In this document: positions 1-64,000 of the stretch, piece by piece | Position numbering within the stretch: position 1 is the first letter of the stretch | Layout of the letters: each line of letters opens with the position of its first letter | IMG/VR virus record: IMGVR_UViG_3300034418_003613 | Span: 1 to 64,000 of that record | Length of the DNA: 64,000 nt | From: a virus | Strand: one strand, 5' to 3' | Notes under the pieces: generated by a model | What the model saw: only the letters and a program-made list of their open reading frames with translations | Databases searched by the model: none | What the model was told of the DNA's origin: nothing | Translations under genes and position numbers: made by a program

Positions 1-9
1 GCGGGAGTC

Positions 10-21
10 TTTGTATATTGT
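10..21 (+). promoter_or_regulatory. phage promoter-like motif (variant TTTGTATATTGT)
   Basis: 11/12 match to the recurring motif; just upstream of ATG 26. Confidence 0.45.
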
Positions 22-25
22 ATGT

Positions 26-352
26 ATGGGAGATGATTGGTTGGATGATTTTGATAACTTGTCTGAGGGGGATAAGTCTTCTATAGAGGATGAGATCATT
101 GATGAGGCTTTTTATACTTCTTATCTTTTTATAACCCAGGATTTGGATTTTGAGGATTTGATGAAGGATATAGACGGGACGAGCTCTCCTATCGTATTGG
201 CGCATGATCCTAATGAAGGATTTAATAAGGATGTGATCATCGCGGTGATTAAGTATTATAGTGAGGAGCCTCGGGAGGATTATGATAAATGTATCGAGCT
301 CCGTAAGGTGCTACATGAGGTGTACCCTGAGACTATTGGTATAGAAATATAA
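26..352 (+). CDS. hypothetical acidic protein
   Basis: The ORF track starts at TTG 11, which lies inside the promoter-like motif, so the in-frame ATG at 26 is the more likely start. Asp/Glu-rich, no recognisable domain. Confidence 0.6.
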   Translation: MGDDWLDDFDNLSEGDKSSIEDEIIDEAFYTSYLFITQDLDFEDLMKDIDGTSSPIVLAHDPNEGFNKDVIIAVIKYYSEEPREDYDKCIELRKVLHEVYPETIGIEI

Positions 353-382
353 TCCTTTACCTAGAAGTTCTATCTTTGGTTT

Positions 383-490
383 ATGAAAGAATTCAAACCC
401 ACATGTAATAATTGTGGTAAGCCATTACCATTGGGATTATCGCTGTTGAGAACTTGTATCTACTGTATAACAAAGAGACCTTTGAAATGA
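383..490 (+). CDS. 35-aa putative zinc-finger microprotein
   Basis: Translated by hand (not in ORF track): MKEFKPTCNNCGKPLPLGLSLLRTCIYCITKRPLK*, with two CxxC pairs. TATCTTTG at 371-378 lies just upstream. Confidence 0.5.
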   Translation: MKEFKPTCNNCGKPLPLGLSLLRTCIYCITKRPLK

Positions 491-513
491 GACGTTGGTA
501 AACCTGAAATGTG

Positions 514-521
514 TATATTTG
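514..521 (+). promoter_or_regulatory. Bacteroidota-type -7 element TAnnTTTG
   Basis: TATATTTG, intergenic, upstream of 547. Similar elements occur at 371-378, 9568-9575, 12904-12911 and 21474-21481. Confidence 0.4.
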
Positions 522-546
522 TTTGTGAACTTTAAAACCAAAACAA

Positions 547-840
547 ATGTCACAGGACGTTGAAAACGAAAAGGAACTGTCTCCTGAAGAACTGAAAAAG
601 CGTAGAGAAGAACTTACTGCGTGGTACAAGGAAAGCGCTAAACACGCTAAGGTGCAGTTAGAATACGAAGAGCTTCTTACCAAGATCGAGAAGGCTAGAG
701 CTGAAAGACTCCAAGCTCAGATGTTCCAGGCACAGGCATATGCTGCTCAAGAAAAAGAGGAGGGAGCAAATGACGAGGCTCGTATGGAGTTTGAACAGGA
801 AATGGCGAAAGCCCAAAGGACTCTGAAGCGTGATCAATAA
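547..840 (+). CDS. hypothetical coiled-coil protein
   Basis: 97 aa, E/K/Q/A-rich and helical. AAAACCAAAACAA leader precedes the ATG; the stop overlaps the next gene. Confidence 0.7.
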   Translation: MSQDVENEKELSPEELKKRREELTAWYKESAKHAKVQLEYEELLTKIEKARAERLQAQMFQAQAYAAQEKEEGANDEARMEFEQEMAKAQRTLKRDQ

Positions 841-1762
841 GCTACTAAAGAAAGGTAGCGTAGGCCCAGAGGTGGCTAAGCTACAGTCTATCCTGAAGAT
901 AAAGTCTGATGGAATCTTTGGGGCCGGTACACAGGCAGCGGTTATCAAGTTTCAGCTATCTAAGAATCTAAGGACAGATGGTATTGTTGCCGGTGAGACG
1001 TGGACTGCACTGATCACTGATAACAAGAACATCGTTCCAGATATAGATGAAGACACAGATCTTGAACAGCAGTTCTTTGTAACGGATTGGAACCAGAGGA
1101 TAAACAAATATTTCCTTGGCAGGGGTGAGTATATTGAAACCAATGCAAAGAGAGATAATGATTATTTCTTTTTACACCACACTGCCGGTGGTCCCAATCC
1201 TTACAGAACTATTGATCAATGGAACAGGGATAGCCGGGGGCGTATTGCTACAGAGTTTGTCCTGGGGGGACAAAACTATAGAACTGGTGATGATGAGTAT
1301 GACGGGGTTCTGGTGCAAGCTTTTCCTGAAACTGGATATGCTTATCATTTAGGTAAGACTGGATCTGGGTATATGAACAAATACTCTGTAGGTCTAGAGA
1401 TATGCTCTATTGGATATCTAGATAATCAGTTCAACAGTTATGTTGGTAAGAAGGCGCATCCATCACAGGTGATTCAGCTTGATAATGGATTTAAGCGTCG
1501 GATATACTGGCATAAATATTCTGATAAGCAGATTGAAGAAACAGAGAAGCTTATTCAATATGTAGCCCAGCGTGATAACATTGATGTCAAAGAGGGCTTG
1601 CAGAAGTTTATCCATAAGCAGGGTAAGGAGAAAGCTTTTCATTTTCAAGAAGATGCTTACTATGGTAAGGTGAGAGGGCTGTTATCACATACTAATGTGA
1701 GGAAAGACAAAATGGATGTCTACCCAGACCCACGGCTTATAGATATGATAATGAGTTTGTAG
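830..1762 (+). CDS. endolysin: N-terminal peptidoglycan-binding domain plus N-acetylmuramoyl-L-alanine amidase (Amidase_2-like)
   Basis: PG_binding_1-type motifs LKKGSVGPEVAKLQ..DGIFGAGTQAAVIKFQ..DGIVAGETW; amidase motifs LHHTAG, AYHLG, SVGLEIC, LSH..RKDKMD. Confidence 0.85.
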   Translation: MINKLLKKGSVGPEVAKLQSILKIKSDGIFGAGTQAAVIKFQLSKNLRTDGIVAGETWTALITDNKNIVPDIDEDTDLEQQFFVTDWNQRINKYFLGRGEYIETNAKRDNDYFFLHHTAGGPNPYRTIDQWNRDSRGRIATEFVLGGQNYRTGDDEYDGVLVQAFPETGYAYHLGKTGSGYMNKYSVGLEICSIGYLDNQFNSYVGKKAHPSQVIQLDNGFKRRIYWHKYSDKQIEETEKLIQYVAQRDNIDVKEGLQKFIHKQGKEKAFHFQEDAYYGKVRGLLSHTNVRKDKMDVYPDPRLIDMIMSL

Positions 1763-1763
1763 A

Positions 1764-2144
1764 ATGGCAATTGTTAACAAAGTAGACCAGAGGTTAAAGG
1801 TGAATATTGATGATACTATCAAGTATCAGATACTCACCTATTGTTTCTTTAAAGACATCCTCATAGGTCACACTGATCTTAACATGCTATGTGAACTAGC
1901 AAAGAACCCAGGTATTGAGCTTACACAGTTTTGTAAGGATATCACTACTCTGGGTATCTTTGGTAGTGAGCAGTCAGCAAGGAATGCTATCAATAAGGTC
2001 AACAAAAAGGGCTTATTGATTAAAAAAGGCAAGAATAAGAAGACTGTGAGCATCTTAAAAGAGATAAATGTGCAGACTAAGGGGCTTGTGTTGTTAGATA
2101 TAAAAGTATTAGGTAGTGAATCCGAAGAAGCACAAACAGTTTAA
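1764..2144 (+). CDS. hypothetical protein, possible winged helix-turn-helix
   Basis: SEQSARNAINKVNKKGLLIKKGK resembles a wHTH recognition helix plus wing. Confidence 0.5.
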   Translation: MAIVNKVDQRLKVNIDDTIKYQILTYCFFKDILIGHTDLNMLCELAKNPGIELTQFCKDITTLGIFGSEQSARNAINKVNKKGLLIKKGKNKKTVSILKEINVQTKGLVLLDIKVLGSESEEAQTV

Positions 2145-2481
2145 AGATGGAATAGCAGAACAAGTGGGAGTGCACCCTGACGTAGTTGATGACTTTATAT
2201 CATATTACTATGCGCAGGTAAGAAAAGCTCTGTCTAATCTGGTGCATGTGAATGTTTATGTTGAGAACCTTGGCACATTTTCTTTGAAAAAGAATAAATT
2301 GGAAAAGGCGATTAAGAAAAATAAAAGCATTCTAGGGAATCTGAAGAAGACAGAGTACAAGGGGATGGAAAAGACTCATGCTGTGAATGACAGACTAGAG
2401 AAACAGCAAGAGGCGCTTAGGATGTTGAATGAGACAATGGAGGAAAAAAAGAAATTTAAAGAAAAGAAAAATGGATCTTAG
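2116..2481 (+). CDS. HU/IHF-like DNA-binding protein
   Basis: IAEQVGVHPDVVDDFISYYYAQVRKAL...VYVENLGTFSL matches the HU/IHF pattern; basic C-terminus. Confidence 0.65.
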   Translation: MNPKKHKQFKDGIAEQVGVHPDVVDDFISYYYAQVRKALSNLVHVNVYVENLGTFSLKKNKLEKAIKKNKSILGNLKKTEYKGMEKTHAVNDRLEKQQEALRMLNETMEEKKKFKEKKNGS

Positions 2482-2791
2482 AAAATTCTTAGGAGCTTTT
2501 AAGAACACTAGTCAGATTGCAGAAGGAATTAAGAATAGCATCTTCAAGAAGGAGCATGTTGAAGCTGAAGCCGCTTTAAGGTGGGCTATATGCAAGCAGT
2601 GTGAGTTTTTAGATACAGTTGGCAAGAATTGTGCGGCACCAGGTACGCAACCTTGTTGCTCAGACTGTGGATGCAGTCTTGCATTTAAAACTAGATCTTT
2701 ATCATCCGAGTGTCCTAAGGGTAAGTGGCAAGCATTGATGACCGAAGAGCAAGAAGATATGTTAAATGATAAATTAAAAGACAATGAGTAA
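2471..2791 (+). CDS. Cys-rich putative metal-binding protein (DUF6171-like)
   Basis: RWAICKQC...CSDCGC...KTRSLSSECPKGKW pattern. ATG 2471 after an A-run is preferred over 2429. Confidence 0.65.
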   Translation: MDLRKFLGAFKNTSQIAEGIKNSIFKKEHVEAEAALRWAICKQCEFLDTVGKNCAAPGTQPCCSDCGCSLAFKTRSLSSECPKGKWQALMTEEQEDMLNDKLKDNE

Positions 2792-2942
2792 GATGGATTA
2801 CATACGATTTGAGAACTACACCTATCCGGAGCTTCTGAAGTTAGTAAAAGATACACCTAATGATCAGCAGTTAGGTAAAAAAGTTAGAGCCCTTTTGTCT
2901 GAAAAGCAGACAGGTAGCTTTCCAGGTGTTAAAAATTTATAG
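2784..2942 (+). CDS. 52-aa hypothetical protein (PND-x2-LG-x2-VR motif)
   Basis: Translated by hand: MSKMDYIRFENYTYPELLKLVKDTPNDQQLGKKVRALLSEKQTGSFPGVKNL*. It exactly fills the gap between its neighbours. Confidence 0.65.
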   Translation: MSKMDYIRFENYTYPELLKLVKDTPNDQQLGKKVRALLSEKQTGSFPGVKNL

Positions 2943-2944
2943 AC

Positions 2945-3763
2945 ATGAGTTTAATTTTTAAAGAAGAGGGGCACCTTTACGAAAGCATAGAAGAGGATAT
3001 CAAGTGGACTAGCGTCACTTCATTTATTGGAATGTTCAAACCAAAGTTTGACGCAAAAGCCCAAGCTAAAAAATCAGCAAAGAATAAAAAGTCCAAGTGG
3101 TACGGGATGACTGAGAAAGAAATCTTAACGGCCTGGGATAATGAGTCCAAAAGAGCTATAACTCTTGGTAACTTCTATCATAATCAAAGAGAGAGCGACT
3201 TACTAAACTTTGAAACCATTCAGAGAGAAGGTGTTGAGGTTCCTATTGTTAGACCATTGTTTGATGAGGCAAGTGGTGCAAAGATTGCACCAGTTCAAAA
3301 GATTGACGCTGGGGTTTATCCAGAACATTTTGTTTATCTGAAGTCTTCAAGTCTTTGTGGGCAAGCGGATCTTGTAGAAGTTGTAAATGGTAGGGTAAAT
3401 ATTACAGATTACAAGACTAATAAGGAGATCAAGAAAGAAGGATTTAAAAATTGGGAAGGAATCTCTGCAAAAATGTACAATCCTGTAAATCATTTGGATG
3501 ATTGTAATTTCAATCACTATTCTTTACAGATGTCCATTTATATGTATATTATATTGAAGCATAATCCTAAACTTAAACCTGGGAAGTTAACCTTACAACA
3601 TGTAAAGTTTAAGCAGTTAGGTACAGATAAGAATGGATATCCTATCAATGAGCATATTAATGGGGAGCCTGTGTTAGAAGAAGTGATTATGTACGATGTA
3701 CCTTACTTAAAGAGCGAAGTTAAGTCCTTAATTAAATGGTGGGAGCAGAAAAATGATCATTAA
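2945..3763 (+). CDS. PD-(D/E)xK family nuclease
   Basis: Motifs SVTSFI, GNFYH, CGQADLV, ITDYKT, HYSLQMSIY. Confidence 0.8.
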   Translation: MSLIFKEEGHLYESIEEDIKWTSVTSFIGMFKPKFDAKAQAKKSAKNKKSKWYGMTEKEILTAWDNESKRAITLGNFYHNQRESDLLNFETIQREGVEVPIVRPLFDEASGAKIAPVQKIDAGVYPEHFVYLKSSSLCGQADLVEVVNGRVNITDYKTNKEIKKEGFKNWEGISAKMYNPVNHLDDCNFNHYSLQMSIYMYIILKHNPKLKPGKLTLQHVKFKQLGTDKNGYPINEHINGEPVLEEVIMYDVPYLKSEVKSLIKWWEQKNDH

Positions 3764-4271
3764 ACTCTTTGACATACAGAATAATGAGATAATTCCATCG
3801 GAGCATTGTTATGCTTTGGAGTTTCTAAAGGTGCTTATGTCCGCTTATCCAGAATCATACATGCAGATATACAAGTATTTGTTTTACATGACCTGCCCAA
3901 ACCCAGATTATAATCCATTCTTCCATTTACCGGAGGAGGATAAAGAAGAAATCATAATTGAAGAGGTGGGGCTAGAAGAATCCGTAGAAGACGAGAAGAT
4001 TAGAGCAGCTTTAAAGCGCTGTGAGGAAATGTATCAAACCCCTACACACAGAGCATACCTGGGTATCAAGAAGGCTTTAGACAACATGGCTACATACATG
4101 GCCAATACTCCAATAACGGACGGGAGAGACGGTAATATTGGACAAATCCGGGCGGTTGCTAAGGATTTTGATTCTATTCGTCAATCATTTAAGGGTGCGT
4201 ATAAAGATTTACAGGATGAACAACAGACTTCTGTAAGAGGAGGTCAGGGACTAGCGTATGACCAAATGTAA
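3753..4271 (+). CDS. hypothetical protein, candidate terminase small subunit
   Basis: 172 aa, helical, two genes upstream of TerL, with a C-terminal VRGGQ tail. The function is inferred from position only. Confidence 0.45.
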   Translation: MIIKLFDIQNNEIIPSEHCYALEFLKVLMSAYPESYMQIYKYLFYMTCPNPDYNPFFHLPEEDKEEIIIEEVGLEESVEDEKIRAALKRCEEMYQTPTHRAYLGIKKALDNMATYMANTPITDGRDGNIGQIRAVAKDFDSIRQSFKGAYKDLQDEQQTSVRGGQGLAYDQM

Positions 4272-4287
4272 TTTTAAACTTTAAATC

Positions 4288-4533
4288 ATGAATGGTAAAT
4301 CACGTGTAATGAATGCCTTATATGCTAAGGCTCTTGCAGATAAAGAAAAAGCTTTAATGGCTTTAGATCTCTTAGAGAATAAAGCTGTTGGAATTGGAGA
4401 TCATACAGCAGATGATTTTTTTGAAGATGCAGAGAAAGCTCTAGACCTTTTTATTTCAGCAAATGAAAGGCTGATAACAATTGACAATTACTTTGATTTT
4501 CAAGAAGAAATTGAAGGTCCTCCATTTGAATGA
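4288..4533 (+). CDS. hypothetical protein
   Basis: 81-aa ORF with a central VGIGDH motif; its stop overlaps the TerL start (ATGA). Confidence 0.65.
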   Translation: MNGKSRVMNALYAKALADKEKALMALDLLENKAVGIGDHTADDFFEDAEKALDLFISANERLITIDNYFDFQEEIEGPPFE

Positions 4534-6716
4534 GCAGATTAGTCCCTACATATGAAAATGGTGTATGGTCAGAGTCCTCGTTTGTAACTGATGAGGACTT
4601 TGCTGATTTTATAAAAGGGATATTCAAAGAGCCTGGGTTGTATGAGTTTGATGAAACATCTTTTTTATTTAATGAGCAGGCCAGGATCTTTAATGAAAAA
4701 GGATTCTACTGCGACAAACCTTTAAGGTCTAAAGATTTTATACACTACTGGAATGACCAAAAGAATAAGTGTCGTTCTGGTGTGATATATAAGTCAGGTA
4801 CCAAGACTTGGTATCTTACTAGGGACTATTACATGTGGCTTAACTTCTTACCAATCTTTGATAAAGAGGAAAAGAAGTATGGATTTGCTAAAGTGCGGGA
4901 TGCTCAGTATCATATGGCTTTGTATGAACTCTTGGCAGAACTAAATAATAAGCACTCAGCGATATTTAAGAAACGTCAGATTGCATCTTCTTACTTTCAT
5001 ATGGGTAAGATTATTAATACCTACTGGTTTGAAGAAGGAACGGTTTGTAAAATTGGTGCTAGTCTAAAGGATTACATTAATGACAAGGGTTCATGGAAGT
5101 TTTTAGATGAATACAAAGACTTTCTAAACGAGCATACCGCTTGGTATAGACCTAGCAACCCTGAGAAGGTGTTACTATGGCAGCAGCAGATTGAGGTTAG
5201 AGTAGGTAATAGAAAGACTACAAAAGGTTTAAAGTCTAAGATCCAGGGTGCATCTTTTGAAAAGAATGCAACAACAGGTGTAGGTGGACCTACTACTTAC
5301 TTTTTCCATGAAGAAGCTGGTATTGCACCCAAGATGATGGATACCTATGAATATCTAAGACCTGCGATGTCTTCAGGTATGCTGACTACAGGTATGTTTA
5401 TAGCTGCAGGATCTGTGGGTGACTTGGATCAGTGTGAGCCTTTAAAAGAGATGATCATGAATCCTACAATTAATGACATCTATGCAGTTGAGAGTAACCT
5501 TTTAGATAAAGATGGAACTATTGGTTTGTCTGGTTTATTTATTCCAGAGCAATGGTCTATGCCACCATATATTGATGAATATGGTAACTCTAAGATAGAA
5601 GAAGCTTTAGAAGCCATACATCGTGAAAGGGAAAAGTGGAAGGCAGAACTAAATCCAGAGCAATATCAGTTACGTATTTCTCAGAAGCCTACTAACATTG
5701 CAGAGGGATTTGCCTATAGGAAGGAGTCTATCTTTCCTCAGGGTATATTATCTAAACAGCTTAAAAGAATAGAAGAGAAAGAATATTCTTTTGAGCACAT
5801 TGAATTGGAGAGAGATGAGAAAGGTATAGCTGCAAAAAGATCTTCTAAGCTACCTATTACTCAGTTTCCTGTAGATAAGAAGCAGGCGGATAAGTCAGGA
5901 GTCTTAGTTGTCTGGGAAAGACCTGTTAAGAATCCAGAGTTCGGTGCATACTATGCATCTATTGACCCTGTGTCAGAAGGTAAAACAACTACATCAGATT
6001 CATTGTGTAGCATATTTGTATACAAGAATCCTGTAGAGGTTACCCGTGAAACAGCAGATGGACTAGAACACTTTATTGAAAGAGATAAGATTGTTGCAGC
6101 TTGGTGTGGTAGATATGATGATATTAATAAAACACACGAGCAGTTAGAGAAAATAATTGAGTGGTATAATGCCTGGACTGTGGTGGAAAATAATATATCT
6201 CTATTTATCCAGCATATGATAGCCAAAAAGAAACAGAAATACTTAGTTCCTAAACAACAGATTTTGTTTCTTAAAGATCTCGGTTCTAATAGAACTGTTT
6301 ACCAAGAATACGGCTGGAAGAATACTGGCACATTATTTAAGAACCATCTGATATCTTATGCAATTGAGTACCTCAGAGAACAGATTGATGAGGAGCTTGA
6401 TGAGAATGGGGAGATGATATCTCAGACGTTAGGTGTTGAGAGAATACCTGACCCAATGTTGATCAAAGAAATGCTTGCCTATTACCCTGGTCTTAACGTA
6501 GATAGATTGGTTTCTTTTGGTGCTTTAATAGCGTTTGCAAAAGTGCAACAATCTAACAGAGGATATAATAAAAGAAGGGAGTCAGACGGTAACTCATCTT
6601 TGGATAATTCACAGAATTTGTTTAAATTAAGGTATAGCCCTTTTAGTAATATTGGGCGTAAGAAAGGCATGATGGGGTCAACCAGAAAGAGATCCGGTTT
6701 TAAAAATTTGAGCTAA
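4530..6716 (+). CDS. terL: terminase large subunit
   Basis: Walker A-like KKRQIASSY, Walker B FFHEEAG, coupling motif AAGSVG, RNase H-like nuclease SIDPVSEG and NVDRLVSF; immediately upstream of the portal gene. Confidence 0.92.
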   Translation: MSRLVPTYENGVWSESSFVTDEDFADFIKGIFKEPGLYEFDETSFLFNEQARIFNEKGFYCDKPLRSKDFIHYWNDQKNKCRSGVIYKSGTKTWYLTRDYYMWLNFLPIFDKEEKKYGFAKVRDAQYHMALYELLAELNNKHSAIFKKRQIASSYFHMGKIINTYWFEEGTVCKIGASLKDYINDKGSWKFLDEYKDFLNEHTAWYRPSNPEKVLLWQQQIEVRVGNRKTTKGLKSKIQGASFEKNATTGVGGPTTYFFHEEAGIAPKMMDTYEYLRPAMSSGMLTTGMFIAAGSVGDLDQCEPLKEMIMNPTINDIYAVESNLLDKDGTIGLSGLFIPEQWSMPPYIDEYGNSKIEEALEAIHREREKWKAELNPEQYQLRISQKPTNIAEGFAYRKESIFPQGILSKQLKRIEEKEYSFEHIELERDEKGIAAKRSSKLPITQFPVDKKQADKSGVLVVWERPVKNPEFGAYYASIDPVSEGKTTTSDSLCSIFVYKNPVEVTRETADGLEHFIERDKIVAAWCGRYDDINKTHEQLEKIIEWYNAWTVVENNISLFIQHMIAKKKQKYLVPKQQILFLKDLGSNRTVYQEYGWKNTGTLFKNHLISYAIEYLREQIDEELDENGEMISQTLGVERIPDPMLIKEMLAYYPGLNVDRLVSFGALIAFAKVQQSNRGYNKRRESDGNSSLDNSQNLFKLRYSPFSNIGRKKGMMGSTRKRSGFKNLS

Positions 6717-6723
6717 TAGCCAT

Positions 6724-9486
6724 ATGAGAGTATTAAATGCAATGCAGCTTAAGAGTGGAGCAAAAGGTGAGTCTTACTCAACCTCCTCTAGTCTTACTCA
6801 ACCGGTTCAGTTCTTGCCATCTAAAAAGAAAGATGATGATTGGAGAGCTTGGAATATGGACTGGCTGGAACTCCAAGGTCTTGAATTTTTAAGATTAAAC
6901 GCTCGCCGGTTACTTAAGAATTACAAACTTGCCAAGGGTATTATTGATAAAACCGACTACATTGTAGAAGAAGACAATGAACATAAGGACTTAATGGATG
7001 TCCTTACCAAGGAGGATGAATCAGCATTGGAGCTCAAGTTTTATCCAATCATTCCAAACGTAATCAATGTACTATCTGGTGAGTTTTCTAAAAGATACTC
7101 TAAGGTCCAATTTAGGGCCGTAGATGATTTGTCTTATAATGAAATGCTGGAAGCAAAGAGAGCTCAAGTAGAAGAGAACTTGCTTGCAGATGCAGAGGCA
7201 AAGCTTCTTGGGAGAATGCTAGAGATGGGTTTAAATCCACAGTCTGAAGAGGCACAGCAAATGATGTCTCCTGAAAATATTAAGTCATTACCAGAGATTG
7301 AAGATTTCTTTTCTAAGGATTATAGATCTTTAGTTGAAGAGTGGGCTTCTCATCAGACTAACGTAGATGAGGAGAGATTTAAAATGCAAGAGCTAGAGGA
7401 GAGAGCATTTAGAGATATGCTTATTACCGATAGAGAGTTCTGGCATTTTAGAATGTTAGAGGATGACTATGATGTAGAGTTATGGAATCCTGTTCTGACC
7501 TTCTATCAGAAGTCTCCAGATGTTAGATATATTTCTGACTCAAACTTTGTTGGTAAGATTGATTTAATGACGCCTGCTGACGTTATTGACAGGTATGGAT
7601 ATCTGATGACCAAAGATCAATTGGAGTCCTTACAGAGGATCTATCCAGCTAAATCAGAGTTGTATCAAGTCAATGGTTATCAGAACGACGGTTCTTATTA
7701 TGATCCATCTAAATCGCATGCTTGGAATACTAATATGCCAGGTCTTGCATATCGTCAGTTTGTAAGTAACTGGTATAATGATCCGGCCTCAGGCGGAGAT
7801 GTTGTTACAGCCATTTTGAACGAAGGTGATGATGTAAATGCTTGGGGTGAAGGTGAGCTTATGCGTGTGACTACATGTTATTGGAAGACCCAAAGAAAGG
7901 TGGGGCATCTTACTAAGATTGAGTCAGACGGGCAGATCACCCAAGAGATTGTTGATGAGACCTTCAAGATCACAGAGAAGGGTGTGTATGATACAACTCT
8001 GTTTAAGAATAAGACTAAGGAGAACCTACTTGAAGGGGAGCATATAGATTGGTTTTGGATCAATGAAGTTTGGGGTGGTGTTAAACTTGGTCCAAACTTG
8101 CCTGCATTCTGGAGATCTAGCATGACAGCTGATAATATTAATCCTATTTATTTAGGGATTAATAGAAGTAAGCCCGGAAGAATACCATTCCAGTTTAAAG
8201 GCAATGAGACTTTGTATGGTTGTAAATTACCTGTAGAGGGTAGAGTATTCTCTGATCGTAACACTAGATCCACTTCTTTAGTAGATCTGATGAAAGCATA
8301 TCAGGTTGGATACAATATGGTCAATAATCAGATTGCTGACATCTTAGTAGATGAGCTTGGCACTGTTATTATGTTTGACCAGAATGCTTTACCAAGACAC
8401 TCAATGGGTGAAGACTGGGGTAAGGGCAACTATGCTAAGGCATATGTAGCAATGAAGGATTTTCAGATGTTACCTCTTGATACATCTATTACTAACACAG
8501 AGAATGCTACAAACTTTAATCACTACCAGACTCTAAATATGGAGCAGAGTGGTAGATTGATGTCTAGGATTCAGTTGGCTAACTATTTTAAACAGCAATG
8601 TTTTGATGCTATTGGTATTAATCCGCAGCGGTTGGGTGCGCCAATGGGACAGGAAACTGCTACCGGTGTGGTACAAGCATTGAATCAATCTTATGCTCAA
8701 ACTGAAACGTATTTTACACAGCATTCTGATAATTTAATGCCAAGAGTGCACCAGATGCGCACCGATCTTGCGCAGTTTTATCATAGCTCAAATCCTAGTT
8801 TAAGATTATCTTACATCTCCTCTGAGGCAGAGAAGGTAAACTTTGTTATTAACGGTACAGATCTATTGCTCAGGGATTTTAATATTTTCTGTACTACCAA
8901 GACTAATCATAGAGCAATCTTAGAGCAGCTAAAGCAGTTAGCTGTTACAAACAATACTAGTGGAGCTAGTATTTATGATCTTGGAAATATTATCAAAGCA
9001 GATAGTATTGCAGAAGTTTCTGATATTCTTAAGGATGCAGAGGCTAAGCAGCTTGCAATGAAGCAGCAGGAAATGCAGCAGCAACAGCAGATGCAACAAG
9101 AGCAGATTGCAGCTAGGCAGCAAGAAGAGCAGATGAAGTTGCAGTTTGAAGCTTCTGAAAATGAGAAGGAAAGGCAGAAAGATATTACAGTAGCTGAAAT
9201 CAGATCTGCTGGTTACGGAGCTAGTCAAGATATTAATCAGAATTTACAATCTGACTTCCAAGATCAGATGGAAAACATGAGGCAGAGAGCTGAGTATAGG
9301 GAGCAGATGGACTTTAAGAGACAAGAATCAGCAATCAGAAACTCTCAGAATTCTGAGAAGATGAATATTGAGCGCGAGAAGCTGGCAACGCAGAGAGATA
9401 TTGCTGATAAAAATCTACAGATAGCCAGAGAGAATAAGAATAAATATGATGTCCAGTCTGACAGAGATAAGAGACAAAAGGACTAA
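6724..9486 (+). CDS. portal protein (crAss-like)
   Basis: 920 aa, follows TerL. FYPIIPNVINVLSGEF, SLVDLMKAYQ, GINPQRLG and a Q/E-rich C-terminal coiled coil are typical of podoviral/crAss-like portals. Confidence 0.88.
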   Translation: MRVLNAMQLKSGAKGESYSTSSSLTQPVQFLPSKKKDDDWRAWNMDWLELQGLEFLRLNARRLLKNYKLAKGIIDKTDYIVEEDNEHKDLMDVLTKEDESALELKFYPIIPNVINVLSGEFSKRYSKVQFRAVDDLSYNEMLEAKRAQVEENLLADAEAKLLGRMLEMGLNPQSEEAQQMMSPENIKSLPEIEDFFSKDYRSLVEEWASHQTNVDEERFKMQELEERAFRDMLITDREFWHFRMLEDDYDVELWNPVLTFYQKSPDVRYISDSNFVGKIDLMTPADVIDRYGYLMTKDQLESLQRIYPAKSELYQVNGYQNDGSYYDPSKSHAWNTNMPGLAYRQFVSNWYNDPASGGDVVTAILNEGDDVNAWGEGELMRVTTCYWKTQRKVGHLTKIESDGQITQEIVDETFKITEKGVYDTTLFKNKTKENLLEGEHIDWFWINEVWGGVKLGPNLPAFWRSSMTADNINPIYLGINRSKPGRIPFQFKGNETLYGCKLPVEGRVFSDRNTRSTSLVDLMKAYQVGYNMVNNQIADILVDELGTVIMFDQNALPRHSMGEDWGKGNYAKAYVAMKDFQMLPLDTSITNTENATNFNHYQTLNMEQSGRLMSRIQLANYFKQQCFDAIGINPQRLGAPMGQETATGVVQALNQSYAQTETYFTQHSDNLMPRVHQMRTDLAQFYHSSNPSLRLSYISSEAEKVNFVINGTDLLLRDFNIFCTTKTNHRAILEQLKQLAVTNNTSGASIYDLGNIIKADSIAEVSDILKDAEAKQLAMKQQEMQQQQQMQQEQIAARQQEEQMKLQFEASENEKERQKDITVAEIRSAGYGASQDINQNLQSDFQDQMENMRQRAEYREQMDFKRQESAIRNSQNSEKMNIEREKLATQRDIADKNLQIARENKNKYDVQSDRDKRQKD

Positions 9487-9571
9487 TAGGAAAAATTGTT
9501 CTTAGCGTTAGCTATATACTGCAAGAAATTAGCAACAGCCGTAAAATATTTAAAGTTTATTCCTACATATA

Positions 9572-9583
9572 TTTGTATATTAT
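9572..9583 (+). promoter_or_regulatory. phage promoter-like motif TTTGTATATTAT
   Basis: Exact copy, upstream of the scaffold/MCP genes. Confidence 0.65.
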
Positions 9584-9620
9584 ATATATAGATAAGTAAT
9601 TAACTATAAAACCAACAAAA

Positions 9621-10916
9621 ATGAGTGAGTCAAATAAGACAATGGACAGTACAGTAGAAACAGTAAATATAGATTTAGACGAGATCTTTGATGGTGCAGC
9701 TACCGCAGAGGGTGTGACTGTACCTAATGAAGGTTCTAAGTCTACTCCTAATATTTTTACAGCTGGAGGTCCTAAGGTAGATATGTCATTTGCAGAACCT
9801 GCTGATGATACAACTGACCTAAACGAAGAAGTAGAAGAAACTTCTGAGGTTGAAGAAACCAAAGAGCCTGAGGCTGAAAAGAAAGAAGACGGTGGTGAAC
9901 TTCTTGATACTTTAGTTGAAGAGGATAATAATGAGGAGGAGACGGAGGTTGAAGAAACTAAGCAAACTAGAGGTAGAAAGAAAATTGAGGGGATTAGTGA
10001 TGTATTTAACAAGCTTATCAAAGATGATAAGATTGTTCCTTTTGATGATGACAAGCCTTTGGATGAGTATTCAGCCAAAGACTGGGAAGAGCTTATTGAG
10101 GCAAACCTTGAAGAAAGGGCTAATCAAGTTAGACAAGAGACTCCTAAACAGTTTTTTGCAAGTCTCCCTGAGGAATTACAGATTGCTGCAAGATATGTGG
10201 CTGAGGGTGGTAATGATCTTAAAGGTTTATTCCAGACTCTTGCTTCTACAGAAGAAGCTAAATCTCTTGATGTCAAGAATGAGAGAGATCAAGAAAGAAT
10301 CATTGTAGACTATCTCAGTGCAACTGGTTACGGTACATCCGAAGAGATTGCAGAGGAGATTGAAGTTTGGAAAGACTTGGGTAAGCTTGAGCAACAGGCT
10401 ATGAAGTTTAAGCCTAAGTTGGATAAGATGCAAGAGAAAGTAGTTGCACAAAAGCTTCAGCAACAGGAGCTTAAGAGAAAGCAACAAGAGCAGGCATCTC
10501 AACAGTATATGGAAAATGTGTACAATACTCTTAAAGAGGGTACCATTAACGATATTAAGATGGATAGGAAAGTGCAGGCTATGTTATATAATGGTTTAGT
10601 ACAACCTAACTATCCATCTGTAAGTGGTAAAAATACCAACTTACTTGGGCACTTACTTGAGAAGTATCAATTTGTTGAGCCTAACCATGAGTTAATTGCG
10701 GAAGCACTGTGGTTATTGGCAGATCCAGATGGATACAAAGGCAAGATTATGGAAAAGGGATCTCAGATTGCAGTTGAAAAGACCGTAAGGAAACTTAAGA
10801 CTGAGCAGAGTAATAGCGGGGGTAGTTCTTTAGGTGTAGAGCAGAGAGACAAAGAAGGGGCAAGAACATCTAAGAGAAAGATCAAGAGACCTAACAACAT
10901 TTTTAGAAGAGCGTAA
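9621..10916 (+). CDS. acidic scaffold-like protein
   Basis: Very acidic N-terminus and helical C-terminus; lies between portal and major capsid genes. Confidence 0.6.
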   Translation: MSESNKTMDSTVETVNIDLDEIFDGAATAEGVTVPNEGSKSTPNIFTAGGPKVDMSFAEPADDTTDLNEEVEETSEVEETKEPEAEKKEDGGELLDTLVEEDNNEEETEVEETKQTRGRKKIEGISDVFNKLIKDDKIVPFDDDKPLDEYSAKDWEELIEANLEERANQVRQETPKQFFASLPEELQIAARYVAEGGNDLKGLFQTLASTEEAKSLDVKNERDQERIIVDYLSATGYGTSEEIAEEIEVWKDLGKLEQQAMKFKPKLDKMQEKVVAQKLQQQELKRKQQEQASQQYMENVYNTLKEGTINDIKMDRKVQAMLYNGLVQPNYPSVSGKNTNLLGHLLEKYQFVEPNHELIAEALWLLADPDGYKGKIMEKGSQIAVEKTVRKLKTEQSNSGGSSLGVEQRDKEGARTSKRKIKRPNNIFRRA

Positions 10917-10926
10917 GAATTTATTT

Positions 10927-10942
10927 AATCAATCAATCAATC
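10927..10942 (+). repeat. (AATC)4 tandem repeat in the major capsid leader
   Basis: AATCAATCAATCAATC, about 25 nt upstream of ATG 10968. Confidence 0.7.
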
Positions 10943-10967
10943 AGTTAACTTAAATTTTAATTAAACT

Positions 10968-12587
10968 ATGGCAACTCCAGTTTTAAACAACGGAATCTTC
11001 CTCAGAGATACAAGCTATAAGGCTAGTTCTCATGTTGATTCTTATCACCTTACCCAGATGCTCGGTTCTGCTGAGCCTATGGATATGGGACCAGTTGATC
11101 TTTGGGCTATGACCCAGAAGGTAGAAATGCCTTTGTATCAGATGGCTTCTTTCGGTGGGAAGAATACAATTCTTGTAGACAATGCTCGCGGTGAGTATAA
11201 GTGGCAGACTCCTGTAGCACAGGATCTTCCTTTCTCTGTAGGAAACATCGAAAGTGACACTAATCTCGGTGGAGACGGTACAACTTTCAAGATCAAATTA
11301 TCTAAGAGATCATTTGGTCATGGTGATATCATCACTTATGACAAGTACAATGGTCTTGAACTTTACATCACTGCGGATGACATTCTTCCAGCTGGTGACG
11401 GGTTTATCTATACCGTTCAGCTTGTGAACAATGATAATTCTGCTACTTTGGATGCTAGCAAGTACTTGGTATCTGGCACAAAGTATTTCAGAAAAGGTTC
11501 TGCACGTGGTGAGTATGGTGAGAGGTTCTCAGACATTGAGACCGGTTCTGGATTCAGAGAGTTCTACAACTTTGTAGGAGGCGCTGAGGCACACGTACAC
11601 TATTCTATTTCTAGCCGTGCTGATCTTATGATCAAGGGTGGTTTGAATGCTGACGGTACTGTACCTGTAACCGAGATCTGGAGAAACTTTAACCAGGATC
11701 CTAACAATCCTTCTGTTTCAAGCATTGAGCAGTTGGTTGCAAACATGGGTAAGGCAGGTGCTAGAGACGCCTTTGATAATGGTACTTTGACAAGAACCTT
11801 TATCACTAATCTCGAAGCGGCTCACTTATCTAAGATTGCTAATGACATCGAAACTTACCTGATGTGGGGTAAAGGCGGTAGAATCAAGCAAGATGGTCCA
11901 GATGATATCAGACTGTCTGTTGGTCTTTGGTCTCAGTTAGACAACTCTTTCAAGAGAGTTTATAACAAGTCTCAGTTCACATTGGATATGTTCAAGTCTG
12001 AGCTTTACAACTTCTACCAGGGTAAAGTTGAATTCAAGGGTCCAGACCCCCAGAGAAAGCTTGTTGTTCAAACAGGTATCGGTGGTATGCAGTTGATCAA
12101 CAAAGCTATCGCTGATGAGGTTTATGGTTCTGGTCTCGTACAGAATGCTTCTGACATTGGTGCTGTTTCAGGTTCTGGAATGGATCTTGACTTTGGTTTT
12201 GCTTACACAAGCTTCACCATTCCATTCTTGGCTAACGTTAAGTTTGTCTTGAACCCAGCGTTTGACAACCTGCACACTAATGACGTTGAGAATCCTTTGA
12301 TTGATGGACGTCCATTGAGCTCTTACAGCTTCATCATCTTTGATGTAACTGAGGAAGGAAATGACAACATCTATCTCTTGAAGCTTTCTTGGGATAATCA
12401 ACTGAAGTGGTTCTACCAGAATGGTACTATGGACTACATGGGTCGCAGCCAAGGATTTGCTTCTACCGGTAACTTTAATGGTTACAGAGTTATGATGACT
12501 CAAACCATGCCAGCTATCTGGGTGAAGGATCCAACCAAGGTTCTCAAGATCGTTATGAGAAACCCTGTTACAGGCGGATCATTCTAA
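10968..12587 (+). CDS. major capsid protein
   Basis: 539 aa, positioned after portal and scaffold. Biased codon use suggests high expression, and a strong terminator follows. Segments such as YLMWGKGG, VVQTGIGG and PAIWVKDPTK resemble crAss-like MCPs. Confidence 0.85.
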   Translation: MATPVLNNGIFLRDTSYKASSHVDSYHLTQMLGSAEPMDMGPVDLWAMTQKVEMPLYQMASFGGKNTILVDNARGEYKWQTPVAQDLPFSVGNIESDTNLGGDGTTFKIKLSKRSFGHGDIITYDKYNGLELYITADDILPAGDGFIYTVQLVNNDNSATLDASKYLVSGTKYFRKGSARGEYGERFSDIETGSGFREFYNFVGGAEAHVHYSISSRADLMIKGGLNADGTVPVTEIWRNFNQDPNNPSVSSIEQLVANMGKAGARDAFDNGTLTRTFITNLEAAHLSKIANDIETYLMWGKGGRIKQDGPDDIRLSVGLWSQLDNSFKRVYNKSQFTLDMFKSELYNFYQGKVEFKGPDPQRKLVVQTGIGGMQLINKAIADEVYGSGLVQNASDIGAVSGSGMDLDFGFAYTSFTIPFLANVKFVLNPAFDNLHTNDVENPLIDGRPLSSYSFIIFDVTEEGNDNIYLLKLSWDNQLKWFYQNGTMDYMGRSQGFASTGNFNGYRVMMTQTMPAIWVKDPTKVLKIVMRNPVTGGSF

Positions 12588-12605
12588 TAGTTTATTTATT
12601 AACCT

Positions 12606-12640
12606 GAGAAGGGGAGGGTCACTCCTCCCCTTTTCTTTTT
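12606..12640 (+). terminator. intrinsic terminator after the major capsid gene
   Basis: GAGAAGGGGAGG-GTCACT-CCTCCCCTTTTC followed by TTTTT. Confidence 0.85.
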
Positions 12641-12652
12641 AAATTATTGATC

Positions 12653-12859
12653 ATGTTAGGACTTAGAATCAAAAAGGCAAATAAGACAACTGAGTTTACA
12701 AACTCAAGTGTTTCTAAAATTTTGGCTTCTGGCGCTGTAGGTAAAGACATCTTAGCTAGAGATTATGCTGATAATAATGCTGCTGTAGCAGCCGGATTAA
12801 AAGCTGGTGATTTATATCACACCTCATCTACTGGTGCATTAAAAGTAGTTACCGCGTAA
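12653..12859 (+). CDS. small putative virion protein
   Basis: 68 aa from ATG 12653. The C-terminal YADNNAAVAAGLKAGDLYHT..GALKVV motif resembles phage fibre/decoration tips. Confidence 0.6.
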   Translation: MLGLRIKKANKTTEFTNSSVSKILASGAVGKDILARDYADNNAAVAAGLKAGDLYHTSSTGALKVVTA

Positions 12860-12950
12860 CTCAAAACTTTTGCCAGCTACGGCTGGCATTAGAACTGTAT
12901 ATATACATTTGTATTATTGAGTTCAGAACTTTAATTAAAACCAAACAAAC

Positions 12951-13967
12951 ATGGAAGATTACACAATTGTAGAGAAGTATCAACAGCGAAAAAGTGCTGC
13001 TATTGCCATTAGACCATTCTTTAATGGTGCTAAAGCCAATATGGGTTTAGAGAATTACGGAATGTCACTTCATGATGGAGTGTATCATGAAGAAACTTTA
13101 GCTTGTCTAGAGATTAATGGTGTTAAGAGATATGTCACAGGCTTGAATGAGTTTGCCCCAGAGGTTAAAAACTTAGCTCCCGGTGAGAGAGAGCTCAAGG
13201 TAAAAGAGATCAGAGAGACAGTTTCTCAGTTAGAAAAGGATTTAGCAGCAAATGTTGTTGACCCTGAAGACAAAGAGTTCTGGAATAAACTTAATCTGCT
13301 TAAGCCAGATAATGATAAGTTTTGGTCTAAGATTAGTCTGAGATGCGGTAATGATCCTGTATTTTTAGATCCAGATTCAGATCCTTATGATCTTATTAAG
13401 ATCCATGCTATCAAGGCTGGCGGTTTTTCTATTGTAGCTAAATCTTTGAAGGATGCTAAGATGATGAATCCTACACCAAAGTTTTACTTAGATACAATTG
13501 AGGAGACTGTAACCACAAGAACAGAGTACAGTAAGCTTAGAAACAAAGCGCTTGTTGCATTGGAAGGCATGTATGGAAAGAACAATGCCAAGCTTATGTA
13601 TGTGGCAAAGGCTGTAGATATTGATAGTGTACAGTATACTAAGAATACTCCCGTAGATATCATCTATGAAAACATGGATGCTTACATCAATGGTGAGGGT
13701 ATTGAGAGTAGTAAGAAGAGAGCTGCGGAAATCTTTATTAAAGTTTCTAAGTACTCAATGCAGGATCTTAAGATTACAGCTCTAGTGAAAGACTGCATGT
13801 ATTACAGGTTTATTACCAAGAAAGCCGGAGGGTGGATTGAGACTCTAGATAGTGGGGTAAAGCTTGGTAAGAGACAAGAGGAAGTTGTAGATTTTTTGAA
13901 GAAACCAGATCAAGAAGAAGTTCTTTCAAGTTTATTAGCTAAGGTAGAACCTTACTGGAATTCTTAA
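12951..13967 (+). CDS. conserved capsid-module protein
   Basis: 338 aa, downstream of the MCP, where crAss-like phages carry a conserved core gene. AAAACCAAACAAAC leader. Confidence 0.6.
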   Translation: MEDYTIVEKYQQRKSAAIAIRPFFNGAKANMGLENYGMSLHDGVYHEETLACLEINGVKRYVTGLNEFAPEVKNLAPGERELKVKEIRETVSQLEKDLAANVVDPEDKEFWNKLNLLKPDNDKFWSKISLRCGNDPVFLDPDSDPYDLIKIHAIKAGGFSIVAKSLKDAKMMNPTPKFYLDTIEETVTTRTEYSKLRNKALVALEGMYGKNNAKLMYVAKAVDIDSVQYTKNTPVDIIYENMDAYINGEGIESSKKRAAEIFIKVSKYSMQDLKITALVKDCMYYRFITKKAGGWIETLDSGVKLGKRQEEVVDFLKKPDQEEVLSSLLAKVEPYWNS

Positions 13968-13977
13968 ACTTTAACTC

Positions 13978-14694
13978 ATGGATATTGCAACATTACAATT
14001 AAAGCTTAAACAGCGTCTCAATAAGCTAGATAGCCAAGACTATGACAATATAGAAGACTGGCAGATTATTGAAGCTTTTAATAAAGCGCAATTGGAATGG
14101 TGTAGAAGAAACCTACACGGCAACAATCTTTACAAAGAAGGGGATGAAGTCTCTAAGAAGAGGGTGGACGATCTACAGATCTTGTTGATGGAACTCCCTC
14201 TTACTAAGGGAGCTAATAGTACAGATGAATACTTTGAGTCTGATAATTTTCCTGATATTGATGTTTACCTAGAGTATAAGAGGGTAAGTGCAGATGCTAC
14301 AAGCGAGTGTTGCACAGATCCTCGATCTATGACAGTTTACTTAGCTGAAGAGGCTAACAGAGATTTAATTCTGAGAGATCCACTGAAGAGACCAGATTTT
14401 GATTGGGGTGAAACATTTTGCACTTTGATTGATGGGCAGGTCAGGATCTACAAAAACGCTGATTTTGAGATAGTTAACCCTGTTCTTACATTTTATAGGG
14501 TGCCTAAGTATATTGAAATTGCTGGTGTTCTAAATCCATATACTGGAACTATATCTTCTGTAGATGTAGAACCAGAGTTTAAGGATGATCTTGTGGAATT
14601 ATTTATTGATGAGACTGCTGCCATTATTGCTGGTGATATTGCCAACTTTGCTCAGATGCAAAGAGAACAGCAGATGGCGGAAAGAAATAATTAA
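13978..14694 (+). CDS. neck/ring (head-tail connector) protein
   Basis: N-terminal RLNKLDSQDY...IIEAFNKAQ...KKRVDDLQIL helices and C-terminal LTFYRVP...EF...ELFIDE fit crAss-like ring proteins. Confidence 0.6.
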   Translation: MDIATLQLKLKQRLNKLDSQDYDNIEDWQIIEAFNKAQLEWCRRNLHGNNLYKEGDEVSKKRVDDLQILLMELPLTKGANSTDEYFESDNFPDIDVYLEYKRVSADATSECCTDPRSMTVYLAEEANRDLILRDPLKRPDFDWGETFCTLIDGQVRIYKNADFEIVNPVLTFYRVPKYIEIAGVLNPYTGTISSVDVEPEFKDDLVELFIDETAAIIAGDIANFAQMQREQQMAERNN

Positions 14695-14716
14695 ACCTTT
14701 GTATACTAAAACTTTT

Positions 14717-14728
14717 TTTGTATATTAT
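14717..14728 (+). promoter_or_regulatory. phage promoter-like motif TTTGTATATTAT
   Basis: Exact intergenic copy upstream of 14789. Confidence 0.65.
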
Positions 14729-14788
14729 TAATGTATCTACCTGAGTAGGTACAGATTTATTTTTTTGTAACTTTTTAAATTTAAGAAA

Positions 14789-16282
14789 ATGGCTTATTTT
14801 AATCATGCATTTGTAAAATGCTTCAACCCAGCCGGAGCAATGCCTGCAGATGGAACTGCAACATCAGCTCTTACAGCTGGACAGATTGTATTTGTAGATG
14901 GTTCTACTTGGCAATCTGTTTCTCCTACTAATGCGCCCCTTCCTGCAGCAGGTAATCTTGGGTACATTGTTCAAGGTTCATATCACACTCAAGACAGCAT
15001 TGGAAACAATCCTGGACATGGTGGATATACCGAGTCTGTAAAGTCTAAGGGTATCAACCCAAGATACGTTAGCAGATTATATTCTACTGACGTTGTTGAG
15101 GCTTCTCAGTCTACAAGTGTTATCTCGGTTGCTTCTACTTGCGCTCCTTGTGATGATCCTTTGTATCTGAGATTAGATGTTAAGGGTTCTCCTGCTCTGC
15201 GTTTCTTGAATCACAACGCTTATGCTGTTGCTGATTCTGATGGCGCTTGCTGCAGCGAGCCTGGACAAACTTATGTTGATCCTGCTCTTGCTCTTGCTCA
15301 AGCTGGTACTCGTCTGGTAGCTGATCCAATTGTTAGTCCTTTCGTAAGAGAGCGTCAATGGGGAACAGGTGCTAGTGCAGTTGTTGCTGGTATTGTTGTA
15401 ACTAAGACTGGTGGTGGTTTGAACGGTGTAGATTCTACATCTACAGTTAATGCTGGCGGTTCTAACTATACTACTGGTGATATTGTATCTGTTGACACTG
15501 GTTCTAGCCTTGCAGTTTTACAAGTAACCGCAACTGCTGGTGCTGTTACAGCATTTACAGTTTTAGCTGCTGGTTCTGGTTATACTGCAGGATCTAAGGC
15601 TACTACAAATGTTGTTGTTGCTAATGCTGCAGCTACTGGCTTTACTGTAACTGTTGTTCAAGATGCAGATGCTGCTTCATTCTCAATGGCTCAAATTATT
15701 GATGCAACTTATACTGCATCTACTGATCCTGTTACCGATGGTGTTTCTGCTGCTTTCCACATTGAAGGTGCTTATGCAGAGACTAAGTTTGGTGCTTGTT
15801 CATTTGACACTCGCGACTTCTACGGTAAGGAGCCTGTGCAGTTGAACCTGGCTATCTTGGATGAGACTGGTGATCCTTGTAACGACTGCGGTGTTACTGT
15901 TAACACTCCCGGAGTTATGGCTTCTACAGTTGGTGAGACAGTTCTGAGAGATATTTTGATGACTGAGAACTACATGCAGTCTCCATACAACCAGGGTAAT
16001 CCTGATTCTGCTCGTATCCGTGAGATTGAGGGATCTGATGATATCGTAGGAAGTGTTGATAGAACTGCACTTTACAAGGTGTATGTTATCCAGCACAGTG
16101 TGCCTAGATTCAACAATCCAACTTCCACATTTGATAACGACCAGTACTGTTACAAGATCTATGTTAAGAGCACAGATGCAGCACTGATTGCAGATATGGA
16201 TACCTTGATGGGTGAAATTGCTACATGGTGTAATGCCAGCGGTGGTAACGTTGCCTTTGTTAGTGGTATTGAGACACCCTAA
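14789..16282 (+). CDS. abundant structural protein (auxiliary capsid/decoration-like)
   Basis: 497 aa with its own promoter motif and terminator, biased codons, a C-terminal HSVPRFNNPT segment and an internal GGSNY/GSGY beta-rich segment. Confidence 0.55.
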   Translation: MAYFNHAFVKCFNPAGAMPADGTATSALTAGQIVFVDGSTWQSVSPTNAPLPAAGNLGYIVQGSYHTQDSIGNNPGHGGYTESVKSKGINPRYVSRLYSTDVVEASQSTSVISVASTCAPCDDPLYLRLDVKGSPALRFLNHNAYAVADSDGACCSEPGQTYVDPALALAQAGTRLVADPIVSPFVRERQWGTGASAVVAGIVVTKTGGGLNGVDSTSTVNAGGSNYTTGDIVSVDTGSSLAVLQVTATAGAVTAFTVLAAGSGYTAGSKATTNVVVANAAATGFTVTVVQDADAASFSMAQIIDATYTASTDPVTDGVSAAFHIEGAYAETKFGACSFDTRDFYGKEPVQLNLAILDETGDPCNDCGVTVNTPGVMASTVGETVLRDILMTENYMQSPYNQGNPDSARIREIEGSDDIVGSVDRTALYKVYVIQHSVPRFNNPTSTFDNDQYCYKIYVKSTDAALIADMDTLMGEIATWCNASGGNVAFVSGIETP

Positions 16283-16299
16283 TAGTTAAGGTAGTTATG

Positions 16300-16335
16300 A
16301 AAGAAAGGCTGGGTTATACCCGGCCTTTTCTTTTT
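16300..16335 (+). terminator. intrinsic terminator
   Basis: AAAGGCTGGG-TTATA-CCCGGCCTTT followed by TCTTTTT. Confidence 0.8.
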
Positions 16336-16349
16336 AATCTATTTTATTT

Positions 16350-16361
16350 TTTGTATATTAT
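16350..16361 (+). promoter_or_regulatory. phage promoter-like motif TTTGTATATTAT
   Basis: Exact copy just after a terminator, upstream of 16402. Confidence 0.65.
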
Positions 16362-16401
16362 TACTGTACTACAGTAGTTTTTATTTCTAAATAATTCCTT
16401 A

Positions 16402-16953
16402 ATGGCAAATAAGCATATACTAAGTCTAGAGGTTTCTCCAGTTGCCAATTGTGATATACTTAATATCAAGGATACTAGTCAGTATACTACTGATTTACAG
16501 ATTGATTGCGAAGAACTCTTGATAACAGTTCCCGGTTTCAATAAGCCTTATCTAATTAACGTTACCAACGGTTTTGATCTGTCATTAACCAATTGCACTA
16601 TTGGTGTCCAGACAGAGAATTGTGGTGATAAGACTACGGTTATTGCTGATGGTATTTATATTATCAGATATAGTGTAGCACCCACAGATAAGGTCTATGT
16701 AGAGTACAACCACTTACGAGTTACCTCATTGATGACAAAGTATTATAAGGTGCTTTGTGATCTTGATATGCAACCCTGTGAACCCAGCAGCGAAAGATCT
16801 GAGATTATTAGTGAATTAGGTTATATCAGAACTTTAATTGACGCCGCTGTAGCTAAAGTAGAATACTGCCAAAGCCCTAATAAGGGGATGGAGTTATATA
16901 ACTATGCTAAAAAGAGGCTGGATAAGATAGATTGTTCAGCTGTCTGTTGTTAA
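16402..16953 (+). CDS. putative tail/neck structural protein
   Basis: 183 aa with a beta-rich N-terminal half (DGIYIIRYSV) and a helical Cys-containing C-terminal half; structural module context. Confidence 0.55.
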   Translation: MANKHILSLEVSPVANCDILNIKDTSQYTTDLQIDCEELLITVPGFNKPYLINVTNGFDLSLTNCTIGVQTENCGDKTTVIADGIYIIRYSVAPTDKVYVEYNHLRVTSLMTKYYKVLCDLDMQPCEPSSERSEIISELGYIRTLIDAAVAKVEYCQSPNKGMELYNYAKKRLDKIDCSAVCC

Positions 16954-16970
16954 AACCAAAAACCAATAAT

Positions 16971-17156
16971 ATGAACTGTGCACATTGTAATAAAGCTTTT
17001 ACTTGCGGGTGCCAAAAAACTGTAGCGGCCAATGGTCAAACAGTACACAAGAGTTGTCTAGCTGATTATGGAAAAGCTACAGGAGTAGCACCAGCTATGC
17101 CTGCAGATGGAATCACTCAGCAAGTATATAGAGCTAAACAGAATTTACGTACATAA
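16971..17156 (+). CDS. small Cys-rich protein
   Basis: MNCAHCNKAFTCGCQ...HKSC. ATG 16971 after the AAAACCAAAAACCAATAAT leader is preferred to TTG 16932. Confidence 0.65.
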   Translation: MNCAHCNKAFTCGCQKTVAANGQTVHKSCLADYGKATGVAPAMPADGITQQVYRAKQNLRT

Positions 17157-17344
17157 TGGACGAGATTAAGATAGTTGAAGCTCAGCGGAAGTTTGCCAAT
17201 ACTGTGTATCAAGAATTTATTTCACACAGATTTGGCATCACACCATGTTGCTATACAGACGTTGAATCAGCTAAGATTAAGAAGTACTTATGCGACTGGC
17301 AGAACCTTAAGATAGAGGAGCCAGAAACAGTAAACTGTGATTAG
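17156..17344 (+). CDS. small hypothetical protein
   Basis: 62 aa containing RFGITPCC; its start overlaps the previous stop. Confidence 0.6.
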   Translation: MDEIKIVEAQRKFANTVYQEFISHRFGITPCCYTDVESAKIKKYLCDWQNLKIEEPETVNCD

Positions 17345-17392
17345 ATAATGAGAAGGGCAGGTTGGTTATAATCTTGGTTGTTCCTCAAAACT

Positions 17393-17404
17393 TTTGTATA
17401 TTAT
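17393..17404 (+). promoter_or_regulatory. phage promoter-like motif TTTGTATATTAT
   Basis: Exact intergenic copy upstream of 17447. Confidence 0.65.
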
Positions 17405-17446
17405 AGATATACCATACTTGTTTGAACAGCTGCAAAAAAAATATTT

Positions 17447-20400
17447 ATGATTCCTACGAATAACGGCAGTACATCCCCTTGTGATCCTTTATCATCAAAT
17501 TGTGTGGTATGGCAAGGTCCTGATATTTCTTGTATTAACTTATGTAATGGGGATACCATAAGTGATGTGGTCAGTAAGATGGCTACACAACTGTGTGATT
17601 TGGTAACACAGACATGTCAGTGTAATCCAGATTTATCAGGTCTTACTTTAGATTGTATTCCTGCTCCTCCTCAGCAAGATCCTAATCTTACCCAATATAT
17701 GCAGGCTATTGTAGATTATGTCTGCACATTGCCTACATCTAATGCAACCACAATTAATGTAGAGTTGCCAGATTGCTTGCATTATACAAATTCTCAAGGC
17801 AATCCTGTTACATCTTTACCTATTGATGAGTATGCAAAATACTTAGCAAATGAGATTTGTACTATAAAGAGCGCTATCAATATTATTAATAATCAAATTT
17901 TTGATATTGCTAGTCGTCTCTCTATTGTAGAAAGTTATTTTCCAATTGCTTCTCCAACGTCAGAAGTAATATCTTCTTGTATTTTACAAGGCCAGACTGT
18001 TCCCGTATCTACATTATTATTAGCTCTTGAAACAGAGTTTTGTAATCTGAGAACGGCAGTTGGTGATGCTCAAGCTATCAACTTTGCCATTAACGCAAGT
18101 TGTTTATCTGGAACATCTAACATGTTAAGTCAGGGTGGCACTTATGGTAGTCAGTCAGGGTGGATTCAGAATCCAAATACATTAGCAGATATTAATGCTA
18201 ACCAGTGGGTGGCTATTTGCGACATCTATGATGCTGTTGCTAATATTCAACAGAACTGTTGTGTATCGGATTGCAGTGCTGTTTCATGGGCTATGACATA
18301 TAATGTAGTCACAGATCCTGTAAGCGGATTACCTACAACTATCAATTTTAACTTGAATGGTTCAACTGTTCCAAGTGGCTTTACAGATTGCGGTAATTCA
18401 TTTATTGAGATTACTGATGCTAGTGGAGCTAAGATTTCACAATCTATCAATGCTGCAAACTTAGCATCTAGTTCAGTAGGTGTAAACATTGATCTAACCA
18501 ACTCTAATCTTATACTGACATATTCGTTATCTGTTGTTGCACAGCTTTGTGCTACGGATAATAATAATGTATGTCAAGAGATCAAGAATATTACTATACC
18601 ACTTGGCATTCCATGTCCTACTAGTTCTACTTTAACACCTAGTACAGACTCGATTGTAGTTGCTTTTCCTAACAGCTTAACTGGTTCAAATTATACTTAT
18701 AGAATCACTTGTAATCAAGGACCAAATGTTGTTGCTGCAACAACTATTGCAAATCCTGGTGCTAACATTTCTTACACATTCACAGGATTATCTTCGGCAA
18801 CACTCTATACTATCCAGATTAATATTACAGATTTAAGCACACAACAGCAGAGGGCCTGCACTTTAGGTGCGACAACTACACTTGGTGTTAGTTGTACTTC
18901 TCTTGCAATCACAGATGCTTTAGACGAAGCCGCTGTTGCTGGTGACTATTACATTGGTCAGACAGGAACTGTCGAAAATACTAAAAGATTTTATTATAGA
19001 CCCGGAAATAGCATTATTAGACAGGTTGGTGAGGTGTCATTATTTAATCCTGATCTAACTGTTGTTAGTGTGACTGCTGGTGGTAATGTAACTATTAATG
19101 TAGAACGTAATACCGGAGGCACAGGGACACCTACTACTATCATATATGACTATAGTGCAGATATGATTACGTGGACAAATGGAGGATCTACTACCACTAA
19201 TCCTGATAATGGGATAGTTATTGCAACTGGAATTACAACTAAGTCCATTTATGTTAGAGCTCGTCAGAATGATGGTGGTTCTAATTATAGCGAATACACT
19301 ATTGTACGTTATGATTTTAACACAGATCAGACTACAACTATCCAGGATCCTGCGAATGATACTCCAAGTTTCTTAACAAGCCAACCTTCTGGTTTCTTTG
19401 TATCATACGGTACACTTACATGTGGCACACTTACCGAGACTATTCCTGGTGGAAATCTATCAGAGAGTGTTTGGTACTATGTTGGAAAGATTGAAGTTAA
19501 CAGCGTTACTCAATATATCTATGCTGGCTGGAGTGATGCTACAGAAACAGTTACAAAAGTTGTGGCATGTTGCGAATGCCCCGCTTTCTTACTAACAAGC
19601 ACTACATCTGGGTACTTCTGTAACAGTGGATCAAGCACTACTATTGAAATTCCATATGTCATTGGTGACGGTGAACCAGCCTTAAGTATTGTAGCTAATC
19701 CTCAGTACGGAACTGTAACTCAGAGCCCAACCGATGCTAATACCTTTACTTATACCCATAACGGAGCTTCTTCATATGGAGATACATTTGAGGTTAGATT
19801 GACTTCAGACACAGCAGGAGATTGTTCTTCTGTCACTGCAATTGTTCAAGTTCAGATTATTCAGCCTGAGATTTTAGGTGCTCAGGTTTCAGAGACAGAG
19901 GATGATTTTTATATGTTTGTTGATACAAATAGCTTTAGTGTAACAGATGCAGTTACGTTTGAATCTCTTAAGGCTAGGCTGGAGGCTTGGCTTGCATTAG
20001 TTTGTACAGCTTGGAGTGGTGAGATTTTTTTAATTCCAACCACTAGTCGAAGATGGTTACAGTATTCAACTGCTGTTGTTGAAAATGGGCAAAGCGCTAC
20101 AGGTGCTGTTGGAGCTCCGCTTGATGGTGCATCAGAGTGGGTTGCTATTCAAGACTTACCTACCGGTTGGGGAAGCGCTCCTTTAGCAGCTCCTACGACT
20201 AGAGCTAATATTCTTGTATTTTCTAATAATACAAATCCTGAGTATCATGGCGCTACTTTAAGCAGTGGTTTTGGTTCACCTACACAACCTACAGCTAATT
20301 ATCTTGAGGACTATGAGATTCATACTGATATTTTAACCGGTTCAGCTAATAGCGCTTATGGAGTAGCAAAGGCTTTTGGAGGCACATCCCCATTTACAGC

Positions 20401-20815
20401 AGGAATGCAGGTGGTATATTATCCGATTACTGCAGATACTGCAGGTCAATCAGCTTCTGCAATCTTACAAGGTCTGGCATCTTATACAGCTAAAATGACT
20501 CCTCCGAGCGAGTATGGTGTTAGAACGGCTGTTGATGTTACAGGATACTTGATGCAGGGTGTAACACCATCTGCCACTAACCCATATGAAGGGGCTAGCA
20601 CTGGAGCTATTACACTAGAAGGACTTTATAAGAAGAGTGTTCTTATGTTCTTGAATCAACCTGTTGGATCTCTTACTGTTGCAGAGTATTTAACTGCGAT
20701 TTATAATGGTACTGATGACGGAGACTTCCAAGAGAAGATGAAAATTATGTTTGTTGGACATGATGATTTATGCCCGGACAGTACTTCTCCTGCAAGTCCA
20801 GCCTGGCCATCATAA
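17447..20815 (+). CDS. Cys-rich fibre/spike-like virion protein with FN3/Ig-like domains
   Basis: 1122 aa, Cys/Ser/Thr-rich. FN3 signature YTFTGLSSATLYTIQI; Ig-like NPQYGTV...FTYTH...DTF. Confidence 0.6.
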   Translation: MIPTNNGSTSPCDPLSSNCVVWQGPDISCINLCNGDTISDVVSKMATQLCDLVTQTCQCNPDLSGLTLDCIPAPPQQDPNLTQYMQAIVDYVCTLPTSNATTINVELPDCLHYTNSQGNPVTSLPIDEYAKYLANEICTIKSAINIINNQIFDIASRLSIVESYFPIASPTSEVISSCILQGQTVPVSTLLLALETEFCNLRTAVGDAQAINFAINASCLSGTSNMLSQGGTYGSQSGWIQNPNTLADINANQWVAICDIYDAVANIQQNCCVSDCSAVSWAMTYNVVTDPVSGLPTTINFNLNGSTVPSGFTDCGNSFIEITDASGAKISQSINAANLASSSVGVNIDLTNSNLILTYSLSVVAQLCATDNNNVCQEIKNITIPLGIPCPTSSTLTPSTDSIVVAFPNSLTGSNYTYRITCNQGPNVVAATTIANPGANISYTFTGLSSATLYTIQINITDLSTQQQRACTLGATTTLGVSCTSLAITDALDEAAVAGDYYIGQTGTVENTKRFYYRPGNSIIRQVGEVSLFNPDLTVVSVTAGGNVTINVERNTGGTGTPTTIIYDYSADMITWTNGGSTTTNPDNGIVIATGITTKSIYVRARQNDGGSNYSEYTIVRYDFNTDQTTTIQDPANDTPSFLTSQPSGFFVSYGTLTCGTLTETIPGGNLSESVWYYVGKIEVNSVTQYIYAGWSDATETVTKVVACCECPAFLLTSTTSGYFCNSGSSTTIEIPYVIGDGEPALSIVANPQYGTVTQSPTDANTFTYTHNGASSYGDTFEVRLTSDTAGDCSSVTAIVQVQIIQPEILGAQVSETEDDFYMFVDTNSFSVTDAVTFESLKARLEAWLALVCTAWSGEIFLIPTTSRRWLQYSTAVVENGQSATGAVGAPLDGASEWVAIQDLPTGWGSAPLAAPTTRANILVFSNNTNPEYHGATLSSGFGSPTQPTANYLEDYEIHTDILTGSANSAYGVAKAFGGTSPFTAGMQVVYYPITADTAGQSASAILQGLASYTAKMTPPSEYGVRTAVDVTGYLMQGVTPSATNPYEGASTGAITLEGLYKKSVLMFLNQPVGSLTVAEYLTAIYNGTDDGDFQEKMKIMFVGHDDLCPDSTSPASPAWPS

Positions 20816-20829
20816 TAAATAATTAAGAT

Positions 20830-21387
20830 ATGAGTTGTAACTGTACCAAATGTAGTCCTAACAAGTGTAGCTGTAAAGACAGCGCATTGACTAATCCATG
20901 TTCATATACAGAATGCCCTTCTACAGCTGAGAGATGTGATGAATCAGTATCTCCTGCTTGTGTGACTTGGACGGGTCCTGAGACTTTAGTTGAGGATGCT
21001 GAAGGAGACACCTTTGTTATTCAACCGGGTGAGAGATTAGAGCAGATCCTACAAAGGATGATGCTTGTACTAGCAGACGGTCTTGTTGCAGGCAACGCAA
21101 GCAATTCATTCCATGCTCCTTTGAACTTATATATTGGTACTATTACAAGTTCATCTATTGAGTTGTTGTGGTCTGGAGAGGCTACTGGAACTACCAGCTT
21201 GCAAGTTCAATATGATACCGCAGTTGGATCTTCTTGGACTACAGCAGCAACTTTGACTGCTGGTGTGTTTAAAGCAACTATTAGCAGTCTAGTTGCTGAA
21301 ACAAAATACAAGTTTAGAATCATAGCTGATAATGGTGCTACACAACCTGAATCGGTTATTGTATTTGCTACAACGTTGACGGCGTAA
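20830..21387 (+). CDS. Cys-rich virion protein with C-terminal FN3 domain
   Basis: N-terminal Cys cluster; ITSSSIELLW...ISSLVAETKYKFRI is an FN3 pattern. Confidence 0.65.
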   Translation: MSCNCTKCSPNKCSCKDSALTNPCSYTECPSTAERCDESVSPACVTWTGPETLVEDAEGDTFVIQPGERLEQILQRMMLVLADGLVAGNASNSFHAPLNLYIGTITSSSIELLWSGEATGTTSLQVQYDTAVGSSWTTAATLTAGVFKATISSLVAETKYKFRIIADNGATQPESVIVFATTLTA

Positions 21388-21393
21388 ACGGAA

Positions 21394-21457
21394 GTGGTAG
21401 TTTGTTGGTTTTCTATCACAGATGTTGGAGAAGGTCCCTGCGGGGGCCTTCTTTTTT
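21394..21457 (+). ncRNA. candidate small regulatory RNA (seed-loop hairpin plus terminator)
   Basis: Stem GTGGTAG/CTATCAC encloses loop TTTGTTGGTTTT (21401-21412), the exact reverse complement of 9608-9619 next to the scaffold start codon. A terminator follows. Confidence 0.45.
21429..21457 (+). terminator. intrinsic terminator
   Basis: AGAAGGTCCC-TGCG-GGGGCCTTCT followed by TTTTT. Confidence 0.85.
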
Positions 21458-21473
21458 GTTAATTTAATTTCTT

Positions 21474-21481
21474 TAAATTTG
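21474..21481 (+). promoter_or_regulatory. Bacteroidota-type -7 element upstream of the metallophosphoesterase
   Basis: TAAATTTG between the terminator and ATG 21496; no phage motif in this gap. Confidence 0.45.
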
Positions 21482-21495
21482 ATAAACTTCTAAGT

Positions 21496-22707
21496 ATGAG
21501 CCTAAAAGGAAAAGTAGAAGAATCTCTTAAATGGAAAAAGAGTGTTCCGTATTGTGCAGCACGTCTAGATATCTCTGAGAAAACATATTCTAAGATTAAA
21601 CGTGAGATTTTTTCAGAAAGAAAAAAGAAGAAAAAGTTTTTTAGCGGATCTGCAAAGAATGAGCAATTTACTGAGGAGATTAATCTAGAAAAAGGAGAGG
21701 GTAAAATAGCAGGTACATTTGATCATGAGCCTAAATCTCCAGAAGAGATAGTTAAGCTATTAAAGATTGATACAACGCAATGGCGTTTAGCCTCATACTG
21801 GAATAAGCAGATGGGAGATCATTGGAGAGTATCCGCTTTTATAACCAGAGTCAAGCAAGAGGATAAGAATTACATAGAAGATGTAATTAAGAACTGGCAG
21901 CCAAGAGACTACAATATTACAAAACCAGATCACTTTTTGAATAAGAATGCCACGAAAGTTTGTGGCATTATTTCTTTACAGGATATCCATTTTGGCAAGC
22001 AGGGGAATGAAACCATTGACAAAGACTTTGAGGACACACTTAAGGATCTTTTACTTAGGAGCAGTGCAGCACACCACATAGAGAAGTTATTCTTTGTAGT
22101 AGGCGGTGACATGATCAACATGGATTCTTTTTCTGGGACTACTACTAGCGGTACACCATTAGATAATTGTAGCATGGCAACCGATGCATATATCCAAGCA
22201 TTTGATGCTATGCACTGGGGCTTAAACTATGCAAAGGCTTTTTGTGATGAGCTCGTTGTAGTTTACATACCGGGTAACCATGATAGGTTATCATCCTTTC
22301 ACCTAGCTCATGCTCTTTCTAAAGCTATATCAGATCCTAATATTATTTGGGACATTGAATATGCAGAAAGAAAGGTACACGTGTGGCATGATAACTTTAA
22401 CGCATTTGAACATGGTGATGTACCAGCTAAAAACACACCGTTAGTATATGCAACAGAGTATGCTAAAGAGTGGGGATCTACTAAGAATAGGACTTTATTT
22501 GCAGGGCACTATCACCAGAACAGAAAGGTGGAGTATGTAACTACCTCCGAGAACACTGGCTTTATACATAAGACTCTTCCTAGTCTATGTAAGACTGATT
22601 ACTATCATTACCACAATAAGTACGTAGGTAACCAGAGAGCAGGTAAGATTGAGTTACAACATCCGCAGATGGGGAACATCTGTGAGCTCACTTATCAGGC
22701 ACTTTAA
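21496..22707 (+). CDS. calcineurin-like metallophosphoesterase with N-terminal extension
   Basis: All five motifs in order: DIHFG, GGD, PGNHD, EHGD, GHYH. Confidence 0.85.
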   Translation: MSLKGKVEESLKWKKSVPYCAARLDISEKTYSKIKREIFSERKKKKKFFSGSAKNEQFTEEINLEKGEGKIAGTFDHEPKSPEEIVKLLKIDTTQWRLASYWNKQMGDHWRVSAFITRVKQEDKNYIEDVIKNWQPRDYNITKPDHFLNKNATKVCGIISLQDIHFGKQGNETIDKDFEDTLKDLLLRSSAAHHIEKLFFVVGGDMINMDSFSGTTTSGTPLDNCSMATDAYIQAFDAMHWGLNYAKAFCDELVVVYIPGNHDRLSSFHLAHALSKAISDPNIIWDIEYAERKVHVWHDNFNAFEHGDVPAKNTPLVYATEYAKEWGSTKNRTLFAGHYHQNRKVEYVTTSENTGFIHKTLPSLCKTDYYHYHNKYVGNQRAGKIELQHPQMGNICELTYQAL

Positions 22708-22731
22708 ACTTTTATAAGTGCTCTTTTTTTT
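22699..22731 (+). terminator. possible weak terminator overlapping the promoter motif
   Basis: GCACTT...AAGTGC stem followed by TCTTTTTTTT. Confidence 0.4.
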
Positions 22732-22740
22732 GTAAATTAT
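22729..22740 (+). promoter_or_regulatory. phage promoter-like motif (variant TTTGTAAATTAT)
   Basis: 11/12 match upstream of 22752. Confidence 0.55.
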
Positions 22741-22751
22741 AACTATAGACT

Positions 22752-23312
22752 ATGATTAATAATTTCAAAGAGCCCGACCTAAATGCTCCGAGATACAGAG
22801 AGAAAAGGCTTGGGCTTCTAAATGCTGAGGTGATTAATAAGTTTAAGAGTAAGTATCCTCATTATGAGAATATTGATAACAACAAGTTGAAGGACATAAT
22901 TAGGATATATAATAATAAGTTGTGGAATGGAGTGATTGATAATAGAGATGGTGTTGAATTACCTGATTCATTAGGGTATCTTTTTATAGGTACTTGTGCT
23001 CCGGCTAAATCAGTGAATACAAACTACTCACTATCAAAGGAATATGGCAAGGTTTTGCAAAACAAGAATTGGGAAACTGACGGAAACATAGGAAAGATAT
23101 TTTATACAAACTGGTCTACTAAATATAGATTTCGCAACAGAGAGTTTTGGAGATTCACAGCGTGTAGGAAGTTTAAGAGATCTGTAGCCAAGACTTATCC
23201 AGAGAACTGGAATAAGTATAGGATTATGAAGAACAAGTATAGGATAGCACATCTTTTCAACTTTACCCCTCCAGAGAGTGATCTGAAGGGATATGATGAA
23301 TTTGAAAGCTAA
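22752..23312 (+). CDS. divergent IHF/HU-like protein
   Basis: LKDIIRIYNNKLWNGVIDNRDGVELPDSLGYLFI and C-terminal WRFTACRKFKRSV resemble the IHF-like genes of crAss-like tail modules. Confidence 0.6.
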   Translation: MINNFKEPDLNAPRYREKRLGLLNAEVINKFKSKYPHYENIDNNKLKDIIRIYNNKLWNGVIDNRDGVELPDSLGYLFIGTCAPAKSVNTNYSLSKEYGKVLQNKNWETDGNIGKIFYTNWSTKYRFRNREFWRFTACRKFKRSVAKTYPENWNKYRIMKNKYRIAHLFNFTPPESDLKGYDEFES

Positions 23313-23316
23313 GAGA

Positions 23317-23988
23317 ATGACAACAATAGGAGATGTAGTATCAAGAGTCAGAGGACAGGTAAAAGCAGAGGTGCAAGATGCTTTTGTTACTGACCGCTAC
23401 ATATATAGCCTTATTTTAAAGTTTGCTCAGCTGCTTATGCGTAGGCAGGATAGTGCTAATAAACTGATGAAGTTTAATAGTGTATGGCAGACGCTTCCAT
23501 TTTTAAACTTGATTGAGGTAGATAGAGTTGAAGCTAGCTGTTCTGGTATAGCAAGTGGTTGTACAATCAAGAGAACTAAGGAAAAGCTTCCAACATTTAT
23601 GGAAGGATACTGGGGTCCTCTGATTAGAACTGTTAGTTCTTTAGATGGATCTATAGAGTTACAGCCTACAAATCCAGGTACTTATACCTCAATGTCTAAA
23701 ACAACCTCTTTTAAGTACAATACAACAAAGTATTACTGGTACTTAAATGGCTATCTATATATGCCTAATATTGAATGGGATGCTATTAAGTTGGAGGGGG
23801 TATTTGAAGGTGACATATCTAGATGGACATGTGATGAAGATGATAACTGTGTACCTAGATACTTACAACAGTTTTTTGTACCGGAGTTTTTATTTGCTGA
23901 GATTGAACAGCAGGTACTTGCGGTAATATTTAATACAGTAAAAGTGCCTGCAGAAGATGCAGATAACAAACAGAGTGTTCATAGATAA
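23317..23988 (+). CDS. tail ring/tubular-type structural protein
   Basis: MTTIGDVVSRVR...VTDRYIYSLI, KYYWYLNGYLY and C-terminal PAEDADN. ATG 23317, just after the previous stop, is preferred. Confidence 0.6.
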   Translation: MTTIGDVVSRVRGQVKAEVQDAFVTDRYIYSLILKFAQLLMRRQDSANKLMKFNSVWQTLPFLNLIEVDRVEASCSGIASGCTIKRTKEKLPTFMEGYWGPLIRTVSSLDGSIELQPTNPGTYTSMSKTTSFKYNTTKYYWYLNGYLYMPNIEWDAIKLEGVFEGDISRWTCDEDDNCVPRYLQQFFVPEFLFAEIEQQVLAVIFNTVKVPAEDADNKQSVHR

Positions 23989-24007
23989 TAATTTAAAGTA
24001 GAATACA

Positions 24008-24676
24008 ATGAATAATATACTCACAGACATACTTGGGATGTTGAAGAGAAGGGAGATCTCTAAAGTTGAGAATGGAGATTTTATCCCATTTGCTAGATAT
24101 AGAAAGAATCTACGCAGGAATAAAGGTGTACTTGAAGAACCTAAGGTTATTACAAGAATTACTAAAGCAGAGGACTTAGTAAAGTATGTTGAGGACTCTA
24201 TTCCAAAAGGCTATTTAGTTTATACTGGAGTTATTGAAGACTTTGGAAGTGGAGATACTCCCAACTCACCTTTTGGTGGAGAACCTGCAGAATGGACTGT
24301 GCGAGGTGGTGCAGTGAATGCACACACATCTGTACTTGTAGCACCAAGGAATTTAAAGATTATTGCTGCTACAGCAAAGATGACTGGAAATGCTGTAACT
24401 TTTTCTGCTGATGCTGATTTTGAATTTAAAATTTGGACATCGGATCAACTAGCAAATGGTAGGCCGAATGATTCAGGTATTTGGACATATGCTGGTTCAT
24501 TAGCTAAACGTTGGACTGTTGCTGATAATGGTAATCCTGGTTTTGTTGAAAATCTTAGCGCTCCTCTAGAAATACCAGCAGGCACAATGTTTTCATTGGC
24601 AGCAACAATTAATGCTGGAAGCGTCAGTGCTAATGTAAATGAAGTTGAAGTTTCATTTTTAGTTGAATTACCATAA
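24008..24676 (+). CDS. putative virion protein, N-terminus paralogous to 25395..25925
   Basis: MNNILTDILGMLKRR N-terminus and a beta-rich C-terminal domain. Confidence 0.6.
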   Translation: MNNILTDILGMLKRREISKVENGDFIPFARYRKNLRRNKGVLEEPKVITRITKAEDLVKYVEDSIPKGYLVYTGVIEDFGSGDTPNSPFGGEPAEWTVRGGAVNAHTSVLVAPRNLKIIAATAKMTGNAVTFSADADFEFKIWTSDQLANGRPNDSGIWTYAGSLAKRWTVADNGNPGFVENLSAPLEIPAGTMFSLAATINAGSVSANVNEVEVSFLVELP

Positions 24677-24680
24677 GGTT

Positions 24681-24890
24681 ATGCCTCCAAGAAAAAAAGC
24701 ACCTGCAAAAAAGAAAAGCACAGTTAATGCTTCTGGTAACTATACGAAGCCTGGTATGCGTAAGAAACTATTTAATCAGATTAAAGCCGGAAGTAAAGGT
24801 GGACGTCCTGGTCAATGGTCTGCACGTAAAGCACAGATGTTAGCCAAGCGATATAAGGCTGCTGGTGGCGGTTATAAAACTAAGAAGTAA
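24681..24890 (+). CDS. small basic protein (DUF5872-like, N-terminal part)
   Basis: NYTKPGMRKKL...IKAGSKGGRPGQWSARKAQMLAKRYKAAGGGY. ATG 24681 is preferred. Confidence 0.7.
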   Translation: MPPRKKAPAKKKSTVNASGNYTKPGMRKKLFNQIKAGSKGGRPGQWSARKAQMLAKRYKAAGGGYKTKK

Positions 24891-25156
24891 TGGCTAGTTC
24901 TAGAAAACAACAAGCTGCAATAGCAGTGAATATGAAGCAGAAGGGTAAGAAACCTAAGGGTGCAAAACCTATGGCTAAGAGTGTTTATAAGAAAGGTGGA
25001 TCTACTAGCATGAAGTCTGTAAAAGCTCCTGAGGGTTTTCATTGGATGAAGGACGGATCTGGATATAAGTTGATGAAACACTCTGGCAAATTTGTAAAGC
25101 ATCCTGGTGCGTCATTAACAGCTAAATTTAAGATCCAAAAGAAACATAGCAAGTAA
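24890..25156 (+). CDS. small basic protein
   Basis: K-rich; contains SRKQQAAIA and VKAPEGFHWMK; translationally coupled to both neighbours. Confidence 0.65.
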   Translation: MASSRKQQAAIAVNMKQKGKKPKGAKPMAKSVYKKGGSTSMKSVKAPEGFHWMKDGSGYKLMKHSGKFVKHPGASLTAKFKIQKKHSK

Positions 25157-25398
25157 TGGCAAAGACGGCAAGGCAAAAGAGTTTAGATAGATGGACTAAG
25201 CAGAAGTGGAGAACACCTTCTGGTAAGAAATCTTCTGAGACAGGAGAAGTGTATGCGCCGTCTGCTACTATCAGAAAGCTTAAGAGTACTGCAGCTGGTA
25301 GAAAGAAGTTAGCTGCTGCTAATAAAAAGAAACGTGCTGCTACTAAAAAAGGTAAGCAGCATGCAAAACATGGACTACATAAAGGCAAGAAGAGATGA
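25156..25398 (+). CDS. small basic protein (DUF5872-like, C-terminal part)
   Basis: QKSLDRWTKQKWRT..GKKSSETGEVYAP..AI...NKKKRAATKKGKQ. Confidence 0.7.
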   Translation: MAKTARQKSLDRWTKQKWRTPSGKKSSETGEVYAPSATIRKLKSTAAGRKKLAAANKKKRAATKKGKQHAKHGLHKGKKR

Positions 25399-25925
25399 GT
25401 AATATTTTACAAGACATAATGGGAATGATTAAACGTAGGTTGTTTATATCTATTCCTAGTGATGAAGATTTCTTTTTTATTAGTAAAAGAACTAAAACTG
25501 TAAAGAAAGAATTAAAACCAGAACCTGAGGCTGATTCTAATTTGATAAAGGCAAAGGATTTAAAATCCTATGTAATCCAGGATACAAAGTTTATTATACC
25601 TAGATTGATTGAAGGTAGTGGTGGAGATGTATTTGATCTTACAGCTTCTGATGACTGGATGATTTATCTAAAGCACACACAAGTTGGAAATGCTACCTAT
25701 CAAGTGCTATTACCAGATGCAACATCAGTAGCTTACAAGTATAGAGTTATTCGTTTTATATCCGATGCCTCTATGCAGGGAAGCAATCATGCTGAGCTTG
25801 TAACCTTTAATGGTCAGTTTATAGATGAAAGCAGCTCCAACTATCAGATTAATCAACATTTTGAAGGTATTACTCTTTGGTCCGATGGAACAAGATGGAT
25901 TGTTATTCAAGCTAAAGCACACTAA
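25395..25925 (+). CDS. putative virion protein, N-terminus paralogous to 24008..24676
   Basis: MSNILQDIMGMIKRR N-terminus; the C-terminal LPDA...ITLWSDGTRWIVI resembles fibre-tip beta domains. Confidence 0.6.
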   Translation: MSNILQDIMGMIKRRLFISIPSDEDFFFISKRTKTVKKELKPEPEADSNLIKAKDLKSYVIQDTKFIIPRLIEGSGGDVFDLTASDDWMIYLKHTQVGNATYQVLLPDATSVAYKYRVIRFISDASMQGSNHAELVTFNGQFIDESSSNYQINQHFEGITLWSDGTRWIVIQAKAH

Positions 25926-25927
25926 TC

Positions 25928-26215
25928 ATGGCAGCTAAGAAGGATCCAAAGTTGACTAGAGCTGGTGTATCAGGTTATAATAAACCTAAGAGGACACCAA
26001 GTCATCCTACGAAGTCACATGTTGTTGTAGCTAAGAAAGGTGATAAGACAAAGCTTATCCGCTTTGGTCAACAAGGTGTAAAGGGTGCAGGTAAGAATCC
26101 TAAGAGTGCGAAAGATAAAGCACGAAAGAAGAGTTACTACGCTAGACATAATGCCCAGGATTCTAAGCCGGATATTTTTTCAGCACGTTACTGGTCTCAT
26201 AAAGTAAAATGGTAA
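25928..26215 (+). CDS. small basic protein
   Basis: KSHVVVAK...KLIRFGQQG...RKKSYYARH...SARYWSHKVKW, a motif pattern I recognise from aquatic virus proteins. Confidence 0.7.
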   Translation: MAAKKDPKLTRAGVSGYNKPKRTPSHPTKSHVVVAKKGDKTKLIRFGQQGVKGAGKNPKSAKDKARKKSYYARHNAQDSKPDIFSARYWSHKVKW

Positions 26216-26218
26216 ATC

Positions 26219-27097
26219 ATGAGCGTATCACATAAGTATAGAACTTTTGATCAGTTACTTGAAGATGTAACAGTAGATTTTTCTACATATGCAATGGAGG
26301 GGATGATTGAACCTCAGCAGTTAATTAAAGTTGCAACGAGAGTAAATTATGATCTTGGTTTAAGAATCAATAGAACCAAAGAAGTGGTGCTGGATGTAGA
26401 GCATGGCAAGACCAAGCTTCCAAGTGACTTTTTCTCTTTGAATTATGCTTTTATGTGTGGTGACTATAGCATCTCTACTCAGATGCCCTCTGGTACACAT
26501 GTAGAGACAGATAACCCTGTGCCTTATGTACCAGCTCCAGATGAGTCCGGACCATGTGATGATCCGGAATGTAAAGAAGTATGTGTTATTAAGACCTGTG
26601 AAGACAAGAATCAGTATCAGTTAGTTCAGAAGATTGGTGGCGGAGAGTATAGAACTTACACTGCATTCTATCCTCTGAGGATACAGAATGTAAATGATGC
26701 TACTTGTGATTGTCCAAATGTCGGAGAGCAAGCATCAGATATTGCTGAAATAAAAGACGGTTATCTTCTTACAAACTTTACAACAGGTAAAGTATATATT
26801 AGTTTCCAAGGAGCCATGGAAGACTCTCAAGGAAGATTGCTTGTACTGGACCATCCTTATTGCAATGAATACTACGAGTATGCCTTGAAGCAGAGGATTC
26901 TTGAGAACATGGTTTTTGCCGGAGAGAATGTGGCTAATCAATTAGGTCTAATAGAGGGACGCCTGAGAGCTGCAAGAAATAACGCACTTGGATTTGTAAA
27001 TACTCCAGACTTTAAAGAGATGCAGAAGATCTGGTGGTTAAACAGAAGAGCGCAGTATCACAATTACTATAATATGTTCAAGAGTTATCCTGTGTAA
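26219..27097 (+). CDS. tail ring/tubular protein
   Basis: KTKLPSDF, GYLLTNFTTGKVYISFQG, EYYEYALK; directly upstream of the muzzle-like gene, as in crAss-like phages. Confidence 0.6.
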   Translation: MSVSHKYRTFDQLLEDVTVDFSTYAMEGMIEPQQLIKVATRVNYDLGLRINRTKEVVLDVEHGKTKLPSDFFSLNYAFMCGDYSISTQMPSGTHVETDNPVPYVPAPDESGPCDDPECKEVCVIKTCEDKNQYQLVQKIGGGEYRTYTAFYPLRIQNVNDATCDCPNVGEQASDIAEIKDGYLLTNFTTGKVYISFQGAMEDSQGRLLVLDHPYCNEYYEYALKQRILENMVFAGENVANQLGLIEGRLRAARNNALGFVNTPDFKEMQKIWWLNRRAQYHNYYNMFKSYPV

Positions 27098-27108
27098 CAA
27101 GGTGAACT

Positions 27109-30100
27109 ATGGCTAAGAAGAAACAAAATATTCAGAACAAAGGTGCTGACTCTGTAGAGACTAATGTTTTTGTGAAGGGTATGAACAAGGATATCAATCC
27201 TAGTTACGAACCCAAACAATCTTGGACTCACGCAAGAAACGCTGCAAACAATTCTACAGACGGTGATGTAGGAGTACTGGGTAACGAACCAGCTAACTTA
27301 GCCTGTGGTGTAGTTCCATATACAGTTATTGGAACAGTGCATTTATATGCAGATGAGTGGGTGCTGTATACCACTGATAATACTAACTCTGAGATAGGTC
27401 TCTTTGATGATAGTAAATGCGAGTATAAGACTTTGGTCAATTCCAAGTGTCTTAACTTCAACAAAGAGAATTTAATTCAAGGTGCCGCAAAAGAGAACTT
27501 TGACTGCAGTTGGCAAGTATACTGGGATGATGGGAGAAACCCGTCTCGTACTCTTAATCTAGACAATATTCCTTACCAGCAAACTGTTACCTCTACACCT
27601 GGTGATGATTGTGTTATCTATGAAGATACGACCATACTAGATTGTGAGAAACTCAGATTGGCACCTCTTCTTGACACTCCTATTGTCAAACTTTCCAAAG
27701 CTCCCGATGGAGGATCTTTAAGGAATGGTATGTATCAAGCTTATATAGCTTATACTGTAAATGAGCAGAGAGTAACAGACTATATTGGTGTATCTAATCT
27801 GCAGAGTCTTTTTGATCATGACGGCACTGCAGGGTCTCTGGATATTAAGGTGTCTAATCTGGATAAAGACTTTGAGTTTTTTGAATTAGTTATTCTTAGC
27901 AACAACGCAAATAATTATGCAGCCAAGAAGATTGGGTTGTATAGCACTGAGACTAGTTCTATTTCTGTTGACTATATAGATCAGTCATTAGTCAGTATCC
28001 CATTAGAATTATTGCCAGCTAGAAGCCCTGCGTATGAGAAGTCAGATGCAATGTTTGTTGTTAATGATTGGCTTATACGTAAAGGTCCTACAGAACAATT
28101 TGATTTTAACTATCAACCCAGAGCTAATCAGATTAAGACTGAATGGGTAGTTGCTGAATATCCTGCTGAGTATTATCGTAAGGGAGGTAACAGCACCGGC
28201 TTTATGCGTGATGAGCAGTATGCTTTCTTTATCAGATGGATTTATAATACTGGTGAAAGATCTAAGTCTTATCATATTCCAGGCAGACCGCCAAAGAGTT
28301 CTTTTAGAAATCAGTTTAATGAGCAGATCAATAGTAGTGAAGATGGTCTAGCAGGTGGCGGAGGTCTCAATGTTTTAAGCTCTAGAGAAAAGAACTTTCA
28401 GGTATACGATACATCTACCATTCAGGCGACAGGATTAAATAATCCTACAGGGGATGGAGGTTTGGTTATTGCCAAGGGTGAGATGAGTTACTGGCAGTCT
28501 ACAGAGAAGTATCCTGCAACACAACCTGAAATCTGGAATGCTACTTACACAGATGTAACTACAGGAGTAAACATTGGTGGTACCGGAGACTCTCGCTTTG
28601 ATTTATGTGGTAAGTATATCCGCCATCATAAGATGCCAACTGAAGAACGTGGGCCTGAGTTGCACTTGACAAATGATTCTAATAGTAGGATTAGAGTGCT
28701 GGGTGTACAGTTCAGTGATATCAAACCTCCGGTGTTTAATGATGGCACTGTCATACCAAATATAGTTGGCTATGAGATCTTACGAGGTTCAAGAGAAGGA
28801 CAAAAGTCTATCCTAGCCAAGGGAATATTTAGGAATATGCGTAAGTACAATATTCCTGAGGGTGGGCAGACCGGGGGTAATCCTGTAGGTCTTTATCCAA
28901 ACTATCCATACAATGATCTAAGACCTGATGTTTATTTCCATGATGGTCAGAGAAGAGATGATCATAGAACAGATGGTACTCAGAAGTATGCTGATTCTAT
29001 TGACGACTTTAAACCACTTACAAGTGTAGCTAAGAAGTTCTTTACATTCCACTCACCAGAGCTGATGTTCAAAAGACCTTTCTTGAATGCTTATGAGACA
29101 AGACTATATGGAGATCTTTCCGGTACATCTGTAGGGCATTTTATTAAGTCAGAGAATCATCCTCAGAATAAATTAATCAGAAATATTGCATCCATCATTG
29201 CCAGTATTATTGGGATTGGCTATGCAATTTCAAGAATAAGAGGAACTCAGGAGTCTGAACTACAAGGTTTAAGTATAAATAATAATCTTGTTGCTAATGA
29301 TTATTTAGATGTTGATGTTCTCGGTGTAGGTGGTGGAGCGTCTGTTCCATATGTACCTTTTGTTGGCCCACCAGGTACAGGTGCTCTATACGAAACAATT
29401 AGTGCAGAACAAGGTATTAATCTTGGGGTAGGTAGTTTGTTTGATTTGCTAGGAGAGATATTACTACAAGATGTAGTCGATATAAGCACTATTTGGTTGG
29501 GACAAGGAGCTGTTGATCTTACGATGAGCTTTGGGCAAGGTAAAAATCTTACTTTAGCTTCTCGAACACCAGGTACAGACTCTGGTAAGAATATTGAGAG
29601 ATTTAAAGTTGAACATCCTAGTGGCAACCTTCCAAAGTTTTTACAAGCAGCCTTTGGTTATTTTATTGCTCGTTTCAATATTGCAGATGGTGGAAATGAA
29701 ATCATAGAGTTAATCTATGGTCTTATCAAGGAAGAGGATTTTGCATTTAAGCATAACTCTCACGGCTTCTATGATACATTTACTACTAGACCAAATGGTC
29801 AAGTGTATAGGACTAGAAATGAAGACTCAAACTATATAGGTAGTACATATCAGGCTTTTAATGGTTTTAAGATTAATAATCTATTTAGACCAGATACCGT
29901 AGCAGTTGCTACTACAGATAATATAGATGATCCTAGTATTGTAGATAAATCAAGATATGTTATTAGTGGAGATGGCGGTGGTCCATTTTCTGAGTCCGTA
30001 GCTAATAAATATTTAAGGAATCCTGAGCAAGAACAAAAGAGAGATATCTCAGCAGTTTATGGTGCTTTAAAGTTTGACGCTGAGAATCAGTATGGTCAAC

Positions 30101-33100
30101 TTGATGGCATTAAGCAGGTTCAGATGCGTGGTACAATAGAACTAGTATCAGCTAATAATCCTCAAACTAAATTTTCTTCTTCTCCTATATTTGCTGGTGA
30201 TGTATATATCAACAGGTATACTGAGAAAACCATTATGCCAATCTTTGCTGACTTTTTAAATGGTCAGCCAGATCAATATACTTATGATTACCTGCAGCGT
30301 GTAAACATTCCATACCCAAGATATTGGATGGATACGCGGAAGTTTGATATGACTAGTTTGGCAAACGAGATTGTTGGTCTGTCTTTACCCAAAACAAGTG
30401 ATCCTTTACCATCAGATCTATTCTATTTAGATAGACATAATGCAAGCATTCATGGAAGCTTAAATATATTTGACGGCGATAATGATCCCAACCCTGTTTT
30501 TGCTATGCGATATGGGTATATGTATACTCATGTCAATGGTATTCAGGACTTCTTTGTAGAGTCAGAGTATAACCTAGCTCAAAGAGATTGGGAGGAAGCT
30601 CAGGACAAGAGGTTCTATGATCCTTATGAGTATGCTAACACGGATGATTTATTTCATGCAGACATAATCAAGAAGGACAACTACTATAAGTATGATATCT
30701 CTCTGAGTGTATCAAAGTTCCTCACTCAGATATCTAATTTTGGAGAGGTTCAAACTAGAGATTACGATCCTAAGGTTGCTGAAGATTGTTTTAGTTATTA
30801 CCCTAAGAGATTAATATACTCTCTTCAGGCCAAGACAGAATCTAAGAAAGATTTCTGGAGAGTTTTCTTACCAAACAACTACAAGGATTTTAAGAATCCT
30901 ATCAATGTAATCAAGCCTATTAATAAGAGCGGTGCCTTAGTATTATTCCCATACCAGTCACCTCAGATGTTTCAAGGTCTGGATACACTGAAGACAGATT
31001 TAGGTACTAAGCTTACTATAGGTGATGGTGGTTTATTTAGCCAACCTTTCCAGAACATTACAAACTCAGATTTATCTAATGAGTATGGATCATGTGAGAG
31101 TCATAGGACTGTAATTAATACACCTATGGGTGTGTTCTTTATATCACAGGCTCAGGGTAAGATATTCCATTACACAGGTAAGCTAGAGAACATTGCTAAT
31201 AATGGTATGAAGTGGTGGTTCAATAAGTACTTACCATCTCAGTTGATTAAGCAGTTTCCAGCATTAGAAGAAACACCATTAGCAGATAATCCTGTAGTCG
31301 GTGTAGGATGCCAGTCTATCTATGATGTAAATAATGATGTAGTATATTTCTGTAAGAGAGACTTTAGGGTTAAAGACCAGTATAAAGATCAGGTCAACTA
31401 TACAGTACAGAATGGTTTTACATTCAATGGTTTTGTACTGCAGCCGCAGGTAAATGACGATGCACCTATCCTAAGTACTAAGATTACATTAGGAGATCCT
31501 CTCTACTTTGAGGATGTATCTTGGACTGTAAGCTATGACCCTAAAGCTAAGGCTTGGATCTCATTCCATGATTGGCATCCAGAACTGTGCATGCCTAGCA
31601 TTAATCATTTCCTAACAACAAAGGAAAAGCAATTAGATCAACCATATTGTCCACCAGGGTATAGTTATAATCCCGTAACTCAAAACTGTGAGATAACTAT
31701 TGGTGACTCTGCCCCAGCAATTGTAAATGTAGAAGAGGTACTTGCTAATCTACAGACACAGACTTGTGATATTGATTTGGTATTATGCATGGACTACTCT
31801 GCAAGTACAAATGCAAATCAACAATCAATTCTTAAAAATCAACATCAGTTTATTTCTGATTTTTTAGACAATTCTGATGTACAGTCAGCTCTATCTTCTG
31901 GTAGATTACAAATGGGCTTTACAGCTTTTGGTAGTGCAGAAAGCACTTTTATGAATCTAAGAACTAGTGGCAATGTTCAAAAGACTATGGCTAATACTTT
32001 TGATCCTGACACTGTTATTGATGGATTAGGTTTTAGTTCTAGTGCAACAGCTTACTATAACACATTAGATCCTAGCGGACAAAAAACCAATTTCTGTCGT
32101 GGTATATATAATGCGTTTGAAGTTTTAAATTCTAAGAGTACTACAGAACTTGGTGATAGAAGTGGTAATGCTAATTTTATTCAGGCGGTAATAGTTATTA
32201 CAGATGCTCGTTGTAGAGCTAATACAACCAGCCCTCCAAACAGCTTTAATGAAAAAAATAATTGCCGGGCTGGTGGTTCTTCAATTGGTATGACATATCA
32301 AAGCAGTCTTCTAGGTGGTGGTGGTCCAGCCAATCAGTATATCTACACTGTATGGTGTGGGGAGAATCAGGATGTTTTTGATAGTCAAGGCAATATTAAA
32401 ATATCTGATGATTGTGCTAATGCAACTCAGGGTATTTATCCTTTTACCGGAAATGATATTTTAGATAATCTTACTGGTGATGCTAATACACCAAACAGAC
32501 AGAATCAATATATCATTCTTTCGCAACAGCCATTGAATGACCAGAAAACAGATTATGTTGCACAGCAGATTATTAACTCTATTTGTTCTTTTTCATGCTC
32601 TTGTCCAACGGGTTACACTTTAGTATATCCGGGCAACAATGGTTACACAGAACCAACAGGTGACTGTAATGATGTTAATCCACCTATATGTAGAAAGATT
32701 GGGTGTGAATGTCCTCCTCCTATAAATCCTAAAGGACTCACAACGAAGATTGGTAACTGTGATGATGTTTATAAAGCAGGACCTAATGGAGATCCTAACT
32801 ATGTAAACCCTAATCCAGTTATCTGTAGTTTCTTTTATGAGGATATTACACCTGCCGTAACTACAGGTTCTGGTATATGGAGACATAACTATAGGTGTGA
32901 TTTGTTTGCTAACTACTATGGTGTAGATTATCCATGGGAAGTAGAGTTAGTAGAAAACACAGGTCAGAATGTAAACACTGTTAGAAGTTTAGAATATCAG
33001 TTAGAGTCTTACGTCTATAAAGGAGATCTGCACGATGGGTGTGGTGATGACAGATGGCATGATCTTGATTTCAACTTTGATGAGCTGATTGTTCATAACA

Positions 33101-33483
33101 CAGAACAAGTGTCTGGATTACTAAGAATCCACAATCAGTTCAAGAATGATCCGATGAAAGGATTAGAGTATCCAAAAGTGAATCTTTCAGATATTGAAAT
33201 ACTCTCATCAAAAGTTGAACAGAAATATCGTATTAATCAATTCTGGGATACTACCCATGATAGAGGTGAGTTTTCAAATGCTCAGCAAGAGATATTTAAA
33301 ACACGCCGGAATGGTTATATCAGAGATTTAAACTCTGGCAACTTAGATTATAGCAAGTCTGCTTTTGAAAGAAAAAAGTTTAGACATTACTATAACAAGT
33401 TCTTATTAACAAGAAGGATTTCAGCAGATAGAAAGATGCTGTTGAAGCTAAATAATACCAAACTTAATTTATCATTCAGGTGA
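27109..33483 (+). CDS. tail muzzle/stabilisation protein (P22 gp10-like) with vWA insertion
   Basis: 2124 aa. N-terminal FVKGMNKD, GDVYINRY and WTVSYDPKAKAWISFHDWHP motifs; internal DYSAS...TD vWA domain. Confidence 0.7.
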   Translation: MAKKKQNIQNKGADSVETNVFVKGMNKDINPSYEPKQSWTHARNAANNSTDGDVGVLGNEPANLACGVVPYTVIGTVHLYADEWVLYTTDNTNSEIGLFDDSKCEYKTLVNSKCLNFNKENLIQGAAKENFDCSWQVYWDDGRNPSRTLNLDNIPYQQTVTSTPGDDCVIYEDTTILDCEKLRLAPLLDTPIVKLSKAPDGGSLRNGMYQAYIAYTVNEQRVTDYIGVSNLQSLFDHDGTAGSLDIKVSNLDKDFEFFELVILSNNANNYAAKKIGLYSTETSSISVDYIDQSLVSIPLELLPARSPAYEKSDAMFVVNDWLIRKGPTEQFDFNYQPRANQIKTEWVVAEYPAEYYRKGGNSTGFMRDEQYAFFIRWIYNTGERSKSYHIPGRPPKSSFRNQFNEQINSSEDGLAGGGGLNVLSSREKNFQVYDTSTIQATGLNNPTGDGGLVIAKGEMSYWQSTEKYPATQPEIWNATYTDVTTGVNIGGTGDSRFDLCGKYIRHHKMPTEERGPELHLTNDSNSRIRVLGVQFSDIKPPVFNDGTVIPNIVGYEILRGSREGQKSILAKGIFRNMRKYNIPEGGQTGGNPVGLYPNYPYNDLRPDVYFHDGQRRDDHRTDGTQKYADSIDDFKPLTSVAKKFFTFHSPELMFKRPFLNAYETRLYGDLSGTSVGHFIKSENHPQNKLIRNIASIIASIIGIGYAISRIRGTQESELQGLSINNNLVANDYLDVDVLGVGGGASVPYVPFVGPPGTGALYETISAEQGINLGVGSLFDLLGEILLQDVVDISTIWLGQGAVDLTMSFGQGKNLTLASRTPGTDSGKNIERFKVEHPSGNLPKFLQAAFGYFIARFNIADGGNEIIELIYGLIKEEDFAFKHNSHGFYDTFTTRPNGQVYRTRNEDSNYIGSTYQAFNGFKINNLFRPDTVAVATTDNIDDPSIVDKSRYVISGDGGGPFSESVANKYLRNPEQEQKRDISAVYGALKFDAENQYGQLDGIKQVQMRGTIELVSANNPQTKFSSSPIFAGDVYINRYTEKTIMPIFADFLNGQPDQYTYDYLQRVNIPYPRYWMDTRKFDMTSLANEIVGLSLPKTSDPLPSDLFYLDRHNASIHGSLNIFDGDNDPNPVFAMRYGYMYTHVNGIQDFFVESEYNLAQRDWEEAQDKRFYDPYEYANTDDLFHADIIKKDNYYKYDISLSVSKFLTQISNFGEVQTRDYDPKVAEDCFSYYPKRLIYSLQAKTESKKDFWRVFLPNNYKDFKNPINVIKPINKSGALVLFPYQSPQMFQGLDTLKTDLGTKLTIGDGGLFSQPFQNITNSDLSNEYGSCESHRTVINTPMGVFFISQAQGKIFHYTGKLENIANNGMKWWFNKYLPSQLIKQFPALEETPLADNPVVGVGCQSIYDVNNDVVYFCKRDFRVKDQYKDQVNYTVQNGFTFNGFVLQPQVNDDAPILSTKITLGDPLYFEDVSWTVSYDPKAKAWISFHDWHPELCMPSINHFLTTKEKQLDQPYCPPGYSYNPVTQNCEITIGDSAPAIVNVEEVLANLQTQTCDIDLVLCMDYSASTNANQQSILKNQHQFISDFLDNSDVQSALSSGRLQMGFTAFGSAESTFMNLRTSGNVQKTMANTFDPDTVIDGLGFSSSATAYYNTLDPSGQKTNFCRGIYNAFEVLNSKSTTELGDRSGNANFIQAVIVITDARCRANTTSPPNSFNEKNNCRAGGSSIGMTYQSSLLGGGGPANQYIYTVWCGENQDVFDSQGNIKISDDCANATQGIYPFTGNDILDNLTGDANTPNRQNQYIILSQQPLNDQKTDYVAQQIINSICSFSCSCPTGYTLVYPGNNGYTEPTGDCNDVNPPICRKIGCECPPPINPKGLTTKIGNCDDVYKAGPNGDPNYVNPNPVICSFFYEDITPAVTTGSGIWRHNYRCDLFANYYGVDYPWEVELVENTGQNVNTVRSLEYQLESYVYKGDLHDGCGDDRWHDLDFNFDELIVHNTEQVSGLLRIHNQFKNDPMKGLEYPKVNLSDIEILSSKVEQKYRINQFWDTTHDRGEFSNAQQEIFKTRRNGYIRDLNSGNLDYSKSAFERKKFRHYYNKFLLTRRISADRKMLLKLNNTKLNLSFR

Positions 33484-36400
33484 TGAAAGGGAAATACGAA
33501 AAGTCAGAGCGTAGAGGTTTACCTGGTGGACCCAATGAGATGTTTACTTATACAACTGGAATATTCTCTACCCAGGGATATAAGAGAGACTCCCCTGATG
33601 TAGATAACCCTTTTAACATTATTCCTTCAGGTGACATTACCATGAAGGGTGTGGACTTCCCTGTTCTAGGTACAGACAATTTAGGGAACTCTAAGATGAT
33701 GACTCCCGGTAATGATTATAAGTTTCCTGGAGATATGGTATTTGAACTTCCCATGGCTAAAGATGGCTTAGCATTAGATCCTCCGTCAAAAGAAAAGGAG
33801 ATGGTTAATCTTCATGACTTTCTAATAACTGAGGAAGATCTAGAGTTTCTTAATAGTGAGCGTTGTTTTGGAGGTAACTGTTTGGAGAACACAAGAAAGG
33901 CTTTTGATGCAACAGCGGGTAGTATCTCGGGTGTTCCCTATACAGCTAATGTTTGGGGAAAAGATGATCTGGATATAACAAGCATTAAAAACACACCAAC
34001 TAAGCAGCAAGTACAAGACTTTCCATGGATGGATGGTGATAGAGGGGTGGGTGCTGCGGATAGTTGGGATATACAAGGAAACATAGTACGTGCAGAAGGT
34101 AAGACTTTATATAACAGGAATAAGGAGGGCGCAAAGATTGAATCTGATGACAAAGAGATTGATGATCCTACAGGAAAGTTTCAACCCGGTCAATACCCTA
34201 TAGGATCTATTTACAGTTTTGGTCCTAAGGGTCGCACCGATACACCTTATGGGCAAAGAGCAAAAGGATTTAATATTGATTATGGTTTACAACCATCTCA
34301 TCATAGTGTTATGTCTGTTGGTGTAAATGAAAAAGGAGAAATTATTCTTTATGATGCATATCTAAAGAAATATGATACAGAAGAGAATATTATAAAGCAA
34401 ATAGCTAATTCACCGCTAGGCTACGAACTTGAAACAGTAGGAGTACCAAAGAGTTATGCTAGCCTTACTCCTCAGAACATTAAACTATCTGACAACTTTT
34501 ATAGACCTCGTTATTTTACAGAGTATCAGTTTGATGTTGATCGTTTAGATGAGATTAGACAAGATCCTAAGTTTAGGATTAAAGAAGATGATAAGTTTAG
34601 AGCACCTCGTCTAGATAAAGAGGCTATGCAGGAGTTTAGCCAATCTCTTAAAGATAACAAAGAGACTATGATGGAAGCTCTACGCCTTACTAGTGATGAG
34701 TATGATGACTTAGCAAATTTGTCAATAGCATTGGCAATGGGTGAATCTGAAGGAGGGGGTGGTCTTAGTGTTGATTGGGCTGGTTCCACACAAGGTCTTA
34801 CTCAGTTGAACTTTGACAACATCAAAGATGATGAAGTATTAAGTCGTCAGCTTGCTATGTTCAATGAAAGTGTTAGAGGTCCTCAAAAGATTAAACAATT
34901 AGCAGATTTAAGAGACCCGGCAAAATCAGCTATTGCTACATTGATATATACAAATGCTGGCAGAAGACGATCTAGTAAGTTGTATGAAGAGGGTCTAGAA
35001 CCTGGTGTTAGAAATTTTTATGACAACACTGGGCTTAAAGATTTAGTAAGATCCTCATCTTCAAGGATTAATAGATCCGGTGTTTACTTAGATGAGTTAA
35101 ATGATAGAGTCAGTTTTTCTGATATTCCTGGATGGAATGAAAAAAATGTAAAAAAGATTACAACTTCTTTAAATGCTTTAACGGGCACTAATAGATATCA
35201 AGCAGATATTGATGATGATGGAGATGTCTATATAAAGATGAAGACATTAGGCAATGACCCTAACATGTCTGATGCAATGAAGATAGGTTATTGGTGGCAG
35301 AGCCCTTCATCATTAAAAACAGGGGATGCTCAGGGTGGTAATGTACATGCTAAGAGAATAGAAGGATATTACAAAGCCATCTCTGAAAAAACTCCAGAGG
35401 TTTCTACCGACAAGCTAATGGCAAGCAACACAGAGATTCCTGAGATGCAAAAGGCTGGAGAGTTAAAAGCACAAGATCTAGTCCCTCGTGATCCATTTAG
35501 TACTTTGAGTCCTGCTCAACGTGAAGCTTTTAACGCTAGCACTGTAGCAGCTCTGAAAGCTGAAGAGGAACGACAGTTGAAGGAATACATGAGAAGAAGC
35601 CCTGGGGGTGATTTGTTTCCGGATCAAGGTCTAAAACCTATTACTTATAATGAAGAAGTAGCAGGTTGGTTCCCTGTAGCAGGTGAATACATTGATGCAA
35701 AAAATACTGGAGAAGCTTTAATGCGAGGTGACTATGTAGATGCTGGTTTTAATGCTGCTGGTTTTCTCTTACCGTTTATTCCTGGTAGTTTTCTAAAAAA
35801 ACTAGCCACTTCTCCTTATACTCCTAAATTTTCTAAGCCTTCTCTTTTAAAACAATATAGATCAAAGTTTCCTGCAGCAGATATACGCGGTGCGGGTACA
35901 GGTGATTATAGCAATCTTGGCATTGATGAGTTAGGATTACGTGGAGATGACTTTATATCATTGACAAATTATGAGCGCAGTGCTATTTCTCAAGTAAATC
36001 AGGCTCAGGCAGCTGATGATGTTTTTAACACTTTTGTTCAGCGGTATGCAGATTTTAACACGGATGATGCTTTAGCAAATCAGTTGGCAGATTTTTCAAG
36101 AAAGAATCCAAGGACCAAGTTTGAAATGAATCTTGGCAAAGACGCTACGCCTTCTAAAAGAATGCAAGAAATATTTGATGATCCTGAATTAAACATACAT
36201 AATGTTTTTAGTCTTGAGTCTCCAGGTCCTACGACCGTCAAAAATACATATACCGGATACTATGACAAACGTTTTTATGATGGGTCCGCTCATGATCCGA
36301 GTGGGGAGTGGGATAAAAACTTAAGATCTTATGGTCAGCAAGGGTTTTATGCAACAAATGTTCCTACAGGAAAACCGGTAAGACAGTCTTTAACTCACAC

Positions 36401-37769
36401 TAACAGAAGAGGTGAACTTTTTGATTACAAAATAGAAACAGTACCTGTTGCAGATTATATGGTAAATAAGGGATTAATGAACCCAGATAATATAGTTAAT
36501 TTAGGTCGCCATAGAGGACTTGATCCGGCTAATCAACATAACCATTTATTATTTGATACTGATAAACCATCTGTTATTGTATCTGGCAATAGAGGTTTTG
36601 CTGGGTTAAGTGGTGGTAATACGTCTAGAATGCAAATGGGTAGGGTAGGCATTCCAAAACCTAATAGAAATGTCCCTTCTTATAATACAGAAATACTTCC
36701 TTTGCTGAAGCAAGAGTTTAATTTATCTAGGCCATTTGAAGGAACCTTTATGAAATTACCAAGGTCTAGAACAACTTATTATAACAGTAAAGGTGAAGCA
36801 TCTAAATATATTAATGATCGTCAATTAGATTCTGATATATTTTTTACAAGAAAAAATGGCGGCCCACTACCTAAAGCTCAAGAAGGGCAAGAAGTATATA
36901 AGGTCAAGTCAGGTGATACTTTTTTAGGCATTGCCAATAGATTGGAAATACCCAGAGAAGACTTTATAGAGGCTAACCCTGATATAAACATTGACAAGCT
37001 TTCGTTGGGTCAGAAGCTTAATATTCCTGTGAAGAAACCTTATGTACCAACTAATGATGTTATACCATCTGAGATGTTATGGAGGCAAGCTTTTGCAGAA
37101 TCTAACTGGGAGACTGATGTAGAAAATAAAGGAGGCTATAAAGGTTTGGGTCAGATTGGTGATGATGTTATTACAGATTACAAGAAGGCATTTAAAGTCA
37201 AAGAAGTAGATCCATTTGATCCAGTTCAGAATTCTACTATTCACAAGTGGTATATGAATAAACTATACAACAGTGAATGGATAAATAAACCTAATCAGGA
37301 TCCTAATGTGCGTTTAGCAAAAGCTCTTGCTGCTTACAACTGGGGACCGAAGACAGCTAGAAAGTGGTTTACTGATCAAAGGAAAGCCGGTGTTGATATC
37401 TATAATAGTTTTGATTGGCTAGAGGATTTACCTAGCGAGCCAAAGGGATACATAGATATGATCATCTTTAATAAGAATACTCCCACTAGGAAGTATGTTG
37501 AGGACTTGGCAAAGGCTATGACAGATACAACACTTACTAATCAGATTACTAATCTATATAAGAGAGCGGGAGGTGAGATGAATAAACTAGAGATGTATAA
37601 GGGTTACATCAATGGTGAGTTTGATGGTACAGATCTAGAACCAAAAGCTCAAAAAGTTTATGATAGAATGAATAGAGTTTACTATGCGCCAGCCAAGAAA
37701 GCAGGTATGTCTCCTCCTAATTTTATCATGACAAACATCATCCCACGGCAGCTTCAGACTGTTCTCTAG
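33483..37769 (+). CDS. modular virion cargo protein with peptidoglycan hydrolase domains (CHAP/NlpC-like, lysozyme-like, LysM, SLT) and a PT-TG-like module
   Basis: LysM YKVKSGDTFLGIA...ANPDI...LSLGQKLNIP; SLT AFAES/GLGQI/ALAAYNWG; a second lysozyme-like AMGES/GLTQL; PT-TG-like AGWFPVAGEYIDA...AAGFLLPFIPG. Confidence 0.75.
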   Translation: MKGKYEKSERRGLPGGPNEMFTYTTGIFSTQGYKRDSPDVDNPFNIIPSGDITMKGVDFPVLGTDNLGNSKMMTPGNDYKFPGDMVFELPMAKDGLALDPPSKEKEMVNLHDFLITEEDLEFLNSERCFGGNCLENTRKAFDATAGSISGVPYTANVWGKDDLDITSIKNTPTKQQVQDFPWMDGDRGVGAADSWDIQGNIVRAEGKTLYNRNKEGAKIESDDKEIDDPTGKFQPGQYPIGSIYSFGPKGRTDTPYGQRAKGFNIDYGLQPSHHSVMSVGVNEKGEIILYDAYLKKYDTEENIIKQIANSPLGYELETVGVPKSYASLTPQNIKLSDNFYRPRYFTEYQFDVDRLDEIRQDPKFRIKEDDKFRAPRLDKEAMQEFSQSLKDNKETMMEALRLTSDEYDDLANLSIALAMGESEGGGGLSVDWAGSTQGLTQLNFDNIKDDEVLSRQLAMFNESVRGPQKIKQLADLRDPAKSAIATLIYTNAGRRRSSKLYEEGLEPGVRNFYDNTGLKDLVRSSSSRINRSGVYLDELNDRVSFSDIPGWNEKNVKKITTSLNALTGTNRYQADIDDDGDVYIKMKTLGNDPNMSDAMKIGYWWQSPSSLKTGDAQGGNVHAKRIEGYYKAISEKTPEVSTDKLMASNTEIPEMQKAGELKAQDLVPRDPFSTLSPAQREAFNASTVAALKAEEERQLKEYMRRSPGGDLFPDQGLKPITYNEEVAGWFPVAGEYIDAKNTGEALMRGDYVDAGFNAAGFLLPFIPGSFLKKLATSPYTPKFSKPSLLKQYRSKFPAADIRGAGTGDYSNLGIDELGLRGDDFISLTNYERSAISQVNQAQAADDVFNTFVQRYADFNTDDALANQLADFSRKNPRTKFEMNLGKDATPSKRMQEIFDDPELNIHNVFSLESPGPTTVKNTYTGYYDKRFYDGSAHDPSGEWDKNLRSYGQQGFYATNVPTGKPVRQSLTHTNRRGELFDYKIETVPVADYMVNKGLMNPDNIVNLGRHRGLDPANQHNHLLFDTDKPSVIVSGNRGFAGLSGGNTSRMQMGRVGIPKPNRNVPSYNTEILPLLKQEFNLSRPFEGTFMKLPRSRTTYYNSKGEASKYINDRQLDSDIFFTRKNGGPLPKAQEGQEVYKVKSGDTFLGIANRLEIPREDFIEANPDINIDKLSLGQKLNIPVKKPYVPTNDVIPSEMLWRQAFAESNWETDVENKGGYKGLGQIGDDVITDYKKAFKVKEVDPFDPVQNSTIHKWYMNKLYNSEWINKPNQDPNVRLAKALAAYNWGPKTARKWFTDQRKAGVDIYNSFDWLEDLPSEPKGYIDMIIFNKNTPTRKYVEDLAKAMTDTTLTNQITNLYKRAGGEMNKLEMYKGYINGEFDGTDLEPKAQKVYDRMNRVYYAPAKKAGMSPPNFIMTNIIPRQLQTVL

Positions 37770-37790
37770 ATTAGATTTTTCCCTTAATTA

Positions 37791-37802
37791 TTTGTATATT
37801 AT
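37791..37802 (+). promoter_or_regulatory. phage promoter-like motif TTTGTATATTAT
   Basis: Exact copy in the 42-nt gap upstream of 37812. Confidence 0.65.
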
Positions 37803-37811
37803 AAGTGTATT

Positions 37812-40409
37812 ATGAAGAGAGCTCGTTTAAATAAAAAAGGTTTAGCTAAGTTCCAGAATGCGGGGGAGTTTAAGAAAGAGCTTAGACCAATCGGATCAAG
37901 AGAACCAAAGAAACCAATAACCCTTCAGGGTATGTCTGGTATGTCTTTGAAGGAACTAGACAAATTAAAAGAGGCTCATGGACTTCATAAGTCCAATCTT
38001 GCAAAAACAGAGGATTACAAAAAGTATGAAGATGATTGGAAGAACCTTCTAGAAAGACAGCAAGTTTTTGTTACTCGAATTGGGGATAAATATAGAAGAC
38101 CTTCTTTTAATCTTAATTATGATACGCTTGGTTTACATTATGATCACGAGTTATTTAATGAAATATCCCCTGAAGATAGCGCGGAGTTACAATCTCTTCT
38201 TGACGAGGAAATGGACTTTTCTAGTCCAGAGAATTTAGAGATGTGGGAAGAGATGGATTGGAGAGATTGGCATAGTGATGAAATAAGACATGCTTATAGT
38301 TCTGCTGCTACAGCAGATAAAGTTAGTGACGCGCTAAGTAAGATACCGGGTTATGGAGGAGTTCTGGAATATACTGGTATGAATGATGTTTTAGGTTTTT
38401 TAGCTTCAAACCTTTTAGGTGCTGGTCATGAAGCTGCTTTTTTTAAGGACCAGATGTCTGAGGAAGAAGATAAGTATGACTATGTTAGGTCGGGTATGAA
38501 CTCTGCTGAAGACATGTGGAATAATTTATTGGGTGCTTACATAGGAGCTACATCAGATAGTGAAGAAGAGATGGAACAAAAGATTAGATCTTATATAAAT
38601 AAAGGTATAACAGCTACAGGGGGAATAGAACCAGCACAAGATCCTAATACTCTTGGTATCAAGAAAGCTTTAAAAAACTGGGTAACCAACAATTCTTCAG
38701 ATCTAGAGCCAGCGTTTGAAGAATATCAAAAAGGAGGTAACTGGCCTGATAATAAATTTATGACCTTGGTTGATCCTAAAGGTAGAAAATCAAAAAGTCC
38801 AAGAGATCCTTCACTTCGCATTGGAGCACAAACACTTGCACCAGTAATGCGGAAGACTGATGATGATATCAGAACTGCCTATGGGTTTACAGTTAATCCA
38901 GCTTTGTACTCTTATGTTTTTGACAGAGACCGCAATTCTGAATTAAGGGGTACTCTTAGAAATGAAATATTCTGGTATCAAAGCCCTATAGAAAAAGATG
39001 CATATAATCAAGATATACTTCAGGGTGGTTTAGGAGCCATGGCTGATATCGACTACACAACCTTACTTCAAAAGCGTAACATGAGAAACATGGCCATTGA
39101 TCTTGGTCTTGATGCTGGGTTAGGTGTAGGAACTATGGAAGTAGGCCCCATGTATGAGTATGATAAGGATAATGCTGGCCAGGCTTTACCTTATGGATAT
39201 CTTACAGGGAAGGCGGGTTTAAGAGATCGTAGAAGCGGACTTCAAGGTAATATATTTGCCGGGTATGGAACTCCCAGATCTCCAGAGGCAGGATTTAGAA
39301 TAGGAGCGGAAGGGAGTATTCCTCTTATTACAAACAAGAGAGGATTGAAGATTACTGGTCATCCTTCTGCTAGTTATGACTTTATATCTGGTACTCCGAG
39401 GTTTGGGTTTAGTATTGGGTTCAATTCTCCTTCTAGAAGGCAGCAAGGTGGTTCAACGTCTACAGCTCAAGGTAGTAGTTTGGCGGAGGATGTTATAGGT
39501 CAGATTCGGCTGGGAGTCTCTGCTGTAAAAGTTTATAAAGATCTTTTAAGGCAGATGATACCTGTTGATGAGATTGATAATGCTTTTACTCAAGCCGGAT
39601 ATGATCAGAATACTATTACTCAGCTTCAGCGTCAGGCTAGTAAAAGTATTACAGATGACATGGTAGATACGTCTATAGCGGAAAGAGGAATCAGACAAGC
39701 TAAATCTGGTAAAGAGCTTTTAAATAAACGTAAGAGACTTCCTAAATATCAAGACCTTGGAGAGTTTCCCGATCCTACTGGAAAGTTTGAAGCAGAATAT
39801 GATCAGATGAATGTGGAAGGAGAGGAGATGGATAATATGAATTATGAACCTCCAGTTACACCATCTACAGCATCTACAGCTAGCGGAAGTGTGGATGTTA
39901 ATATTCCTGCGTCTAGTGTAGCTTCAGTAGAAACGGCAGATGCTACACCTGAGAATGAAGCAAGGATGCTTAAGGAGATGGAGGAGTTTAGAAATATTGG
40001 TGCTGAATCAGGTGGTCTTAGAGGTTTTGTGGGTAAGGTTGGGGACTTTGTAAAGTCTGAAGGCTTTCAAAACTTTTTAGATGGCTATGGCACTGTTGGT
40101 AACGTAGGTGTTGGCTTAGCAAGTATGACAAATAAGTTTCTTAGAGATAGAGATGCTAGAGATGTAAAAAATCAGAGAAGGCAAATGACACCAGCTGATA
40201 TGATGTATTCTATGTATGAAGAAAGAGACGGCGACAGAGGTGATGTTGATGTACGTTCAGGTATATATCAGCCGGATAATTTAGTTGCTGCAATGGGTAT
40301 GGAGATGCCTTCTATGATGCCGCCTGTTATTCAGGAACAGATTGTAGATTTAGATACTGAAACTATTACAAGATTGATATCTGCTGGTGCGGATATAGAA
40401 ATGTTATAA
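37812..40409 (+). CDS. modular cargo protein with DUF6973-like and beta-barrel-like domains
   Basis: RHAY...GHE...DMWNN..G motif; amphipathic beta-strand region ending FGFSIGF; repeated linker motifs. Confidence 0.6.
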   Translation: MKRARLNKKGLAKFQNAGEFKKELRPIGSREPKKPITLQGMSGMSLKELDKLKEAHGLHKSNLAKTEDYKKYEDDWKNLLERQQVFVTRIGDKYRRPSFNLNYDTLGLHYDHELFNEISPEDSAELQSLLDEEMDFSSPENLEMWEEMDWRDWHSDEIRHAYSSAATADKVSDALSKIPGYGGVLEYTGMNDVLGFLASNLLGAGHEAAFFKDQMSEEEDKYDYVRSGMNSAEDMWNNLLGAYIGATSDSEEEMEQKIRSYINKGITATGGIEPAQDPNTLGIKKALKNWVTNNSSDLEPAFEEYQKGGNWPDNKFMTLVDPKGRKSKSPRDPSLRIGAQTLAPVMRKTDDDIRTAYGFTVNPALYSYVFDRDRNSELRGTLRNEIFWYQSPIEKDAYNQDILQGGLGAMADIDYTTLLQKRNMRNMAIDLGLDAGLGVGTMEVGPMYEYDKDNAGQALPYGYLTGKAGLRDRRSGLQGNIFAGYGTPRSPEAGFRIGAEGSIPLITNKRGLKITGHPSASYDFISGTPRFGFSIGFNSPSRRQQGGSTSTAQGSSLAEDVIGQIRLGVSAVKVYKDLLRQMIPVDEIDNAFTQAGYDQNTITQLQRQASKSITDDMVDTSIAERGIRQAKSGKELLNKRKRLPKYQDLGEFPDPTGKFEAEYDQMNVEGEEMDNMNYEPPVTPSTASTASGSVDVNIPASSVASVETADATPENEARMLKEMEEFRNIGAESGGLRGFVGKVGDFVKSEGFQNFLDGYGTVGNVGVGLASMTNKFLRDRDARDVKNQRRQMTPADMMYSMYEERDGDRGDVDVRSGIYQPDNLVAAMGMEMPSMMPPVIQEQIVDLDTETITRLISAGADIEML

Positions 40410-40411
40410 AC

Positions 40412-42745
40412 ATGGCAAAAGTTAAAATAAATAAACTACCTCCTGGGTTTGCTCTTGAAGATGGAAAGATTGTAGAGCGAATGGAAGAGGGCGGTTCTAC
40501 AGGAGATCAGTCTGGTTACAGCATGGTCAAGTATCCGACTAGCGTAACATCTGAGCAGATGAGTGATAAAGAAAGCTCTGATGTAAGATACAGTCTGTCT
40601 TCTGTACCCAGAGAAATGGCTAATCTAGAAGCCGAGGGTGGAGAGACTGTATTAACAGACTTGAATAATGATGGCAACTTTGGTCTATATGATATTAAGG
40701 GGCCAAGACATAGCCAAGGTGGTGTGCCTATGTTTTTACCAGAACAATCCTTTGTTTACTCTGATACAAAGGAGATGAAGATGAAGGGTAGTGAACTTGC
40801 TGAGTTTGGTATTGAGAGTAAGAAATCTATTACACCTGCTGATATATCTCGCAGATATCAGTTGAATAAATTTTATGGTGCTATTGATGATGAGTTTGCT
40901 GATGAGATGCAAGTGAAATCAGCAGAGCTTATGCTGGATAAAAACAAGATGGGATTGTCTAAGCTAGCTTTTAATCAGGAAATGAAGAAGCAGTTTGAAG
41001 ATGGCGTTCCGTTGGCATCACATCCCTACCTATTATCAATAGGGGAAGACCCTATTGCGTTCACAGCTAGAGTAGAAGATATGAATGAACAGCAAGCCAT
41101 GATGAAGGTGTTTGATGCTTTACCTCCTGAGCAGCAGCAACAAGTTTTAGCTCTTCAAGAGTTTATGGCACAGGCACAACAAATGCCACAACAAGGGCAA
41201 CCACAAATGCAGGTTGATCAGCCAGCAATGCCTGTTGCAAGAGATGGTATGGAGATACTTCCAGAGTTTCAGAGGGGCAAAGAGTTTAGTGTTTATGATC
41301 CTGGTTTTGCAGAGAATCTTAAAGCATTAGGTTATGATATAGACCTTTCTAGTGTTCCTGCTACTGATTATAGTAGAGTTCAAGGAGCTGTTTCAAATGC
41401 TCAAGGAAGTCTTTTTGGAGGTGCGAAAGAAAATCTTCCCGGTTTCTATCAAGAATGGGAAGGTCTATATCCAGGACTAGACAAGTTGAAAGAAGCTGTG
41501 GCTAAAGCAGGCGAAGGAGAAACTGTTCCAGAAGTAGGTGACTTCCAAAACTGGGTTAATGATGTATACATTGCTGAACAAGCTAAAGCCGCAGCACCTA
41601 ATGATCCTGCTAAGCAGAAGCAGTTAGAAAATCTCTTGCGTAGAGACTATGGTTTTAGCGGTACTACTGGTAAGAAGGTTGACTCAAAGATGGGTACAAA
41701 TACTTCAGCCATGAGACCTTTGTCTATTACAGCAACCCCTCAAGGTACAGGTCAAACAGAGCAAACAGGGAAAAAGACTGAGACAAAAAAATTAGAATCT
41801 GGTGATGTCTCTGATCCTAAACCACTACCTAAACCATCTTTTTGGTTGCAGGATCTTGCAAAGATGTCTGCAATGGCCAGAAGAAAAAGAAATCTTTATT
41901 TACCATATCAACCAGAAGCCGAAGATCTGGATATTGATTATGTATTAGAAGATCCTACTAGGGCTGTTGCTGCTATTGCTGAGCAAGCTAACATTATCAA
42001 CACTGCTAACAACATGTATGCAGGTGCTCAGGCTGGAAGTGCAAAAGCTGCTTCCACAGCGGGTAAGTCCATGAAGGCTGCTGCTGATGCTGTTGCTGCA
42101 GTTCAAGCTAGGAATGTAAATACAATCAATAGAGGTGAGTATCAGAATGCGATGCTTGATGCTACTATCAATCGCGAGAACAGAGACAGGAATGTCAAGG
42201 AGTTTGATGATACAACCATTGCATTACAACGTTATGATGACGAGCGTAACTTTGATAGGGAGCAGTTAGCAGATGCTTATTCAAATGCTATGACTAACAT
42301 GGCTAATACTTATAACATGAATCTAATGCAGGATTATTTTCAGATTGATCCTAGCACAGGTGGTATGATTGGTCAGGTTAGTGGTAGAGCTTTTGAAGCT
42401 ACAAAACCTCAAGATAGAGTGGAGGATTATTTGAATTTGGCGGCAAGATTAAAAAAAGAAGGGGTTACGCCTACTGCAGATCTTATTGCGCAGTTATTAC
42501 CTCAGGAGTCTGGTATGCCTATGACTAACATTCAGGCTGAGTATGCCAGACAACAACCAAATCTGCAGTATAACCAATACGGAGCTCAAGGATTTCCTGG
42601 GACTATGTATCCTGGAATGTACGGTGAAAATCCTTATGGGTATTATAACCAAACAATGCCCTATCCAAGAATGGAAGAAGGTGGGGAGAAGAAAAAATTA
42701 AAGAAATTTGCAACTCCCTTCTATACTGGAAAGACTGGAGTTTAA
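40412..42745 (+). CDS. putative ejected/cargo virion protein
   Basis: ANLEAEGGET...GPRHSQGGV...FVYSD N-terminal domain, Q/A/N-rich helical remainder and linker motifs; located upstream of the RNAP. Confidence 0.6.
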   Translation: MAKVKINKLPPGFALEDGKIVERMEEGGSTGDQSGYSMVKYPTSVTSEQMSDKESSDVRYSLSSVPREMANLEAEGGETVLTDLNNDGNFGLYDIKGPRHSQGGVPMFLPEQSFVYSDTKEMKMKGSELAEFGIESKKSITPADISRRYQLNKFYGAIDDEFADEMQVKSAELMLDKNKMGLSKLAFNQEMKKQFEDGVPLASHPYLLSIGEDPIAFTARVEDMNEQQAMMKVFDALPPEQQQQVLALQEFMAQAQQMPQQGQPQMQVDQPAMPVARDGMEILPEFQRGKEFSVYDPGFAENLKALGYDIDLSSVPATDYSRVQGAVSNAQGSLFGGAKENLPGFYQEWEGLYPGLDKLKEAVAKAGEGETVPEVGDFQNWVNDVYIAEQAKAAAPNDPAKQKQLENLLRRDYGFSGTTGKKVDSKMGTNTSAMRPLSITATPQGTGQTEQTGKKTETKKLESGDVSDPKPLPKPSFWLQDLAKMSAMARRKRNLYLPYQPEAEDLDIDYVLEDPTRAVAAIAEQANIINTANNMYAGAQAGSAKAASTAGKSMKAAADAVAAVQARNVNTINRGEYQNAMLDATINRENRDRNVKEFDDTTIALQRYDDERNFDREQLADAYSNAMTNMANTYNMNLMQDYFQIDPSTGGMIGQVSGRAFEATKPQDRVEDYLNLAARLKKEGVTPTADLIAQLLPQESGMPMTNIQAEYARQQPNLQYNQYGAQGFPGTMYPGMYGENPYGYYNQTMPYPRMEEGGEKKKLKKFATPFYTGKTGV

Positions 42746-42758
42746 AATTTAAAATATT

Positions 42759-45700
42759 ATGGCAACATATATACCTGGTGTAGAATCATATCTGCCGGAG
42801 TTCAAACCGTTTACTCCTGACTATAAGTTTTTGTCTGATGTTTTAGATACTAAAACCACTAGATACAACACCAACTACAAGCAGCTTAATGATCTTTATA
42901 GTAAAGTTGTGTATGCTCCTTTATCTAGAGAGGATACACAATCTATGAGGGCTCAGTATACTGATGGTCTTTCTCAAAAACTTCAGAAGATCTCAGGTAT
43001 GGATTTATCATTAATGCAGAATGTAGATGCTGCTAAAGGTGTATTCAAACCTTTCTTTGAAGAAGATACTATTGTGAAGGATATGGTCATGACCAAGACA
43101 TATCAAGATGAGAGAGCCTTTGCCAATAGACTTAAGAATGATCCTGATAAGGAAAGATACTCAATGTATAATCCGGATCATGTAAGAGCAATGGATTATA
43201 GAATGCAAGATTTTATAGACGCTGATCCGGAATCTGCATTAAGTGCTCCACTACCCCAGTATGTTCCTGATGTAGATCTATATAATATGGGTATTGACCT
43301 GTTAAAGGAACAGGGTTTTGAAGTAACTAAAGATATTCTAAGCCCTGGTGGTCAATTTATTGTTAGACAAACTAATGGAAATCTTGTAACAGCTGAAGCC
43401 TTAGAGTTTCTTCAAAGATCTTTTGTTGATGATCCTAGGGTTCAAGAGGCTTACTATACAAAGAGTTTTGTAGAGGGTAGAGATAAAGCCGCACAGTTTA
43501 TGGAGCAGGGTGTTGTTAGCTCTGTAGAAGATGGACAGCGTATGTGGGCTAACGAAACCATTGATTACTTTACAAGGTTAGCAGCTGAAAGAGCAGCAGA
43601 GCAAAAGCAAGAGCTGAGCGAGAAGACACATAGTGTTACGAGTTGGGATATCTTTAAGAAGAAGTATGGTATTGTAGAAGGTTCCGAGCAGGCTAAGATG
43701 ATGGAAGAAAAGTTTAGTGAGTATCAAGCTTTAAGTCAGAGTTTACAGACTACTAACAATATTATTTCCGAAGGGCTTGTTGATGGGCAAGGTGAACCTA
43801 CCCAGACTCTCCTTAATAGAGCATACAACATGACGATGCAGTATAACCTTAAAGAGGACCTGATTGCATCAGCAAGACAGTACGCTAAGATGACGGAGTC
43901 TACACAAATTACAGGAGAGAATCCAGATTATACTAGAGACCAACAGCATAAGTATGATCTGATGATGGAAGCTATAAAGCAATCTAATAGAGAAAGGCTA
44001 GCTCAAATGGAAGCAATGCTTGAAGGTGGAGGAGCAGCCAGAGGATTTTTAGATGATGCTTTAGCAACTCCTGTTGGAGGAGCTGCTACATTGACTGTTG
44101 CTGCAGGCAAAGATGGTAAAGTATTCGATGTGCTTGCTACTAATAATCAAAAAATTGCAGAGGCTAACAATGAACTTATTGGTGGTAAAATAGGCGCAGT
44201 TCTTGCGGCTTTACCATATTTTCAACCTGATGTAAATCGTAATAATTCTTATACTATTACTTTAGGTGGGGAAGAAGTTAGCGGATCTCTTGATCAACTA
44301 ACGAAGAGATTGAGCAAAGTAAATTCGGAGGACAATACTTATGTCTATGAAGAGGACATTAATAAAATGTATTCAGAATACAATGCCTATCTGAATCCGC
44401 AACCTAATAGTACTGGAATAACTTTGTCTGATGAGGATGCAGCAAAAAAAATATCACAGGACTATCCTTCCATAGTTGGAGATGTATATAAAAACTTAAA
44501 GACCCGTTATACAGCAGTTAATAAACGTCAGAGTCGAGTTAACTCTGTTATGGTTGAAAACGGGAATCACCTTAAAGAGCAGTATGATAGAATTGTTCAA
44601 TTAATCAAAACGCAAAAAAGCGGACAGGTGATGGAGCCAAAATATCAGGATGTTTTAAAAGCTATAAATAAAGGTGGTTTAGACTTTGAGATTATGGTGC
44701 CTGCCGGAGATTCTTATAGAATGCTTAGTAAGCAGGAATTTGTAGAGAGATATGTTGAAGGCGCAAGAGCTGGTAAATATGAAGCTATTCAAGGTTGGTG
44801 GTCTAGAAATACAGTTCTTGGGCAAAAGTCACATTATAATAAGAACTATCTAAAAAATGTTAATTATAGAGCTCCTTTGGATTTAACTCCTCCTCCAAAC
44901 AGATTTGTATTTGCGGAGGATGAAGCCATGAAGGATGCATCAGAATTGTACGATATCATGTACAATATGCTTAACAATACTCAGAATGGTAAGTATACTG
45001 GAGAGGCTGAGCAGATTAAAGATTTTAGAGAAGATGGTAAGGATATAAATACTGACGTACGTGATCAAAGGTTTTTTACCACATATAATGCTGGTTCTGG
45101 TTTGATGGGAAGACCTCAAACAGGTACTGTTGAAGATCTTGTTATGTATCCTGGACAGCGGTATATTATTAATCCTAGTACAATAGGGTCTTATGATAGT
45201 GAGTTATTACGGCAGGAACTTTCGTATGCTGCTAGACAAATAACTAGTGCTGGTGATCAAGGTATAACAATACAACCTGGAGATATGCAGGATGAAGATT
45301 CTAACTTTGATGCACCTTCAGATTCTGTAGCTGAACAGATAATTAATGCATTTTTAAGAGATCTCAATGCGTATAGTATTACTCCAAAAGCTCAGAAAGG
45401 TACACCTCCTTCAGCTACTTTTACATACTACCCTGTATATGGAAACCCAGAAGATCTTGAGAAGGAACACGCAGCTTACGTATTTGAAATTGACGACCAG
45501 TGGATTAGAGAAAACACAGGTTTACTTTCTACAGGTGGTCAAAAGGATAGACCTATCAGCGCTTTTGAGTTAGCAAAGTATCGTACTATAACAGTAGGCT
45601 TTAGAAAAGAGAATGACATAAATCCAGCTAGAGAAGGTCAGTTTAATTTTTCTGATGTAATATCAGATATTAATTATAATGATAATCATCAGTATTATAA

Positions 45701-45977
45701 TAAGTTTGATAAAGGTGGTGTTATGAGAGTTACTAGAAACGGTGATGGTGAGTACATGGGGCATATAACTCTTCAGCAGTTTGATGATCAAACTGGTAGA
45801 TTTTTAGATTTACCAGAGCAATCTATTAACCTAATGGAATATATGCGAGGTCAAGATCCAGAAATGTATTTGGATGCAGCCGTTTATGAATTAGAACAAA
45901 AGACTATTGCTTCTAAGGCTGAAGCAAATAACAAGCTATATCAAGAGTGGAGTGCAGCTAATAAAGCAGAAAAGTAA
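42759..45977 (+). CDS. putative ejected/cargo virion protein
   Basis: 1072 aa, mostly helical, immediately upstream of the virion RNAP gene. Confidence 0.55.
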   Translation: MATYIPGVESYLPEFKPFTPDYKFLSDVLDTKTTRYNTNYKQLNDLYSKVVYAPLSREDTQSMRAQYTDGLSQKLQKISGMDLSLMQNVDAAKGVFKPFFEEDTIVKDMVMTKTYQDERAFANRLKNDPDKERYSMYNPDHVRAMDYRMQDFIDADPESALSAPLPQYVPDVDLYNMGIDLLKEQGFEVTKDILSPGGQFIVRQTNGNLVTAEALEFLQRSFVDDPRVQEAYYTKSFVEGRDKAAQFMEQGVVSSVEDGQRMWANETIDYFTRLAAERAAEQKQELSEKTHSVTSWDIFKKKYGIVEGSEQAKMMEEKFSEYQALSQSLQTTNNIISEGLVDGQGEPTQTLLNRAYNMTMQYNLKEDLIASARQYAKMTESTQITGENPDYTRDQQHKYDLMMEAIKQSNRERLAQMEAMLEGGGAARGFLDDALATPVGGAATLTVAAGKDGKVFDVLATNNQKIAEANNELIGGKIGAVLAALPYFQPDVNRNNSYTITLGGEEVSGSLDQLTKRLSKVNSEDNTYVYEEDINKMYSEYNAYLNPQPNSTGITLSDEDAAKKISQDYPSIVGDVYKNLKTRYTAVNKRQSRVNSVMVENGNHLKEQYDRIVQLIKTQKSGQVMEPKYQDVLKAINKGGLDFEIMVPAGDSYRMLSKQEFVERYVEGARAGKYEAIQGWWSRNTVLGQKSHYNKNYLKNVNYRAPLDLTPPPNRFVFAEDEAMKDASELYDIMYNMLNNTQNGKYTGEAEQIKDFREDGKDINTDVRDQRFFTTYNAGSGLMGRPQTGTVEDLVMYPGQRYIINPSTIGSYDSELLRQELSYAARQITSAGDQGITIQPGDMQDEDSNFDAPSDSVAEQIINAFLRDLNAYSITPKAQKGTPPSATFTYYPVYGNPEDLEKEHAAYVFEIDDQWIRENTGLLSTGGQKDRPISAFELAKYRTITVGFRKENDINPAREGQFNFSDVISDINYNDNHQYYNKFDKGGVMRVTRNGDGEYMGHITLQQFDDQTGRFLDLPEQSINLMEYMRGQDPEMYLDAAVYELEQKTIASKAEANNKLYQEWSAANKAEK

Positions 45978-45985
45978 GATATAAT

Positions 45986-48900
45986 ATGGATTTACCTAAT
46001 GAACCAAATGTAGAGCAGGACTCTAAGGTACCAGGCGCAATAGATATTCCACCTTCTGTTCCTACAGATAATTTTGTGTTTCAACCATCTGACAGTTGGT
46101 TGGATACACCAATGACTCAGGAATTTACCGCAACTCTTGATCCTGACTATGTAGCGCAGATAGAACACTACAAACCTATCATAGATAGATATGCGCCTGG
46201 TTCCTTAGCTAATTTTAATACACCATTTCCAGGACAGTCTGTAAACCAATATAATCCTGTAAGCCAGCAGACTGCTCCTGATATCTCTACTGCAGAAGGA
46301 GCATTAAGAGATTTACAGATGACTTTAGATCAAGGCATGTCTGTAGATGCTATGGGTACTGTAAAGCAACGCAAGATTCAGGATCCAATATTTGCTTCTA
46401 GAAAAGCTTCACAGTTTGATAGATATTATGAGCATCCCAAGTTTGCTGAGTTAGGATTCCATCCTTATGCAAACAATGAGCAGTTTTATAATACTAACTC
46501 AGACATCTTTGATGATATGTCTAGGATGAGTGGTCAGTTTGGACAACTTGTTGGTTCTGGATTTATCAGTACATATAGAAGTATTGGAGATCTTTTTGAT
46601 CAAGATGAGAGTTACTTTACCCAACCAGACCTCCAAACTGCTGATGAATTTGAAGAAGCTATGGCTATTGGTATGTCTACACGAGAAGGTGTGGGTGCAT
46701 TTGCCAACAACCTGTTATTGAATTCTGGTTACACAGTTGGTATTATTGGGTCTATTGCATTAGAAGAATTAGTATTAGCTGGTCTAACTGCAGTAACTGG
46801 TGGTGCTGGTAGTGCTGCACTTGCTGCTGGTACGGCTAGGAATGTTGGTAGATTAGGGCAGGTTGTAGCCAACTCTTTTAAACTGCCACGACTAGCTAAA
46901 GCTACCCGGCAGATGCTGCAGACTCTTAACCAGACTGACAATGCTAGAGATTTCTGGAAGGCCACAAAGTCTGGTGAATGGGGTATCATGGGTACATTGT
47001 TTGCACCAGAGACTATGGCTGCTGTCAAGAGTTTAAAGACTGGTAAGAATGCTGCACAGAACTTAACCAACCTTGCTAAAGCTCAGAATGTATTTGGTGG
47101 TTTCTATAGAGACTTAAGAGCTGTCAACCTTGCTTTTGCTGAGAGTAAGCTTGAGGGTGGTATGGTTTATAACCAACAGATTCAGAATGGTTTAGCTATT
47201 CAAGAGGCTAAGGGAGACCTGAGTCCTGAAGCATTAGATCGTGTTAGAGAGGGTGCTGATAGAGCTGCCTTTGGTACTATCATGATGAATGCTCCTTTGA
47301 TTTACTTCTCTAACCGGCTTGTATTAGATAATGCGCTGGGTGGATTTAATAAGTCTCTGGGTAGATTGATGAATGATAAGATTACCGGTGTAGGTAGAAA
47401 GATCATTCAAACCACCAAGACCATTGGTAAAGATGGGAAGATTGCTAGAGATGTCTTTGATATTGCCGAAGATGGTCTCAAAGGCTATCTAAAAAGAATG
47501 AAGGCTGCAGGCGTCAAAGGGTCATTAAGACTTGGTGCTGGAGCTAGCCTTAGATACTTTGCAGCTAACGTAGCTGAAGGTATTCAAGAGATAGGACAGG
47601 AAGCAATTGGATTTGGTACAAAGCAGTACTATTCTAATTTGATCAATGATCCTATGTATGGAGGAGCGGAGATGGTAGGTACTGCTATTTCTTCTGCTGT
47701 TGACAGTCAGTTCTCTGAACAGGGTGTTGAGACTTTCTTATCTGGTTTCTTGATGGGTGGTGTTGTACAGGGACCACAGAAGCTCTTGTTCCAAGGCATG
47801 CCGAATCTTTACACAAGAGTTGCTACACCTGAGAAGTATAAAGAGTATAAAGAGAACAAGAAAAAGTTTTATGACAGTCTGAAGGAGACTCACAACAAGG
47901 CATGGAATGCTATGGCAGAGGATCCTAATGCAGTGTTTGATCCTAACAAATTAAACTTCTTGGTTCAGAAGGAGGTAGCCGCTGAGATGAAGAGATCTGC
48001 CTATGCTGATGATCAGTTTGGGTTTATGGATGCTAAAGACTTTGGTAAGTTTCAGCAGATGTTTACCATCATGCAAAATGGAACTTCCGACCTGTTTAGA
48101 AAGCAGTTACAAGATTATCTAAACCTTACAGATGAAGAGCTAGTTCAAGCATTCCCTGTATCTAAGAACGAGGTTAAGTCTGGTAAGCTAAGGGAAAGAA
48201 TTCAAGATATGATTACTCAGATAGATAAGACTGAGGAAGCATATAATAAGAATAAGGACAAGTTTGAGAATCCTTTTGATCCACAAAAATTTGACAAAGA
48301 CTCAAGGGAATATCGTGATGAGCAGCTAAAGCAGATTGCCTATGAGCATGCTAGATATCTCTATATGTTTACAGAGGATGGTTTCAATAGAGCATTAGAG
48401 AGAGCTGACACAATCTATAATGAATTAGCAAGTGATCCTATCTTAAGTAAGATTGCTGCCAATGACATTACCGTGTTGCTTGATCAAGATACTTTAGCTA
48501 AAGAGGTTGAGACCTTGATGCTTGAGATTGCTACACTTGAGGATACTGGTGAGAATAAAAAACTTAAAGAGCAGAAACTTGAGAGGTTAACTAAGCTCCA
48601 AGCTCTTTATGGAATACTTTCAGATCCTGAGAATCTTACTTCTAAGGGTGTGTTTGATAGAAGAAAGATCAACAAGGTTACAAAAGCGTTTGAGGCATAT
48701 GTACAATATCTTGCCGATACAAAGGATGGTTTTGTAGACAGAAAGCGGATCCAAGAAGTTCTTAAGAAAATTGTTGATTATAAGGCACTTAAGGGTAGAG
48801 CTCGGGTATACGATAAGGCTATCCAGTATCTTTCTAATCCAAAGAATCTTGATGATATTGTTGCAAGACAATATGAGATCAATAAGCAAATATTCAAAAG

Positions 48901-51900
48901 GAATAAGTCAGAGTACATTGAGAGGGTTAAGAAGTATGTAAATAAGAATGAGGCTAATACTCTATTAAATGAGTTAGTCAAACTTGGCGTATATCCAGAT
49001 GCAGAACAAGCTACAGAGTTTTTAAAAACAGGTGATGTTAGATATCTATCAATCTTCTTTACTGAACAGGGTATGGTTGACCCTAAGTTTGACAGAGAGT
49101 TATACCAGCAGATTGTTGAGAAGCTTGATGTTTATAAGCAATCTACCGAAGTAGAGGAAGAGCAGACTGCAGAAGAGAAAGAAGTATCCGCTGATACTAA
49201 GAAGTCTACAGACAAGATTGATGAAGTCTTAGATAATGCTGGAGTAGATGCACCAAGGAGTCAAACCTTTGGGTCTACCAAGAAAGTAAATCCTGTAGGT
49301 AAAACCTTACTACAAAAACTCTACTTAAAGTATAGAACCAATCAAGCTAACTTAGCTAAGAAAGCTAAGAACTGGAGCTCATGGTTAAATACTAAAGAAG
49401 CCCAGGTTGCAAACAGAGCTTATGAGGCTTTAAAGCAGATGTGGTATGCAGAGATTGAGGGTAAGTATAAGACCCAGAAAGCTTTGGACGCTGCATATAA
49501 ATCAGATAAAGGGTTTATTAAGTGGTTGGCTCTGCAAGAAACAAATCCCGATGTTATTGATATTCTTGAGGAGTCTGGTTTAGCTTTCTCAGATTTCTAT
49601 AATACCTCTACATCAGAAGAAGTTGCAGATACAGTTGATGCTGAATCTTTTGACGGTGAGGTGGTTGAAGGTAATATCCCAGGTAGTAGTTATGTGATAG
49701 TAAAGTATAGTACTGTAGATGAGACTGGTAACCCTGTTACTTACTATCAGATAAAGACACGAGATAATAAAGATCTCTCTGATGAAATTGTGAAAACAGC
49801 AGGCATCAGTCCTGGCGCAACGTTTCCTACATTAAATAAAGCTAGTAAGGCTAGAGCCAAGTTGGAAGAGGAGGCTCCTGCAGCAACAACATTTGATTTT
49901 GATGGTGTTGAAGGGTTATACAGAGGAGCTACAGTTACAGACGAGAACGGTAAGGAGTATGTCATTACGTCTAGTGCTAAGAGTATTCAGAAGTATAAGA
50001 ATCTTTCATTGATTCCTATAGATAAGGTTGATCTTAAAGGCAAGGAGAGAAAGGAGGCTACAATTATTGTGAAGCCTGGTAAGTTCAAGAACAACTACGA
50101 ATTAGAGAAGATAGGTTTTGAAGCTCTTCCTAAGAATGTAAGTCGTTTAACTTTAGCTGAAGCTGTTAGAGCATATGGTCATCAGAATCGTAGAGGTAAA
50201 GCTAATGAAGAGAGCAGAGAGGATGCAGGTAAAAGAATTGATGCTATTGTTGAAACTCTTACTCCTGAGGAATTAGGGCAACTTGAGTTGGTTATAACCC
50301 GCAATCCAAATGGTGGGGAAGTAATTCAAGATGAGTTTGCATATGAAGATCAAGAGGCAAACCCTCTGATTTCCAGAGTTGTAGAGTTATATACTATAGG
50401 TCTGCGTATCTCAGATCCAGACATACAGAAGAAAGTTAATAAAGCCCTAAAAGAAAAGGGTATAGAGAAGAGTGATTCTTCTGAAGGGTTCTTTGCTTAC
50501 ATGCCTAACTCTAATGTACAGATCCGAAACGCTGAAGGTAAAGTAATTGATCCTAGACAGATTGATGATCAGACTGCAAAGAATACTTTCTTTAGTACGT
50601 TGCCTGTGCCCAATGCATTGAGCATTATTAGAGACAACTTTACTATCCAGAAAAACCTTATTCGTTTTGTTGCTGAAAAATTAGGAGATGCAGACTCTGT
50701 CACTATACCATACTCAGAGTTAGAACAGTCCGGTAATTTTTCTATAGTGCGTAATAATGGCAGTTTTGATTTAAACAGTGATCCCAAGTCATTAAAAGAT
50801 CTGGCTTATCATACTGTAGACGGCAACATTATTATTCTTGATAATAGAAAGTTTGCCAGTAAAGAGGGTGAAGTAACGCGTAGGACAGATATTAAAACTA
50901 ACATTGATGATGTAGATCAAGAACCTACAAATGAAAAGCTCAAAGAAATGCTTGGTGAGAGCCTTTACAATAAGGCTAGGAATATGGGAGCATACGTTGC
51001 TATCATCAAATCTCCTAATGGTCAGTATACCCTTGCTGAGTTGAAACCTACACAAGCTACTGAAGAGGAGGCTGTTGGTTTATTTGAAGAGCTTGTTAAA
51101 CGAGCTGCTCAGACACGTCAAGAAAATTTGTCAGATCCGGAGGACATTACCTCTGATCGGAAGGATCTTTCCTACAATGTTGAGTGGAACAAAGATTTTA
51201 AGACTCGTTTATATATTAAGACTAAGCCTGGTTTTGATGTTCAGATTCAGGTTGATCCTTCTGGAAAGATTAGCCTTAATGTCTACGACAAGAATAAGGA
51301 AGAGCCTGTTCTAAAGCATACTAAGAAAAGTAAAGGCAAGGAAGGCAAGCCCGCTCCTATTGTTTTCCACCATTCTGCAATTGAAACTATTGTTGATAGT
51401 GGTGATTATGCTGCTGCACTAGACAATCTATTTGACACCTTCAACCAGCAGGAAGCGGCTAAGGCACTTGGTTTAAAACTTGAGAAGTCCAACATTAGTA
51501 AGAGTTTTGAGAAGCAAGCTGATGTTGATACCATTATTGAGAACACTACTACTACTCTTGATGATAGGGTTAGATTCAATTACAGACTTACGCTACAACA
51601 GGATTCTGCAGATATAGAAGCAGGCAGAAATGTTCCTGATCAGGTTGATGAGTCTAACAAAGAAACTAAAGAAGAACAGAAAGATAATGAGACTCTAGAG
51701 GAGAAGATAGAAAGAATGAGTCAAGAGAACGAAGCAGCTTCAAATGAAGCTGCTGAGACAGAAGATCCTGAAGTTCAAAATGAGTTAAGCATTAAAGAAT
51801 TAAAAGCACTAAAAAAAGCAAGAAGGCTTGAGATAATTGAAGAGCAAAAGAACTTACCTAAAGATCAACGACAAAAGAATCTTAACAAGTATATTCAGAA

Positions 51901-54900
51901 TGATCCTGAGATAAAAAGACTTACTAATCTAATTGCAAACAATTCTGCTAATAAGATTGTGTCACCAAATCTTTCTTTCTCAGACGTAGAGGACATCAAT
52001 GTATTTAAGTCTTGGGCAGAGAATGCCTTGCCTGACTTTATTTCTATAGATGACATTACAACTCTAGGTGATAACCTCAAGGCCGGTGGTGTAAGAGTTG
52101 GCGCTTTTGTTTTGGATCTGCATGATATTGCCGGTAATACCACAGTTAAAGGAACAATCTACACTGGAGCCAGCAATCCATTTAGATATCATGAAGCATT
52201 CCACTCTGTCTTTAGACTTCTTCTTACAGATCAAGAGATAGATAAGTATCTGGGTATAGCGCGAAGAGAGGTGAGAGAAAAGCTTAGAAGGGAGGGTAAG
52301 AACTTTAAGACTGAGTTAGAAAAGTTTAGAAACTCTGCTGACACATATACTAATATGTCAGAGGCTAGATTGATTCAAGAATACTATGAAGAATATTTAG
52401 CAGATCAGTTTGAGTTGTTTAAGACTAACCCTAGAGCTACTCAGACCAGTAGTGAGAATAAGTCTTTGTTTACTAGAATTCTTGAATGGATTAGAGCTGT
52501 TCTTGGAAACTATACTAAGAACGAACTTACTGAGTTATTTGAGAACATTGACGCTGGAAAATATAAATCAGCATCTACTGTAATAAACAGATTTACAGAT
52601 GCTGCTATACAAGGTGTAACTATCCAGGCTAATGCCCTTCTTCCATATGATGAGATTAAGTCTGATGACGGCACCTCATACAAACTATATATATCTGCTG
52701 AGGCAGCAAGTAGTTTAGTGCGTAGCATGTCGGCTATCTATATTCAACGAGAGGAGAATAATACAGATCCTAATAAGACTAGAGATAATCTTCTAGACGA
52801 AGTAATAGAAGACTTTCAGAAGTTATATGACTGGCAGGATCCAATGAATGAAGATCTTGATCCTGATCAGATTGATTCAATGTTGAACTATGAGTCTGTC
52901 TTTGTTGGCTATAGAGATGCTCTAAAAAGATCTTTGAAAAAATATCTTGCTCTGGTAGATATAAGCTTTGATGAGCAGATCTATGTTGCAGAGCAGAAGG
53001 AAGACAATGAAGGATTAAGAGGTGTTGATGATTGGGACAAGGATGCATCCTTGATTGGGGGCTTTAGTTCTTTATCTGCAAGCTTGCGTAGATTCATAAT
53101 GAGTACAACTGTGGCAGAGAGTGATGTCTTTGGTCACACTGAGGTAAAGAAGGGTGAGAAACTTATTGTACCTGTAAACTTTAATGAAGCATATAATGGT
53201 TTATTAAAAGCTGTAAGAAGTACAACAGATCCTGGTGCGCTTTTACGTCAGATGTATTTGTTTGGTCAGAATAATCCACAGACCGAAGCTGTTGTTAATA
53301 GACTCTTTAGTGCAATTGGAGTTACTTATGAACAGATATTAACTGAAGAGAACTGGGAATCTGGTGTAAAGAGACCTTTGTTCTTTAACTCTGTCATCAA
53401 AGGATTGGAGAATTTCCGTGTTGACTACTTATTTATCCATAGAGACTCTGGTAGTGGTAGGATCTATACCTATAGTGCTGCAAATAGAGATGATGCAAAT
53501 ACTCAGATAGACAGATGGGGTCAAGCTTATTCTAGATTATACCGTGATAAGCTTAGAGTAGATGGAGCGTTTAGGACAGAAGCTGTGAATTTCTTAGATA
53601 GATTCTATAGACAGCTTGGTAAAAATCCTAAAAGTATGACTGATCAGAAGCTTGATGAAGAAGTAAGAAAGCTTCAGACAGGTTTCAGAGAGTATTTAGG
53701 TATACAATTAAGCAGGCAATATCTTGAGCTTCACTTTATAAATAGACTACAGAATCTTACAGATAATCAGACTCTTAGGAAAAAGGAGTTTAAAGATGTT
53801 GTTACACTAGATCAAGAGGATGTAAGTAACATGAAGGCTGCTGTAGAGAATAATGAATATCTGTTCAGCACTTCTGATACAGGCATGCAAGGTGTCCTAA
53901 AAAGAATATCATTATCTAATGCTCCTTTTGATGAAACTGTAGGTGCTTCTGTATTTAAGAATGCTAATGGTGATTTAGTATTTGCTCACCAGAAACCAAC
54001 TCTTCATTTAAAAAAGGTAGCTGCATTAAATGGAGTGGATAAGCTGGAAGAGCTGAGAGAGAAAGAAGAAATAGAAGGTGTAAGATATCTAGAGAATAAC
54101 TATCTTTTGAATGATCCGGCTTTCAAAGAGATGTCTTTAGAAAGAAGACTAAAGGTCACTAGAGTATCAGGGTCTAAGGTAGGTAAGATTGAAGCTGGCG
54201 AGGATGGTATTGAAGAACAGGGTAGGTCTGAAGGAAAAACCTATGGTGATTTTACAGCAAAGGAATTTGCTGCAGCTTTGGTTAATGCCTATACGAATAC
54301 ATTTAATGCAACAACAGGTAGGTTAGATGGTGAGATTACTATCATCAACGATGAAGGTAAGGAAGAAAAGGTGGCAGTTGCACCAGTTCTTATCCGAGTA
54401 ATTGAAGCATCTAACACTGGTGATATGATGGAACTACCAGTTATCAAGGCTGTAGAACTTGCTAAGAATGGAAGAGTTGAGTTAACTGACAAGGCTATGC
54501 AAGCCTTTGTAGATAACATCAAGAATGAGTTTAAGAGGATTCAAACTGAGATCTCTCGTAATCCTGCAGATAAAAGAAATATTGAGGATTACTACAAGAC
54601 TGAAGAGGGTAAAGAAGTTGGTAGAAGTGTAACGTTTCATGAGAACGGCACATTGCTTCAGCCTGCTAAAGAGATTGATGTATATTCAAGATCTGCCACT
54701 TTTGTAACATCTGCTACTGCAATAGAAAGATTACGTGAAGGGACGCAGAAAGCCCTTCTTTACGCAGAAGACACTGCTAGAGATGTTATCAAGTTTTTAG
54801 ATACAGATGAGTCCAGACAAGCATTTATCCAAGAGTATAAAAACGAAAAGAATAGAATTGAAACCGTTGTTAATAACTTAGGAAAGGTAAAGGTTACCAA

Positions 54901-57900
54901 AGAGAATAGGGAGGCAATGATAGAATTGCTTGGAGATGCGATATCCAATGAAGAAACGGATCAGTATAAATATTCTTACACTCTTGGTACAGCAACATAT
55001 TACTTAGAATCAAGAGACTTAGCAAGATTTTTAGAAGGTAGAAAATCTATGTATGTCTATGTTTTGAGTGATGAATCATTTGCTGGAACTAAAGAGAGTG
55101 AGGCAGATCAAGCACTAGAGGAAGTTGGCTTGACTCCTAATAACCTCAGAGATTATAAGACTGAGATTGAAGAAGCTATCAGAGAGAATCCTGAGTTGAG
55201 TTTTGAAGAGGTAATAGAGTCTCTAGGTGGTATGGAATCCTTTGAAGAATTCTTGAGGTATAGACTTGATATGGAGTTTAAGAACTTTAGGGACCGTGCT
55301 AAGTCTCTTATGCCTGAGAGTGAGTATAGTAAGTATATAACGTCAGGTCTTACAACAAAGGCTGGTGTTTCTAGTGGAGAGACTGCATTATCCGCTAAGA
55401 GATTAAATCTTGTAGAAGGCAACCTTGAGCATAATTTGAAGCAGATCTTCTTTAATGATTTCATAAACACTAGAGCCATAAATCAAATATTGCTTGGTGA
55501 TCCTTCGATTAGTTTAAAGGACGCAGTAGATGCTGTAAAAAGAGCCAAGATGCAGAACGCGGCTTATGATAGTGCAGCTAGTATTATCAGTGCTCCAGAA
55601 TACGGCGTTGAACATCCTGTACAGCAGATGAATCTATTTGGTTTTACAGAACCTAAAGTAGCTGCTACGCACAACCCAGGAGACGTTACTAAGAATGCAG
55701 ATGCTCAGCTGTGGCTTACCTTAAAGTCCTTTAGGTATATGTGGTTTGGTCTTGGTAAGCTGAGTGCAACACAAGCTCAATTATTAGATAGAATTGAAAA
55801 AGGTGAAGACATTCCGTATGAGGAGCTTTTAGGCAATGCAGATAAATCTAATGAGAGTTTTGCCAAAGTAAAGGCAATGCTAAACTCTAAGAAGTTTGTC
55901 TATGGTGATGGGAAAGTATTTGTAAAGATGTCTGCTTTTACCCTTACCAAGTCATTTACATCAAGACAGGATGAGAATGGAAACTGGGTACCCAGAGCAA
56001 ACAAGCTTGCTCTTCACAACCTGAGAGTTAAGATGGAGCAGTTTGAAGAAGCTCAATGGGACAATGGTAACGGTGTAGGTACTATTGCAATGGCTGCACC
56101 TGTCTCAGCATTAAAAATGATGAAGGAGAATATTCAATCTATTGATTCAGTATTAGCTACCGACACTCCTTTTACAGCTGAACAATCCATGCAGCTTGAT
56201 GCAAACTTTATGGGTCTTCAAACAGTGAACCCATCTAACAAACTTATAATTACTGACCCTAACCAGATTAAGACAATTGTTACTTCTGAGCAAAAGGATG
56301 ATACTGAAGTTATTCTAAATGATGAACTTACTACTATTGGTAAGATTAGGAAGAAATATAATAAAGCTATTCGTGATAGGGTAAGCTTAAGATATGCTAC
56401 TAAGAGAAATCTGATATTTGATTTTGACGTTGAGTATGCAATGGAGGCATTGGGTAGAAGTAAAAAGTCTGGTAAAATAGAACCAGATCTTTATGTATAC
56501 CTGCAGTATGCTAGATCTGCTCTTGAAGCATCTAACTCTACAAGTAATATTCTTGAGATGTTCTCTGTTGATAAGAACGGTCAACAGAAATATAATCTGA
56601 ATAATCCTCAAACTGTTAAGAAGTTTGAGCAGCTGTTCTTGTCATTCTTCTCTAAAGGTGTATTTGCCGAGAAGACTACAGGTATGAGTGTTGCTTTAGT
56701 ATCTGACTACGGCGCAAGAGTTTATAGACGAGTATTCTCTGTGGATGAGAATGGAATGCCAGATAAGCATGAGGTTATTAGAGAAAATGTTTGGGAGCAA
56801 ATGTCAGATAAACCTGATGTTGTTTTTAATATTGATGATGGAGAGAAAGCTCAAGATGATAAGAATCTTACAGGTCTTGCTGCAGCTATCAAGAAGGCAG
56901 GCTCTAAGGGTGTGGTTATCATTGACCGTCTAAGATCCAACTTGAAAGAGTATGATTCTAAGGGTAAATACACGGGTCAAAGATATTCTGAAGGTATGCT
57001 ACCTGCTCACTATACTGAAGTTGGAGACTTGATTGCAAACTCTGATAGACCAATTCCAGATGTTGTTGCTAAAATGTTTGGAGTACGTATCCCTTCACAG
57101 GATAATCACTCAACAATCAATATTAAACTTGTTGATTTCTTACCGGGATTCTATGGGTCTTCTGGTATTTTTAGTAGAGAACTTATTGAGATATCAGGAG
57201 CTGACTTTGATATTGATAAACTCTACATCCAGAGTAAGAACTTTTATGTAAAAGATGATGAGTTTATAGAGTATGGTAAGGCCAAGACTAAGAATGGTCA
57301 GTATCAAGACTACATTACTGCTATGAATGCCAGCGTTAAAAAGCCTGGTTCAGACTTAACCCAAGCATTAGATAGGTTTAGGAGGTTTGGAGGTAAAAGA
57401 CAATTTACTAAAGCTCAGCGTGATAAACTTTTAAAAGCAGGATTCACAGAGAATGCACTTAAAGCATTGAGCGCAACCGGATTACCTATAACCTATGCGG
57501 AGTATCAAGATCATAAAGAAAACTATGGGGAACCTTATGAAGAGGCTATTGATAATGATGTATTAGACTACAAGTTTGCTCTTATGGGTAATGAGTATGT
57601 TACTAATACACCTGATGCTGAAGTTCCAATCTCATATGAGCCTGCAGACCTTAAACCTTTGACCGAGACATTAAAGAAATTGGCTGAAGAAGTACCTTAC
57701 TTCAAGAATATCATAGACAATGAACAAATGGATGTCGATAACCTTCTTGGTAAGCTGTTAAGTTTTGCAGCTAACAAAGAAGGAGCTGCAAATATTGGAT
57801 CAGTTGTACTGCCAAACTTGTATTTAAACTTGCTCCAAGAGTATGATGTCAAAATTAAACACATTAAGCAGGGTGGTCAGACAATTACTGCAAACCTTAG

Positions 57901-60808
57901 GTTAAACGATCAAACCTTTAATGACTTTGGAGTTACCAAGGATGATATTGGTCAATATAGAACTCAGTATGTAATTTCTGCATTGATTACAGCAATGACG
58001 GACAACGCCAAAGAACGTCTGGCAGCTAAGCTTGGTTTGAATAAAAACGCATTATCTGTAGTAGCTAACATGACAGCATTGGGTGTACCTATTAAGACAT
58101 CTATTCTTCTTGTTAACCATCCTATTATTAGAGCTCTCTATTTTCAGGCTATAAATAAAGAAAAAAAGACTTCTCCCGGAATTGCTACATTAGTTTCAGA
58201 CCGAATGAGCGATCTTATTAAGGCTTATCCAGAACTGGAAGAAAATATACCTCAAGTCAATGATGATCTTTTAATTCAAGAGATAGATAAGAATAGATCT
58301 TTGATGACGGTAGAGACTCTCACGAAAGCAGTAAAAGAAGAAGAGGAGATTACAAAAAGTGACGTTGCTGAGGAATATGCTATTCTAAAACAGTTTCAAA
58401 TAGCTCATAACATCAAAGAGTATACTAGTAATATTGGAGCGATTCTAAGTCTTACTAAAGGGTTAGGTCAAGATCTGACTAGTGTGGATGAAACTCATCA
58501 ACAAATTGAAAACTTAGGTTTATATCTTGATTCCAAAGATTATGCTATTTATGAAGAGACTAGAATTAAAAGCCAGCTTCCTGCTATAGATGTAAGACCT
58601 CTTATGAAAGACACATGGCAAGGAAGGTTTTTAGAAATCTTTAATGAGATTAACGATACTGTTTTGCCTGCGGTCATGCTTACTCGGACACCAATCTTTA
58701 AACAGGTATACTTTAATCTACTCCGTAATATTGATAACTATAAAGCGGCAAGAGATACTAGATTTAAAGACAAGTTAAGGGTAGACCTTTTAGCGTATCT
58801 AACTATCAAGGGGTACGAGCATAACATGATGGAGGAAGATTCAAAGCATGCTGGATCTTTAAATAATAGTATGATATACCCACAGCTAGAGGGGGAGAAA
58901 ATTACAAACGTAGTTGAAAAGTTAAGAAAGGAGTATCCTGGAAACTTCTTCTTAGAGAGTTTTGTAATTCTAAACCGAGCACGTCAGGAGGGTAATAAGA
59001 TAGGTATTGATGCAGCTGAGGCTAATACATTTAACAGAATGAGTGATTCTGATAAGATGGAGCTACAGACATCCTTTGCCATAATCTATGGTGATCCTGA
59101 AACAAGACCTGAGGCAATGAAGCTTATTCATTACATGATGGTCAAAGATGGATTGTCATACAGAAGCGGAAGCTTACTAGATGCTATTACACCATTTACA
59201 TATGAGAAGTTTTTGAATCAGATCAATACTGTTCAGAAAGCTGTAGGTAAAGATAGTACTGCTGAATTGTTTAGCGGAACTTTTGGTATGTCTCTGGATG
59301 AGTTGACTAGAGAATTCATACAAGGTTACATGGGTCACGTTAGTACAAAAGATAATCTTGCTACTATTAGAAGTGGTGTAAAAATCTATAATCCTTTCCA
59401 AGGTAAAGTGGAAGTACAATCTAAGATTTATACCCCTCATCAACTTGAACGTAATGAGAATACTCTGTACATCTTTGGTGATAATGCTGCTCAGAATGGT
59501 CTCGAAGGAAATAAAATAGCTAGGCAATATGGTAATAGCTTTGGCATTCCTTATAAGAAGCTTCTCTCAGATGCAGAGGGCACCTACTATACAGATGAAG
59601 ACATTGACGATTACACTGTAATGTTGGAAGAGACATTCGATGTCTTAGAGCGTTTAATGAATCAGTATGATACTACAGTTTTCCCACAATATATCATACC
59701 TAAAAGTGAGCTCAAGAATATTGAGAAGAATAGCCCTAAAGTTTTTAAAGAACTAAAGGCTGCATTAAAGGTAAGATTTGGTTATGATCTTCTTGGGAGT
59801 AAGAGCAAGCCTAAGCCGGCACAAAAAGCTAAGGGTTATGTCTATATAGATAAGAGTACAGACACATCTAGATTGATTATGAGTGTGAAACCTGGTATGC
59901 AACCTTTAGTGACAGATCAAAGGTTTGCTAGACGCCGCGTTTCAATAACAGGTTCTGATCAAAAACAGAGAATGAAGAATGAAGCCAAGATAGATGAAGC
60001 ATTTTCTGGACTAAATGGTTTTGGAACTAGAAATGTTAAGTTAAAACTGAAGGATAAGGATTCTTACTTTAAAGAGTTTGTAGTAAAAGAGATAATAAGA
60101 GTTAATATAGGTAGTAAAGATGCACCAAAATATGTATATTTTAGATTAGCAAAGTTTCAAAGTGCTGTAGAGCCTACACCTAATATGTTACCTAGTGCTA
60201 ACTATGCTGAGTATGTTGAGTTTGATCCAGAATTTTCTAGAGGTCAATGGGCTGGTGGTTTTATGTTTGGTGAAAGCGTATCTAACAAAGACATACAGAA
60301 GTATATTAAGGAAAACAATGATGGGCTGGGTACTATTCTTGATGAGGATATAGATGCTGCTTTAGATAACATTGACTTTGATGGAGATCCTAGCCAGAAT
60401 GCTGCTAGTAAGAATGCTGCTGATGGAATTAAAAGCGGTCTTCCTGTAGATTATGACGGTAAGAATGTTAATGTTGGTGGTAAACCTGCTGATCAAGTAT
60501 CAGACAAAGATGTAGATGCGGCTGCTGATCAGGCTGCTGACCCAGAGAGAGACCCGACACCTGAAGAAATAGACGCAGGTAATGCTGCTCTTGCCAGTTT
60601 ACTAGGTAATCTTGGACCATCAGATGAAACTACCTATCCTGAGTTAACAAGCTTCTGGGATGAAAACATTCAGCAGGATAAGGATGCCTTAGATAAGTTA
60701 TCTAATCAAGGAATTAATAACTTAGAAGATTTTATAGATAAGTTTAAGAATGGCATTTATGCAAATGAGGAGGCTTATATAGATCAAATTAAAAAGTGTA
60801 TAATTTAA
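45986..60808 (+). CDS. giant virion-packaged RNA polymerase polyprotein (crAss-like two-barrel RNAP) with zincin-like domain
   Basis: RIPSQ (57086) then GADFDIDKL (DFDID 57203-57217) form the crAss-type catalytic DxDxD motif. ADAQ near 55700, HEAFH at 52190-52204 and hydrophobic N-terminal segments are also present. Confidence 0.9.
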   Translation: MDLPNEPNVEQDSKVPGAIDIPPSVPTDNFVFQPSDSWLDTPMTQEFTATLDPDYVAQIEHYKPIIDRYAPGSLANFNTPFPGQSVNQYNPVSQQTAPDISTAEGALRDLQMTLDQGMSVDAMGTVKQRKIQDPIFASRKASQFDRYYEHPKFAELGFHPYANNEQFYNTNSDIFDDMSRMSGQFGQLVGSGFISTYRSIGDLFDQDESYFTQPDLQTADEFEEAMAIGMSTREGVGAFANNLLLNSGYTVGIIGSIALEELVLAGLTAVTGGAGSAALAAGTARNVGRLGQVVANSFKLPRLAKATRQMLQTLNQTDNARDFWKATKSGEWGIMGTLFAPETMAAVKSLKTGKNAAQNLTNLAKAQNVFGGFYRDLRAVNLAFAESKLEGGMVYNQQIQNGLAIQEAKGDLSPEALDRVREGADRAAFGTIMMNAPLIYFSNRLVLDNALGGFNKSLGRLMNDKITGVGRKIIQTTKTIGKDGKIARDVFDIAEDGLKGYLKRMKAAGVKGSLRLGAGASLRYFAANVAEGIQEIGQEAIGFGTKQYYSNLINDPMYGGAEMVGTAISSAVDSQFSEQGVETFLSGFLMGGVVQGPQKLLFQGMPNLYTRVATPEKYKEYKENKKKFYDSLKETHNKAWNAMAEDPNAVFDPNKLNFLVQKEVAAEMKRSAYADDQFGFMDAKDFGKFQQMFTIMQNGTSDLFRKQLQDYLNLTDEELVQAFPVSKNEVKSGKLRERIQDMITQIDKTEEAYNKNKDKFENPFDPQKFDKDSREYRDEQLKQIAYEHARYLYMFTEDGFNRALERADTIYNELASDPILSKIAANDITVLLDQDTLAKEVETLMLEIATLEDTGENKKLKEQKLERLTKLQALYGILSDPENLTSKGVFDRRKINKVTKAFEAYVQYLADTKDGFVDRKRIQEVLKKIVDYKALKGRARVYDKAIQYLSNPKNLDDIVARQYEINKQIFKRNKSEYIERVKKYVNKNEANTLLNELVKLGVYPDAEQATEFLKTGDVRYLSIFFTEQGMVDPKFDRELYQQIVEKLDVYKQSTEVEEEQTAEEKEVSADTKKSTDKIDEVLDNAGVDAPRSQTFGSTKKVNPVGKTLLQKLYLKYRTNQANLAKKAKNWSSWLNTKEAQVANRAYEALKQMWYAEIEGKYKTQKALDAAYKSDKGFIKWLALQETNPDVIDILEESGLAFSDFYNTSTSEEVADTVDAESFDGEVVEGNIPGSSYVIVKYSTVDETGNPVTYYQIKTRDNKDLSDEIVKTAGISPGATFPTLNKASKARAKLEEEAPAATTFDFDGVEGLYRGATVTDENGKEYVITSSAKSIQKYKNLSLIPIDKVDLKGKERKEATIIVKPGKFKNNYELEKIGFEALPKNVSRLTLAEAVRAYGHQNRRGKANEESREDAGKRIDAIVETLTPEELGQLELVITRNPNGGEVIQDEFAYEDQEANPLISRVVELYTIGLRISDPDIQKKVNKALKEKGIEKSDSSEGFFAYMPNSNVQIRNAEGKVIDPRQIDDQTAKNTFFSTLPVPNALSIIRDNFTIQKNLIRFVAEKLGDADSVTIPYSELEQSGNFSIVRNNGSFDLNSDPKSLKDLAYHTVDGNIIILDNRKFASKEGEVTRRTDIKTNIDDVDQEPTNEKLKEMLGESLYNKARNMGAYVAIIKSPNGQYTLAELKPTQATEEEAVGLFEELVKRAAQTRQENLSDPEDITSDRKDLSYNVEWNKDFKTRLYIKTKPGFDVQIQVDPSGKISLNVYDKNKEEPVLKHTKKSKGKEGKPAPIVFHHSAIETIVDSGDYAAALDNLFDTFNQQEAAKALGLKLEKSNISKSFEKQADVDTIIENTTTTLDDRVRFNYRLTLQQDSADIEAGRNVPDQVDESNKETKEEQKDNETLEEKIERMSQENEAASNEAAETEDPEVQNELSIKELKALKKARRLEIIEEQKNLPKDQRQKNLNKYIQNDPEIKRLTNLIANNSANKIVSPNLSFSDVEDINVFKSWAENALPDFISIDDITTLGDNLKAGGVRVGAFVLDLHDIAGNTTVKGTIYTGASNPFRYHEAFHSVFRLLLTDQEIDKYLGIARREVREKLRREGKNFKTELEKFRNSADTYTNMSEARLIQEYYEEYLADQFELFKTNPRATQTSSENKSLFTRILEWIRAVLGNYTKNELTELFENIDAGKYKSASTVINRFTDAAIQGVTIQANALLPYDEIKSDDGTSYKLYISAEAASSLVRSMSAIYIQREENNTDPNKTRDNLLDEVIEDFQKLYDWQDPMNEDLDPDQIDSMLNYESVFVGYRDALKRSLKKYLALVDISFDEQIYVAEQKEDNEGLRGVDDWDKDASLIGGFSSLSASLRRFIMSTTVAESDVFGHTEVKKGEKLIVPVNFNEAYNGLLKAVRSTTDPGALLRQMYLFGQNNPQTEAVVNRLFSAIGVTYEQILTEENWESGVKRPLFFNSVIKGLENFRVDYLFIHRDSGSGRIYTYSAANRDDANTQIDRWGQAYSRLYRDKLRVDGAFRTEAVNFLDRFYRQLGKNPKSMTDQKLDEEVRKLQTGFREYLGIQLSRQYLELHFINRLQNLTDNQTLRKKEFKDVVTLDQEDVSNMKAAVENNEYLFSTSDTGMQGVLKRISLSNAPFDETVGASVFKNANGDLVFAHQKPTLHLKKVAALNGVDKLEELREKEEIEGVRYLENNYLLNDPAFKEMSLERRLKVTRVSGSKVGKIEAGEDGIEEQGRSEGKTYGDFTAKEFAAALVNAYTNTFNATTGRLDGEITIINDEGKEEKVAVAPVLIRVIEASNTGDMMELPVIKAVELAKNGRVELTDKAMQAFVDNIKNEFKRIQTEISRNPADKRNIEDYYKTEEGKEVGRSVTFHENGTLLQPAKEIDVYSRSATFVTSATAIERLREGTQKALLYAEDTARDVIKFLDTDESRQAFIQEYKNEKNRIETVVNNLGKVKVTKENREAMIELLGDAISNEETDQYKYSYTLGTATYYLESRDLARFLEGRKSMYVYVLSDESFAGTKESEADQALEEVGLTPNNLRDYKTEIEEAIRENPELSFEEVIESLGGMESFEEFLRYRLDMEFKNFRDRAKSLMPESEYSKYITSGLTTKAGVSSGETALSAKRLNLVEGNLEHNLKQIFFNDFINTRAINQILLGDPSISLKDAVDAVKRAKMQNAAYDSAASIISAPEYGVEHPVQQMNLFGFTEPKVAATHNPGDVTKNADAQLWLTLKSFRYMWFGLGKLSATQAQLLDRIEKGEDIPYEELLGNADKSNESFAKVKAMLNSKKFVYGDGKVFVKMSAFTLTKSFTSRQDENGNWVPRANKLALHNLRVKMEQFEEAQWDNGNGVGTIAMAAPVSALKMMKENIQSIDSVLATDTPFTAEQSMQLDANFMGLQTVNPSNKLIITDPNQIKTIVTSEQKDDTEVILNDELTTIGKIRKKYNKAIRDRVSLRYATKRNLIFDFDVEYAMEALGRSKKSGKIEPDLYVYLQYARSALEASNSTSNILEMFSVDKNGQQKYNLNNPQTVKKFEQLFLSFFSKGVFAEKTTGMSVALVSDYGARVYRRVFSVDENGMPDKHEVIRENVWEQMSDKPDVVFNIDDGEKAQDDKNLTGLAAAIKKAGSKGVVIIDRLRSNLKEYDSKGKYTGQRYSEGMLPAHYTEVGDLIANSDRPIPDVVAKMFGVRIPSQDNHSTINIKLVDFLPGFYGSSGIFSRELIEISGADFDIDKLYIQSKNFYVKDDEFIEYGKAKTKNGQYQDYITAMNASVKKPGSDLTQALDRFRRFGGKRQFTKAQRDKLLKAGFTENALKALSATGLPITYAEYQDHKENYGEPYEEAIDNDVLDYKFALMGNEYVTNTPDAEVPISYEPADLKPLTETLKKLAEEVPYFKNIIDNEQMDVDNLLGKLLSFAANKEGAANIGSVVLPNLYLNLLQEYDVKIKHIKQGGQTITANLRLNDQTFNDFGVTKDDIGQYRTQYVISALITAMTDNAKERLAAKLGLNKNALSVVANMTALGVPIKTSILLVNHPIIRALYFQAINKEKKTSPGIATLVSDRMSDLIKAYPELEENIPQVNDDLLIQEIDKNRSLMTVETLTKAVKEEEEITKSDVAEEYAILKQFQIAHNIKEYTSNIGAILSLTKGLGQDLTSVDETHQQIENLGLYLDSKDYAIYEETRIKSQLPAIDVRPLMKDTWQGRFLEIFNEINDTVLPAVMLTRTPIFKQVYFNLLRNIDNYKAARDTRFKDKLRVDLLAYLTIKGYEHNMMEEDSKHAGSLNNSMIYPQLEGEKITNVVEKLRKEYPGNFFLESFVILNRARQEGNKIGIDAAEANTFNRMSDSDKMELQTSFAIIYGDPETRPEAMKLIHYMMVKDGLSYRSGSLLDAITPFTYEKFLNQINTVQKAVGKDSTAELFSGTFGMSLDELTREFIQGYMGHVSTKDNLATIRSGVKIYNPFQGKVEVQSKIYTPHQLERNENTLYIFGDNAAQNGLEGNKIARQYGNSFGIPYKKLLSDAEGTYYTDEDIDDYTVMLEETFDVLERLMNQYDTTVFPQYIIPKSELKNIEKNSPKVFKELKAALKVRFGYDLLGSKSKPKPAQKAKGYVYIDKSTDTSRLIMSVKPGMQPLVTDQRFARRRVSITGSDQKQRMKNEAKIDEAFSGLNGFGTRNVKLKLKDKDSYFKEFVVKEIIRVNIGSKDAPKYVYFRLAKFQSAVEPTPNMLPSANYAEYVEFDPEFSRGQWAGGFMFGESVSNKDIQKYIKENNDGLGTILDEDIDAALDNIDFDGDPSQNAASKNAADGIKSGLPVDYDGKNVNVGGKPADQVSDKDVDAAADQAADPERDPTPEEIDAGNAALASLLGNLGPSDETTYPELTSFWDENIQQDKDALDKLSNQGINNLEDFIDKFKNGIYANEEAYIDQIKKCII

Positions 60809-60811
60809 GTT

Positions 60812-63800
60812 ATGGCTAGATGTCCAAATAGAAATACCCCGGAGTATAAAGCGTTGATGGGAGTATTTAAAACTAACCTGGCGACAGATAATGTTATCAA
60901 TGCCTGGCAAGATTTGAATAAGAGTGAGGCTTTTCCTACAGTAGAGGAGGCTAATGAGTTTATGAGCCGAAACAAAACTCTATATGCGTTAAAGCAAAGA
61001 GAGTTTGGTGAGGCTCTATTAGGTAATCTTAGCAGGCTTAGGTATATCAGCCGGTACAAGGACAAGTACTATGTCAATAACTCTGCTATCTCCACCTGGG
61101 ATAATGAAACTTGGGAGTTCAACCAGAAAGAGTTGGAGAAGAATCTTACTCTTATTAAAAGATACCTGCGTGTAAATAATATTCCAGAGGCTGCTGTAGA
61201 GATCAGAAAGACAAAAAGGAGTTATGAGATCTCAGTCAAGGATAATATGTTCTCACCTAGAGATATCATAGAGATAGAAAAGCAGAGAACATCTCCACGT
61301 TCTCATGCACTTCTTGAGCATCTAACAAAAATCACCCCTGGTTTGAACATTGCTGTAATGACAGTTGGTGAGGCAAGAGCTTTCTATGAGTCATTACCAG
61401 AGGAGCAGAAAGCTAATGTACCTTTTGATAAGGTCAAGTCTTTCTTTGTGAAGGATCAGGTTATCCTTATTAAGGGAAGAACTAGTAATGAAACAGCAAT
61501 AGAAGAAATACTTCATCCATTTGTTGACGGACTACTAATTGATAACCCTGAGCTATTTGACTCTTTATTAAAAGAAGCCAAGACAAACTTTCCTGTACTC
61601 TGGCAAACTATTCAAGATTCATATTCTGATCGTAGAGGGTTTACGCTGCAGCACAGAAACTTAGAATTAGTTACACAAGCACTTTCCAGGCACTTCAATA
61701 AAGAATTTGAGACCACTCCAACCAAGTCTTTTAAAGAGAAGATCAAAGAATTCTTAGAATGGTTTGCTAGCATAATCAAAGACTTCAACAAGTATCTTAC
61801 TGGTGTAGACTTAGTTATCAAGCCTAGTATGATCAAACCCAATGCAACTTTAACTGATATAGCTAAGCTGATAAATACATCAGATATTACTCTTCAGGTT
61901 GATAGGGTTGCTGATTCTAAAGTCCGCTATAGTCTCTCTCCTGAAATGCAGTCAACTCTTGATTATGCATTAAGACAAAGCAATGAGTTACAACAGGCTG
62001 TAATAAAACGCATGTTTAATGCTGCTATGCTAGCTGAGACGGAGTTTGATAGTCTTACAGTTAGTGATGCTAATCCTTCAGAGACTAGCAGTCTTGTAGC
62101 TTTTCATGAGGCTGATCATTCCTATATGGATATAGTAAATGGTGAGCCTTATCTCTCTACTACTACAGCAATCAAAGGTAAGATGGACCCGGAGAAAGAA
62201 GCTGAGGTCCAACTTAATCTAGATATAGGGAATGAGTTTGACATGATGCTTACTGCTATTGCATCAGATAAACTATTTGAAGATATCAAAGATCAGATCA
62301 AACTTCTTGATCCAGTCAAAGCAGAAGCTGCATATTCAACCTTGCATGCAATGTATAGGGCTGTTACACCTGAAGGAGCTGTGGCTATTCCTCAGGTTGT
62401 CTTGCATGATAGAGAAAGTAAGATTGCCGGACTTGCAGATCTTATAGTTATTACTAAAGAAGGTAAGATCAGAATTGTTGATCTAAAGACCAGCAAAAAC
62501 TTTGTTAGAAATAATGAGAGTTATGATGGTACAAAATGGGACTTACCATCAACATCACTGTTAAAGAGAAAAGGTTTTGACAAACTCTCAACTAAGCAGC
62601 AACATAACTTACAAGTGGCTATCTATAGAAGGATGGCTCAGAACATGGGTTATGAGGTTGACCAAAGTGAGTTTGCTTTAACTACAATCCACATCAAAGT
62701 TGATATAGAAGGTAAAGGAAAAGACCAAAAGTTCTTGGGAACATTCCAGGTAGATGATCTAGTACCTCATGCACCAAGTCAGAATCTAAATATGGTGAAC
62801 GCTCTTGTTCCCTTATTTGTAGATCCCGAGGTTAAGGAAGAGCTAGATGAAGAAGCTTTACTTTCTGATGATACACCAATTGATGAGAAGACCTTCTTAG
62901 ATGAGGACGAAGCTAAGATGGATATGCTTGATTCAGCTGGTCTAACTGAGTATGCTGTAATTGGTGGTGCACTGGAAGCCTACAAGGGTGCTCTTATTAA
63001 GAAGCAAAAGGCTCTTGAAATGATCCGCAGTAACATCTTTATGGACAGAAGTAAAGATGAGACTAGAGAATATATCTTCAACTCAATTGCTGCTATTTCT
63101 TTAGCCCGATCACAAGACGGGAAGGTGCAGAGTGCCTTATTTACACAGCTCTTGAAAGACGGTCTACGTGAGGTTAGAAAGTTTGTCCAGTTTATTGAAG
63201 ACCCACAAAACTTTGGTAAGCCCGAGTATATCAGCTATGCTCTGAACTTTGATAGATTTATTGAGACATATAGAGGTCTGTATAGTTTACAAGATACCGG
63301 GGATCTTAACGCTACCCAAAGAAGTTTGATTCTAAACTTTCAGATAGAGCTGAATAAACTTAAGGGTGATAAACAAACTGAAGGCATCATTGATGAAGCT
63401 ATTACCAACTATAGTAGAGAGATAGTTAAGAGTACCTCAAGTAAAGAGTTTACTGAGGCAGAGCTTGATGACCTCTTTACTATGGTTCAAGATATAAGCT
63501 ACCTTGAGTATCAGACCGGAGATCTTGCTACATCCAAGGATACAATCTTGGCTGTGATGGACAAGATATACAAGGCTAAGAAACAAGAGCTTCTAGATAA
63601 ATTAGAAACCAGAGACGCTTTAATACGTCAGAAGGCTGCCCGTTTACAACGCTTATCTCCAAATACAGATCCTCAGGAACTATATAAGTTCATGATTGAA
63701 TTTGATGAGGATGGAGTTCCAACAGGAAGTTATGTCCAAAGACTTGGTAAGAACTACTATGGTAAGTTACAAGAGTTAAGAGAAAAGCTTTTTGATGAGA

Positions 63801-64000
63801 ATGGTCAATGGAAAGAGTATAGGGATGTAACAGATCTAGACACCGCATCAGATGCAGATATTGCTTTCAATAAGGAATTATCAGAAGCTAGAGAAGAGTA
63901 TGGTAACTTCTGGAGAGCTGAGACAAAAGGTTTAGAGGGTAAACCTATATCGGGAAACTACCACTACTACGATAAGAAGTTTACAGATGAAAGAAAGAAG
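60812..64000 (+). CDS. giant virion protein, partial at window end; degenerate zincin-like plus PD-(D/E)xK nuclease domains
   Basis: Absent from the ORF track, consistent with having no stop inside the window. Segments translated by hand: MARCPNRNTPEYKAL..., TAIEEILHPF (EEILH 61502-61516), IAGLADLIV...IVDLKTS...QHNLQVAIY (about 62420-62625). Confidence 0.8.
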   Translation, partial: MARCPNRNTPEYKALMGVFKTNLATDNVINAWQDLNKSEAFPTVEEANEFMSRNKTLYALKQREFGEALLGNLSRLRYISRYKDKYYVNNSAISTWDNETWEFNQKELEKNLTLIKRYLRVNNIPEAAVEIRKTKRSYEISVKDNMFSPRDIIEIEKQRTSPRSHALLEHLTKITPGLNIAVMTVGEARAFYESLPEEQKANVPFDKVKSFFVKDQVILIKGRTSNETAIEEILHPFVDGLLIDNPELFDSLLKEAKTNFPVLWQTIQDSYSDRRGFTLQHRNLELVTQALSRHFNKEFETTPTKSFKEKIKEFLEWFASIIKDFNKYLTGVDLVIKPSMIKPNATLTDIAKLINTSDITLQVDRVADSKVRYSLSPEMQSTLDYALRQSNELQQAVIKRMFNAAMLAETEFDSLTVSDANPSETSSLVAFHEADHSYMDIVNGEPYLSTTTAIKGKMDPEKEAEVQLNLDIGNEFDMMLTAIASDKLFEDIKDQIKLLDPVKAEAAYSTLHAMYRAVTPEGAVAIPQVVLHDRESKIAGLADLIVITKEGKIRIVDLKTSKNFVRNNESYDGTKWDLPSTSLLKRKGFDKLSTKQQHNLQVAIYRRMAQNMGYEVDQSEFALTTIHIKVDIEGKGKDQKFLGTFQVDDLVPHAPSQNLNMVNALVPLFVDPEVKEELDEEALLSDDTPIDEKTFLDEDEAKMDMLDSAGLTEYAVIGGALEAYKGALIKKQKALEMIRSNIFMDRSKDETREYIFNSIAAISLARSQDGKVQSALFTQLLKDGLREVRKFVQFIEDPQNFGKPEYISYALNFDRFIETYRGLYSLQDTGDLNATQRSLILNFQIELNKLKGDKQTEGIIDEAITNYSREIVKSTSSKEFTEAELDDLFTMVQDISYLEYQTGDLATSKDTILAVMDKIYKAKKQELLDKLETRDALIRQKAARLQRLSPNTDPQELYKFMIEFDEDGVPTGSYVQRLGKNYYGKLQELREKLFDENGQWKEYRDVTDLDTASDADIAFNKELSEAREEYGNFWRAETKGLEGKPISGNYHYYDKKFTDERKK

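Follow-up and report, generated by a model that had tools for sequence, protein, structure and literature searches.

The end of the virion module and its phage lineage

The stretch of DNA that we analysed (the window) covers the first 64 kb of an IMG/VR record of 77 kb that is about 66% complete. The plus strand carries the genes of the first ~66 kb of this record, including a virion module with the portal gene (start 6724), a gene for a 431-aa protein (start 9621) that lies between the portal gene and the major capsid protein (MCP) gene (start 10968), and, after further structural genes, the gene for a 1122-aa fibre-like protein (start 17447). The module ends with gene 20830..21387, which encodes a 185-aa Cys-rich virion protein with a fibronectin type III (FN3) domain. 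A DNA repair exonuclease-like gene (21496..22707, plus strand), preceded by a TAnnTTTG box at 21474, opens the next module. Between these two genes, in the 3' UTR of the FN3 gene, lie a hairpin and an intrinsic terminator: after the TAA stop codon of the upstream gene (21385-21387), the hairpin begins at 21394, and the terminator extends to 21457.

All relatives examined carry this element; they are uncultured marine phages with genomes of ~110-129 kb and MCP identities of 67-96%. IMG/VR holds at least 599 relatives by the capsid gene and 216 by the adjacent exonuclease gene. The complete genomes of this uncultured lineage (G007, G009-G011 and G013; records L017, L030, L042, L330 and L332) measure 113-129 kb, and three of them (G007, G011 and G013) have direct terminal repeats. 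No cultured phage gave a nucleotide match to the window. The best protein match of the MCP is to a Leptolyngbya phage (27.5% identity), followed by crAss-like and Cellulophaga phages. The phage is crAss-like and probably lytic.

Start regions showed no enrichment of Shine-Dalgarno (SD) sequences (3/39, compared with 13% of background windows) and were A-rich at position -3 and at -12/-13, in agreement with an initial suggestion of SD-less, A-rich leaders as in a Bacteroidota-type host. Boxes of the form TAnnTTTG, which we take to be the Bacteroidota -7 promoter element, occur at 514-521, 9568-9575, 12904-12911 and 21474-21481. Within the window just four starts have such a box ahead of them, namely those of genes 547, 9621 and 12951, whose leaders share the motif AAAACCAA, and that of the exonuclease gene. 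The combination of SD-less A-rich starts and TAnnTTTG boxes fits a Bacteroidota host; judged from these signals, we presume the host to be Bacteroidota-type, and Flavobacterium is plausible. In the leaders of genes 547, 9621 and 12951, AAAACCAA begins 12-32 nt past the TAnnTTTG box and thus probably lies near the mRNA 5' end. A second box, TTTGTATATTAT, is found upstream of genes at 9572, 14717, 16350, 17393 and 37791, and at 69441 of the full record. Relatives retain it in front of their 9621 and 16402 orthologues, and it is likely to be a phage-specific promoter.

A conserved hairpin directly before the terminator

The hairpin (21394..21419, plus strand) has a 7-bp stem, GUGGUAG/CUAUCAC, with one G-U pair, and a 12-nt loop, UUUGUUGGUUUU, at 21401-21412. 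In the DNA, the arms GTGGTAG (21394-21400) and CTATCAC (21413-21419) enclose the loop sequence TTTGTTGGTTTT. A single-stranded linker, AGAUGUU (21420..21426), connects the hairpin to the terminator (21427..21457), which has a GC-rich stem of 10-12 bp, a 4-nt loop and a U-tract. Its GC-rich hairpin (21427-21454) stands directly before the U-tract at the end of a gene block, as is expected of an intrinsic terminator. RNAfold predicted the same two hairpins at -29.3 kcal/mol (z -3.6), and 1/200 shuffles folded as well. The stem, the loop and the adjoining terminator were therefore placed correctly by the first-pass annotation.

Conservation of this structure is extensive. In 80 relatives found via the exonuclease gene (59-99% protein identity), the hairpin and terminator were co-located in 80/80. 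We analysed covariation in an alignment of 62 sequences, 58 of them distinct. Over the distinct sequences, 96% of hairpin-stem cells were paired and compensatory double changes were present in 4/7 pairs; in the terminator, compensatory changes were present in 9/10 pairs across relatives. The covariation score for hairpin plus terminator was 0.529, compared with 0.283 for column shuffles (0/500 reached the observed score), and slid controls were about 3-fold lower (0.13-0.19). RNAalifold recovered both hairpins without being supplied a structure. A conserved loop with a covarying stem, which had been predicted for relatives, is thus present. At two stem positions G-U is the commonest state, and such frequent G-U pairs indicate selection on the plus-strand RNA rather than on DNA or the opposite strand. 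The hairpin is a selected structured RNA.

The loop core UUGGUUU was invariant in every relative examined, complete genomes of 110-129 kb included, and the core usually reads UUGUUGGUUU. Distant relatives (MCP identity down to 67%; complete genomes of 122-129 kb that have terminal repeats) present the same loop on rebuilt stems: GUAGAGA/UCUCUAC, AUGAUUG/CAAUCAU, GUAAUG/CAUUGC, GCGG/CCGC, CAGCGG/CCUCUG and an interrupted helix of 3+4+4 bp. The linker region (21420-21428; columns 46-54 of alignment A1) contains a conserved AAACGUUGG, a second GUUGG, in the main clade and differs in distant clades. With its repeat of the loop's GUUGG, AAACGUUGG of the main clade may serve as an additional short seed.

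The element is confined to one phage lineage. A covariance model (CM) of the element, R1, scored the hairpin at 70 bits and found no copy in the window beyond 21394..21419, the next best scores (18.7 bits) falling on terminators. A pattern scan of IMG/VR for the loop plus GUUGG gave mostly chance matches and is unfit as a family count; its 56 new matches included two clear CM members (60.5 and 96.1 bits) and one marginal match at 30 bits. No family of Rfam release 15 matched at its gathering score. The best matches, Atu_C8 (21.5 bits; gathering score 50) and sbrA (20.8 bits; gathering score 45), were both only on the terminator.

The element was initially labelled a candidate small RNA. Its layout is that of a 3'-UTR-derived sRNA: it lies 3' of a stop codon and shares the intrinsic terminator of its parent mRNA, and its loop is more conserved than its flanks and is complementary to putative targets. 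The label does not extend to a stand-alone sRNA gene. No promoter-like box was recognised between 20830 and 21394, and a 3'-UTR element of the tail-fibre/FN3 operon is therefore the better description. As the nearest upstream TTTGTATATTAT box is at 17393, the hairpin would end a transcript of ~4 kb, or would be reached by read-through from further upstream. Four metatranscriptome runs contained short low-depth contigs over parts of 20300-21381 and 21915-22061, none spanning the hairpin. Coverage of the upstream gene stops at 21381, and contigs of this kind carry no information on RNA ends or levels.

Three other interpretations of the site were rejected. In most relatives an A/C-rich flank, AACAACA, sits upstream of the stem (it is missing in the window), and a pseudoknot between this flank and the loop was no better than in composition-matched shuffles (mean z -0.6; 8% at p<=0.1). 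An inverted-repeat recombination site is contradicted by a core of only 7-12 bp, multiple sites, no invertase nearby and stem covariation at the RNA level. A small ORF, on the minus strand at 21207-21419, merely overlaps the hairpin.

A different hairpin was observed elsewhere in the virion module of relatives. In orthologues of gene 14789 (L084-L163), which encodes a 497-aa protein, the 5' leader often contains a second conserved hairpin ~10 nt before the ATG, in which the loop GGUAAUGGUC never varies and the stem covaries (GUGGGG/CCUCAC, GCGGGG/CCCUGC, GAGGGG/CCUCUC or GUGUGG/CCACAC). It is missing from 14749-14788 of the window. We regard it as a further candidate structured RNA of this phage group.

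Leaders complementary to the loop

The first-pass annotation proposed that the loop is antisense to four leaders. The first site is AAAACCAACAAA (9608..9619, plus strand), a perfect complement of the 12-nt loop that ends 1 nt before ATG 9621 (-13.2 kcal/mol) and occurs only once on the plus strand. The second is AAAACCAAACAAA (12937..12949), before ATG 12951 (338 aa), where the proposed pairing with one bulged A exists, and comprises 12 bp rather than 13, since a 13th pair would require opening of the stem. Before ATG 16971, which starts a 61-aa Cys-rich protein, the tandem motifs AAAACCAA and AAAACCAAUAA occupy 16952..16969 (-10.5 kcal/mol). The pairing at 16959-16969 comprises 11 bp including one G-U, as proposed, and a tandem second AAAACCAA is at 16952. 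These tandem motifs overlap the stop codon of gene 16402-16953; this copy is intercistronic and is therefore an RNA-level signal rather than part of a promoter.

The fourth site, AAAACCAAAACAAA (534..547), runs into ATG 547, the start of a 97-aa charged helical protein (-8.3 kcal/mol). Here we confirmed the proposed pairing, in which a 2-nt bulge separates 8 bp from a further 4 bp whose last pair involves the A of the ATG, but the motif was missing in all four leaders of gene 547 orthologues that we found. Of the four proposed target leaders, then, those of 9621, 12951 and 16971 are conserved and that of 547 is not. In the predicted fold of the gene 547 leader (510-553), AUUUGUUUG pairs with CAAAACAAAUG and hides the start codon, and AAAACC lies in a 16-nt loop. 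With its start in a local hairpin, any action of the RNA on this leader would be a loop-loop contact. The leaders of 9621, 12951 and 16971 are predicted to be unstructured.

The shared motif is concentrated at starts. Seven plus-strand copies of AAAACCAA are present in the 77-kb record, and five lie within 30 nt upstream of starts (p ~5e-8): one each at genes 547, 9621 and 12951 and two at gene 16971. Same-composition permutations of AAAACCAA showed no comparable start enrichment in the record. Matches with <=2 mismatches numbered 21, compared with 10.0 +/- 3.3 in shuffles. In a complete 116-kb relative, 6/28 copies of AAACCAA were at starts (p 4e-6), and every tagged gene was in the virion module, upstream of the hairpin. 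The expected enrichment at start codons was thus found in both genomes. Pairing energy is less telling: duplexes of <=-9 kcal/mol were predicted at 4/47 starts compared with 2.8% of background windows in this single genome, a weak enrichment that cannot carry the claim. The evidential weight comes from the relatives.

We examined distinct orthologous leaders from about 160 related loci. AAACCAA was present in 102/104 leaders of 9621, 77/94 leaders of 12951 and 54/71 leaders of 16971. It was absent from the leaders of the MCP (0/108) and portal (0/93) genes and from those of 12653 (0/32), 13978 (0/106), 14789 (0/102), 16402 (0/96), 17156 (0/63), 17447 (0/46) and 20830 (0/32). The co-conservation of AAACCAA leaders that had been foreseen is therefore real, and it is gene-specific. 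The distance from the end of AAACCAA to the ATG has a median of 6-7 nt and a range of 0-16 nt.

Sequence searches of PHROGs, Pfam and PDB returned no match for the products of 9621, 12951, 16971 and 547. In the model of the 9621 protein (431 aa), an acidic, disordered N-terminal region precedes a body made up entirely of helices, one of them 50 residues long; this predicted structure, and the position of the gene between portal and capsid, would fit a scaffold-like protein. In phage P22, the dose of scaffold is under post-transcriptional control, by a protein mechanism. The AlphaFold model of the 12951 protein (pLDDT 85) had no Foldseek match in PDB. Its sole similarity is in residues 269-337 of this protein (gene 12951-13967), which resemble the C-terminal domain of RecA (Z 9.7, rmsd 2.0, 62 aligned residues, 23% identity).

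If loop and leaders pair, changes in one should be matched in the other, and one clade provides such a case. In this clade (8 contigs, loop verified in 4) the loop is UUUAUUGGUUUU, a G to A change. The base after AACCAA in its three leaders is T in 13 copies, A in 7 and C in 0, whereas in G-loop genomes it is C in 22, A in 21 and T in 12 (Fisher's test of C versus T, 4e-5, a value inflated by shared ancestry, as this is a single lineage). GC content is equal in the A-loop and G-loop groups. The predicted duplex energy is ~-9.6 kcal/mol in both clades, whereas the A-loop with G-clade leaders would give -8.05. A second supportive case is a genome with the loop ...GGUUAC, which has GUAACCAAUAAA in its 16971-type leader. 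The loop-flank variants UUCGUUGG, GGUUCU, UUUCUUGG and CUUGUUGGUUUGG showed no compensation in their leaders, which suggests that only a core of 7-9 nt is constrained and that the flanks are sometimes used. About 7-9 bp is what a closed 12-nt loop can form without melting of its stem, as in kissing and loop-linear complexes. Because an A follows CCAA in ~38% of the motif copies of G-loop genomes, many duplexes would be only 7-8 bp. Invariance of both the loop and the leader core leaves this test little power, and direct covariation depends, in essence, on a single event in one clade.

These observations also bear on a reading in which the complementarity is functionless, the hairpin being a protein-recognised or structural 3' element (for stability, processing, termination aid or as an operator) and AAACCAA an independent enhancer. 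In its favour, invariance of both motifs is what protein-binding sites would show, compensation is missing for most loop-flank variants, and 3' stabilisers typically sit immediately before a terminator. Motifs that are C/A-rich or contain ACA are known to be enhancers by themselves (PMC3879156). However, chance complementarity of the conserved leader 7-mer to the invariant loop core is estimated, from leader base composition, at only ~5e-4. The A-loop clade has lost every C and gained T in three separate leaders at unchanged GC content, duplex energy is kept across clades, and a stabiliser hairpin has no need of an invariant open loop of 12 nt. We consider this reading rather unlikely.

A joint change of loop and leader could also arise at the DNA level. 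Read as double-stranded DNA, loop and leader motif are identical, so AAACCAA(C/T) could be the asymmetric site of a DNA-binding regulator, with 21401-21412 as an inverted copy, and an altered specificity of this protein would account for the G-to-A and C-to-T match as well. Three of the motif leaders do lie 12-32 nt downstream of TAnnTTTG boxes. But the stem arms covary via G-U-compatible changes that are sensible only for the plus-strand RNA, and distant clades, whose stems are unrelated, likewise expose the motif in an open loop of ~12 nt. Furthermore, the 16971 copy is intercistronic, without promoter-like context, and the motif is held 0-16 nt from the ATG, as for a translation signal. A DNA site is, on this evidence, highly improbable.

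Proposed mode of action and related systems

Based on these comparisons, we propose that the element functions by base pairing as an 'anti-leader' RNA, with a block of translation initiation as its most likely effect. We hold this model tentatively, as the foremost of the readings considered; pairing and repression in the cell are what we infer. The first part of the model concerns the RNA itself. A structured RNA at the 3' end of virion-gene transcripts would hold a 12-nt G/U-rich loop open in a hairpin directly before the terminator, and the acting form may be a processed 3'-UTR fragment of ~65 nt or part of the full mRNA. The second part concerns recognition: the loop core (G)UUGGUUU would pair with the C/A-rich AAACCAA(C/U) 0-16 nt upstream of the starts of virion genes 9621 (scaffold-like), 12951 and 16971, and of lineage-specific extras. 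The final part is the outcome. The target mRNAs are SD-less and would depend on an unstructured A-rich leader; a double-stranded leader would exclude the 30S subunit and reduce translation, giving negative control of target dose or timing relative to the capsid protein. It counts against the model that, barring accumulation of the RNA, a single loop would be shared among three to five target sites.

The same loop-leader pairing might instead activate or stabilise the targets, by protecting the 5' region from RNase or by tethering 3' and 5' regions in polycistronic late mRNAs. The complementarity and its conservation fit this reading equally, and all targets belong to the gene block that the hairpin closes at its 3' end. 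Pairing of a 3' UTR with a 5' UTR within an mRNA has been documented for icaR (PMC3868564). However, the three conserved leaders are already unstructured and have no inhibitory fold to open, which argues against activation by opening of structure and favours repression, and pairing 0-16 nt from the ATG is inside the 30S footprint, where it is usually inhibitory. As for a tether, terminators after the MCP gene and after 14789 separate targets from the hairpin, and many target transcripts would therefore not carry the hairpin in cis. The open leaders, the position of the pairing inside the ribosome footprint and the precedent of GibS lead us to favour repression and to regard activation or stabilisation as unlikely.

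The RNA might also act mainly on host mRNAs with A/C-rich leaders, as part of a host takeover, with phage leaders that merely resemble those of the host. Known phage sRNAs often act on host genes (PMC12197685; bioRxiv 10.1101/2024.10.31.621285), and many A-rich leaders of the Bacteroidota type offer pairing partners for a loop rich in U and G. Host targets alone, however, would leave the gene-specific AAACCAA leaders of the phages and the matched loop change unexplained, and this is the least probable of the readings that we weighed.

The proposed repression has a precedent in an SD-less bacterium. GibS of Bacteroides thetaiotaomicron represses mRNAs by annealing to translation initiation regions (PMC7366714). 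In GibS and other trans sRNAs of B. thetaiotaomicron, a conserved single-stranded seed pairs near an SD-less start (PMC7366714), as is predicted for the element, and the host of GibS is without Hfq or ProQ (PMC7366714), a likeness that extends to the element through its presumed host. GibS differs in being chromosomal and intergenic, with its own promoter and an unstructured 5' seed of 30-50 nt (PMC7366714). In contrast, the element is phage-encoded, lies in a 3' UTR, has its 12-nt seed in a hairpin loop and mirrors leaders of the phage's own virion genes; the two have no sequence relationship.

Other systems share single features with the element. One is the c4 antisense RNA of phages P1 and P7 (Citron and Schuster 1990, as cited in PMC12197685). 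According to that review, c4 is likewise a structured phage RNA with loops complementary to repeated sites in ribosome-binding regions, and it blocks translation (PMC12197685). In our sequence, too, an exposed loop is complementary to start regions predicted for the phage's own mRNAs. Unlike the element, c4 is reported to control the immunity/antirepressor operon of a temperate phage; it pairs through two loops and is released from the 5' portion of the very transcript under its control. The element instead occupies the 3' UTR at the end of the structural module in a crAss-like, probably lytic phage, and its complementarity is to leaders of virion genes. The Rfam C4 model gave no match over 20000-23000 at E up to 10. 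Sharma et al. (2007) reportedly described GcvB acting on C/A-rich elements. GcvB and DapZ silence several mRNAs through a G/U-rich seed that pairs with a shared C/A-rich element, which is just upstream of starts and itself favours translation (PMC3879156), an arrangement predicted for the element too, and DapZ, a 3'-UTR sRNA, likewise shares the terminator of its parent mRNA. Unlike the element, both are enterobacterial and Hfq-dependent, with linear seeds and host transporter targets; they are non-homologous to it and had no Rfam match here. In Staphylococcus aureus icaR, a 3'-UTR motif also pairs with the initiation region and inhibits initiation (PMC3868564), but it does so within one monocistronic mRNA and targets the SD (PMC3868564), whereas the element faces several SD-less cistrons 4-12 kb upstream with terminators between. 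The sX13 RNA of Xanthomonas resembles the element in that short invariant hairpin-loop motifs recognise a shared motif in many mRNA 5' regions (PMC3771888); it is chromosomal, has three C-rich loops that pair with G-rich targets, and is unrelated in sequence (PMC3771888).

The riboregulatory circuit suggested by the first-pass annotation has therefore gained from the comparative predictions and from one natural compensatory change, and it has lost its fourth target to poor conservation. Most known phage regulatory RNAs are lysogeny switches or act on host genes. Our literature search found no paper describing the element, or a phage RNA that controls the translation of virion genes. A search of a 2025 review of phage-derived sRNAs found no mention of the capsid and no RNA with control over a group of virion genes (PMC12197685). 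We conclude from sequence comparisons that the element is probably a new phage RNA that controls the amounts of three virion proteins. The fuller form of this model is possible, though we would put somewhat less trust in it: a lineage-wide, dedicated 'anti-leader' master RNA whose tail-borne loop would titrate a C/A-rich tag doubling as an SD-less ribosome landing pad, and would thereby determine when, or in what ratio to capsid, scaffold-like and accessory virion proteins are made.

Some uses follow directly. The covariance model now allows the hairpin RNA to be annotated in viromes, and the natural G-to-A / C-to-U pair is directly usable as a compensatory-mutation test. SD-independent initiation in the presumed hosts is still poorly understood; in the AAACCAA tag, its study would gain a defined leader element that can be tested. 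If the model is true, very abundant uncultured marine phages would have a lineage-wide riboregulator of their morphogenesis genes, and the control of phage morphogenesis would include an undescribed layer at the level of translation.
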